This document shows, in pieces, positions 1 through 64,000 of a stretch of DNA of 64,000 bases; position 1 is the stretch's first letter; each line of letters starts with the position of its first letter. This DNA comes from Fimicolochytrium jonesii (Eukaryota), in NCBI RefSeq assembly GCF_025526975.1, contig NW_026515674.1, positions 558,001 to 622,000 on the forward strand, in the 5' to 3' direction. The position numbers and the translations under genes are program-made. Below the pieces are notes generated by a model, which had not been told where the DNA came from, did not search any database, and was given only the letters and a program-made list of their open reading frames with translations.

Positions 1-278
1 GGATTTGGCATGGTATCCGGAATCAAGTCGCTGTTTCGTCCAAAGCCCTTTGAAGGTGACGGCGGGTTAGGTGGTGGGACCGGGTTTCGTTCAGCTGCTT
101 TGCGGTCTGCGGGTTGATGGAAGCGAGACCCGTGCCGAAGCAAATTGTGGACGCCGACGTGCTGGGCAAGGTAGGTTCGTGCACCTTGCGTCACCGACTT
201 TTCCAGCTCAGAGTCTTCGGCGTTGAGGGTTGGGATTGGGAACCAAGGTGAGGACGCGGCTGCTGCGGCGGCGCTCAT
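1..278 (-). CDS. 5' part of a hypothetical protein gene running off the window edge
   Basis: ATG at 278 opens a frame (MSAAAAAASSPWFPIPTLNAEDSELEKS...) with no stop before position 1. No recognisable domain. Confidence 0.45.
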   Translation of the reverse strand, partial: MSAAAAAASSPWFPIPTLNAEDSELEKSVTQGARTYLAQHVGVHNLLRHGSRFHQPADRKAAERNPVPPPNPPSPSKGFGRNSDLIPDTMPN

Positions 279-843
279 ATGGGCGTGGACTCGACCCGGC
301 AGCTGCTCTAGAGCCGCGAGGCGAGCTTCGGATGTGGCAAGCTACGGGAAGCGCAAAATGACGGTAAAAAAAGCGCTGCAAAATCTCCTGACTTGTCAGT
401 ACGCAATGAGAAGGCCGGATGGCAGAGATGAGAGACGCGGCATCTCGACGTGGGATTTGACGCGAGATTACCTAAGCCGCCGACGCGAGAGACGCGAGAG
501 AGATATGCAGCTCGATGCGGGCAGCAGGCATGCCAAGACACAGGATAACAGTAATGTGGTTGAACCACCGAGGCGAACACCAGATGCAGTAATGAGTTAT
601 GCGAAGACGCTGCATTCGTCCATCGGCTATCCTGCGAGAGTGTCTCTCGTACAATTGAAATATGGAAATCTGGTAAGTTTCAACTTCTAAGTTCGGCGTC
701 CTATCTAGCCTGTAATAGGAGTGGGCCTTCGCTGTGTAACAACGACTGGGCCCTATATCATTCCGCTAGACGGCTGGTCACCAAGACATTTTGGCGACCG
801 TTGCGAGATACGCCTGCCAAAGAAGAGCTTGTCGCGCAGCTCC

Positions 844-3052
844 TCAACGATCCTCCTGCGTAGAAACAGCGAGCACCGTTTCTAATTTTCGCTTCTGGTT
901 CTGCGTGCTGCGAAGGTCAGTGAATGACTCCCAACATGAGAAGCATCGCACTATACAAATCAGATGCTCATACCCTTGTCATCCGATCTGTATGTGGCGG
1001 AGGAGGCAATCGTTTCTTCTCCCGTTTGACCTTCACGGCCGGTGGTGGCGGTTCCGTGATTGCAACAGTGCGAGTAACAGCCGCCGGAGTAAGCCTCCCG
1101 CTGCGCCGCGGAATAACAGGATTCGAATCCGGCTTTCCATCCTCTACAATCAGAATCGGAGACGCAGTCCGTGTGATGACGTCTGCTGCATCTGGAGAGT
1201 GCTGTGGAGCGGCTGTAACCGAAGTCATAACAGCCACTTCATTGTTACTCTCATCCTTCGCCGGGGAATACGTCAGGTCAAACCAACTATGCAACAAAAA
1301 CTAAAGTTTAGTTCCGACGCAAATCGAATGATTCGGTTCCACGGGTACCTGTCTTCTCCGAAATCCAGTGGATAGACGCCTCCTGTGCCGTTCTGGACAT
1401 ATGGCAGCAGCGACCGATTTCGATGCTCGGGGGGCAGAAAACCTGCTGCGAACATGTTCAACAAATGCCCGACTGAGTAACCGCACACCCTCTTGCACCC
1501 CTACCTGTTCGAACAGCTTGCTGCGAATTCCTGAATTGCGTCAATGCAGGAGCTACACTCACACCCACGGCGCCGTTGATTTCAGAAATGAAAGACTCGC
1601 GGACAGAACCGTCAGGCAACATCACTGTCTGCTGGGTAAAATTAACTGCAGGGGTCTTTACGTCGTTGCTTGCTAGATTCCCGAGCCGGTGACCATCAAG
1701 GCTCAACCTGCCTTCTATCGACGGATGATGGTGGATAGAGCCAGGTCCACGCGGCATCAAGGGCGAATTGGGTAGCGGCGGCTCAATGCTCTTTACGAGC
1801 GTTTCCATGCGTTCCAGGAACGACTCCAAGCGTGCTTCCACTTTTTTCGCCGATTCCGCAGAATGAGTATGCAATAGGGCGGAAATAGTATCTATATCAC
1901 ATCCAGGCGGGACCGAGGGTGGATTGGGTGGCGGTGGCTCAATGCTCTTTACGAGCGCTTCCACACGTTCCATGAACGACTCCAAGCGCGCTTCCACTTG
2001 TTTCTCCGATTCCGCAGAATGGGTATGCAACAGGCTGGAGATAGTGTCTACATCTGCCTTTCCTGCTATCGCCTCTCGTGCTTGCTGCGATTGCGTCCCT
2101 GTTATTTCCGACAGAATGTGATCCTGGCGACTATGCACAGCCCGGTGTTCCTGCAATGCAATATGCTTAGCGAGCTTCCTTGCTCGTGTGGCCCGAAATG
2201 ATGTAGGCAACCCTACCGCGCTGAGCTCATCAATGCGCTGATTGAGTTTAAGGAACTCGCCACTGATGACATTATTCCGACCAGTCTGACCGGTAACCGT
2301 ATGCAAGCGCTCCTTGACTGTCCAAACAATCAATGCTGTGCCCGTTTGCGTTGACGGCCGGAACGAATCAACTAGAAACCCACCTTGCTCATCCAACTTA
2401 GACAGGATCTCTCTGCTTTGGAGCGCAGCGGCGTGTTTGACAGCCAATTTCGCTTCATCCACAACGACGTTCCTTAGATTTTGCAGCTGATTCAAAGCAA
2501 CCTTCGTTTGCCGCAGCATATCTCCCATCAACGCCTCGAGATCTTTCTTCAGGACGAAAGTCATCGCCTCCGCTTGACGCGTCACAGTGGACCCGGAATG
2601 CGATTGCATTTGCGACGCGGGATAATTGAGGGAAGGCGTCTGCGAAATCGGCGGAGTCCCCGGGAAATGGATTCCGCTTGAGCCTAAACTGAAGCCAAGT
2701 ACTGGCGAAGCGGGTTCATTGCTTCTGTTATGGTGGCCTGCCTGGATAAATGCTGGTGCCTTTGCAAGGGTCTGGAAGCGAGATGAGGGCTAACGCAAAG
2801 GTGTCGAGTTAGGAAGGTCTCCCTCGCCCCCCCATGATCATTTGGAACGGACTCGCTAACCTTCCTTATAATGGACTCTGCCTCTACGAGAGCATTTCCC
2901 GTCACCTTCGAAACTGCTGAGCGTTGTCCCTGCACTGGTCTGGTTCCAAAAAGTGGAGGACTATAGCCTTGGGAGTCAACGAGCCCGTCGTCTGCAGCTG
3001 GGTTTTGACTAGCTGCGAGTTGCGACAGTGTGCCTGCGACTTTCTGAGCCAT
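844..3052 (-). CDS. Spliced hypothetical protein (about 5 exons) with an internal 52-aa tandem repeat
   Basis: ORF-track fragments 2684-3079, 1458-2609, 1273-1488 and 968-1297 join in frame through GT-AG introns, e.g. 2794..2742 (53 nt, GTTAGC...CAG) and donors GTAGGG, GTACCC, GTATGA. The last exon is ambiguous (stop at 844 or about 758). Confidence 0.65.
1766..2056. repeat. 156-nt-period tandem duplication inside the coding exon
   Basis: GCTCAATGCTCTTTACGAGC occurs at 1781 and 1937. Protein units are DVDTISSLLHTHSAESEKQVEARLESFMERVEALVKSIEPP and DIDTISALLHTHSAESAKKVEARLESFLERMETLVKSIEPP. Confidence 0.95.
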
Positions 3053-3176
3053 CTGCTCGGCAGCGACTTGCTTATACACAAGGTAGATGCTTAGACGATG
3101 TCAATCTTGGGCAGTTGCGGAGGTTCGGTTCCAACGCGCAATCTCGAGTCACGTCACGTACAGTACGGAATGAGAC

Positions 3177-3195
3177 TGCTCATGTCACATGAGCA
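3177..3195. repeat. Palindrome/hairpin TGCTCATGT-C-ACATGAGCA
   Basis: The 9-bp arms are exact reverse complements. A second small stem, GATACA/TGTATC, lies at 3204-3224. Confidence 0.9.
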
Positions 3196-3745
3196 ATCAA
3201 TAAGATACAATCGTTATCTGTATCACGTTTGGAATACAGACGCGATGCGTGATCATTAGCAATGTACAACAGGGTTGTGTTCATCAATAAAGCGCGTAAG
3301 ATAAAAGGACAACCACACACGATCGCAGTTCGAGAGAACGAAAGAGTGGGTTGGAAGACGCGAGGCAGGGTGGGATCACGTGGTTTATAATTGGGCTATT
3401 AGTCAGGACGGGATGGGCAGCTGCCTGAATGCCTTCGGAGTTCTCTTTCTTTCTTTCTTTACATCCTTGCGCATTTTCTCACGCTATAGACATTAGAACA
3501 CCACTCCCTCCCACCCCTTGTGTTCTTATGTACTACTGCGTACTGCTGATGCACGCCAATACACTGCTTCTTCATCCACATCGTTATTCGTGAGTGTGTA
3601 GGGAGGGCGCCGAGCACAGGAAACCCAGTCCCCAGGGCTCGCCAACGCACAGACCACTATCAAACAATACAACAGTGAATAGATGTGCCTTCTCCCTTTT
3701 GTCATACTTTGCTATAGCCCAATATTCTCACTACCGAGCGATGCG

Positions 3746-6226
3746 ATGGAAGTCTCCAACGTCTTGGGAGCTACAACGGGCAGTACAGACCGGCAGCTGA
3801 GCCCCGGCGAGTTCTTCAGCTCCGACGAGCGAGAAAGTAAAGACGACGATCAGATCAAGGCCGAGCTACATACCTATCTTGCCGAGTATCTCTGTGGCTG
3901 TAACAAAAATACGTGGATCACCAAGCTGCGTAACGTACTGAGAAGTATACCTGACCAACTGTTGCCCAGCATAACGGTCAAAGCATTGATTTCCAGCGCA
4001 CCGGTCTTCTCCGTATGGTCAAGCGACGTATCGCAAACCTGGTCTCGAAAGTTGTTATCATCATCTACCGGATTGGCCACAGCTCCAGGATCGACCTTTT
4101 CTGAAGCGTTCGCAACTCGCAAACAATGCACCTGGTCATCGATGGTCAAGCGCGGGATGAGCATGGATATTGACGGTTCAATATCCCGTGAACCTTTGTA
4201 CGTGTTATCTCGTACCGAAGCTACGGGGCGAGAATGCATGGCAACCAATATTAGCGAGGCGAAGGAGCGTGGGTCGTACCACGAGATCAAGAAGATCGCC
4301 ACCTGGTATCTGACAGAGAGGACCAACGGTAATCTTCCTGCCCTAGATGAAGCTGCCGAGTATGCGTTGCAAATGCAAGGCATACAAGAGCAACGAGAAC
4401 AGGACAAGCGTAGGGAAGACCGCAAACGGAAGTTGGAAGAACGCGAGGAGGGTGAGAAGAAGACGACCAAACGAGCAAAGCACCTTCGTATGCCAGCGGA
4501 AGAAGTGCAACACAGGAAAGAAAAGGCGGAACGAAGGGAAAAAAACCCGACAGCGACACCAGTTTCAAAGAAATCCAGAGCCAACGTGGCCAAAGAGAAG
4601 CAAGCCACCAAACGAATTCGTGCGATCTCTTTCCGTTTCTACCCACGGCCTGAACTGGAGAGCACCCTCAGCGCTTGGTTACGCATAGCGGATTTTATCG
4701 ATGATCACGTTAAAGAAGTCCTCGATTGATTTGCTACACAAGGCGAAAAACCGAGCTTTCCTTACCTTCGCGAGACGTACGTCTGTCTCTCAAGGAAAGA
4801 ATACGAAAGGCATCTGAAGGCAGGTACGCAATCCACCTTGAGTGACCTGGACAAACGCGTTCGTTACATCGACATGCCGTACGACGTTCAACAAGCGGTA
4901 GCTCAGGAGAGCGCGGACAACGTGCAGTCGGCACAGACAAACTATGAGAAAGGTCACAACTCTGGATATGAGACAAGAGGAAGAGACCCTTCCCGTCGAT
5001 GGAAGACTCTCAAGTTTCTTGCCGCTGGAATGTGCGTTCGTACCGACGGAGAGGTCGTGATGTTTCCAACCTTCAATCCGGAGGCTGACAGCGGAGTATA
5101 CCTGAAGGACGATCTGATTCATTTTCTCTGTCATGAGCAATGGCAGACGAGCCGTCACCGCGGAGTTAGACGTGAGAACCGGCGTTACGAACCCACCAAA
5201 CACTGGGAAAATCACTTAACGTGTGGGAAGACGAAAGGCGGACGAAGCTTCACTGTCCGCCATGACTCGTTGACAGGAAGGTGGTTCCTGATCATGGCCT
5301 ACAACGTTTGGCAGAAGGGTGCCCCTTTCCGCCAAGAAAAGCTAGAAGAGATCTTAAAAGATACCCGACGATGCGCGAAACGCGCTAGAAACTGGGTCCG
5401 GCATCAGGAGGAACTGTTCAACGTCAGTCACGCGAAGGGTAACATGTGTGCTATCGACCCTGGGGTTCGGGTGCCTTGGACTTGCTACGATGTCCACGAG
5501 AGAAGCTTTTACGACGTCTATCCCGACCTGTGCAATGTACTTGCTAACCGGTACAACGACATTGCTCTTCGTCAGCAACGTCAATCATTGGGAAACTGCA
5601 ACCGGACCGCACGTAAGAAGTGACGCAAGGGAAAACGTAGGTGGAAAAAGAAGGACGATCCATTGAAGCGACGCAAAAAGAAAACTCTCTGGAGGAAAAG
5701 CCATGCTTACCATCTCTCGCGACTCTACGAGAAAGCCAACGGTCTGGTCCGACATGCCCACAACGCCTTTGCGAACGCGCTCGTTAGACAATACGACATG
5801 ATCGTTCTACCGGAGTTCATGACGGCCGGCATGGTTCGCCGACGCCGCAAACTTTTGAAACTCCCACCGTTATCTAACGATCCGGGGGACGACAGCAACA
5901 ATCGAGTGCCCCGTGAAGGGAGTTTTCGATTGCACAAAACCACTCGGAAAGTTATGCAGAATATATCACACCATGCATTTCGCCAACGGTTGTTCGCCAA
6001 GGCCGAAGCCGATCCTTATCGACGAAAGGATGTGATATGCACCACGGAGGAATACACGACCAAGCAATGTCCGTTCTGCCATTTCGTACATCATACGATT
6101 GGCAGCAACAAGGTCTTCAGATGTGGGAATGCAGAGTGTGGCTTTGTTGGTGGGCATGATTGTGTGGGAGCATTCAATATCGGTCTTCGATCGATTGTGA
6201 AGAACGAGATTGCTCCCCGCACATAG
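3746..6226 (+). pseudogene. Fanzor (TnpB-family RNA-guided endonuclease, Fanzor2/IS607-like) interrupted by two in-frame TGA codons
   Basis: ORFs 3683-4729, 4838-5623 and 5663-6226 share one frame (offsets 1155 and 825 nt), with TGA only at 4727-4729 and 5621-5623. Motifs: TnpB N-terminal RAISFRFYP; RuvC-I AIDPGVR (D 5456); IVLPEF with Pro at the canonical Glu position; alternative Glu in EEYTTKQC (6047); Zn finger CPFC...CGNAEC; RuvC-III HDCVGAFNI (D 6158). Confidence 0.9.
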
Positions 6227-6365
6227 TTTGCTATTCATTGTCCCTACCTACCGGGACGGGGAGGACAACCGAGACGATATACTTTGTGATGGATTGGTAT
6301 AGGCACTCCCCATTAGATAGGTGTAAGCCTCATCAGACGCACTGAATTTGTTTGTTGTTCTCGCA
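6227..6365 (+). ncRNA. Candidate Fanzor omegaRNA (scaffold plus flanking guide)
   Basis: The position immediately 3' of the Fanzor frame is where TnpB/Fanzor omegaRNAs are encoded. Potential stems: TTGTCC/GGACAA (6238-6268), GTCCC/GGGAC (6240-6257), AGGC/GCCT (6301-6330). Inferred from position only. Confidence 0.4.
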
Positions 6366-6433
6366 AGCAAAATAATCTACCAATGTCCGCCAAAACTATA
6401 TATATCGGACACCTCGTCCTGCCCCCCACTATA

Positions 6434-8968
6434 TCACACAGATACGGGTGATCGTCTACGCTCAGGAGCACTGCCGATAGGATGGTGCTTGGCCCATTCA
6501 GTCAAGGTGATGTTGTACGTCTTCTTGAGCAGTCCACTGTTATGGAAAGGCGAAAGATATGCACCGGGTCCTGGCGAAGAAGCAGATCCGGAGGATTTAA
6601 ACCGTTTTTCCTGCATGTAGGGGGTTGTATTAATATTTCCACATGAGAATGACTCCCTCCGGAAAGCGTGGATGCGTCTTACCGTTGTCATGATCTTCCC
6701 ACTGCCCCTTCGCACATTCCGCTTGTCCAGTACTTGCGGCTCATACTGTCCCGGACCAGGAAGATTTGCTTCGATATTCGCTGATATTCAGGAGATTGTA
6801 AGTGCGGTCAGGTTCCTTCCCATGGTCATCTGACAAAAGAGCCGCTCGGCCCCATTACCTTGAAATATTTCACGCCGCGTTCCGCTGACCATTCCGCTCA
6901 ATTTCGGAACTCGATGCTTTTTCAGTGCCTCATACGCCTTGCCCAGCTCATAAGCACCTGGCGGTGGTAGTTCTGCGAAACTTACTGTTTAGCATCAGCC
7001 GGTATGCTGTACGCAAAATCAGGTCTCACCTGCATGCTGCGTTCCCGTGAATCGTTCTGTTTGCGAGCCGAAAACGGGAATGTGCGCCTTGGCGGGATTG
7101 ACCAGTAGGTGTCCAAGTTTGAAATGTGTTGGTCCTTGATCCATCATTCGTGTCATCCTGGTTACGGGCCGACTTCCGGCTGATCGCGACCGTGTTGAGT
7201 TAGCGACCTGTTCGTGCGCTTCCTGCTCAGCTAGAGCGTCCGCTTGTGTTTGATTGTAGGCTCCCGGACCGGGGTTCAGATTCTGTTGGGAATATCATGA
7301 GAGACGTGTGATGTGATCATCGGGGCTCGCGGATGACCTGCTTACTAGTTTCGGCTGTGGAAAACGTTCGGTCACTGAGCCGAATGCGTCATACCGCATC
7401 TTCTGCGCTTTCTTTGTGATTCTCTGTGCTAGACTGTCGATCTACAGAGGAGGTTCTCATAGTTATAGTCAAAACTGGTCCACCCACGTAGTCACACCGG
7501 ACCTTACCTCTTCGACGCTATAGCTACCCGGGGCCGGTGTTGAGCGAACTCTATCATCTCGTTCAAACCTGGATGCAGTTGCACCAAACGACTGAGATAC
7601 GAGCGGCCTCTGCATGCAATGAAGGATCTATAAGCGTGCTCCGACCCAAGTCTAAAGAAAGGTTCCACAAACCTTCTTAGTGGGCTTATCTGAGACATGG
7701 TAAGCGCCTGGAGCAGGAGTATTCGTCTGCTCCGTCACCGAAAAGTGCGCTGGATCAAGATGCCCTGTGGTCGTTGCGAAGCGGATACGTCCCCTCGGTC
7801 TCGCCAGGTTCTCTGTAAGCGGCGATCTCACTTCATATTGTCCTGGCCCGGGTATGTTTTTCTTTTTACAATCCTTCAAAATCTCATCCGTCACGCGCAC
7901 ACAGGGCGCCAAGGTCATGATGGCCGCCTCGTTGCCGGTTCCGGCTTTCTGGAAATACTGCTGGACTTGCGAAGACTCGTAGAGGCCAGGCGCTGGCGTA
8001 TCGTATATCTTGAAAGTCAGCCGCCCACCATTCTCTGCTGAATCGTGCGCGAAAGAAGGACCCCGATGCTCGTGGCGTGCCCGCTCAGCAAACGACGTTA
8101 TAGAGTTGTAAGCAGGCTCCGAGTTGGCTTTTTCTTTTGGTGGTTTGCGCGGCACCAGGTCGCCTTCGGAGTTCTCGCGGAAACCGAACGCCATTCGAGG
8201 AGGGGGTATACTCGGCGCTCCATGCTTCCTCTTCCACACAATCTTCCGGTTTTTATTTGGCACCGGGTATGTTGGCGGCTTCTTGCCGGTTGGGATGAGA
8301 TGCCCGTGTATCGACGGCTCAGCTCCATCGACCTCCGCATCCAGGTCCGCACCCTCGGGCCCATGAGCCGCGGCGATGGCTGCTTGTTCCAGGGTGACAT
8401 CGGCGGGTGCATCTGTGATCAACTTCTGCACTTTCGCTGGTGTATCCCATTTGGCATCCCGCCCAGGCTGTCTCGTCAATGGGTGCGTCCTACTGCCAAA
8501 CTCCGGCTCGTGCATCTTCACCACCTTCTTTGCGACGTGGAGTGCAATGTCATCGTAGAACCCTTCATAGGTCCCTGGGCCGGGTGTCGTGCTGTTGACT
8601 TTTCCGAACCGTGAGACCTTTGACATGCCAAACTCTGGCGCTTTGTGTGGGCTGTGGAGCGCCGGTCGTAGGAGCTCAACGGGATATTGACCTGGTGCTG
8701 GCCCCCGGATGACGGATTGATCGAAGAATGATGAGCGTGGGGTTAGGGAGGAGAATGGTGCATAGCTAGAGGGAAAGCGTCGATAAATCAGTAAGGTCCG
8801 CTGATACAATGATCCGTAGCTAAAGCCATCTTCCACATACCCCTCAGTCCCATGCAGTTTTCCAGCATAAAGCGCAATGTCATCGGGGGTGTAAGCTCCC
8901 GGCCCGAGCTTTGGATTGGCATGATCGGCATCGGGGGCCATAAATCGTCTTTCAGAGCGAGAGTACAT
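6434..8968 (-). CDS. STPG2: Sperm-tail PG-rich repeat (SHIPPO-repeat) protein, STPG2-like, multi-exon
   Basis: Starts MYSRSERR...LGPGAY and carries many P(G/A)PGxY repeats (PAPGQY, PGPGTY, PAPGLY, PGPGQY, PAPGAY, PGPGAY). C-terminal LLKKTYNITL. Confidence 0.8.
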
Positions 8969-9512
8969 GGCTGGCGGCTTTTCAGTCCAATGAGTCCAAC
9001 GAGATATTTCCACAGGTATGGCCTGAAGTGAACGCCGTTGGGAAAAGGAAAAGATGGCACGCCGTCGAAGTAAGGCAGGTGCCACAAAGAGAAAGGGGAA
9101 TTTACGTATGCTGCCACATTCGCACGGCGCAAATTCCTGGACTCCAAATGTCCGAACCCCGTGAAGCAAGCAGTTTAAGCTTATTTTTTGGAAGCTTGCG
9201 CTTCCCTAGCCCCAACTCCGATTTGAGATACACCAAATGCACAGCAAACAATCAGCGAAGCGAGTTCTCACAATAATAGTAAGTTGTCCTTTTCTACGAC
9301 ATGCGCATGGGCGGGGTTGCGTATTGTCAGAAATTCGACAGCGGTTAACAAATGACGGCGCGAATTAGTGTCACTTCATGGAAAACCCCAACCGAGAGTG
9401 ATGATGGAGCACGGAAAATTATACTCCGACGGAGAGCGCGGGAAAGGTGGTTGCACCTACAATATGATAGCTAATAAATAATCTATGAACATGCGGTGGG
9501 GCCGCGCGATTC

Positions 9513-11684
9513 TCAATCTATCTTCGCTCGTTTGCTATTCTCGGCAGTGTCAATGCCAGCATTGCCCCGTTCAGCTTTGCGTTTCTGGATCCTTCAAGAG
9601 GAAGTGAAAGCGGAGAGTGTAAGTCTTCTATAGGAGAGCACAATCAGACCAGAGAACCGGGAACAGCAAACGTTACAGTTTACATCCACCCCCGCATCGC
9701 TATTTGCCTACCTTAATGCTTCAGGCTCAGCATATGCGACTTCGGATGGCAGCCGGAAACTGATGCAGAGCATTTCTTTATTCGGCGCTACATTCCGCAC
9801 ATTGTGTACTTCGATGAGGTTACTCCCTAGAGATGCGCCGATAACCTTTTCGACACGCTAATGACAAATGTGGCGGGTGAGACCATCATCCTCCCCGGGT
9901 TTCCACATCTGCAATGGGCATACCTTGATGACGTCCGCCGATGGATCCTCCTCTTTCGAGAAACAGTGACAGTGAATAATGGGCAGTTTGTCCTGCGAGA
10001 TGATTTCCCGATTATGGAATAGGCCTCGGAATGCATCTAAAGGTGTAAACACGGAAAAAGAGGGAGTGCGAAGATTGTCAGCTGCGAATAAGCAATGCAG
10101 TTTGAGCTCGTCATACCCAGAAACTCGATCGCTGTTGCGGGCAGGTTCATGACGTAGTGATCGAACCATCTGAACCCAGCTTTTGGTTCCAGTGGTCCGA
10201 GAGAGACGGGAGCTGGAGCTTTTAGATCCTTCTCTTCGATATTCGGACTGCCGTCTAGAGCGACAGTAGCCTTGCTTCCTCGGGGTCTTCTCGAAGGCGG
10301 GATTTTACTTCGCAGGGTATCCCATGGGCCCGATGAGTTCAAGTCGTCCAAAGATTGCCAAACGAAATCGCGTCCATCCATGTTATATGGCTTCACTAGA
10401 TGCTCAACCTGAACAGGCCTTTGGTAAGACCCACATCCAGAAGATGTTGAGATTCGCCGATTCACCTTTACCTTATTTATTTTGATATTCTCGCAGAGGA
10501 ATTCGTAACTTGATGGGTTCAGATCGTTTGCAAACACCACGAGCTTCTTGTTCTTTGCAGCTGGCACGGCATATGGACCTACACCGGCCATTACATCACA
10601 AACGAGCCCGTTTTTCTTGAATTTCTTGACAATACGTTCATGCTCCCCTTGCAAACGTGAGTTCCAATAAACGCGCGAGAAGTCGAACCGGAACTTGCAA
10701 TTACTCTCATTCTGTCGGGTCAGAAACTCGGCATGAGCAACGGTTATCAAATGGTCAAAAGCGAGTGTTCTTACTAGCTCCGCCATTAAGTCGTTCTCCC
10801 CAGCAAGGAGCTCCATCTCAAAAAACCGGAACGTGTTGTCAATGTTGCCGGTCTTGTTCACGATGGTTCGCAAAGACTTGTTTTTCTGAGACACAGACAT
10901 CATAAATGCAGGTTCGAAAGCAGGCCGAGTCGTTGCCATCTCTTACATCCAGTAACACCTCTCCAATGATGCTCTTATACGGCAGGAATTGATCTCTGAG
11001 ATTCAGATGTGCTGGAGTGAGATGAGACGGTCAGCACGTAACGTCGGTAGGGGGGATGCTACACTCAGTAATCACATACCAATATGCCCGACTGCCTCGT
11101 ACGCTCCAGGCACGTCAATGTCATCGGGCAAAATGGACCTGAGCACCTGCTCCGATGTCCAATAGTCGTAGTCCAGATCAAGTCTGTATTGCGTGATTTC
11201 GGCGTTCTCCCGTGTTGCAAACTCCTTGACCGGCGTCGGAAGGCTGTCTACATCACAATACTTCGAGGTCAAAAACGGTCTTCAGCCAGCGAAAGAGCGC
11301 TAGTGCCATCGTCCCGACGGATATGTGCTGTAGTGCTGTACCTTTGGAGACGGCCTTGAGTGGGTTCAAGAGCAGTAAACGCCTTGCCGCCTTCTTCGTT
11401 TCTCCGGCTGCAAGATCAGCCGGATCCTCCACTATGCCCCGAAGGCGAGGGACCTCCAATATGTAACTAGCAGAGTACCGTTGTCGTTGTCTTAAGTCCT
11501 GTTGCCGCTTATACTGTCCGTTCGCTTCCGACAATTGCGCTTACCCTCCCTTTAATTCCTTCATCGCCCTTGCGCATGCAGGCGCAGGTAGCCGGAGCGC
11601 TGTAAGCTCCAGCGTCTGCTTGAACAAGTCCCTGTTCAGCTTTGACAAGCCTTTGTTGGCTGGTGGTGCTAGGGACAGAGACAT
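9513..11684 (-). CDS. TRM5: tRNA (guanine-37-N1)-methyltransferase, multi-exon
   Basis: Motifs YEAVGHI, IVNKTGNIDNTFRFFEMELLAGE, FDFSRVYWNSRLQGEH, DVMAGVGPYAVPA, ANDLNP, HYVMNLPATAIEFL, IHCHCFSK. Confidence 0.93.
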
Positions 11685-12078
11685 AATGGTAGCTTCGACG
11701 AATGAAAAATGGCTTCCAAGTCCAACGAACGCTCAGGAAATCGGCTTCTGGATAGTATTGCCCTGTGGTACAGTTGAGGGACCTTTTGCATAGACCTCGT
11801 AAAACGAATCCCTCAGGCGAGTCATAAGAGTCACTTCTCTCACGCAGTTTACTGTACCTCATGCACGCACCTGTGCACGCACGGAGGACGGGAGGACACT
11901 TTCGCCGAACACTTTCGGCTTGAAAAAGGTTGGACTATAGGTTGGAGCAGGTTGGAGCCTTCCAGAACAGGGACTGGCAGTGTAAGTTTGTTAAAACCCC
12001 ACGCCTTATATAAGGCACTAGTGGACATCGTCAGGATCCTCAGCCTCCGGCAACCCCAACCAGAGCTCGATTCTCGCT

Positions 12079-12867
12079 ATGCTTCTTATCGGCCTCACGG
12101 GCGGGATTGCGACCGGCAAGTCCACTGCCTCGCAGCACCTCACCAACTCCACCCCGCCTATTCCCATCATCGATGCCGACCTCATCGCCCGCCAAGTCAT
12201 CACCCCACACCGCCCAGCGTACTATTCCCTTGTCCGCCACTTCGGCCTACAGATTATAAACCCAGAAACACTAGAAATCGATCGTGCAAAGCTAGGCGCA
12301 ATTGTTTTCTCGGGTGATGATGTAGATGGACGGCAGCGGAAGGTCTTGAATGGAATAACGCATCCGGATATCAGGGCGGAGATGTTGCACTGTGCGCTGA
12401 AGTGCTTTTTAAGGGGAGAGCGGATGTGTGTGTTGGATACACCATTGCTGTTTGAGGCCGGGTTGTGGAAGGTGGTGAACGTAGTGATGGTGGTCTATTG
12501 CTCAGAACAAGCTCAACTCGCACGGCTCACAGCCCGGGACTCGCTCACGCCGACCGATGCCAAATCCCGCATCGCCTCCCAAATGCCTATCGACGAGAAG
12601 CGCCAGCGTGCTGATATCCTGATTGACAATTCCTCCGCAACCCCGGATGACATGCGCGCCCAACTGGACGCCGCTGTCACTAAACTTCGACCGGGGAGGA
12701 TTAAAACGCTTTTGTGGTGGAGTTTGGGTCTGGGACCGGCAGTTCTCCTGTATGCCGCTGTCACCATGTATGTAGCAGGCAAAGGCGTTTGGGCAAGGTG
12801 GAGGGCAAGGAAGCTGATGGCGGAAGTGAGGAGGGTCGATACGGCAGCAGAACACCTGACATCATAG
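12079..12867 (+). CDS. CAB5: Dephospho-CoA kinase (CoaE/Cab5) with C-terminal membrane anchor
   Basis: IGLTGGIATGKST P-loop, IIDADLIAR, LDTPLLFE, RIASQMPI. Single exon. Confidence 0.95.
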   Translation: MLLIGLTGGIATGKSTASQHLTNSTPPIPIIDADLIARQVITPHRPAYYSLVRHFGLQIINPETLEIDRAKLGAIVFSGDDVDGRQRKVLNGITHPDIRAEMLHCALKCFLRGERMCVLDTPLLFEAGLWKVVNVVMVVYCSEQAQLARLTARDSLTPTDAKSRIASQMPIDEKRQRADILIDNSSATPDDMRAQLDAAVTKLRPGRIKTLLWWSLGLGPAVLLYAAVTMYVAGKGVWARWRARKLMAEVRRVDTAAEHLTS

Positions 12868-13170
12868 AGCCATGCGAAGGAAATACGACTAGTCAGGCGA
12901 ATCTTCAAATAATGTAGCATGGTAGTGGACAGCGTGTAGCTAGATATCGTAGCAGCAGCCGAGGGCTTTTTGGGGAAGGCCGGTGTATTTAGAGTAATGT
13001 TTTTCACAAGGTAGTGTAAGTATCAAAAATCGTACAATAATGGTATGCGTTCGAGAACGACATCGGCCCTTGTGGCTTCCACGTCGCGACACACTTGAAG
13101 TTTTGGCCGTCACCTCAGCTTCACCATAACACCAAAACCTTGAAGCAGATCAGCATTACCACAAGGGACA

Positions 13171-14910
13171 ATGTACAACTCGAACGGAACACCAACGCCG
13201 AGCTGGTCGCCACCTCCCATTCAGGCTCCCGTGCCTCAGCACCCGCAGCGGCCAGGGCCAATGTCATTCGGCAACGCGTCAGCCGGGGGATCTTATCCCG
13301 GCTCTCCTAAGCCGCACCAACCCCGAGGAGCTCCCCAGCAGCCGCAATTCAGACAGCAGCCACAGCAGCAGCCATTTCAGCAACAGCAGCAGTCATATGC
13401 GCAACAGCAAGCCTATAGCGCTCCATTTGCTGGAACCTCGAGTGCCACAGCGAGCGCCGCTGGGTTTACCCCGCAGCCTTATCACCGCCCGACACCGCAC
13501 AATCCGTTGCAGCATCAGGCGTCCGGGGGGGATGTCTATGCGTCAGTGCCTACCCCGGCGTCACAAAGCGGGTTTGGCCAAAGTGCTGCAGCACCGTATG
13601 CTGCTGGACCATCGGGTTTCATGAACCCAGGCGCAACGCCAATGCAACAACAGCAACAACAACAGTGGGGAACAAACCTTATCAGTGACTTCCAGAGTAG
13701 TGCGGCAGGGCAATTGGGAATGCAGATTGGTGGAAAGGCGTTTGAGCAAGCGCAACAAAACCTGAACAAGAATGTACGTGGGTCGTTCGAAATCATGCGC
13801 CCGATTGGGATTACTGACTCGATAGATCCGTTGTTGACAGATCAATCGCTGGATAAACATACCACACTTGAAATACTATTTCAACGTCAGCAATTCCTAC
13901 GTTCTCAATAAGATCCGCCTGCTTCTGTTTCCCTTCCGACATCCGCATATGGTGAGATCACATATCTCCCAGGTTTGAAGGAGATGACGGACACCTAATA
14001 TGCGCTTCTATAGTCCTGGGCGCGACTCGTACTAAGGTCGGAGCAAAGTGGCCAGATGGAGGGCTATAAACCACCCCGAGAGGATCTCAACGCTCCTGAT
14101 CTTTACATCCCAGGTGAGAAGTGATTTTTTTCTAACAGTTCATAAGTGGGGGCGGAAGCACTAATCAATCTCGCAACAGTGATGACGTTCGTTACGTATA
14201 TCATTCTGGTTGGAATCAAGCTCGGGTTAGCAGATGCAGCAGCACCCGCAAAGGACAGATCGTGAGTGAGAGATCATGAGACCCATCTTGACATAGGAGA
14301 ACGGAATAACTGATAGGGACGGCGACGCAGATTCACACCAGATGTCTTGGGAATCACTGGAACAACCGCATTAGTGATTGTCTCCACGGAGGTCCTTCTA
14401 CTCAAGCTCGGATTCTACCTGTTGAATGTGACGACGGAAGTCCCATTCCTGGACCTCGTTTCGTATAGTGGATACAAGTTCTTGGGGTGCGCATCCAGTG
14501 TGCATTCAATGGACCATCGTTGAGCCGTTTCTGACTCGACCCCAATATTATAGGGTTATTGTATCCCTGATCGCCGCGATTCTAGCCCCGGCGTCTTGGA
14601 TAACCTTCGCAGTACATGCTTACGGAATGCTCTGTCTAGGTTTTTTTACGGTACGTTTCCTCTGACGTTCTGCGCAGTCCGAGGGACCCATTTCTACTGT
14701 TTGGAAGTTCGCCCGCAACCATGGCTGACATACCTTTACACACCACAGCTAAGATCGCTCAAATACATCATTCTGCCAGAAGGGTTCACGACTGTGGACC
14801 CGTCAGCAAGACAGCGGCGTATTCAGTTCCTGTTTATCGTTGCCGCCGTGCAGATTGTTCTGTCAACCACGTTGGTGTTCTGGGTCGCTCGGGTCAAGCT
14901 CCCCAGCTGA
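13171..14910 (+). CDS. YIF1: Yif1/Hrf1 family ER-Golgi membrane protein, multi-exon
   Basis: Q/P-rich N-terminus, then exons encoding LKYYFNVSNSYVLNKIRLLLFPF, PPREDLNAPDLYIP, DLVSYSGYKF, LRSLKYIILP. Confidence 0.9.
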
Positions 14911-15516
14911 TTGGTGATTCCCCGCCTCATGACATCCCATCACCCCATTCTATGCAAACGGCATCAGATACAATGGCAGATTCGGGAGCTAAGCTGGAGA
15001 TCCTCCTGGTTTTTTTCTTAGCTACCCATCAATTCTTGTACAAAAGCCACGCCAGGGTTTACCTGATGTGATGATCTATGCTTGAATGCCCACAAGACCA
15101 ACGTACTGAAATCAGGGGTTGTTCTTGATTTTCGACTCGATTATACATAGTCGCTTGTTTACACCACCCATCTCCTATTTACACGCGCCCCGCCCCACGT
15201 GCCCACAGCGTGGATTCAGTTTGCCAATGTTTGCGACCACGAACAGTGGCCACTTTTCCGAGGCCTCTTCTAGCCCAGAACCTCTATAAAACAATCAAGC
15301 TGTCGCGGCTAGAGGTTCCGTTGCGAACGCCTTCCAGAATCTGTCGATGTCATCATCACTGAACGTTTCACATCTTTGGCTCGTCCAACACCGTTTATCG
15401 AAGCTCGTAGCGTGGTTGAGGGCCCGTTAGGCGATCACGGAGGCCTGCTTCCCATGAATGGTAACAAGCAGCTCGTCCCCGGAAAAGCTGCGCCCAGTCC
15501 AGCATTGCTGAAACAG

Positions 15517-17103
15517 TCAATACGGCCTCCGAGGATTGTTCAAGGGGTTCGGTCTTGATGCGCGATGTCAACACTGCCCTTTCTATCCAAACATCTCAAT
15601 GCAAACAAAAAAACAGACCTGTACTTGTACGCTAGCATCATCCTTTTCCGATATCTGCGGAAGTGAGGTTGAGGGAATGCGATTTGGCAGGCACACTTTG
15701 CCATGAACGTCTGCCCTTGGCTGTTCGCGCATGGGCCCAGGACTTACACTTCAATATCATCTTCAGCTGCATCGACGTTGTCCCCAAGTTGCTGTCCAAG
15801 ACCTGTCTTTGCTGGCCGTACCAATCCTCTGAAGGAACCATCAGACACACAAACTTCTGCGCCAACGCAAGCCCCTCTGGTATCATTCGATGCATACCCA
15901 TTAATGGGAACGGTCACTCCCGACCCTTGCGCGCCCAATCCTGCCCCTTCGGTCCAACCCTGTTTCTGGAGCAGCCTGTAACCCGAGTTTGATTCATCTA
16001 GTTTGTTTTCGGCGTACTGATCCTTCGTCGAGGTTTTCAGGCCTGCCCGTTTTGCCTGTACTTCCGCTTCGAAGGACCTCAGAACATCTTTCGGAATGAA
16101 GTGAGCCAGATGATGTGCTGCGCCCGAGTCGACGGGTTCCGTGAGTGTCTTTGCGATTCCTATGACATGGATGAGTAGCGGTAACTGATAGCGGAGAGGG
16201 GAGTACCAGATCCCTACCTTCCGTCAATTGCATCTCCATAGCTCGTTTCTTGTGTAATGTTATAAGTTGACCTCGGTTCCCCAGTGCCAGAGAGTCGAAA
16301 TGCCTACCTTGTGTTCAAAGGTGCCTCCGTCGACAATCTCATCCTCAGGGTATACCCATTTCGCACCGGCTTTGATCATTCCCGGCTTGTAAGCGTCGTG
16401 ATATTCTTTGTAATTGGCGTTCCCATCTACTATATGTGTTGGCAAGAACCTTCCTGTTGTGCTCCTGCGGGTTGCGGGGCTGGGGGTCGATGCGTTTGTG
16501 GACGAATTGAGCCCCAGCGGAGCAGAATTATCCCAGCGACTTTTCCGTTTGGTTCCATATGCGCTAGGTTTAGCTTCCATGGCAAGCTTTTCTGCCACAG
16601 CTTTTGCATGTGCTAGGGCATCTGACCCTGCTTGGCCGGCTGCTTTTGATACATGCGCGGCGGTCGCGGGCAGACTGGGAACAGCGGAACAAACGCTTGG
16701 TGGAATATAAGCACACGAGAAAACCATTTCGAGGGAGTAGCTCCTGATAGTCGTACCCAACAGCATATTCTGGTTTACGCACTGTAGTGTAGGTGGCAGA
16801 GCCACCCAGTCCTATGAAAACCCGAGATGTATTCGATACACGCTCCTGCTCGTCCCCATCGTCATCCTCGAAAATTGAAGGCTTCGCAAGCTTTGAAAGC
16901 GCCACTACAGCAGACTTTTTCTTCAGTGGAACGCTTGTCGCCTTTTTCCTGCTGGTCTGCGCTATCAGGGGCGGCGCCGGTGGTTGTTTCTCCTCTTGCT
17001 GGTTCGAGGGCTTCTCTGCGTCTCTTTGCTGCTGCTGAACGAGGAAATTTGCTAAGAACGAGCCGTCGTTTGCAAATTGGTTAGCACTTTCCCCAGTAGA
17101 CAT
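15517..17103 (-). CDS. SUGP1: SUGP1/SF4-like G-patch splicing factor
   Basis: FANDGSFL N-terminal motif, GGTFEHK, G-patch GYRLLQKQGWTEGAGLGAQGSGVTVPI, and C-terminal RPNPLNNPRRPY* characteristic of SUGP1. Confidence 0.85.
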
Positions 17104-17398
17104 GGCGCCGGTATGTTGCCGTTTGTTTGATGAGTGCCTTGCAAGCGTCACTCCAGGAGCTTGTGGAGTTGTGCGAAGGCTCGCCCTGCGCCACACACCT
17201 GCGCCACGCGTCGCAAGTTGCCCTTTGCATTTGCCTATTCCTGATTTGAACCCACAAGGCATTAGCAAAGCTGCAAACGACGACTGAAGTATTCGCAGTA
17301 CTAGTCGCTGCTGGCGCAAAAACGAAGACGCTCTCTCACGGCTACCTGTAGCGTTCTTGTTGCCAGTCCATCAAGCGAATAACCTGAAGCTAGGCAGA

Positions 17399-20300
17399 AT
17401 GGTCAACCGTGGTGGAAGACCGTCCGGAAAGAAAGACTCCGGGAACAAACCACCTGCCAAACGCCAGAAAGGCAACAATGGTGGTGTAGCGAAAGCGAAT
17501 GAGAAGGGCAGTGTCTCTTACATTGGAAGCTCGAGTTCCCACGGCATGGCGGTTGGCAAGCTCAGTTCAAACCGGAAAGCGAAAGCGAAAACTCGGCACG
17601 ACATTTACGAAGCGTCCGACGGCGAAGAGGACGAGAGGAGAATATTTGCCCGGCGGGGAGGGCATGATGTTTCGTTGGACGAGGTGGACAATTATGAATA
17701 CCACGTAGACACGATCAACGAAGAGGATGATGAGGAAATCGAGGAGGACGAGGCTTTCGGAGACAGTGACGAGGAAAAGTATGGAGCTTACTTTGAGGAC
17801 AAGGAAACGTTATCGAGCAAGAAATCAACATCGGTGGGCGTGGCAGACGGTGGAGTCACCATGGAGAGTGATGAGGACGAAGAAGAGGGAGAGGACGAGG
17901 ACGACGATGCAGACTTTATGGATATTTCCGACATGCTCGGCGAATCTCACAAATCGAAACCGAAAGCGAAGACTGACAAAACCTTCTCTGATTTGCTACC
18001 GAGAAAGGACCTCGATTTCGACCAGACGATGGCTGACGAAATGGACGAAGAAGTTGGGACGGACGATGATGATGAGGATGATGACTCCGAAGAGGAAGAC
18101 AATCCCGACCAGCTATCTTCTTATGTCCTGGCCCTCGATGGAAAGCAGAGGAAACGGAAACGGAGGCCAGAAAGGGCCGAAGCCTACGAAGAATCTGAAT
18201 TCAACGTACCGGCCAAAGATAGCAGTAATGGTGATGACACGAGGCAGAAGATCAGGCTAGAAGATCTCATGAGTTCTTTGGACGACCGTACCGGGTTCGC
18301 TGCTCTCAAGAAGCAGCTTGACCAACTTGATAAGGCCAAGGGCAAAACGACGACTGTAGCAGCACCGTTACCAAAGGTGGTACAGGACCGTTATGACCGG
18401 ACAGCGGCATATGACCGGACCAAGAAGGAAGTCACCAAGTGGCAAAATATTGTAAAGGTCAACCGGGAAGCCGATCATCTTGTTTTGCCCACAGATGAGG
18501 CGGCTCCCATGAACATTTCAAGCGGTGCTCTTGTCGGAAAGTTCCAGGTATAATTCGCGTCTCAAAGCCATCCACGACAAACATTTTCTAATAGTCTGAA
18601 CTTTCCGCAGCCTGAAACGAATCTGGAGAATGAAATTCAGAAGCTTCTGAAAGAGTCGGCCCTATCCGAAAGGAATCAGGCTGAATTGGAGGAGCTGCAA
18701 TTGAAAAAGATAACGAAAGAGGAGGTTAGTACGGGCCCGCTCATGTCATGTAGGCATACTTTTCGCTAAGACTCGCCTACCTATACAGCTTGCCGAGCGC
18801 CGAGCAGAACTCTCCAAGATGCGATCACTCCTCTTCTTCAAGGAACAGAAGATGAAGAAAGTCGCCAAAATCAAAAGCAAAGCCTACCGCAAACTGCACA
18901 AGAAGGAGAAGGCAAAAGAAGACCTGTCCATTGAAGAGCTTAAGCGATTGGACCCAGAGTTGGCTCGTCAAGAGATGGAAAAGCGAGAGTCGGCACGGGC
19001 TCAGGAGCGGATGTCGCTGAAGCACAAAAACACCGGCAAGTGGGCGAAACAGATGCTCAATCGCAAGGACGGAGACCCAGAATCCCATAGGGCCGTCATG
19101 GAGCAACTCAACAAGCATGAGGAGCTGAAGCGGAAGATTCAGGGTATCGAGTCTGGGGAATCGGAAGGGGAAGGCTCGGAAGCGGATGACAGCGGGGCTG
19201 AGGGGATGGACTTGGACGAAGATTCCGTCCGCAAGTCTGCTATCTCACAGCTGGACTCGTTAGAGGAGGAGATGGATGATGAGAATCACACGCCAACGCA
19301 GGGTGTCTTTGCGATGAAGTTCATGCAACGTGGGCTTGAGCGCCAGAAGAAGGAAGCTCGAGAAAGTCTCGCAAATACTCGCGACGGCCTTCGAGATGAC
19401 TACCAGTCAAGTGACGAAGAAGCCGCAGCTGGAGGAGAAGCGAGGGAAGAAGTCGGCGGGCAAACAGTGGGTGGCAACGCCGGTCGTCGCACCTTCGATG
19501 CTAAAGCCGCCATCTCGCGGTCTACCAATGTCAAATCGGAGTCCGAGGACGAAGCAGATGGATACAGTGTCCAGGTTGCGAAGCCAATAAGCGTTGGGAA
19601 GTCGATTGTCCAGCAGGCGCCTCTGTTCCCCGTTGAGTCGTTTGAATTGGAGATGGCGAAGGACACCTCCTTCGTTGGAGACGCCAACAAGCGCGACGTA
19701 TCTTCGCTGAAAGGCCCTGAAGTTCAAGCTCCACCTGAAACCAACGGAAAGTCCAAGGACCAGCCGGCGCCGTCGGCACCACCCGTTCCATCCGCACGGA
19801 AGCAACGGTATCACTCCAAGCAGGCCGAGGTAGCACCGGATGTAGAGGACGAAGAAGAAGTCGCACCGTCTAAAGCGTCCCGTAAGCGCGCGCAAACGGA
19901 CGAGTTGCCAGAGGCCAATCCATGGCTCGCAGGAGCGGACAGCGTCAAATCCGTGAAGAAGAGCATTGCGAATGGGGGCACGCTACTGAGAGGTGGAAAG
20001 ACGGAGGTGGCGATTGAGAAACTGTCTCAGCAGAACAAGGCTAGGAGGCGGGCTGAGCTGGACGCTGCGATTGGTGATGTCGAGCTGAATCTCGATGGTG
20101 TGAAGGCATTGGAAGGGGCACTACCAACATATGGGGATGAGGCTGAGGACGCCACGCCTGTGCAGCAACCCAAGCAAAAGTCAAATACGAAAGCAGAAGC
20201 CAAATCGGCGCCAACTCCTGCCCTTCCGGCATACGCCGAGTCCGACTCTGACAGCGATTTCGACACCGGCATGGTTCACACGAGGACAAAGAGCAAACTG

Positions 20301-20883
20301 GTTCAGTTCACCCAGCGCGATCTCATGCAGATGGCGTTTGCCAACGATGATGTCGCAGCAGATTTCGAGGATGAGAAGCAACGGACTATTGATGAAGACC
20401 AGCCGAAAGACGTGGATGTGACGCTGCCTGGATGGGGATCGTGGGGCGGTATCGGGTTGAAGACAAAGACTAAAGTCGTCAAAAAGGCAAAAGCTGGAGA
20501 TGGTGTCAAGGCTGATAAACGACAGGATGCCAAATTGAAGCATGTCATTATCAACGAAAAGAGGCTGAAGAAGGTACGTTCTGTGCACAGCCATCATTGG
20601 GCATCTTGAGGTCTTTGGCTCATTCTGTGTCATAATTGTCATGTAGTCTGTCAAATACACCGTCCCACAAGTCCCCCATGGCTTCGACAGCCGGGAGCAA
20701 TACGAACGCACCATCCGCGCGCCCATCGGCAAAGAATGGAACGCCGCGTCTGCCCACAGCTCTGCTATCAAGCCAAGGATCCAGCCAAAGCTCGGAACCG
20801 TTATTGCGCCATTGAAGTATGTTAGGTCTGGGAAAGGTACCGCTGCAAAGGGGAAAAGTGGTGGCAAGCCGTCTTTGAAGTAG
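17399..20883 (+). CDS. UTP14: U3 snoRNA-associated protein 14, multi-exon
   Basis: Motifs APLPKVVQDRYDRTAAY, KIKSKAYRKLHKK, RAQERMSLKHKNTGKWAK, TLPGWGSWGG, KLKHVIINEK, PIGKEWN. Confidence 0.95.
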
Positions 20884-21208
20884 AGCGCAGAGCAGAGAGG
20901 GTAGTTTTTGCATGTAGAATCCCTACCCGTAATTTTATTGACAGGCAAAGCATTTGTAAATACCTTATTGTCGTACCGCATAACTTAAAATATTCGGGGG
21001 TTTCTTTATCTACGGCTCTTCGTGAGAGCGCATTTGCAAATCTTGATCTCGCTACTCATTCCAGCACTACTCCCTTCAAGGGAACTGCTCGTTGGGATGC
21101 CTTGCGCAGGATGTCAACCGTTGCCGGACGGCCAAGGCAAGCACAAAGCGGGTTTGAGATGTGGGCGCTCTGATATTCATCCCATTCTCCCTCCATATCC
21201 CTGTAGGC

Positions 21209-21358
21209 ATGCTGGCGCTTGCTGATGTTCCACATACCATCTTCATATTTCTCGGATGCGTCGCAATCGGATTGGGCGCCGTGATCTTGATCGTTAGCGT
21301 CTGTCTCAGGCGACGCAAGCAAACCGGACCTGCGACCGGATACGTCAAACTGCGATAA
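21209..21358 (+). CDS. Possible single-pass membrane microprotein or terminal exon
   Basis: MLALADVPHTIFIFLGCVAIGLGAVILIVSVCL-RRRKQ reads as a hydrophobic helix followed by a basic stop-transfer. It is preceded by an acceptor-like CCCTGTAG. Confidence 0.3.
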   Translation: MLALADVPHTIFIFLGCVAIGLGAVILIVSVCLRRRKQTGPATGYVKLR

Positions 21359-22014
21359 TCAAAAAGCCGATCTCAAACAAACAGGCAGATATGCACACTG
21401 TATGTAGAAGCATAGGCATAGAAATAGATGCACTCATACGTCAACGCGGCTTGGACACCGAGACAGCATGGTTACGATGCCCATTATTCTATTCAAGAGC
21501 CAAAGCCAGGGAAAAGAACTTTCGTTCCGTTCACATCAGCTGCAAGCTTTACCTTCTGCCTAGATCTTCTACCTCATCGCAGCCTATAGGCTATTGGTCA
21601 CCTTCGTCACAGCATCCGCCCCCGGCGCCCTTGGCGCAGCAGATTCATCATTCCTCACATTGGCCTGCTCCATCACTTTCCTCATGCCCTTCTTTTGTTC
21701 TTTTGCGCCCGCGTCCTGTCGGTGGGCGGAAGTGGGCATTTCCGATATTTCGACATCTTATGTCAGCATCGGGATTCTGTCAGTCTCGAGTCCTATCAGC
21801 GGCACTTCCACCTCCTTCGCCGATAGACTTAATCTTCTCTGACTCATCTTCCTTTTGGTTTCAGGTGAGATGGGCCCCATGCATGTCTTTAAAAAGAGTT
21901 GCGGTATGGGCACTCTGTTTGCAATGATCCAAAGCGAGGATCTCTTAATCGTTGGGAAACCGTCGTCAACACCGAAGGATATCTTTTCCTGGACAGCGGT
22001 GTGCCTGCCTGGAG

Positions 22015-23840
22015 ATGGCTCTTCAAATTTTGATCTATGCGGCGTTCTTGTTATGTACCGCAGGCTTGCGAGCAGCACCGCTCGAACCAACGTCGGGATT
22101 ACTATTCGGCGCATGGCTGGGTGAGTTCGCGAATATAGGCATGAATGTTGAGACGGACATGGAAAGAAAACTGAGCGTCCGAGCATTTGTAGATACTCAC
22201 CCAAACCAAGACACCCCAGCCGCGTTCAACAAAAGGCTAGGGCTCAATGCGACTCTGTTCCAGATGGCATTAGAGATCCCAATCAACCCGTCCGAAGCTC
22301 TACCCACCCATCTCTTAGACGGTCTTGGTGGTAATCCCATTCTTTTACTCACGCTGTTCCCACGATTCAACTACACCTTCTCCGGAACCGGCAATGATGC
22401 TTTTTACCAGATTGAGAGAGGTACTGTCATATTAGAGGTGGCCAATCTGATCGCGGGATACGCCGCGAATGGACGGCGGGTCATGGTCCGTATAGCATCG
22501 GAGATGAATGGTGAGGCTCGGCGGAATGGTGGGGCATCCTCTTTCACAGCGGCCTCTCTGACCTGACAATGCCATATTAGGGAATTGGTACGCGCATGGA
22601 CAAAGACCTCTGCGATACAAAGCGCTATGGCAGAAGATCGTGACGGCTGTGCGCACTCGAGTGGCATCAGTAACGACTTCCGCTGACTCCGTGGCGTTCT
22701 TGTGGTCGCCAAATACGGGCAATGGATATCCGTTCTATGGGGGTTCTTTCGCCCCGTTCACCAGCTCAAATGGACCATACAATCGAAGCACCAGCGTCAA
22801 CGCAACCGAATTCGCCGCGTTGGACACCAATGGAGACGGTGTTCTGGACAATCAGGTAGGTTCCTACCGGCACCATCAAGTATAGTGCAATGTCCTAAGA
22901 GCACGTTACCCTCATTCAAAGGATGATCCATACGATCCCTATTGGCCAGGCTCCGAGTGAGTGCATACCTACCTCTGTGCGCGCTCTCTTTGACGGAAAG
23001 AACATTGATTTACTTCCATTTGTCCAGCTACGTCGATTGGGTTGGTGTTTCCCTATACTACTTCGGAACGTAAGCGCGTATGGGTATCTTCCCCCCTCGG
23101 ACTTGATTTGAGGTGCTCCCAATGGCTAACTCGTTTGTCCAGCGTTTTCCCTTGGAATGCCAATGTCGTCCCGCCAAGTACATATATTCGCAACATTTTG
23201 GACGGCGTTCAAGGTGTAGAGACGTCCGCAGCCAACCGTACCATCTCAGAATTCGATTTCTACGACAAGTACGCATCGTCTCGAGGGTATAACAAGCCAA
23301 TGATGATATCGGAGGTGAGTTCAGATACTTCGATTCCCTATCGCGTAATTACATATACAGAATCTAACTAGACGCTAGACCGCTTCCGCTTTTCATGTTT
23401 ATTGGTACGGGTACCCGAACGTCACAATCGACCCGGGGCCGGGGGAGCTGGCGATAAAGCAAAGCATATGGCGGGAATACATTACCAACGAAACGTTCTT
23501 CGCTGCACACCCCCGCATCAAAGGCATTTGCCTCTTCGAGTGGGCCAAGAACGAAGAGCAGACGTTCCGGGACTACCGTATCACATGGAATTCCACGATT
23601 CTCAACGCGTTCAAAGCTGATTGGCTTCCCATGACGCAGACACGTTATCTTGCAAATGCCACTGCCGTTCCCGCGAAGAACGACACTTCAAAGGGTGGGT
23701 CAACGGGTGGTTCAACGGGGGGTGGCAGTGGGTCTCCGCCACGCGACACTTTCGTGTCCGGCAGCGTGCAGGTGTCTGGAGTCACAACTGCGATTAGCGC
23801 CGGGTTTATTCTATATGCAGCATTCCGGTACCTTGCATGA
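22015..23840 (+). CDS. Secreted glycoside hydrolase family 26-like protein with C-terminal TM/GPI signal
   Basis: Signal peptide; RIASEMNGNW (acid/base Glu), WSPN, YWPG.DYVDWVGVSLY, KPMMISET (nucleophile); S/G-rich linker and hydrophobic C-terminus. Confidence 0.8.
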
Positions 23841-24174
23841 TAGGCTAGACCTTGCTGTGACAGTTAGTTGATTTTTTTCCTTACATGAAATTGCGAATGT
23901 TAAGAGGGATGTCGTGGCTCCAGATCCCTTCACGCTCGTTCCCTGTTCTATGCCATGTGAGATCGATAACAAATTCCGCTGGATAGCAGCGTATGCTTCG
24001 CACTCAGAGACTATCTCCCGGCCGACGGCTATTGCCAGTATCTCTGTTGGCAATGTAGCAGACGGCGTCGGTACACGCGCTGTCAAATTATCCTGACTCC
24101 GCTCTGTGCGTCTCTGTGTAGGCTTCCCTCTTGCTCCGATTGATGCAGCTAAGTGGAATCACTTGGAATCAATC

Positions 24175-25205
24175 ATGCCAAAGCGAGGAAAGAGTGGCCG
24201 GAAGGCAGCGTCAGCGGCTCCATCAGCGCCAACGGAAATCATTGTTCCCGAGGAAACCAGGTGGGTGTCTTGCGGTCGTTTGCTTGCCCTCCGTAAACGA
24301 GGCAAAAGTCGATAACTGTCTTTCAACCCCAGGCTCGCATGGATGAAGAAAATCAAGAAAGGTGAGCTGCACCCATTCCACTTCAAAAGTGAACTGTTGT
24401 GAGCTAATGCAGATGATTTGCCATGATATGCCTTCAGCTTTCGACACTTTTGATCAAGCAGAAAACCAGATGTGCGATGGTAAGGTGCTCGTAACCCTTG
24501 GATGTGAGGGGTTTTCGTTCAACAGCGCAAATTGCAAATCTCATTCTACCCTTCAGTACGAGAAGTCGGAACTATCATTCGATCGCTTGGCCTGTTTCCA
24601 TCGGAGGAACAGCTCCGTGGATACATTGCGGAAGTAAGCATTCGAAATCCAACCTTGAGGCCAACTGTTCCCAGTTTCCATGTTGAAAGACGGCATTGAA
24701 TCCACACTATACAGATGGAGGATGAGGAGAAAACGGGATACATCTCTTTCGAAAGGCTGCAGAAGGTTGCATTTCGGCTTTTGACGAACAATCCCATGAG
24801 GGACGATGAGGAGGTCAGTTACCACTTGAAGTTGAACGCTTTTACAATCACGAGACTGAAAAGCTACTCCAAAAATCTCCAGAAACTCTATCGAGCATTC
24901 CTAGTAGGTCCAGAAAGGATATAACATCGCCTCGCCCGATTACCATCCTTATGCAGTACGTAGGCACTTGACACGGACAATAAAGGTTACTTAACACCAG
25001 ACGACCTTCGGGAATACATGATGTCGGAAGGGGAGCCTTTTACAAAAGATGAAATGGACGAAATGTTGATGGTATGTGCTGATTCGGGGGCTCTACTGTC
25101 AGAACATCATTCCAAGCTGAGTTTGGTCCCCTCAATCAGGCATGCACGGATCCGACCGACGGGAAGATATGGTTCGAAGATTATGTGACAGTTCTGGCAC
25201 AATGA
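24175..25205 (+). CDS. EFCAB2: EF-hand protein, EFCAB2/dynein regulatory complex subunit 8-like, multi-exon
   Basis: Exons encode AFDTFD, VREVGTIIRSLGLFPSE, MEDEEKTGYISFE, AFLALDTDNKGYLT, EGEPFTKDEMDEML. Confidence 0.75.
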
Positions 25206-25491
25206 CGTATACATTCGAGCGAAGGTCAGATGGGGAAATGAAGTATATTTAGCCTGATATCAAGTTGTTGCGTACTGCGAAATGAATGACTTGAATGAGA
25301 AAAACTAAAGTGTGGAGAGTAAACGAAGGAGTTACGACAGATCTGCTGTTGGAGTCCGAGTACGCCAGTGGGGAGTTCAAACCCGAGTCTCACGCTGTAT
25401 AGGTAGTCATCGCAGATACGGCCGCCGGAAAGTAGATACCACAGAAACAAACTACACTACAGTACGAATGAAATGGCCTTGGCCATTTGGC

Positions 25492-27826
25492 TTATTGGGC
25501 TGCCGAGGCTGCGGGCTCGTATATCACAATGCCATCGTACATTTCAGCGTTCAGTTGCATGGCCACTTGGGGGTTCTTGAAGACTGTAACGAGGAGGGTG
25601 GATCAGCTCCAAGTATGTCTACTAAGCGATTGTCTCTGAAGACCTACCACCAATCTTTAAGGTGTCCACTTTGAGCTGGGCAAAGAAATTCGTATGAATC
25701 GCTCTGCCCATCCCTTCAATGACCAGGAAGTCGACGCCTTGACATGATGCAGCCAGTTCTTCACCGACCCTGCGGAGGTTCAAACACGGACCGCTCATTC
25801 CGGTCTCTACCACACCCAAGCGCTTTTCAGTCCACGCGGATTGGAGGGTAGGGTCCGACAGATTGGTCAGCAACAGTCGCAGTTCTTCTGCGGTAATGTC
25901 GTTCACGGAAGGAGAGGTGTTTGCGGCAAGTATCACTTGCGTGCCTTTGCTGAGGAGGAATCTTGCAAACGGCAGGATTCCGAGGACGATGTCGGCTCCG
26001 CTGTTGTCCACAAAAATCAGGGCCTTGCGGTAAGGTGCCTGAGACTGATCCAGCAAGCGCGCCTTCAGTTGCGGGGTTCCGTCGAACTTGGACGGCCTGC
26101 CCACTTTTTCCTTCGCGGTCTCAAAGTCCAGTACTCCTTGTCGAAGGAGCTCCTGAACAGCAGTGGATCCCCAGTCATACATGTTCCCGGCCAACACGTT
26201 CGAGATCAACGTCTCGAATCTCTGACCTTCCTCGAGGGCGTCCACACGTTTGAGTAGGGCAGGCAGGCCAGCTACGGCGGCCTCGTTCTCGTTTTGCTTT
26301 ACGGCGGAAAAAATGTCGGTAAATCCCATTTCCCGCAAACATTGCTCCCGAAGGTCAAGCAATGACCGCACGGAGAGCACCCCGTATGCCGTGGGTTCTT
26401 TGCGCAATCGCCGGAGGTGTTCCCTATACATCGACTCGAAGCTTGACGCACGGTCGGCTGAATCCGCGGATGCAATTGCTTCATTCTCACCGTCGGGATC
26501 GGCTCTGTATTGCAATGCCATCGACGTAAGGGAAGCCAAGTTTCTGTCGAGAAGGTCTATCCAGTATTGCTGGAGCGTCACCGATTTCGAAAGATCGGTG
26601 GTGTCGGGATTGTAAACGGCAGGGTTTCGCAGAAGGGGGAATTGAGTGAGGTTGATTGGGAACTGATCTAAGGTCCCAACGGCGCTCAATGCTGTTCCCG
26701 AGATTCTCTCAACGCGCGTAAAATTCTCTGTGAATGACTTTGGTCGGTCCCGTTGAGGATAGTGCCTGAAGAAGGCGCCCATCGCACCGAGGTAGCCTTC
26801 GTGTCTCAGGAACAGCGCCATGATTTTGCCTTTCGACCAGAAGTTGATAGCATAGCTCAGGGTGTTCATGGTGATGGGATGGCCTCGAATGAAGAACCCG
26901 CTAAAGTAGATTCTTTGTATTCCGTGTGCTTGGGCGTTAAGGTAAGCGATTTGTCCAATGTTGTTGCTCACAAGGTAGAGCAAGGACCGAGAGATATCCT
27001 CTTGGCGGAACTTGTCTTTACGTTCAGCCGCAGGGGTCTTAAAAACCTTTCCAAATGACGACGCAATTGCCGAACCCTTAAGCCCAATCTTGGGGTAGTC
27101 GCCCCCGTAAATATCTCCGACCAACATATCCACGTTCTTGTTGTCTCCAGACTTGGAGAGTTCGAGCATCTCGTCGTAATCCGTGGCATCCGTCAACAGC
27201 GACAGAAGACCCCACAGAGTCCCCCCTCCCAAAGCCGATCCGCTAATTCTCTCATAGGTGGATTCGCTGGTGACTTTGAGAATACTGACTCCTGAGCCAA
27301 TGTTCACCAACATGTAGGGAAATAGCTCAGGCGGTGTGGATTCGTATTGTAGCGGTTCCGGGCGACGTTCATCGTACGTGAAAACTTCTGAGGAGATTTG
27401 CCGGACCAAGAAGTTGAGTCCGGATATAAGGCACTCCATCTCATCCTCTCGTTCCATCTCAACGCCGAGCTTTTCGCGGAAGAGGTCATAGAACTTGTGC
27501 GCACCACCTCCCGTCGCTTTGATGACTCGTTTCTCCAATGGGATTTGGCCATGATAAGCATCATAGAGGACATTGTAGATGAAATCAACGCATTGATCGA
27601 TGTGTTGCGTTTCGAACTTGACAAAGTTCATCCGCCCTCCGGGTTTCCCCGGTGTACGCGAGAAGTACACCACTTTCGCCAAACTTCCCCCGATATCGAC
27701 TGCTATCTGAGCGACATCCTCCATCTGGTGAGGGAACAGAATGTCCTTCGTCTCTTGCTTTCCCCCTCGGTCCTCGCTGATGGCTACATCTCTGAAGTTC
27801 AGATTGTTTCGGTTTGAACTGGTCAT
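25492..27826 (-). CDS. Type II pantothenate kinase fused to DUF89/ARMT1-like phosphatase (PANK4-like architecture)
   Basis: Kinase motifs AVDIGGSLAK, ATGGGAHKF, EDEMECL, LVNIGSGVS, GGGTLWGL, HEGYLGA. DUF89 motifs LAGNMYDWG, FVDNSGAD, IEGMGRAIHTN. One short 3' intron. Confidence 0.93.
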
Positions 27827-28376
27827 CCTTGTCGACTGTGGGAGGAGAAGCGCTATGCCACCGGTCCGTCACAAATCCTGCTCGGTCTTTGTCGAGCTAG
27901 AGTCGAAATGGGCCAGTCCTTCTCCTATGTAGGCGCTGATGGGAGTTGTCCGCTCTTCGTCTTGCGGTGGTTCGAACGTCAAGAGTCCCAGTTGACAGCC
28001 AAATATTGCAGCGCCGAGTGCAGCGGGGACGTGTTGTGAGCACATCCTCGAAATCCTCGAAAGCCAGTTTCGCTTCCCGAGCTCACGTGTTGCGATCGTT
28101 GGCCACTGTTGCAGACTGTTGTGACATCGGCCTACCAGCTCCCACCAGGCTGCCAGCGTTCTGAAGTGTCGCGGCAACAGCAGAAGCAACAGCAACACTG
28201 CGTAGAGCTAGATAGTGGCCAGGGCTTATACAGTAGGCGTGGGACAACCACTATAGAAACCGGGGTCCCCATCTCACGCGTGGGCTTTGTAAGGACCGTT
28301 TGCGCAGGGGGAGAAGACGTCCGCCCACGGTCCCAGGCCGCTTCTTATTGTCAGCGGGCTCTGCCGTACGGTGGAT

Positions 28377-31300
28377 ATGCTGGCCGACGCCACTGTCGGG
28401 GTTCCTGTTCGCCCGGCAACGGCAGAAGATAATATGGACGATGACTGCCCAGAGCAATTCCGTTCCTTTTTCCCAGAAACAGACGAGGTCAAACAGTCGT
28501 TGGCGCAACTGGTTGGCATATTGGAGCAGTTGAACAGGGACATAGAGGCTTTATCGACGCAGAGCGATGACTGGAAACCACACATACCGGATATCACCAA
28601 TGAGGATCAGCTGAAGTTTAACAAAGTGCAACTGATCTGTGGGAAGTACCAAGAGCAACCACACCTCCTTGATCCGCATCTTGAGGATCTGGTGCAGCCT
28701 CTGATGGAGAACCTCAGCGTCATTTTGTCATCTGTCCATGATTTTGATTCGGCAAAACGCAAAGATCTCGCGGTGCAAATCAAACCGGTGCTAGCCCCGT
28801 TCTTGTCCTTCATGTACTGTTTGACGAAAGTTCGCGGATACAAAACTGTCGTCAAGCTCTTCTCGCACAAGGTCGTGGACTTGGAGCCGGTGGCATTCTA
28901 TCTGGAGGTTATGATGGAGCACGAGGACGCCTCTTTTTGGGAAGGACGTTATGTGCTTCTGTTGTGGTTATCTTTGCTGAGCATGGTCCCATTTGATCTG
29001 CGAACTATCGACAGCGGTTCAGGAGGCGGAGGCTTACAACTTGTGGAACGGATTCTGAACATTGCGAAGCACTATCTTTATGCGGTGGGAAAGGAATACG
29101 AAGGAGCAGCTCTCCTTATGATGAGGATCATCACGAGAAAGGACACCGCCCCGGAGCATCTGACGAAGTTTGTTCTTTGGGCAACGGAACAGATTCAAGG
29201 AAGTGAAAATGTGTTCAATTTTCGAGGCCTTCTCCTCGCTTTGTGTGCAATCTTCGAGGGCGGAAGGAGAGAGCTCCTGCTACCCGCTGTGGACGCTGTG
29301 CTTCCCTGCTGTGCTCTTATAGACGACCCGTTTGTTCAAAACAATGCCCTCCTGCGAAAACTTCTCATGAAACTCACTCAGCGTGTGGGCCTTGCCCTTA
29401 TGCGACCACGCACGGCAAAGTGGCGATACGACAGGGGTAGTCGATCTCTAGAGGTCAACCTCGCACAAATTGGCTCGGAGAGTAAGAACGGCGTCGAAAG
29501 CTGTGACACACCTGACGATGACGACGACGATGATTTTGTGCCCGAGTCGATGGAGACGATCGTTGGGATTCTCCTGAATGGCCTGCGTGATAAGGATACC
29601 ATCGTGCGATGGTCAGCAGCCAAGGGAGTAGGCAGGATCATGGAGCGGCTTCCAAAAGATCTTGGACAGGACATTGCAGCTTCGGTGATTGCGCTGCTCT
29701 CCGAAGATATTCTGCCTGGATACGACGGCAGCACGTATGATCTCTCCCAAGTGTCGGACTCAACTTGGCATGGGAGCTGCTTAGCGCTAGCCGAACTATC
29801 GAGACGCGGCTTGCTGTTGCCAGACAAATTGGAGGAAGTCGTTCCGTGGCTGTTGCTCGCTTTGAAGTTCGATCTGCGACGCGGCACTCACTCGGTTGGA
29901 GCTCATGTCCGAGACGCAGCATGCTACGTGTGCTGGTCTTTTGCACGCGCGTACGCTCCAGGAGTCATCAAGCCATTCGTGCATAAGCTGGCAGAGGCAC
30001 TGGTCGTCGTTAGCTTGTGCGATCGTGAGATCAATATTCGGCGCGCCGCTTCCGCCGCCTTTCAAGAGAACGTTGGGAGACAGGGTTTGTTTCCCCACGG
30101 CATCGCGATCGTCACAGCTGCCGATTATTTCGCCGTAGGCAATAGGTCAAATGCTTTCTTACACCTAGCCGTCGAGATTGCGAAGTTTCCCGAGTACTTC
30201 AAATCCATCAGTGCCCATATTGCAAACGTCAGTCTAAGGCATTGGGACAAGCCCATGCGGGAGTTGGCCGCAGAGGCGTTGGCTAGATTGGTCCCTATCA
30301 ATCCCCGGTACATCCAATCTGAGGTTTTGCCGAGTCTGGTAAGCATTCAACTGAGTTCTCGAAACTTGTTTGCGCCTGCAATACTGAGTGGTGAATGCAG
30401 GTTGCCCACATTGCTTCGCCGGAATTGGATGTCCGCCATGGGTCCTTGCTGGCTGTTGGACAGATCTGCCTGGCTCAGTATAAGTGCGTCCCTGTGGCCG
30501 ATGGGAGTCCTGGATGGTGGAACACGGAAGGGTGCGAAGCTATGACCAAGGTGAGCTTCATAATTTCATTCAAGTAGGTTGGAAGTGATACAGATTGGTG
30601 GATCATATCTAAACATTCCACCCGTTCAGAGCATCGCGGACTGTTTGTCTTCATATCCATCGCAGTATCTTGATGGCTTCGGCAGTGAGCAAACTCGAAT
30701 GGGATGCTGCCAGCTCATTGGTTGCTTGGCAGAGGCTGAGTGGCCGCCAATAGTGCAGAAGTCGCCGGCCCTGATCGACTCCTGCTGGCGGATTGTGACT
30801 GGCTCGCTAGAGCAGCGCGTACAACCCGGTCAACTAGCGGCCGCTCGCGCTGTCAGCGAACTGAATCGCTGTGCATCCATGGACGTCGCTACTCTCGACG
30901 CCTACTTGGCGGGCATCAGCCCGCTTGGCAACAAGTTCCGCCGGCAAGGTTATTCTCTTGCGCTTGGTGAACTGACTGGCTTCGTTCTGCGCACTCACGT
31001 GGCACGGATTGTGGATGCCCTACTGGAAGCATCGAATATTCAGCCAGAGAAAACACATGATGATGCGGAATCAAAGCGCAACGCTATCCAAGCGCTAACT
31101 AGTATCTGCGTGAATCTTGGTTCGGAGCTACCGACCGTCATCTCGCACGCAAAGTATCAAGAGATCCTGCGAGGTTTGATCAATGGAATGCATGACTACA
31201 GCACCGATTCCCGCGGAGATGTTGGGTCTTGGGTCCGCCAGGCATGTATCCTGGCGTTTCAGCAGATGGTGCCTTTGGCGGTCCAGTACCCAACAGCAAT

Positions 31301-32484
31301 ATCAGACGGACGTGCCTACATCTCACCAGAAATGGGCCACCAAATAATGGGCGAAATCTGCCAACAAAGCGTGGAGAAGATTGATCGCATGCGGGAATGT
31401 GCAGGGAATGCTCTGCTGTACTTGTTGTGGAAGGTACCATCCTTCGACTTTACGGGGCGGGACGAGTTGAGGAGTTACATACCGGAGGAGACGACTGTGA
31501 GTTGGAGCACGGGAGCAGAAGTGTATCCCATTATGACGAATGCGTTGCGAGCCGCCACGTTTCGGGTGCGGATTTTGAGTGGACTTGTGCTCAGCATTGG
31601 CGGTCTGTCGGAGAGCCTGGTAAGTTTGGCGGCCTGATTGAGAGAACGAGACTCGTGGTACTGAGTTCTTGCCATCGCAGGTCCGCCATTCCGGCAGCAG
31701 CTTCGTATCGTTCGCAGCGTCTCTCTCTGAGCAAGCGATCGATACGTCAGGCACAGGCCCAGAAATGACGATCCCCGATCTGTTCTCCGCCCTTTTGCAA
31801 GTGTTCAAGACCTACCATCGGCAAGATCGGGTCTCCATCAGCATCCTGGAAACAATCGACCTACTCTTTGGATGCGGTGCCTTCGCGCGATACACCTCAG
31901 GTGAAGCATATTTCAAGGAACTGTTGGCACTCACAAAGAAAGAAGTGTTCAAGAGCCGAGATGTGAAGAAGCTGCTGGCTGGTATCAAAGTGTAAGAGGC
32001 TTGATGCTATCTCCTTTGCAGATGAGTCGAAGCCTACTAACCGCATACCTTTTGTTCTTCAAATCCAACAGGCTCTGCGGTTTCGCGTCTCTGCGTGGAA
32101 TTGAGGGCCCGCTCATGCCCGAAATCAAAACAACCGCGCTGAGTCAGCTCATCCTCTACCTGGTTCATCCGTTCCCAAAGATTCGAAGTGCGGTAGCTGA
32201 GCAGCTGTACCTTACCATATCGGCGGAGGAACCTGTGGACTTCGTCGAGGGCGAGGAGCTTCCCGACGAGATGGAGGACACCGAGGATGCGGAACGGGGT
32301 AGACGGGCTGACGCTGAGGATATTTTGCTGAGCACGGATTGGTAATGTGTTGTCTGAAAGAAGTTTTCACGCGACACCCGTACAAACAACTCTCTTGCAT
32401 CTTCTTAGGGATCAACCGGTTGCGCAACTGAAGAGCGTTCGAGAGAAGCTGAAGGAGCTGTTGCTGCCGTCGGCCGCTCAATAG
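28377..32484 (+). CDS. TBCD: Tubulin-folding cofactor D, multi-exon
   Basis: Motifs YQEQPHLLDPHLE, KVRGYK, DTIVRWSAAKGVGRI, WHGSCLALAEL, VRDAACYVCWSFARAY, DYSTDSRGDVGSWVR. Confidence 0.95.
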
Positions 32485-32650
32485 ACTTCAGGCAACATTG
32501 CGCTGAGAGGGACGGCGAAGTAGGGAGAGTTGTGATTTGCAGAGAGCGCGGCGTGTTTACGTATATTTTTCGTAAAAGAACAGATAGATTAATTACATGA
32601 TTGGGAATCAACAGCCCACGAGTAAACAATGATGCACCCCACAGCTTCAT

Positions 32651-35608
32651 TCAGCACATCAACACCAACATCTTGTTCATGGCCGTCAGCGTGTCCCCCG
32701 GTATCCTATACTGCAGTGACCCGGCAAACAAGGTCAGAGCTTTTGCCAGATCCTTCAGCTCGGTCAACTGCCGATCGCGGTGGGACGCCTCATGATTCCC
32801 GACGCGCTGCCTCGTTACGCTCTGATACGACTCAAACACGAGTGTGCTCGCAGCGACTAGCACATCCGGCATGACTTTCGTCACCAGGTCGTTGAGATGC
32901 TTGAACTGATTGGCACATTGCTGGATCTCCTGCATGTCCGTACGCGTAGGGACGAGACTAGTATTGAGGAGATGTGGAAGGGCCTCGTTGGCGGTGGCAC
33001 CGCGCGTGCATGCGCGCATGAATCGCGTGAGAGCCAGCAGGAGCTCGCAGGTTTGCCGGGCGTCTGGATCGATCTTGTTCGCCATGAACGGGTGTGCTTG
33101 GTAGTACTGCAGAACCTGTTGGGCGAGTTCGGCGGGGTCACTTTCTTTCGGGAACACGTCGGCTCGTCCGCTTTGGTGGAGGCTAGCATCTTGCGATCCT
33201 GAGGCCCGAGCGTCGTCGCGGTAGCGTTGTTCGAGCAGTCTGTCGCTGAGTTGGCGGTTGAGGAGATCGACCACGCGGCCGTGTTCACCTGCCAGGTTCA
33301 GAAGAAGGATGGCTTCCTGATACCGTCCTTCCCGTTCGGCAGAATCAGCGGCGGGGATGGTGACAAAATTACGGAAATCTTCCGTGCTGTAAATGTGGAC
33401 GAGGTTCTGGTATCGCTCGGCTTCTCCGGGGGTTCGGGTTCCATTTGGATGAGTTTCTCCGACCAATGCCTCGAACTCCCCGGATGTCAGCACGATGTCC
33501 CTGATCAGCTTGTGAGCGTAGCTGGTGTATTTTCGGCCGCTGCTTTGGGAGATGCTGCTGTCTCCACCACCGGCCAAACGCTTAGCATCCTCCTGAGATA
33601 GAGGTAAACCGAGGAAGCCGAGCCACAGGACGAACTGCAAAGCCCCGAGTGGATTGCCGGGAGCAAGATTGTGAACGCACTGGTTTACAATATGCGGCAG
33701 GTTGAAGAGCCTCAACTGGTATGCTCCCCCAGGCCGCTGCAGCGTGTCTCCGGGAATGAGGAACTTCCCGCCGTAAACGTCAGTCGGGTTTGGTGGAACG
33801 CGAAGGACCCCATAGTGCGCCATAGTCAGTGCGAAGAAGATGGCATCGACTGAGAAGCCATCATGCCCAATCATTTCGGCAACGACATACTCGAACTCGC
33901 CGACGAGCATGAGGACCTGGATCCATGACGTAATATTCTTATAGTGGCCCGACCCACTCTTTGTCAGCTGGAGGGCCACGTCGCGAAGCGTGTAGTGGTC
34001 CTGCGTTGGATCAGACTCTAAAGCCCGTTCTTGGCTGAGCCCGAGCAGTAGCCAGACGTAGTCTTCCGTTGACTCTAGTGCGCGCAGCTGGCTGACACTC
34101 TTGTTCTGCATGTCGCAGCGACCCAAGAGTTTATACAAGACCATTTTGTATGGATCCACTTGTGCGACGGCGGCCTTATCCCTCATCTTGCTGTTCCACT
34201 CCTTGAGTAACCGGTTTCGCATATCAGGGCTGAGACGTCTTGAGGGATCACGCATCCACGCTTTGAAGTATACTGGGAAGTCGGGTGACGCCGATTGCAA
34301 GAACGCAGTGTTGCGCTCGATAAAGTCATTCGCGTCTCTCACTAGCCCGCAACGAACAAGGGTATAGATGTGGGCCCAGAAAGGATGTCCTTCCACGATT
34401 TGCAGTGGTGCTGCCCAGTGCGTGCTATTTCCCAAAAGGCGCTGTCGCAAGAATGCACGCACTTCATCGTGAATCGTCGGGGTTCCGCCAAGGGGCACCC
34501 GCTCTTTTCGGAGCAGACCCTTGAGGAATCCCAGATACTCGTCTTCCAAAAATGTGCGCGAGCCCTGTGCCAGTTGCTGCCGGAATGCAATCGCTTCCTG
34601 GCTATCTGATGTGTCGTTGTAGAGCTTTGCGAATTGTCGTGCTTTCAACATTGGCCTTTTGGGATCTCGCACGTGCCTAGGATCTTGCCCCAGCATGCGG
34701 TACAACAAACCCCAGAACTTGACGCCCTGGACTTGAAGGGGCTCGTTTGTGCATACACGTCGAGCTGCATCCCAGAATGCGATAATAGACTCCATATCTT
34801 GTCCCTTCCGGCGCTTCTCGTTCAGATCCTTCAGCGCATTTGCGTACGCTGCAAACCGCGGGTTATTCATGTAATCTGCAAGGTTCAGGTTGATTAGAGA
34901 TGGCAGGCGCGCGAGGACTCTTGATCGAACTCACTCTTTAGCGCATTTCCAAGACTAGCCGCTGAAGGCATGCTTTGTCCACTAAGTCTGTCCCGGTTCG
35001 CTAGGAGGAGAAAAAGTGAGTAAAGAGACTGACATGATCTGAAAGTGCCTAGTTTAAGACTCACGTTGCGATGATCGGAATGCACCTGATTGATCTTTAT
35101 TTGCCCACGACGTGTGATGCTGTCCCAATTCTTGAAAGACCTTCTTCCTAACGCGCTCCCAGTCTCGATATAATAAACGCTCAAATGAATCCTCGAAGGC
35201 TTTTCCTGTCCCTCGCTTCGTATCCAATATGGCTCCCGTGACAATGTTCTGATACTCGTTCTTCAAGTATCCTTCGATATCAGTATCACCGACAGCGGTC
35301 AAAGGTTCGAGCGATTGAGTGAGGTCAATCTGGTCCAGGGTCTGACGGACTTTCTCGTGGTCGAATCCTTTGTTGGCGAGAAGATAGATCGCACGAGTAT
35401 CGAGTCCAACCGCTTGAGCACCCCCAGCTCCGCTTGCTGCTCCCATTTCCGCCACTCGCGTGGTTCGTTTGAATAGGCGTTTTGAGTCAGCATCAATCTG
35501 GTCGAGCGTTCGCTCTAGCTGAGGAACGTCGGTACGAACAACGTGATTGGTGAGCTGCCGAGACTGCTCGTAGAGCAGGGGTAGCCCTGACGTAGCTCCT
35601 CCGTTCAT
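32651..35608 (-). CDS. NIC96: Nucleoporin Nic96/Nup93
   Basis: N-terminal LYEQSRQL...VPQLERTLDQI and DTDIEGYL; later WAHIYTLVRCG, DPYKMVLYKLLGRCD, STEDYVWL, LTLFAGSLQYRIP. One intron near 34990-35065. Confidence 0.92.
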
Positions 35609-36395
35609 TTTCGGGCTTTTTGAGGTCGAAACGTCGACCTTGATCTATTGGCGATCGTGGCTGCTCCTCAGAGAATGTGGCCCGACCGAAAGAAGGCGGT
35701 AGAAGCTAGCTATTCAGCGTAAGCCCACTCCTCGATAGAGAATTGATACGGGAGGGTAGCACGGATTTCTAGCCTGAGGGGTATTGAGCTCTGCTGTTGG
35801 AAACCAGTTGGTTTTCGAGATCTCCATTTCCCAGGGTCCGCTGCATGCACTGAATGAGAGGTTCGTTGGCCTCACTGAATCTGCAGAAGAGCCCGCCTAC
35901 CGTGTTCTCCTGTTCCGCTCACCGGCAAACGCACGAGCAGCGTGTTCTCACGTTCTCGTTCAACCTGCTGCGCGTTCGTCTATCCACAGGACGAGATAGT
36001 GGCAAGGGCAGAAAGGTACGTACTCAAAGGGGGGGTCTTCGAAGAGCAACCGCAACTCCAGGGAAGTTCAGGAGTCCATGGGGGGGGGCCAGGCCCCGGG
36101 AGTATGTCCGTCTCAGAAGGTGAAGAGGACATCGTGAGATCGCCGATTTGCCGGAACGCGGAGAGGCGGAGGCGGCGTATTTCTCAGAGGCGAAAGGCTT
36201 GGAATTCAGGACAGTTTTCGCAACTTCCGCTGTGCGAGCGGCCGTCGTTCCCTCAGTCAATTCACAACTGAGAGAAAGGCCAGAGTTCCCGTTCTCTCTC
36301 CCCCTAACTTCAACTTCATCAAAGCGTCTTTGTCGTCGGCTTCCCAGCGCTCCCAAGGAAACCACTTCAAGTTTTCGTTGACTTTACTCGTTGCA

Positions 36396-38158
36396 ATGGC
36401 GACACCTTCAGCTCCAGTTGCAACCGAAATTCCGCAAAAGCGGGTGGCGGTCGTAGGCTCGGGCTTGGCAGGCCTGAGCGTCGCATATCTGCTAGCCTCC
36501 AACGGCTTCGTCGTGCATATCTACGAGAAGGGCCCTAGGCTGGGTCTCGCCGCCGCGAGCATAATTGTGCGAGTCCCCGCTGAAAACGCTGGTCAGGACA
36601 GGAATGGACACATTGGCGAAGAAGACCTTATAATGGACGTTCCCATGCGGTCGTTTTTCCCAGAACACTACTCATACCTCACTGCATTATACAAGCACCT
36701 TCATATTCCATATCACACATCCGATAACAGCATATCGTTCTCTGAATACCGCTCCGCCGGTACAGGCGCCACTCCAGGGTTTTCCTTTTCGTGCTTCAAG
36801 CCATCTTTCCTCTCTGGCTCTATCTCATACCCAGACCTCTTTGGCGTCGACGGAAGGTCGCCATGGCGGGCTCTAAAAACGGTCGCCGGCTACTTGAAGT
36901 TTTTGGCGATTGTTCAATATTTGTCACTCACGGGCAAGATAAGATCAGAGCTGGAAGGACTTACGTTGGACGACTTTTGGGTGCGGTATGGCATATCAAG
37001 AGAGTACGTTGAGGGCGCCTTCATACCGCTGTTCTGTGGTGTGTGTACTTGCGAGAGCGACACTCTGGGACAGTTTCCCGCCGTCACCATACTAGGTGAG
37101 CTCAACCCTTACGTGCGGAAGTCTCGAAGCGCTGCTAACACACATTCGAATCAGAGTATGTTTCCCGAGCCATGCCGTTCGGTCGCATGTCGTTCGTGAC
37201 ACCTGGAGTAGAGTCCGTGTGTGAGGCGCTGACCCAGCCTGTACAACAAGTCTATCTGCGAACGGCGGTAGCCGGCATCTATCAGTCTTCGAGTTCACCG
37301 TCTTTGGAGAAGCAGAATCGTTTCCCCACGCCACCACCAGATGATACTCTGACAACTACAGGCACAGGGAAGGTGACCGTGGAGACGACAGAGGGGATAC
37401 GGCGGCGATATGACCATGTCGTGTTTGCAACACAAGCAAACCAGGCTGCACGTATCCTAAAGGGTACCGCCGGTGTACCTCTTGACGGTGATGCGAAGAT
37501 CACCGCAGATCAAATTCGATTGCTGGAACGCTTCCAGTACGCGAAAAGCATCGTGACATGCCATACTGACGCATCGCTCATGCCGCAGAACGAGTCAATG
37601 TGGCGATGCATGAACTTCTTCACCCACACGGGCATTGATGACGCCACATCAACGGACGCGGATAGTACATCCACCGACAACAGCGCAGACTTCCAATTCC
37701 CCTACGCAACCCACAAAACCCCAACCTGCACCCACTACTTCAACATGTCCCACAACACCCGGAAGCCCATCAAAGGCACTGACTATTTCCAAACCACCAA
37801 CCCCTACCGCATGCCCGCGCCCGACAAGACGATCGCCACAACATGGTTCGAGCGCGCGGTGGTCACCCTCGATTCCGCGAAAGCCGTCGACGACCTCTCG
37901 GCGTTGCAAGGGCTTGGAAGGCGGTGGTTTGTAGGCAGTTGGGCGTGGGAGGGGATTCCACTTTTGGAAGGGTGCGTGGCGAGCGCGGTGGAGGTTGCAA
38001 AGGGGATTGCTGAGCAGGAAGGCGTGGACGGGTTTTATGTGCCGTGGAATGTGCCGGCGGACTCGGTAGGGAAACAGGGACTGTTTTCGGGATATTGGAT
38101 TCTTTGGACGTTACTGGCGGTGGCGTGTGCGGCGTACTTGGCATCGGTGATAATATAG
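36396..38158 (+). CDS. FAD/NAD(P)-binding oxidoreductase (amine-oxidase-like) with C-terminal TM helix
   Basis: RVAVVGSGLAGLSVAY...IYEK Rossmann motif, YDHVVFATQA, CHTDASLMP, WFVGSWAWEGIPLLEGCV. One intron at about 37096-37154. Confidence 0.85.
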
Positions 38159-38787
38159 AATCGCAATGATTTTATAGGACAGCCCACGGACGCCTTGATA
38201 TGTAGAAGTAGTGTATCATACATAGAATTGCTATTGCCAAATATGCATTCATCAAAACTTCACTCTGGCACGACCACAGGTTTCTACTTTAGTAGATGCG
38301 GTAGCCTGTATGAACGGTACTTGGTGACGATGAGGCGGTCAATGACGACCTAGCTTTCGCATGACCTCAAATGAACAGGGCTACAGACCGGTCGTGCACT
38401 CAATGCAGTGCAGATGTGAATGTGGGATCATAGCTGGGGCCATGCTCGACACCATCTGCTGCTATCGAAGCCCGCGGCGGAGGAAATATCTTCCGCGTCG
38501 CTTTTCCTGCGTCGATCATCGGGCATCGTGGCGACGCAGGGCAGAGAGGAGAAAGGCGTTTGCCAAAGGTGAAATGGGCGTGGGAACCACCAAGCACACA
38601 CTCGCGGTGAGTATAGAGTAGCATGCAACAGGCGCCAGGGTCTTGTCGGAACATGCTGAGCTCCACAGAGTTCACGCCACAAGTTCGTCTGAAGAGGATT
38701 CGACAGTGGGCAGCAGGGCTTGATCCTTCCCCCAAGATGTCGAGGGTAGCTGACACAAGAAATATGTTTACTTCCAAGACGTTCCCT

Positions 38788-40559
38788 TCACGAAGCGCCA
38801 CTCTCGCGTGTATTGAACTGCGTACTAGTCCCATCCCGTTTCATGATGGTCACGTTCGGTCCCTTCTTGGGAGACCCGTCCCCAGCATCCTCCTTCTCTT
38901 TCGTTGCAGTAGGACGTTCTTTTCTCGGTTTTTGAGCAGGTTTCCGCTCCGGGCTGTCGGTTGTCAGTGAGCTCGATGAAGTTTCTTTGCTTTTATCGCC
39001 AGTGCCCCGGTCCTTTTTGCGGCGGGACTTTGGGGTGCTGCTAGCCTCAGGTTCGACGGAATCTTGCGAAGCGCCCTTTTGTTTGCCGTCATTCGCTGTA
39101 CCAAACGGCTGGCCCTCACTGCGTTCTCCGTTCGCATCCTCCGGCGCTGGGTTCGCGAAGGCTTGCCGTTTGCTGCGATAGCCTCGACCGCCTTCTTTTT
39201 CCTTCTTCACCAGAGGCTGCTCAATTTCTGCCTTCTCGCCACCCATAAAATCCTTCGGAGCGCCAGTATCTGGCGCCACCTGCGATGCCAAGTCATTCGC
39301 CAATTTTTTCCTCGCCCCTTCTCGACGCTTCGCCACAGTTCCAGTTCCCAAAACCGCGCCAAGGGACTTGTTGAACAGGGATCCAGACGGCGCCATGCGT
39401 TGCTTCCTCTCGGTAGGATTGTCTGCCGGCTGCTTCTTGGGAGACGTCTGCGCTGTCTCTGGCTCTTTAGCTACAGCCGGGCCTGCTTTGTCCTTTGACC
39501 TTGAGTCTGGACGTTTGACGATCGACGGCGGACCAACCACTGTCTTCGACGGTTTGACCCCTGCAGTGGGTTTCGCTTTTGTCGCAGCCTTCGCCTTTTC
39601 CATTTTTGCCGTCTCAGTGGCCTTTGCATCGATCTGCGCTTGCTTCGCGGCCGCAGTTGCTGCCTTGTTGGCGTCCTGAAGCGCTTTGACTTTGGCTTTC
39701 TTTGCCCGGAGCGCGTCCAGGAGAGGCGTGGACTGCTTTTCGGCCGGTGCCAACCCTCTGGGAAGGTTGCTGACTGAGGATGTCACAATGGTGATCTTGC
39801 TGCTCGCTTGTTGATCTGCAAGGAGGCTCTTTTCCAACTTCTCCAGCTGTGTCTCGCCGGTCAGGCCGCTGGTCCCATTGACGGTGGTGCTTTCCAGGTC
39901 CTCCTCCAGGCTCCCGAGAAACTTTTGGTAATCTGCATCTGCTCAATCGGTTGTGATTGAGTCGTCTGATATTCCGCTCGAAAGCTCTTGCGCATATTCT
40001 CATACCCTGCTCAATGGTGTTCAATCGCGGGTCAGGTTTGCTCCTCTTCTTCGGGATTCGCTGGAAAGGCGCGAATTCCACAACGGCACGATACTCGTTG
40101 CCTAGTTTGCGGGAAGAGTGAGCAAACGCTCTTCAAAAGCAGGATCATGCGAAGTGAGCCATCTCACCTCTGCCATCCAAGAACTGATGTCCATTGTACT
40201 TGTTACAGAACTCCAACATCACCTCAGGTTCCTGGAAGTTCAGGTACGCCCGCGAAAACACGCTGACCTTCGCTTGACTGGAAGAAGTTATTGATCAGAA
40301 TTGCATGCAACGTGGAAGCCTGACATAACATTCTAGAGCAGCCACCTCTTGGCAAGTTTCCCAGGAACATATCGCCACCAGTCCGTTTGCTGCAACCACA
40401 CCTCTGCCGAAGTTTCGAAGATATTCTCAGGTAGGTTGGGCGGTAACCTCCGCACTACGATCTTTGTCCGGGGTACAGGCCCTTTGGACCTCTGACCGCC
40501 ACGCTGCTGTCGGGCGCGGCGGGACGAAGCTGATTTGGCTTCTTCGTTAGTCGGTTCAT
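38788..40559 (-). CDS. UPF3: Nonsense-mediated decay protein 3 (Smg4/Upf3), multi-exon
   Basis: KIVVRRLPPNLPE, FSRAYLNF, FLDGRG, VVEFAPFQRIP, TPLLDALR, followed by a long low-complexity tail. Confidence 0.9.
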
Positions 40560-41047
40560 TTGTCCTTTCTTCTGAGGTAGGTGGGGGATTCAGTCGGTAA
40601 GGAATCCAGGCCAGACGCGACCGAACATGACGTGCGAATATCGCTTCATTCCCCGACGGAATGGTGTGATATGGACATACCTGGCTGACTGGGAGTTGCA
40701 GCCACCATGTTTGTTGCTGCTGAATGCTGGGTTTCCCCTTCTACTGTCTACTGTCTATGGTTTTCGGAAGGGGCTGAGCGATCACCGTGCGAGAATGTCC
40801 GTGACGAAGTTCCTTGGTCCACTGGAGGCGACTTGGGGCGACGCGGGGTCTCATCGCGGGCTCTTTCTGCTTCTTTTTATTTCTTCCGCCGGCAAGCCCG
40901 TCTGAATACACACAGTATACATATACAGAACGCTCCCAGAAGAGACACCCTTTTCCTTTCTGGAAAAAGTCTGAGCGCGACTCCGACTCTTGTACGAAAC
41001 AGGGTAGCAGCAACGATCCCCTCGCACACTTTTCGGTTCTATCCCCG

Positions 41048-41281
41048 ATGACCGCTTCAAGATCGACGCCTACCTCACAGAAGCCGGCCACCGCTGGGCC
41101 AACATCACAACCTGAAGACGAGGAGGAAGACCCGTACATCACACGCATCAAAAATTCAGGCTGTTTCCCCCAACATGAGGCCCTGCAGGACTGCCATTTT
41201 GCAAAGAAGGACTGGCGCAAGTGCAAGGACGAGATGCTTGCCTTCCGACAATGTTTCGAGCGGAATTCGAAGAAGGGATGA
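41048..41281 (+). CDS. COA4: Twin CX9C cytochrome c oxidase assembly factor 4
   Basis: DPYITRIKNSGCFPQHEALQDC...KDWRKCKDEMLAFRQC contains two CX9C motifs. Confidence 0.85.
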   Translation: MTASRSTPTSQKPATAGPTSQPEDEEEDPYITRIKNSGCFPQHEALQDCHFAKKDWRKCKDEMLAFRQCFERNSKKG

Positions 41282-42619
41282 GAGGGAACTCTGAATCTCA
41301 GAGTTGTGGCAACATCATGATGGTCGGGAAGTGGAGAGTCCCGGGCGAATGAGTCCCACTAATTAGAGGCAACGCCGGACATGGATGCGAGAAACATCGG
41401 TCGGAAGCAGATTTTTTGTTTATATACCAATCACTGAAGTCGGGCTGGGCTAAGAGCACCACAGGGACTAGTCATAGCGGAATCGAATTTGAGGCGTAAG
41501 ATTTCGCCTTTGACTCGATGTCAATACCGTACATACTTCGGCAATTCTGCTTGTGGGTTGAGCGGAATGTGGAATATCGGAAGAGCTTAGGCAGCTACCA
41601 GCGCACTTGGCTCCAATTTGCGCATGACTTGATCCAATGCTTACTCACAAGCACTAGGATCGCACTTCGCTCGCCTGCCATCGCTAGTACTAAATTCCTT
41701 ATTTCGTCATCAAGTTGACACATGCTGTGGAATAGATTCAGCGTCTGCAGATTTTCATGTTCAAACCCTTTGCAAGAGCGCAGCATCTTTTGTTCGGGAC
41801 GAGCCGAATATGCAGTCTGGCACTCGCTCCGCATGCCCCACGTAACATAAGGTCGCAGAGGGAGGAGCCCTCAGCATTTGAGGGATGATCAAGGATTGTG
41901 TGGCAGTTGAGTAGTCCATCAAATGGGAAAAACGGATTATTGGGCATCTTGATTGTCCTGCGAAGTGTGGCTTGAAGCTCGCCGCTATGCGCGGGCTGAG
42001 TCACGCAGGGCGGATCTCCGTTGACCGCTACGATATATAGACCCTTTTACGCGCCATTTCATCTCCCGCTCCTCGGCGCGGAGGGTCCGGAGCTCGATCG
42101 GAAGCCTAGCTAAAAGAGTTTCCGGTTTCCTCAACGAGTCGACGACAGCAAAGCTGTATGCGAAAGAGGGCAGCAGCGACAGCCCCGAGGTTGACCTCTA
42201 CACGCTGCGACATCCTCTCTCGAAGAATGCGCTGCACGTGCAAGCTTGTGAAGAAGAGTCCGATACAGTCATGAACGGTGATGGCAACTTAGAAGCTCCT
42301 GTGAAGGGATGGGTGACAAACTTGGCGGGAACGATTGAACAGTGGCCGCAAGGCTTGTGACGGCGTGACCGGGCTAAGGGATGCAATTGTTCACGAATGT
42401 TCAGGTTCCGAATCGAATAAGTCTATCCCTGTCGCAGAGCGTGAGACAAGGGATGACAGTCAACCTTCCGACTGCTTCGCGGCAGATGCGGTGCTGTACA
42501 GAGCAGCAAATGTACAAAAGCGACTCGATGTCCGTCGGCCCCCTCGGAACTGATGCAAACCCGTGGCCCACAGATTACATTTCCTCCCATTACACCTTGA
42601 TCAATATTCTTCCCCCATC

Positions 42620-43729
42620 ATGCAGTACTTGAATCTGGGAGCGATCCTCTTCCTCGCCATTACCGGTCACTTTTCCCTCACGGTGACTGCCCAGCGCACC
42701 GTTCAAGGTTAGATCACGTAGACCATCCGTTGTCCTGAAGCACCCCACATCATAACTTCTCCGGTCTCATGTCCACCAGCCAATTGGAACGTCCCGCAAA
42801 CCCCGCGGAGCGGCGGTCAAGAAGCCGTCTACATCAATGACTTTGGAAGCGACACAGATCTTACAGTTTCAACGGTCACCAATCTCACTGCCGTCATCCG
42901 CGACGAGAGTCAAGCGATCGTGGATGTCGCCATCTACCAATCGAAGACCTGGTCTTGGGTTTGGTATGTACATGCCAGATGGAGCACCGCGCCAGCAATA
43001 CTTCCAGGCTAAACGCGCATGTAGGTATATTCCCGTTCTTTTGCCGAGTGGCAAGTACCATTTCGAGGTTCAAGCCGATGCGACCACGAAAGACGGCCCA
43101 GGCAAGATCAGGTTTCAATCGCCCGACATCACCGTCACGCAAGCCTTCCCGGCGTGCAAGACCGATGACTTTCAACCAAAGACACTGAGTAACTTCCGAC
43201 CCGTCATCTTCTCGGGTCCAAAGGTAAGGGTTACACGGGTCCCCATCTTGCTTCACAGAGACATTGATCTTACCGATATCCACTGTGTCCGCAGGCCGGA
43301 GACTCGTACTCGCCAGGCTCGTCCATCGGCGTCTACTTCCAGTGGATCGACGGCAACCACGCATTCGGCAAGGGCGTCTTCAAACAGAACCTTGAGCTTC
43401 TCTTCGAAGACGACAGCGAGCATATCCCACTCTCCATCTCCAACCACGACCGTGACCCGACCTCGTCATCGGAGAACTTTGCGGTGCCGCAATCGATTCC
43501 GTACGGACGTTATCGTCTGCGAACCAACTACACCCTGGCCGAAACCGGCCAGGACGCCGTGATTTCGAGCTATTCTGATCAGTTTGTCATCTCAAAGGAT
43601 GGGTTGTGCCCTCAAGGATCGTCTACTGCCGCCGGGTCAAAGTCGGCGGCTTTGGGGAGGGTCAGGACCTTGGGAATGAGGTACCTTGTGGCTGTTTTGT
43701 TTGTGGTTGCTTTCATCGCCTTGGTGTAG
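42620..43729 (+). CDS. Hypothetical secreted, probably GPI- or TM-anchored protein, multi-exon
   Basis: Signal peptide MQYLNLGAILFLAITGHFSLTVTA; GT-AG introns with donors GTTAGA, GTATGT, GTAAGG; hydrophobic C-terminus YLVAVLFVVAFIALV. Confidence 0.65.
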
Positions 43730-44109
43730 AACGCTTTCCGAAAGGGCATTCTTGCTGGCAAGAGTCGTTTTGCGCAAGATCAGGGGTGAGAGACTTTTGT
43801 GGGATCGTGTAATATCACCGTGTGTAAATGTGAGCAAAGTAAAGTCGATTAAAGTCGAGTAAAGATGTGGTCGATTCGTGCTTCCGATCGCTCCCCAAAG
43901 CATAAAATGTGCCCGGCGGGAGGTCTGCTAACAGAAGATCGACAAGAATCATGAAAAAAGGGGAACGACCCAGTGCGACTTCTACTTTGATTACACAAGA
44001 TGTTACTGATGGGTGTCGGCCAAAAAGGAAAGGGCATTGCCACAGGAAACGCTGAGACAGACCCGTGCAACTACGCTACAGTACGCCGGGACATCCATTG
44101 TTAAGTAGC

Positions 44110-45275
44110 CTAATCTGCTCGTATAATGCTGCCCCCCGATGGGTCTGCCTTCAGTTTTCTTTGCATCATCAAGTACCAATCTTGCAACGCCTATCCGCGA
44201 TGAATGAAGCAGATTCAGCCACCGCCACCAAGGAAAAATGGAAGTCAGTCCGCAATGCCGCATACCTTCAGAGGGATGAACGTAGACCCCCAGTCCATCC
44301 CAAACAACGCGGTCGACATGGGCGGCAACGGTCCCGCAAAGCTCGAACAGAAATTGTACAAGCTCTCCAGTACCTTCTCCACCAATTTCATGGGGTCCAC
44401 ATTCCTGACGATCGCGCCCGCAGCTGCGGGATTACGCGACGGGGAATTCGCATGCAAAGTATTGATTTGCGCCATTACGATGTCGATTGATTCGACAGAG
44501 ATGCCCAGTTGCGCCGGGCTCGTGGCGGCTATCCCGGGGGTCATGACCGTGGTCGGGGACATGCCATTTGAATTCGTGAACGCCGAAGCGACTGCTTTGT
44601 TGCCTCCGAGTTTGAATATGGCGGACGGTTTTTCATTTGAGAGCATTCCTAGTAATTGCCATTGCGGTGCCGCGCTTGGTGATGGCCTGCATATGAACTG
44701 AAATCAGTATGTGCTTGCTCTCCGAGACATCAGTTATGCGATGTATTCAGCATACCACAAGAAATGCACCGTAGCTGCGAATCCTGGCGGGAAGGCCTGC
44801 ACGCCAGTCATGAAGACAACTATTGAGAAGCGCCGCATCTTTGAGCCGCCGTACCGATTCTACCGTGATCATGAGTTCTTCTGCATACCTATGTGATTGA
44901 TCGATTGCGGGTCTTCCAGATCAAAAACATACTGGTATGAGTTAGCATGACGCCACCCAACCCTTCCGACTGACCAGTCCTTCTCTACTCGCCTACCTTC
45001 GTCGCATCAACTGCAAATCACCGAACGACGCGGAGTTGATAGTCTGGCGGTGAGATTGTGGCTCCAAAAGAAGGCACATTTTCATACAAGCTCCCAAGCC
45101 TCCTCCGCAAACTACCTCGGCGGCAACCGTCGAATCCGTTGCATCATCCCACCCCTACCTTGCTGCATATTGGTTTGCACCTATGGTTATCAACCGGTCA
45201 GTAAGACGGTACGTTCAAAGGCATATTCAGCTTTGCGAGGCTTACCAGTCGCCCGGCAATAATGCAACCGAACAT
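44110..45275 (-). CDS. HIKESHI: Hikeshi/OPI10 (DUF775) family protein, multi-exon
   Basis: MFGCIIAGRL start, SINHI, WQLLGMLSNEKPSAIFKL, AQLGISVE, LYNFCSSF. Confidence 0.88.
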
Positions 45276-45487
45276 CGCCATCTCAAAGGAAGAAAAGGCT
45301 GGATATAAGCGAGGGTGCCTTTCAAAAGGAGATTCACTATGAGAGGGTTGTGTGGTGCTGCTCTCCCCTGCTGAAGGTGGAAATCGTCCCTGTCCGACGC
45401 GACAGCCTATGATTACAGGCCGAGGAAGTTGCTCGAACACTCCATTCGCTTTTGCCCCACACTTTCAGAAGACGCCCTGCAACAACA

Positions 45488-47033
45488 ATGGCCAACCGCA
45501 CGGCAACCGAGGCCAAGACCATCCACGGCACCAACCCGCAGTTTCTCATAGAGAAAATCCTGCGCACACGCATCCATGACTCGCTGTACTGGAAGGAGCA
45601 CTGTTTCGCCCTCACTGCGGAATCCATCATCGACAAAGCCGTCGCTCTCACTTCGATCGGCGGACAATATGGAAACCAGAAACCGACCGAGTTTATCTGC
45701 TTGGCGCTGAAGATGCTGCAGCTACAGCCTGAGAAGGATATTGTCAAGTTGTACATACAAAACGAGGACTATAAGTAGGTTTCTTGGAATGGTGTGGGCT
45801 CGCAGAGACGTAGATCAGTTTGATTCACAATTCAATCCCTTTGCAGATACTTAAGGGCCCTCGGAGCTTTCTATCTACGGCTTACGGGGACCTCTTTGGA
45901 AATATATAAGTACTTAGAACCACTATTAGGAGACCTCAGAAAGCTCCGTCGGCGGAATATATGTGAGTTTACACCGCAGTATTCGCCGTCGCACTTGAGC
46001 TCTCTGCTAACATCATCGTTTTACAGCTGGTGGATTTGAGCTGACGCACGTTGACGAGTTCGTCGATGAGCTGCTACACTCGGATCGGGTATGCGACACC
46101 ATTCTTCCTCGCATCACCAAACGCCACATCATGGAGGAGAACGGAGACATCGAACCGAGGATCAGTCCCCTAGAAGAAGATCTAGAGGAAGAAGAGATTC
46201 TGGACGATGAGCGATTCAAGAACGACGTGGAAAGGCGAAGACAGAAAATAGTCAAGGGTCCTGATTCTGGACATTACGACTCCGAAGAAGGCGCCATTGA
46301 TGAGCCAGAGCCACGGCGGAAGGAGGGCTCGGAGGGGCGTGAACGCGACCGTGACGGCCGTTATGTGGATAGTAGGGCTAGGAGCAGAAGCAGGAGTGGT
46401 GACAGACATCGGCGTAGTGTCAGCCGGAGTCGGAGTCGGAGCCGCAGTCGAGACCATATTCGGGACCGCGCCAGACGACATGACTCTAGCCGCGACTCTA
46501 GCCGTGATCGTGGGTTCTCCCGTCCCCGGTCCCCGTCCCACCGCGATCGATCCCCTCGATCTTACCACCGCGACAGGGACGACCGTCGCTCCTACCACTC
46601 TGACTCACGAGATAGGTATCGTCGCGACGATCACAGACGACGCGGCTACGACGGCCGATGTAGGAGTAGGAGTAGGAGCATCGATCGATCTCGCAGAACA
46701 CGCGACGATAGACGAGACAGGAGTTCGAGTAGGGACCGATACCCGCCACGGCAGGAGCACAGACGTGGGGCGGACCGACCGAGGGAATCGTCTGTTGGGG
46801 CGGACGATGGGCGGAGTCCTGAACGACGAGGGGAGAAGATGGCTATCTCCTCCGAAAAAGTTGCCTCGCTGTTCAAGAAGAAAAGCGGAGGGCCGGCCAA
46901 GAAGGGCTCTTCTTCGTCCTCGATACCAGGGAGGAGCAGAAATGAGGATAGTGGGAAGGGTGGTGGTGAGTCGATGTCCATTGAGGAAACGAATAAGGTC
47001 AGGGCATCCCTCGGCCTGAAGCCTTTGAAGTAG
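45488..47033 (+). CDS. PRP38: Pre-mRNA splicing factor 38A with RS-rich tail
   Basis: MANRTATEAKTIHGTNPQFLIEKILRTRI, KPTEFICLALKMLQLQP, HVDEFVDELL, MSIEETNKVRASLGLKPLK. Confidence 0.95.
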
Positions 47034-47154
47034 ATGTGAACTACGCACTGTATATATATATATCATGCTATCGACTACTAAACATATTATGCACATCGAG
47101 CGAGCGATTCTCGCATTGTGACCAGCACGAGCGATATCCTCAGCTAATGAATCA

Positions 47155-50100
47155 CTAGCTGCGAAGAAGCTGCGCTACTTGATGAATCTTCTCCATGACT
47201 TGGGGAAACATGGCCCCCATGCTCTCGTTTATGAGCGTCTGGAAGTGCTGTATCGCTTCCTCGTCTGTCAAATCCAACATGAACCTCTCTTGGACCTAGA
47301 TTATCAATGGGTCAGCATAGAATCCTTTCACCACGTCACATGAAATGCGCCACACCTTCAAAACCGCCTTATCCGGCTCAATCGCAATATCAGGCACGTT
47401 CGCATTGACCATCAGCGAAAACAAGTTCAGGATCAGATTGGCGTTCTTCCGGAGGATGTTGAAGGCGACGTAGCAGTACGCTTTAAACTTCTGGTAGGAT
47501 GGTGAGGAGGTACCGCCGAGGGCTTCGACCATCTCGCGGGAGAGCTTCATGGGCGGCGGGAAGGGTTTGGGGTCGCGGCCGAGGATGAAGCCGAAATCGA
47601 TGTGGAAGAGGTTGCCTATTGTAACATGGGAGACCATGAATGAGTGACTGCTGACATCGTAAAGGCGCTGAAGTGTCTCATCGACTCACCGCCTACGGTC
47701 AGAAGCAGATTGTCCAGGTGCCGGTCGCCTACTCCGAGTAGGTAGGTGATCACGCAGTAGCCGGCTAGGTGACGAGGAGATGCTGTTGTCAATTCAAAAT
47801 TCCCTGCTCCATCGACGAGGGATAGACATCACTCACCGGTACTCCTAATGTACGTGTCCATAACAATTGGCGGTATGCTGGCGGGCTTGGCCGCATCTCC
47901 GCGGTTATTCTCGCGCAGGTAGTTGAGGAGCGTCCCACCGTACTCCCCTAGGATAGCCGCCAGTGGGAGGGAGGGAATGAATTGCACCATGCCTAGGAAC
48001 GATGTAGGGGAAACTCCATCAGCTAGTGAACAAGACACCCATAAACGAGATGGAAGCAGATGTCCACGGCATACCGTGATCAGACCCCGTCGCAAGGACC
48101 TTATACGGCGTGAGCTTCAGATCCAGGTTCTCCTTCCTCAGCAGTTTATCCATCAAGGTGATGATCTGGACCACTAGCTGATCTTGTCGCAGGTCATCTC
48201 CTGTTTTGAAGATGATCTTCCATCCCCAAAAGGTCAGACTTGGTTTGACGGTCTGCAAGCGAGGTTGAGCGACCACCTACCGTGTACTCTCCTCCATCCA
48301 CACAGGAGAATGTGAGGCGAAGTGGTTGCAGAGCGCTCTTGAAAATGTTCGCCTTGTCTGGCTCCGAAGTTAGCTACGGCAAGGTACGCCACATGTGATC
48401 CAAAACGAGCACGCACCAGGCATGATGCCAATGACTTGGACTTGGGCATCCAACGGGAGCGGCAAAGGCGGGAAAGATAACAGCCCTTTCTTCGGATCTG
48501 CCAAGATATTCCGCAACGTCTCAACCTTGTATGAAACTCGTTAGTCCAAGCCAAACAGAGTCATCGGCCGCCCAGCAATCGCCCTCACCTTCTTGGGCCG
48601 AGCCTCCTTCGACCGCGCCGCCTTTGAGAGATCCAACAGTATCTCCATCAGCTTAGCCTGCCTTTCCAACGTCTTTCTCCGGGCAACCCCATCAGGGACT
48701 TGCACCATCGTCTCCATGAAGTAATAGGCCACTTTGGCATACATCGATCGCCATTGTTTTTCTTCACACTCTACCATGAGATACCTGCGATTCTGCCTGG
48801 TTAGTCAGGCTCACCCGTGAAGTTTGGGATACGCGGCGGTCTTACCAATAAAAGTAGTTGCCGAGGATCGGATTCTTGATGGCTCTATCGATGAGGAACT
48901 CGGCTAATGGCGAATTCTGTAATGTTGTCTTATCCACGATGCCTTCAAACTTTAATGCTTGGACGAGTTGGAGAAGGAAGAGTTGCAAATCCTGTGATAC
49001 CATCGTAAACTGCATGCCCTCGCTGCTTCAATTTGGCAAGACATCCGCACCTCATCATCCGCCTTCCGCAACTGCAGAACTGCGTAGGCACGGACATTGT
49101 TATTCTCAAAGGTCGGGCCAAGCAGCTCCAGCGCGTCCTCGACATCGATGTTGACCCAGACATGCAATAGCTCAGAAGCCTGCTTGGCTTCCACTGGGTC
49201 GGTCCACACAACGCATTTAAGGAATTTTGTGAGCGCCTATGGGGTTTGTACATGTGAGTACAGGTACAGGAAGCGCTGAAGTGAGTCGACATTCGATAAC
49301 TTCACCTTCTTGTCCCTTGTCAGATAAAACCGAAACTTCCAAAGAAGGTCCTTTTCTTCCGTCGTCAGAGTCTGGGAGGGTGGATACCTAAGCAGTTTCT
49401 GGGCGCCACCAAGTGTTGTGAGCAGCTGTAGAATATGCCCGGTGACCATACAGGACTCACATTCAGCTCATCGCGAATCTTTGCATTTGGCTTCAGATCC
49501 CGATCCAGAGGCCCGTTGCGATGGCTTCGGGCCAGTTTCCTGTGCTTGTTCTCCACCGGGTTATCTCGCGCGGCTTCGGGGTCCGGGATGATCTGTAGAT
49601 CGGTTTCGACGGTACGGGCGAGCGGTACGGGAAGGCGGTATTCCTTCGAAAGGCAGTAGGGATGAGTTTATGTATTAAGAGTGAAGTAGGGAATTACGAC
49701 ATGTACCTTTTCGCCGTACACCAGCGGAAAGTCAAATTGTGGCAGATCAATAAAAAGGAAGAGATGCTTTGTCTTCGAGGTCTCATTCTGCAGGGACGCC
49801 ATATCAAGATCTACATCGTTGCATCGGCATCAAAGACCCCATCGCTGAGATTGCAGGGTCTACCTTATTGATGCTCTCGATTTCGCGAAACGTTAAGTGG
49901 TCCAGCCAGTCGAGCCGCGTCATATCTCCCCTTTCATACTTTCGCATGAGCTGATGGCAGGTATCAGTACACAATATCGCAATAGGTTGGAGCGAAAGGC
50001 TTACCTTCTCAATCCTATCCATATCTCCCTCATGAACTGCGTCACTGGGCGTGCTCGATGCATCCTGACCATCCGCCTCTGTCCAGGGCCACATGTACAG

Positions 50101-50842
50101 CTTATGCTTTCCCTTTCTTAGCGTACTATGTGATGTCGGTAATTGCATCAGAAATGTTTTTCGTGCACGAGTCTCATTTCTCCCTTGCGCCACCTAACAT
50201 ACTTGTACTTCCCAAAGAGCTTAAACGTCGCTCCGCCTACTGGTATAGCCTTCCGCGGGGCGTATGCTTCCCATACCGTGAATGCCAGTTGCGAGCCTAG
50301 TGGAATGTCGCGATATTTGATGGGAATAGTCAAGCACTCGTTCCATCTGCACGGATTCCGTCAGTTAGACCAGCACCAATTTGTGCCACTTATGATAGAT
50401 CTGGAAACTCACGTCCAGTGATTCGTAAATGAGTGATGGGCCGTTCGCATAGGCAACGTCATCGGCTTGTTGTCGGCGAATAGTTGACATGTTACGTATA
50501 TATCTGAAAGCGCACTCCATTTTGAGAGGCGTAGGATCGCCTTTGAGTTTCCTGGTTTTCAGACGCTTGCCCCCCCTATCCGTCACCTGGACTTCACTGT
50601 TGTACCTCGTTCCTGTGGTCGACCTTAGATAAGGGTCCTGTATTTGTTCGAGGAAGCTATGCTCGGGTGGCCGGCCCTCCAAGGATGATCTATACCGTCC
50701 GGCAGAACAAACAAACGGTTACTCCCAGTGGCTGCAGCATAGCCACTTGCATTACAGCAGCTCACACTTTCACTCGCAGCAGCAAGTCTAAGTCGGGCGT
50801 CAAGCAATAAGAAAAGTCCTTTATCTGCGCTCTGGGTTCCAT
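47155..50842 (-). CDS. VPS34: Class III phosphatidylinositol 3-kinase, multi-exon
   Basis: [76 protein letters not shown]. Confidence 0.97.
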
Positions 50843-51395
50843 GACGGTCGGCAATTACACTGGTGACGTGGGCAAAGACGGCCGGGCGCGGAACACAACA
50901 GGAGTGCCGAAGGGAGTTTGAACAAGGACTAAGAGCATATACTATAGATAAACCTTACTGGTCTTTGCAAGTCACTCAAGGTCGTTCGTCCTTATTGAGA
51001 GAGAGTTATCTTTCCAGTGTACTGTAGTTGTTTGGCCGAGTTCGTGTAAGAAGGAAGCATCGCATCGGGGCGGAAAGGTGCGGTTATTAACTGCTACGTA
51101 GTTAGCGACGTCGCCAACGGCAATCCCTCGCTGCGACTCGCACCACCTCGACATGAAGGCGTTCATCCACACTCGTCACACGCTCGCACTGGGGGGAGCA
51201 GAGTGTGGTCGAGAGTCCTGGGGCCCACGAGACTGGGGCTTGGCACGAGACGCGCAGCCGCTGTAGACGTCATGAACCCACGACCGTTTCACCGCATTCC
51301 ATTATAAAGGCTGGCTGCTTTCCCCCCAGAACCCTGCACAACAATCGCAACATACATCCCTCCCTCCACACCAACACCACCAACGAATAACAAGC

Positions 51396-51885
51396 ATGTC
51401 AGGTAAGAACGGTAGCACCGCTCGCTAGTACCAGCTCAGGTTCAGCGGGGTGTGAGTTCCCATCCTCTGTACTCACTACCACGGTCGCTTGCAGGAAAGT
51501 ACATTGTCGTCTTTAAGGAAGGCACTGCCCAGAACGTTATCGACCAGGCTGCCAAGGACGTTGAGGCCCAAGGTACGTGGGGGACCGGGTTGTTCAAAGT
51601 CTTTGAACTTCGAAGGCGGGGGCCCTGTCTGACCAAAAACCGTCTGTAGGAGGCAAGATTGGGCACAGATACGATACGACCATGAAGGGTTTCTCTGCGA
51701 CGGTCCCGGACAACGTTATCAGTGAGTTCCTTTCTCTTTCCCGTCTGTTTGAGTCCTTTTATATATCATGTTCTTACCGTCGTTCTCCGCCAACAGCAAC
51801 CTTCAAAGCCCACGAGAAGGTAGACTACATCGAGGCGGACGGCGAAGTCTCCGCTTACGCAAAGAGCATCGGTATTGGGAAGTAG
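51396..51885 (+). CDS. Peptidase inhibitor I9 family protein (Pbi2/POIA-like), 4 exons
   Basis: KYIVVFKEG...GGKIGHRYDTTMKGFSATVP...VDYIEADGEV. The first coding exon is 7 nt (ATGTCAG|GTAAGA). Confidence 0.85.
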
Positions 51886-52693
51886 AAATCATCTTAGATA
51901 CACCTGCTACAATTCTCAACTGCGCAAAGTGAACTATCTAGATCTATTACTAGATTCTCTTCCACTGTACTCTTCTTCTCCCATTTGTCTTTTTGGACGG
52001 CTTAATGAAAAGTCAATCACATAACACAACTTGAGGCCCAAGGTGGTGTGAACGAGATGCGCGGGTGAGGTATTGCGCATGAGTATGCTGCTCTTCCCCC
52101 GTAAGCGGTGCAGGGTTTCCGCCATTTCCCCAAAGGCGGTTTTTGAAGTCTCGGCCACCCCGTGGCCCGCATTTCCTTTCCCTACGTTTTCTCTGTTCTC
52201 TCTGTTGTTCCAAGGTCCATACTCTCATATATACTGCTTGGCTGCTCCTTGTACTGTTTGTGCTGCACAGGGTTGAGCGGGGTCGGAGGGATGTCGTGCC
52301 GGGAGAGGTTAGGGTTGTGACACGAGCGAAATTCGGACATGATTCCCAGTTTCCTGTGCGGCGCTTCCCTCTTTCCCAACCAACTGACCTTATACTGTAC
52401 TTTTTCGAGCTCCGACCTCCACCAAGAATACATACGTATCAAAGGAGTATTACACTCTGTCCTGCAGTGGAGTTTTCCAGCGCCCGAATACATATACCAT
52501 ACAGCTTGTCGGACGGCGTCAACACGTAGCCACGCTACAGCTTTTCCCGCTCATTTGTGGGCGGTAACCTGGGAGGGTCTCGCGAGGGTTGTTTTCCCAG
52601 GAAAGTGTTGGCTCTTATGGTGGCTGCTCGAGGCAGCGGATGGTGTTAGCACGAGAGACGCAGCTGGACTCCGACGCATTTAGGACGAACGAC

Positions 52694-55600
52694 ATGCACT
52701 CGGATTTTAGGGCCAATGAAGGGGGCTCAAAAGAGGAAGTTATGCAGGATGACACCAGCTTCGGCACATCTCGACCACCGACGGAACTATACCCGCAACG
52801 TTCGACTCCCGGGGTCTCCTCGCCTTTCGAGAGGGGTAAGTGTGCCGCGCTGTGGTTGGGATGGAGTGGTTCCTGCAGACTAATCGTGTCGCCACTGTAG
52901 ACCTCATGTTCTTGATCACCCGATTCTTGTCCGGCACCACGTTCCAAAGAACCTACAACACCCTATGTGAAGAGCTGGGAGGGCGCTCGGGGGAAGTCAA
53001 AGAGGAAAGCGTATTGCCGATGCGCGTGGACTGGATGGGACAGCGACATCCGCTGACATACGCGCAGCTGACAGAGGAAAACCCGCATGTGCTACCCGAT
53101 CATCTGCCACGGCTGTTCGAGAAGGTTTCGGAAGCTGCCAGCTCAAACGAGTCTTCATTGATGCCCTCACTTATGAGCTCGAAAGCGGCGCTGGCGATGA
53201 ATCTAGGCTTGGGAGCGACTGCAGCGAAGCCTTTTTCGAGGAGAGCGATTGCGTCGCAGTGGCGAACGCGGCCAATCTATGCGACTCGCGCCCATGAGAA
53301 TGCACAGCGGACCACTTTGCGCTTCGACACGCCGTTGTCAATATACTACAAACGCTTTGAGAGGTTGCTTACCACCAGAGGCCATCATTGTGCCATATTC
53401 AACGGCATTTTCGACAAGACCGGCTCAGTTTACATAACGGGTGGAGACGACAGTCTTGTGAAAGTGTGGTGCGCGAAGACGGGGTATTTGATGCGCACTC
53501 TTCGCGGACATTGCACCTTCATGGACACGAACGCTGTTCTGGAGCATCATGTCATCTTGGATGTCGCACTCAATGATGATAATACCCTTCTGGCAACTGC
53601 CTCGTCGGACGAAACTGTGCAGATATGGGATACCCAGTCCTGGCACCCTCTTATCACACTGAAAATCGGAAAGGAAATCACAAAAATCGCGTTTTCCCCT
53701 GCGCCTCTGGAGGAGTGTAAATGCTTCTTGGTGGGAGCGAAGGACGGCAAAGTGCGGGTGTACAGATGGCTCCCAGCAGAGAAAAACTTCGAGCTAAAGG
53801 TAAAACATTGCCTGTGCGCCCAAGCGCGTTTGACAGGCAGCTTAAATAACTCCCTTTCAATTAGCCCTTGATATTGAACACTCAAGACAAGCGCACCGAC
53901 AGCGTGCGGACCGTTGTCTTTGATCGCATCGGAAGCCGATTTGCCGTTGGGGGAACCGACGGGTTTATCCACATCTACCGCATCCTACCGAAGATAACAG
54001 AGAAGCCACTGCAAAATCGGAAGGCCCCTCCGCATATTGACAACGGGTCCGCCAGCGAATCGAAGATAACCGAGAAGCCACAGCAAAATCGGAAAAACGC
54101 TCCGCACATCGACAACGGCTCCGCCAGCGATCCGGAATTCTGTGTCTACAAAGGAAAACTAGATGCCACCTCCATCAACTCCGAGGAGAAGCCGAAGCGA
54201 TTTGGCGATATTGGCGTGAAAGAATTGAGGTTTAGTCATAGTGGAGATCGGTTCGCTTCTGGATGCATGGATGGGACGATAGCCATCTACAATTACTGTG
54301 ACACCACTTTCAAATGGGAGGCAATCAAATGTAAGACTGATATTGAGGAACTTGAAGCCTTGGGTAGCAGTACTGACAGAAATTTCTCTTTAGTACGAGC
54401 AATTGTAGACACTCCGACAGGCGCGAGTACAGAAAGCAACACTTCGACTGGACAGACCGCTGATCAACCTACGGCCGTGCCGAGTACAGATGCGCCCCAA
54501 CCATTGAACGGCATCGGGTTACCGTTTCTTGGCTTAGGAAGCCACCCAGCTCCAGACACACCACATTTGGATGGCACTCCGGAAGTGGGCCAGGTTGTCA
54601 ATGGTGCTACTGAAGTTGTTCCCCCCGCGCCTATTGATTCACCACCAGGCAGTGTTGCCGCCGTTGTACCACCAACGGCAGTGGGCGAGCCCGAAGTCTC
54701 CGCAGAGGAGGTGGCTGGTATCACAGCTTTGTGCTGGTCTCTCGATGACCGCAAGGTGATAACGGTTACCTCCGACTACCATCTTCGGGTATGATGATTG
54801 GACCTCCATCACTTGAAACCGATGATGATGAGGGTGACTGAATTCCAGGTCACTTTGCAGGTCTGGGATTCTCAAAATGGGGATCTTCTTCACGTACTGC
54901 AAGCCCACACCTCGGCTGTTTACAACCTGGATCCACATCCTCTGGATCCTGATATAGTGTTGTCTGCGTCTTACGACGGAAAGCTTATCATATGGGATAT
55001 CAGTCGCGGCACAGAATTGAGGCGTGAGTCAGTTGTGTTCTTATATTGATGTCCACTGTCAAAGTTGATTGTCGCTCATCACCTCTGTCGCATCATCAGG
55101 TTTCGAGCACGAGCGTCCTCTCCTCGATGCTTCGTTCTCTCCCGAAGGCAACCTCATTGGAGCCGCTGACATGGCTGGCCTGACGCACTTCTTTGGAACG
55201 GGCTTGGATCCGACCAAGTTCACTGATTACTATGAGCAGTTTTATCCTTGCGACTTCACGGCGGTCGGATATCAGGACGGAATATTGCAGGATTTGCACA
55301 ACAGCACTCTGCCGCATTTGGTGCCGATGGAGTATCTCGTTGATGCACGGCAGAGTCCATACCGCATCGACTATCCAGTGCTGAAGCAGGATTTTGCGCT
55401 AGATCGGAGCCTACCTATCGACACGCCACCGCTGGTACACGATCGCAAAGTCAGAATGTTCATCCTGGATACCAGAGTAGGACAGACTTCAACCGAGCAG
55501 CCGTTTGTGTGGTAAGGGCTTTTGAAATCTTACATGTGCGCACTGATCATGGCTGACATCGAGGGTGTCTTCAGGTCACAACAAGAGGACAAGAAGCGGC

Positions 55601-57999
55601 GGAAAGCACGTCCGATCAATACGGCACCCACTGAAGCTGACAGGGAGGAGATGGAGGCACTGACGTCCGCGGAGCCGATTGTTCCCTTGCCAGAATCTAG
55701 CGGGGAGGAGTTTGCGGGGGGAGAGGAGTCCAGTGAAGGCGACGAGTCGGATTCCGAAGGATTCGGTTGGTTGACGCCCGAAAGGGAAAACGACGATGAA
55801 TTCATCGATGATTCCGACGATCACGGGCAAGGGGGTAGCAGTTCACGACCGCGCAGGGCAAACGGCTCGAAACTGAATCTTCGGTCAAAGAGGAAGGGAA
55901 GAAAGAGGTCACGGCGGGATGGAAGGGGGCCGCCCCGGAAGCGGAAACGGCTGGACGATGACGACAATGAGGATGAGTTTGACGATGATGAGGGCCCCAC
56001 GCGCTCCAGCCGGCGCAAAGTCAAGCGGAAATCTTTCAAAGAGTATGTCAGCGGAGGAGATGATGACGACGAGTTTGCGACCGACGAGGACGACTTGGTT
56101 GTCACAGACCGCAAAGGAAAGGCCGCTGCTACATCCTCATCCCAGCGGAAGAGCAAGAAAACCAAAATGGACGTCGTCGAAGAATATCCGGCTGGCATCG
56201 TGAAGCCATGTGCTTGGGTCTCCACGACTGATTCGAAGCGCTCGCCGTATTTACCGCAGATCGGCGACTTTGTTGCCTACGTCAAACAAGGTCACATCGA
56301 TTTCGTGAAACAAGCGGTCGACGAGGGATACAAAGTTGACTGCCCTCCAGGCGAGCACCGTGGCGAAGTCGTCTATGGAGTGGTCGACAAGCTGTATTTC
56401 TCTCCCGGCGAGCCGGTCAAATGCACATTGTCCCTGCACGTTCACGACGAGGAGGTCCGAAGCTTTGGACCCGTACCCGACCGCAGGAGATTGACACCGG
56501 TGGCGAAGGGCGGTCGAAAGGACATCCTGAAAGTACAGTTCTGGGATCTGGACGGCATTACAGATTTCATCCTCCTCTTCGAACACTACCGGGATGCCGT
56601 CCTTGAGGATTGGGAAGAGGGCGCTGCAGTGATTGTCGACTACCCGGACAAGCCATACGATGGGCGGATACAGGCCATTTACCCCCGGGAATCGCCGTGG
56701 AACAAGTACCTCATCCGGTGGGATGAGGGTGGTGAACCACTCGCTGTTTGTCCGTGGGAGCTTCGAAAGCTCGATGCGGAGTTGGAGGATGTGCCACCGG
56801 AGCGTTTGAGCGGGGACGGTAAGGCTGTTCCCAAACGTACAACAAGTAGAAGACGATATGCTGACAGATATGTTTGTATAACAGACATGCAAAGAGTGTG
56901 TGACATCATCGACAACTGGAAGTCTAGGGATGGCATGGAATTCTTCTTGAACGAAGTAGATTATGAGACGTACCCGTCGTATCTTACCATGATAGCGTAT
57001 CCGATGTTTGTGGATCTTATCCGTGATCGGATACGCGGAGGATTTTATCGACGCCTGGAGGTATGCGATTGCTTTCGGTTTTGCTGGAGACCAGAGAGAA
57101 GGATGTTCTTGACGACCTGATTTTGCAGTCGGTTGCATGGGATGTGGATATCATGATGCAGAATGCGATGACCTTCAACGCCGATGGATCTGAGCTATAC
57201 ATGTTCGCCGCTTCGCAGTTCCCAGTTCTCCGTGACCAAATAATGGGTATGTAGCCTGTCTCTATTCAACAACGTTATGTTTGTGTCCAACCCGCCCCCC
57301 AAATGTTTACCTAATGCTTACCCGGACATTGCAGATGGCATGAGGTTGGGAAATGAGAGACGCTGGTCTCATACGGGGCTGCACCCCTCACTACCGCTCA
57401 AAAAGCCAACATTGAAGTTGAAGTTTACATCCAAGTCAAAGGGGAAAGCGCCCGCGACGATATCAGACGCGGATGGCGATGGATCAGAGATTGATTTGAG
57501 CGATACGGGCTCCGATGTGGTCGTTTCGGCAACAGGAGTGACCAGCGGGGCTTCATCCGCCAGCCGGAAAACAGGCAAACGCAATCGGGTCGTTGACGAT
57601 GAGGACGAAGACGAGTACGTCGCCGACGCTGTGGATGTGATGACGGAAAGCTCTGATGGGAACATCAACGTTGAAGATCCTCTCGACCTGGACGGCGATA
57701 GCCCTATCGATGTCGTCAGTTCCCAACCTGTTGCACAGGTCTCACCGAAAAAGAGACGACGCATCGTCAACGATGACAGTGACGAATTCGATGACGACGG
57801 GGAAGGTGACGAGGCGCATGTGCATCAGCGTCCCTCCAGACGGGGCAAGAGACGCGGGAGCTCGTCGGACGGTCACATCACGCAACTCCCGTCTCCACCG
57901 CCCCAGAACAGCGTCGAGCTTTCCCCGAAGAGAAAGTCGCGACGAATACGGAAAACGCGAGCGCGAGGCTCCGACAGCGACGCGGAGTATCATGGATGA
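52694..57999 (+). CDS. Bromodomain and WD40-repeat protein (BRWD/PHIP family), multi-exon; start uncertain
   Basis: DLMFLITRFL, WD40 repeats (ITGGDDSLVKVW, LRGH, ASYDGKLIIWDI), YLPQIGDFVAY, bromodomain YPSYLTMIAYPM...FYRR...QNAMTFN. Confidence 0.9.
53989..54130 (+). repeat. 72-nt (24-aa) tandem duplication within the BRWD WD40 region
   Basis: KITEKPLQNRKAPPHIDNGSASES followed by KITEKPQQNRKNAPHIDNGSASDP. Units start at 53989 and 54061. Confidence 0.95.
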
Positions 58000-58238
58000 T
58001 GATCGTCTACTCACCCGCATGATCTCGCGCCGCCTTGAATCTTGGAACATTGAGAGGGAGACGCAGTGTAGATAGTTTTTGGAGGAAGGGCTTCCGACCC
58101 ATTTTTTATAGGCTGCTACGAAGGGTGGTGATACGCTGCATGTAGAATACTGTACATTGAGTAATTTCGTAGTGGATGGCAACCCGAGGAGGCTGAGGGT
58201 TTGTATATGTATTCTGGAGAGAGCAGTGCAGACTGAAT

Positions 58239-59988
58239 TCAAAGGAATACAGCGATGAGAGAGAAACGTGCGAGACGCGCCGCGAGCGCCGTGGCGGGAC
58301 GACGACCACAAAACAATGGAATTAGAGTACTGACCAGTAGGGCGACTCGAGTAAGGTGTGGTTCCTGCGGATTGGTGGTATGAAACACCAACGAAGCAAG
58401 AGAACGGAGCTCAACGTCGTTGAGGACCTTCGGCGCCCAAGTGATCAGGATATGCTTTTTCATGGCCGCCTTGGCCTGCGTTATTTGAGTCCCCACCTCG
58501 ACCGCCTTGTGCACTGCGGGTTGTTTTGCCTGCTCCTTCTTGAACCACTCTAAAATTTACTACATATTCATACATGACAGCCCCTCCCCAGGACAACAAG
58601 CTTCACCCTCCCGTCGTCGAGGCTGCAGCCTGCTCAAGATCAAACATCTGCTCGAACCGCCGTGCCAGTACATCTGGGTTCATGCGCGTCGGGCGTGAGG
58701 CATCCTGTGACACGATCTGGATCTTTCTCCGACGATCCTCGATGTACAGGTCATCCAGTGCTTTGTAGAGTATACCCCGTTGCTGTAAATATGTGAATGG
58801 AATGTAAGTGTGGTGTTGGCAAATACTGAAGAACATTGATCATCGGTGTGCATACCTTCCCCATATAAACATCATATCCAGCCCTCTCCGACCGCTGCTG
58901 AGTCTTCGCAAGCAGGTAATCCAGCCGTGCCTGCTGGGCCGTATCCACGTTCATCTTCTCCTCACTCGCCCCAACCGCATCATCCCACGCATCACTTGTC
59001 TTCACTTTCACATCGCATCTCACGACCGGATTATGCCTATGATTTGCGGTATTCTCGAAATGGTCATACCGCCGTTGCAGCGGTCGAGCTAATGGCGCAG
59101 AGGGAATCTCGAAATCGGGTGCGCTGTTGGCTGCTTTTTCTTGCTGGGATTCAGCGATGTAGAGGGCGCGGAGGTTTTCTTTTTCGCGGGTTCGTTTGAG
59201 GAGGAGGCGTTTAACTTCTGTTCGGGCGCGGCGGGTCGCTGTTTCTAGGAGGGTCTGGGGGTTGAAAGAGGTTTGGATGAGTTTGCCTGGAGTTTGTAAT
59301 AGTTGACACGCGGCGATGAGAGCAAACCTCAGCTAATGCTTCTTGGCCTCTGAGCACGTCTAGCTTTATTCGATCTAATGCTGTGGAGTAGAGACTTTTG
59401 TTGTGTGCTTTCTGTAGATGTCCCGACGTTTAGCTACGATGATGGACGTGAGCGGAGCAAATACGGGACTGCCCACCTCATCTGCAGCAACCAGCTCAGC
59501 CGTCCTGTGGGCCTGACCCAGCAGCTGTTTTTGTTTATCCTGTACATTCTTGAGTTGATTTATCTTCTGCCGTCTGCTTGCTGTCCAGTCTTTCTGAACA
59601 TGCGTCGCAGATCAGCAGATGGTCTTCTTCACGCAGCGAATGGCCAACCCACCTCTAATAGGTTAAGCACATGCCCAAGCTCCGATTCAGCAACGGTTTG
59701 GTATAGTTTCCGATGCTCAGATGCTAATATTCGTTCCTGCTCTCGGACCTGAGACGAAGGGTGAGCAATTGGACAAGAATAGAACTGCTGCAAGCACTTT
59801 GAGTCATACATACATACCTGCTGCAAGCGGGCGAGTTTTTGTTTCCTGTTTTCGTCGTGTTTGAGGCGAGCTTCTTCTCCTGGACTTAGACGGATGTAGT
59901 TGCCTGGGGACATAGTTTTCGGACGGCCGTTTTTTCGCGTACTGTAGTAGTCTGTAACCAGCTGGGGCAGGTTACGAAAAGCGGACAT
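58239..59988 (-). CDS. CEP295/Ana1-like centriolar protein (N-terminal domain), multi-exon; 3' end uncertain
   Basis: IRLSPGEEARL...RKQKLARLQQ|VREQERILA resembles the conserved CEP295 N-terminal motif RLSPxEE...RLxQVREQER (recalled, not searched). Confidence 0.6.
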
Positions 59989-60079
59989 ATTCGCGCATTA
60001 CGAGGCATTGCGACTCCGATTGCGACTCATATCCTATGGGGTGTGCACGAAGGCCGAACACAGGCCGAACAGGGAAAAA

Positions 60080-61835
60080 ATGCTGACGTCCATTCGCCGC
60101 CATGTTACTCGAGTAACAGCCGGACACCGCTTCCCTATCGAAACCCCGCGCAGAAAGTCCGTACCGCAGCGTTGTCATGCAACAGCCATTATCCCAAAGG
60201 TAGGCTTTACACTTCCCGTTCACATTTGAAAACTTCCCGACTAACGGCTTCACCCCACATAGGCAGCCACTTACCTATCCAGAGTGACTGATCCATGGCT
60301 GAACTTGGCGTTTGAGGAATGGCAAGTGTGGTGGATCGAATAATGCACAAACGGCGTAGGCGGAGGTTGGGAGCTTACGGCGAGCAGAACACTGTAGGCT
60401 CTTTCGAAACCCCGAGCTGCCCCCACATATACTGTATCTGTGGCGGAATACCAAGTGCGTTGTCGTTGGGAAGAATCAGGTGGGGAGCTGACAATCTAAG
60501 CATGGGTCAAACGGGGGGCTCGTGGAGGACGAGGACTGAACGTTTGTGACGCCTCACAGAACGCATGGAAAGAATGCAACTTGAGACGGATGCAGGAAGA
60601 TGGAGTACCGTTGGTACGACGGCGGAGCGGCGGAGGCACTGTGTACCATGTAAGCAGAATGAAATCCTCTCGAATTCACAAATATCCCGGTGAGCTCTTA
60701 AACCTTCCACAGGACATCGGCAACACAAACTACACGATCATTATGCCGCGCGACGTCTTCGACCGCCGCACCAACGCCGAGCTTGTCACCCGCGCCTTGC
60801 TCCAGCTCGATATTCCCGCGTCGGTCAACGAACGGCATGATATTGTCGTGGACGGGAAGAAAGTGTCTGGGTCGGCGTACAAGCTTGTCAACACGAAGGC
60901 GTACCATCATGGAACTATGTTGATTGATTCGGATTTGAAGGCGTTGGGGACGTTTTTGAAACCGCCCCCGGTACGATGAGTACCTGAATGCTCTGTCTTC
61001 CACGTGGAAGCTGGAGCGTGGGAATCTGATGACCGTTTGTTCGCGTAGAAAAACTTGGTCGGGAAGGGTGTGGAGTCTGTTCGATCGAAGGTTACGCGGT
61101 TACGAGATCACTCGTATACGATTGACCACCTATCCTTTTGCGACGCCGTGGCAACCGAGTTTCTGAAGTATCACCAAGTGCAGGCGACACATGTGAGCGC
61201 ATGCTAACCTGAGCGCGAGGAGGAGTGTGTATATGCTTATGCCCGTGTGCCGATGATTGCCTATCCAGCCCATAGAATTGACAGCAGACTACATGGCAAA
61301 GATTCCAAAAATCAAGGAGTACTACGATGAGATTCGGGTGCGACAATGCATTCGCGTTCCTCAGGGACTGCTGACCACTTTCTTAACATCCTTTGCCTCG
61401 ATCAGACATGGGAATGGGTCAACGGGCAGACCCCAGATTTCGCGCATAGGCTAGAGCATTCTTTTCCTTGGGGCGATGCGGTATGTGTGAAACCTTTGAT
61501 CTCATGGAAACACGCCGCAAAGCTCACGCAAAGCAACGCATAGGACATACACCTGAAAGTGCACCGCGGGATCATCACCGAAGCCTCTGTGAACCTAGGA
61601 GCCGACCACCACGCGGCAGTCGCCCTGCGATTATCCGAGAGTCTAGAAAGTAAGTTCATAATGGCATAAGCGCGAATAGGCTGCTGGGCTAATGGTGATT
61701 TTCGGCTCCAAAGATAAGCGATATGACGCGGATGGAGTGGACGAGGCTTTTGGGATATTTGATTTGGCTGAGCCTTCCAGTCGCGTGCTTGAGGAGCTTG
61801 CTGAGTTGAGGGAGTGGATTAAAAGGACGCTATAG
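60080..61835 (+). CDS. Mitochondrial lipoate-protein ligase / lipoyltransferase (Aim22/LIPT1-like), multi-exon
   Basis: DPWLNLAFEE, LYLWRN, LVRRRSGGGTVYH-D-GN, KKVSGSAYK, YHHGTML, WEWVNGQTP. Confidence 0.92.
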
Positions 61836-62192
61836 GACGCCGGTGTGCAGGTTGTGGAACTCGAGTTGCCGATGTTAGATAGGCTCGAGGTGTAGATAGC
61901 GAGGGAGCTGCCCAACAGTAGAGCTGTGTGAAACATGATACACTACAGTCTGAGCGTTTCATTGTACATCAGTCAGAACGTGAAAAAGCTGCCGTGCCTT
62001 GGGAAAGGTGAAATGTGCTAGCGCCGTTGCATATCGTGGACAGCATTCCAACCAAATCATCTCAAGATTCTGTGGTCGTTTTCATCTGTAGTGCTTCCAG
62101 AATATGATTGAAAACGTCCGTCTGCCACCATGACAATGATGACAATGCAACAACACGAGGACCCACAAAACACTCTGCCATCATCGTCATGA

Positions 62193-63063
62193 TCATCCAT
62201 TCCTAAGCTTTGCCAGCCTCTCCGTAAGATTATCCTGCTCCTTATCCGCAGGCTCCGCCTTATTCGCCAACGTCCCCGTCGCGGCACCTGGCATCTCCAT
62301 CTGGAGCTCCAACCCGTTTTCATCGGCCACCTGCTGCATCAAGTCCTCGACCTGGTCCTGTGGTGTTGACATGGCGGTTGTTTGTCCCATCGAGGACTCC
62401 ATGTATTGTGTTTGCACGTCGAGGTCTTCGAATTGTTGCTCGAATTTGTCCATTACCATCGATATCTATATTGAGAAGCGAGATTGGGTTAGGCCAATGA
62501 CTCTTTTACGCGATACGGAAAGTGGTGTCCCAGGGGCATCCCACAGTGCCTAGGAGAACCTCCTCCTTACCTGCTCAAGGTTCATGCTCGACATAGCCTT
62601 CTCCATCCCCTTAACCACCCCAGCCATCGACGTCGACACTTTCCGCATCGTCACCGCAGTCTGCACGCGCGCGGCGACTCCATCTATCCGGGAACCTAGC
62701 CGCAAGAGGTTGAGGGACTCATTCTTCTTCCGTATGGCGTTCGCGGCGTAGATTCGTGCCCCTTCCATATTTCCTTGCTGAATTGCCTGTGGGGCGTAGA
62801 AGGGATCCGTTAAAAACGTCGCTCCGGAAATTCGAGCATCGAAACCACCCACCTTCTTTAGCTTTGCTTTTTCAGCCGCCTCATCTTTGCTGGATTTCTT
62901 GGCTTGTCTCTGCAGCTGTTTTGCGGTGAACTTCAAATTGAAGAGGTGCTCTAAGAGTGGGAGGATAGAAGAACCCAGTCAGTCTCCGTCCTGGACCAAC
63001 CCTGGGATTGAAACTGTCTGCAGTGTATGCCCTCCAACGGCTTCAAGCCTACTTACTGTCCAT
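62193..63063 (-). CDS. DID2: ESCRT-III associated CHMP1/Did2 (Vps46)
   Basis: [55 protein letters not shown]. Confidence 0.95.
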
Positions 63064-63452
63064 GCCGCTACTCATCTTGGCGTGCGACTTTCGTTCGTAA
63101 TTCGCTAATAATATTGTTTGCGATGACACCTATACGACTGCTGGCGAACGGGGCTCTAAGCAGCTGGGCTTCGTAGGTCTTCTAAGCGTTGGAAGGTTTC
63201 CAAGATGGCTTTCAGTCTGCGATACTGTACGTGGGTAAGTGAAGGCGTGACGTAAAACGCAAGTCTGAGAAAGCAATCTGTCGGTTGCAAAGGCTTGGCG
63301 CAGCGTCGCATTTCGTGCCCATTTTGTCCCATTTTTCTCGTTGGATTTGGGAACTCAATCGTCAACTGGTTTGACCAATACAAGCCCGAACGAAGGTGCT
63401 ACATACAGTATATATATACAGTATACAGGAGCCCCCAAAAACACCTCTTAAT

Positions 63453-64000
63453 ATGAGCTATGCGGCTGCATCGCTACGAACAGGGTGCCGTATGGCATAC
63501 CTCCCCACCCTCCTTCGCCCCCACGTCCGCTCCGCAACCTCCTCCTCCCGCCCATCAAAACCCTTTCCCCGCCCGGGAGCAAGACCACCACCCGCAAGAG
63601 TCGTCCACAAATCCCAAAAGTCGTCTCAACCGCCCGCCGACAACCTCGGCAACTCATTTTTTGGCAACGCCGGACCGACCCTCGTTGACGGGAAACTATT
63701 GATATATACCGGCGCGTTGACGGATTACCTGAATACAGTCCGGAAAGCCACGATGGCGCTGCCGGCGTTGGGGTTGATTGTCACGCCGGTGTTGATGAAT
63801 GCTAGCCTGGCGGTTCAGAATGGGATTGCGGTGGAGACTTTTGCGCCGCTTGGTGAGTCTGTTTCTCCATTGTCAAAACCGTGTATCTGTGCTTGTATTC
63901 ATCACCCTTTTTTTTCCATCAGTGGGCGGGATCCTAGCCATCCCGTTCCTGGCCTCAACCTACGTCTCCCGCAACTACGTAACCCACCTCTACCAATCCC
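63453..64000 (+). CDS. TMEM70/TMEM186/TMEM223-family mitochondrial membrane protein (5' part)
   Basis: Basic presequence-like N-terminus, then KLLIYTG, two hydrophobic segments and SRNYVTHLY. One GTGAGT...CAG intron. Runs off the window. Confidence 0.6.
   Translation, partial: MSYAAASLRTGCRMAYLPTLLRPHVRSATSSSRPSKPFPRPGARPPPARVVHKSQKSSQPPADNLGNSFFGNAGPTLVDGKLLIYTGALTDYLNTVRKATMALPALGLIVTPVLMNASLAVQNGIAVETFAPLGESVSPLSKPCICACIHHPFFSISGRDPSHPVPGLNLRLPQLRNPPLPI

Follow-up and report, generated by a model that had tools for sequence, protein, structure and literature searches.

Within the window, the 64,000-nucleotide stretch of DNA analysed here, positions 3746-6226 of the plus strand form a single frame of 826 codons closed by TAG, with in-frame TGA at codons 328 (4727) and 626 (5621); a decayed IS607 tnpA underlies its start and a predicted guide RNA follows its stop (Table 1). 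The original prediction had read three separate ORF calls as one intronless frame of about 826 codons. The translation bears this out, and the FRFYP, DPG, LPEF, Glu, Cys and final Asp motifs all lie where that prediction had placed them. The gene is intergenic, flanked by two minus-strand features, a frame weakly matching adenylate kinase and a PG-rich repeat gene, and it is the only Fanzor2 copy in the 64 kb. A Nup93 frame in the window is 99% identical to a Fimicolochytrium jonesii protein, against 46-61% for other chytrids, so the earlier call of a zoosporic fungus was right; this match and the eukaryotic neighbour genes place the Fanzor2 gene in a eukaryotic genome.

Table 1. Features of the Fanzor2 element and its surroundings in the window.
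Feature	Position	Strand	Basis
Fanzor2 gene, 826 codons, two TGA (4727, 5621), likely recent pseudogene	3746..6226	+	translation, profile, fold
Fanzor N-terminal domain, +1 frame of old tnpA, predicted mostly helical	3746..4254	+	model, profile
Decayed IS607 tnpA (serine recombinase), -1 frame	3793..4266	+	tblastn E 2e-5, NF033518 E 0.0085
Lys/Arg-rich linker, candidate nuclear localisation signal	4406..4474	+	
FRFYP, start of WED/REC core; F296 at 4631	4631..4645	+	
RuvC-I DPG, Asp571, aligned to ApmFz2 Asp324	5456..5464	+	
LPEF, Pro689 at 5810; canonical RuvC-II Glu position read as Pro (assignment of the original prediction)	5807..5818	+	
Alternative catalytic Glu769 (6050) and C4 zinc finger Cys775/778/793/798	6047..6139	+	
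His804-Asp805 (Asp at 6158): RuvC-III Asp kept, conserved Arg replaced	6155..6160	+	
Predicted omegaRNA scaffold and right end	6240..6324	+	fold, alignment of three loci
Hairpin; long stem (predicted omegaRNA scaffold)	6240-6257; 6258-6311	+	
Predicted pseudoknot; conserved GG	6246-6250 with 6318-6322; 6320-6321	+	
Flank, predicted guide sequence; conservation among three loci stops	6325..6345	+	

Between 10037 and 57120 lie ordinary eukaryotic genes encoding a TRM5-type methyltransferase, Utp14, a pantothenate kinase with an ARMT1-like domain, tubulin cofactor D, Nup93, an FAD oxidoreductase, PRP38 and a WD40/bromodomain protein. The PG-rich (SHIPPO) repeat gene (minus strand, 6434-6787 and 7652-9205) ends about 110 nt from the right end of the element, and the predicted guide is antisense to its likely 3' UTR. 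A 12-bp near-perfect hairpin is present upstream of the element, at 3174-3198.

The frame carries the parts of a TnpB-like nuclease. As had been proposed, the RuvC domain is rearranged, with a DPG motif and a Glu (Glu769) placed six residues before the first zinc-finger Cys (Cys775). The profile search suggested with the original prediction did return TnpB-type profiles, well above what chance would give: Pfam TNB (E 3.5e-8) and OrfB_IS605 (E 2e-6), and NCBIfam guided_TnpB at E 4e-16, whose 59 bits fall under the curated cut-off of 100. The claim that all three catalytic residues are kept stands for the triad itself (Asp571, Glu769 and Asp805), which aligns with the ApmFz2 triad named in PMC11832414, but not for its setting, where Arg-Asp reads His-Asp. 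His804 stands where all 15 aligned relatives have Arg, the residue also given by the family motif of PMC3627910, a C4 finger followed by Arg-Asp.

A database search with residues 285-826 gave 26 matches, 17 of them under 1e-90; 17 of the 26 span 60-99% of that segment at 37-55% identity. The nine species-named matches among the 17 under 1e-90 all come from chytrids (Borealophlyctis 5, Geranomyces 2, Thoreauomyces 2). A family profile searched against 1.84 billion representatives recovered 47 proteins at E up to 1e-30. Twenty of the 150 listed matches were looked up, and those with names came from Tilletia (a 31-member cluster), Amoeboaphelidium protococcarum and further chytrid copies. Because its named members belong to these groups, the clade is, judged by sequence, fungal and aphelid with a patchy spread. 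When viral contigs were scanned with the family alignment, 83 pattern matches but no relatives came up, so a giant-virus source is not supported. The Asp-to-Glu spacing is 198 in the window protein and 191-204 in most close members.

By closest sequence and predicted fold, the window gene is a Fanzor2. Its best PDB sequence match is the mimivirus Fanzor2 (ApmFz2, 9b0l), at E 5e-5 for the single sequence and 9e-14 when the family profile is used; the next match stands at 0.015. The same chain is the best Foldseek match (E 4e-13) to an AlphaFold2 model built from 26 sequences (pLDDT 77.7, pTM 0.73). Structural alignment of the two gives a Z of 16.4 and an rmsd of 4.0 over 418 residues, pairing model residues 88-821 with residues 53-517 of the chain, and the next structural match is a TnpB at Z 14.0. 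The first aligned pair, model residue 88 with ApmFz2 residue 53, already includes part of the ApmFz2 N-terminal domain. No Fanzor1 chain occurs among the 14 profile matches or among the matches listed by two fold comparisons. The gene is also associated with an IS607 tnpA, which is decayed in the window, intact in the relative L001 after predicted splicing, and visible as NF033518 matches in the related proteins P0003, P0010 and P0012. Carriage by a non-IS607 eukaryotic transposon family, a Fanzor1 trait, is not what we find, as an IS607 tnpA overlaps the gene. The preference of the original prediction for a Fanzor2/IS607 type over a Fanzor1 type is upheld by these sequence, fold and tnpA results.

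The phylogenetic evidence points the same way with less force. In a careful RuvC tree (51 rows, 195 columns, after removal of 10 redundant, long-branched or compositionally odd rows), the clade has 100/100 support and lies among Fanzor2/pro-Fanzor-like rows, and 10 Fanzor1-like rows, which are viral proteins selected by motif and not curated entries, stand apart with 99/98 support. This tree replaced a first quick tree that was suboptimal, being 17.6 log units worse than a constrained tree. AU tests rejected neither joining of the clade with the Fanzor1-like rows (p 0.26) nor nesting inside them (p 0.11). Of the structure and tree checks that the original prediction had proposed, the fold falls best on 9b0l, whereas the tree, with the clade outside the Fanzor1-like rows, agrees with a Fanzor2 placement but is short of proof. 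The clade might instead be related to Fanzor1, or stand between Fanzor2 and Fanzor1 while still residing within an IS607 element. Its large size (~830 aa), long RuvC inserts, wide Asp-to-Glu spacing and fungal hosts would suit such an origin, as would the AU results and the proposal in PMC10711439 that Fanzor1 derived from Fanzor2. We nevertheless find this highly improbable: the best tree separates the two groups with strong support, profile and fold matches favour ApmFz2, PMC10711439 did not find Fanzor1 in IS607 elements, and PMC10530073 labels two members of the clade family5, as it does the mimivirus Fanzor2.

The original prediction overlooked two features, the RNA element at the 3' end and a decayed tnpA in an overlapping frame. 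This ghost underlies the first ~170 Fanzor codons. It contains eight stops (3838, 3901, 3931, 3952, 4102, 4171, 4189 and 4252) and retains the RVS motif of tnpA at 3883-3891; aligned to a relative's TnpA, it reaches a local score of 168, against 52 for the best of 1000 shuffles. No frame upstream of it in the window shows a recognisable TnpA HTH. The related proteins P0003, P0010 and P0012 carry IS607 transposase segments at their N-termini, and these match the -1 frame of the window at 3793-4143. As gene models, the three join TnpA segments to the Fanzor frame, and they are likely mis-spliced calls of two overlapping genes, not real fusions. That gene callers fuse both frames into such chimeras is part of the reason why cataloguing of the clade has been poor.

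A metagenome scan yielded 116 pattern matches, which reduced to three related loci, L001, L002 and L003. Removal of one 67-nt GT-AG stretch from L001 (4204-4270, with a branch-like ACTAAC) leaves a stop-free 293-codon TnpA and, in the +1 frame, an 805-codon Fanzor, the two overlapping by ~245 codons. Removal of a different 67-nt GT-AG stretch from L002 (1819-1885) leaves a Fanzor of 837 codons and a TnpA frame that still has one stop. In both loci, TATAAA lies ~110 nt ahead of the tnpA start. The window is intronless and colinear with the spliced forms of both. We predict that one spliceosomal intron interrupts both frames in L001 and in L002, and that both proteins are likely produced from one stretch of DNA in these loci, with the intron common to the two frames; a third intron site is suggested by P0043, from its protein alone. 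Folding of L002 exon 2 as a single sequence gave a pLDDT of 39 and was left out.

Comparison of the window with L001 and L002 bears on how each frame has been constrained. Between L001 and L002, identity is 61% for the Fanzor frame and 64% for the TnpA frame, and their differences are flat across codon positions (0.19/0.28/0.27), the pattern that double constraint should give. The window reaches 48% (L001) and 41% (L002) identity for the Fanzor frame, against 33% and 32% for the TnpA frame, and shows an excess of differences at third positions of Fanzor codons (0.36/0.39/0.56 against L001, 0.38/0.40/0.61 against L002). Where it aligns with L001, the window overlap has no stop in the Fanzor frame and seven in the tnpA frame. 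The third-position excess and the low TnpA-frame identity indicate that the overprinted frame was selected, and by this comparison still kept as protein, after tnpA had decayed.

The overlap is not confined to fungi. We surveyed a viral sample of 78 loci (from the best 80 of at least 406 confirmed) and a prokaryote-binned, mostly cyanobacterial sample of 80 loci (the best 80 of 288), in which 36/78 and 69/80, respectively, had a tnpA match. An open +1 overlap of at least 300 nt (median ~590 nt) was present in 23 of 26 viral and 59 of 67 prokaryote-binned scorable loci, although the loci counted are copies related to one another, and choosing them by their similarity to long queries may have enriched for the overlap type. 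Under stricter filters and with both genes on the same strand, the +1 frame was stop-free in 20/24 viral and 43/44 prokaryote-binned loci, against 1.55 and 0.69 stops expected from synonymous shuffles. Opposite-strand tnpA genes had 23-43 stops in this frame (6/6), and plasmid IS607 tnpA controls had 4-5 (3/3), two of the latter overlapping the next gene by 7 nt. Because the long overlap recurs in such a large share of the filtered loci, the Fanzor2 N-terminal domain likely originated as an overprint on tnpA.

A profile made from 30 overlap-type N-termini supports a relationship between these proteins and the window protein. It scores 12.6 bits on window residues 34-106, where none of 200 shuffles exceeded 5.8, and 81 and 64 bits on P0002 and P0008; P0047 reaches 5.5 bits, and P0016, P0052 and P0079 stay under 5. 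Of nine Fanzor2-like proteins without an overlapping tnpA, it matches only two. On this profile evidence, the window N-terminal domain is homologous to the N-termini of the viral and cyanobacterial overlap-type proteins. A different account would keep the nuclease call but regard the open +1 frame as a by-product of tnpA codon use, the Fanzor starting at a Met near codon 165. Several database entries of the family begin at such a Met, pLDDT is low at residues 1-14 and in parts of 105-170, and a synonymous shuffle yields only ~3 stops per tnpA, so the frame would be easily open. We regard this account as unlikely, since the frame is free of stops in most loci where some are expected, is closed in the divergent and plasmid tnpA genes, stayed open and conserved in the window after tnpA decay, and encodes residues that align with the ApmFz2 N-terminal domain from residue 88 onwards.

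Several individual loci deserve mention. In the viral loci L039, L047, L049, L061, L064 and L068, tnpA lies on the strand opposite the Fanzor2-like gene and the +1 frame is filled with stops; L039 and L064 still keep an N-terminal W...SxKLWxP-like motif. Among L084-L161, which are mostly cyanobacterial, an ATG is often found within a few bases of the +1 frame start, near the tnpA start, and the two genes may begin almost together. The Fanzor2-like genes of L082 and L083, in contigs assigned to Patescibacteria and Myxococcales bins, group in the tree with a viral-contig protein, and these contigs are possibly misbinned. In one giant-virus bin, three related frames of ~800 codons (L163, L165 and L166) are Fanzor1-like and have a zinc finger interrupted by a long insert.

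The nuclease gene in the window has likely become a pseudogene only recently, and its product is predicted to be inactive. Its two stops imply ~40-60 neutral substitutions, roughly 2% (95% range 0.2-9%). It departs from 31 of 238 conserved columns (13%), within the 3-21% seen in 14 of 15 relatives (39% in the remaining one), and its decay therefore appears recent. CpG-driven decay was not seen, the CpG observed/expected ratio being 1.18 against 0.96-1.02 in host frames. Two explanations of the stops were rejected: recoding or editing to Trp does not fit because at codon 328 relatives carry a variety of residues, none of them Trp, and 3746-6226 offers no canonical in-frame intron whose removal would eliminate either TGA. 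A live gene, with stops that are assembly errors or are read through or edited, would imply a working or domesticated Fanzor. The absence of any frameshift in 826 codons and the retention of the triad, zinc finger and 3' RNA element are compatible with this, as are the intergenic position of the single window copy and the long loss of tnpA while the Fanzor frame stayed selected. However, two independent TGA codons, the residues of relatives at codon 328, the additional loss of Arg804 and an annotated public product that comprises only the first 327-aa piece make a live gene very unlikely.

Downstream of the stop codon, the window, L001 and L002 have CCTACCT, a long stem and ATAGGTGT in common. 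This 3' element is conserved in three of the four loci aligned, the more distant L003 retaining part only. Fourteen named pairs are 97.6% paired over the three loci, and in one of them both partners have changed. Taken by itself the fold signal is weak: shuffles did equally well in 89 of 500 cases, and the folding z is -1.8 at best. The five pseudoknot pairs are possible in 3/3 loci and are nearly invariant. Rfam gave no match at E up to 1; a second match to the predicted guide is absent within the window, and no left end, terminal repeats or TAM were found around the window element. By analogy, the right-end layout is predicted to fit the pseudoknot and fixed flanking base of IS607 RNAs in PMC10711439 and the GG end in PMC13565253.

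Taken together, the window very probably holds a recently inactivated, transposase-less copy of an IS607-type element, consisting of a Fanzor2 with two stops, a decayed tnpA read in the -1 frame, and a right end with a predicted guide RNA. From IS607/TnpB biology (PMC13565253, PMC10711439), TnpA of intact members would be expected to excise the element and insert it at GG; Fanzor2, with an RNA composed of the right end and its flank, would cut the emptied donor site, and repair would restore the element. The two proteins could be made from the same exons through two start codons, by leaky scanning or from two transcript starts. In the window lineage, tnpA decayed first, the Fanzor frame with its N-terminal overprint remained under selection, and the nuclease broke later; a lineage lacking tnpA might survive by homing or with TnpA supplied in trans.

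A wider proposal, to which we give an even chance, is that fungi host an IS607 transposon of bacterial origin, now fully eukaryotic and still transposing, with a serine transposase and an 800-aa RNA-guided nuclease encoded in two frames that share a spliceosomal intron gained at several sites, and that the Fanzor2 N-terminal domain was born overprinting tnpA in a pro-Fanzor ancestor and outlives tnpA. PMC11832414 shows that this domain, which touches both RNA and DNA, makes the fold of RuvC complete. The overprint, if true, would explain its origin as a de novo domain in another frame of a transposase. Whether any IS607 transposes in a eukaryote is a question that PMC3673617 leaves open. L001, whose two genes are intact and interrupted by a predicted spliceosomal intron, is a candidate for such transposition that can be tested. 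Intact relatives of the window gene (L001, P0002 and P0008) are candidate large Fanzor2 nucleases from eukaryotes. The copy in the window belongs to a known class and is likely dead; its anatomy matters more.

The novelty claimed in the original prediction was overstated, as Fanzor2 in fungi is published, two partial clade members are catalogued and this copy is likely a pseudogene without Arg804. Fz2 is reported broadly in fungi in PMC10432273, in whose supplement, one file of which was not readable, searches did not find the motifs of the window clade. Table S5 of PMC10711439 lists a short Borealophlyctis Fanzor. The tables of that paper hold 33 F. jonesii rows, none with the clade's motifs, and in its main text overlap, reading frame and intron never occur. 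Data S1 of PMC10530073 contains two partial clade members, Fanzor50_2726 and Fanzor50_2284, assigned to family5 like the mimivirus Fanzor2. IS607 is described as having two overlapping ORFs (PMC3673617). The literature searched (excluding subscription papers, ISfinder, Repbase, figures and preprint supplements) contains no description of near-complete nesting of tnpA in a Fanzor2 frame or of a shared intron. Against this literature, what appears new is the dual-frame architecture with its predicted shared intron; Fanzor2 in fungi was known.

Known systems resemble the window element to different degrees. SpuFz1 of Spizellomyces punctatus (PMC10432273) likewise has a chytrid host, a rearranged RuvC and a 3' RNA guide, but lies between 30-nt inverted repeats without an IS607 tnpA. 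The Fanzor1-type proteins of F. jonesii itself (PMC10711439 Table S2) form one unrelated family in the 21 of 33 rows compared. ApmFz2 (mimivirus, PDB 9B0L; PMC11832414), the closest fold, with an alignment that takes in part of the N-terminal domain, shares the aligned DPG, alternative Glu, C4 finger and last Asp and an IS607 context; for the window element, a pseudoknot-type RNA is predicted. In contrast, the window protein is longer (826 vs 520 aa) with longer inserts, structural identity is 16%, the predicted scaffold is ~85 nt vs 205 nt, and the window copy is broken and lies at a fungal nuclear locus. Fanzor50_2726 and Fanzor50_2284 belong to the window clade and by eye are near-identical to P0047 of Tilletia controversa, which matches the family profile at E 5e-93; both are partial, lacking the N-terminal part, and the available text of PMC10530073 does not describe the clade, its tnpA or its introns. 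Cyanobacterial pro-Fanzor IS607 elements (PMC10711439) and IS607-like elements of eukaryotes, among them Acanthamoeba Ac3 (PMC3673617), place a TnpA with a MerR-type HTH and resolvase domain beside a TnpB with DPG and the alternative Glu. The cyanobacterial loci have, in our survey, the same long +1 overlap as the window relatives, and Ac3 has a 100-aa insertion at the ORFB N-terminus. The fungal-type relatives differ from both in their predicted spliceosomal introns through both frames and their larger nuclease, with an Asp-to-Glu spacing in the window protein that exceeds the 120-160 pattern of PMC10711439.
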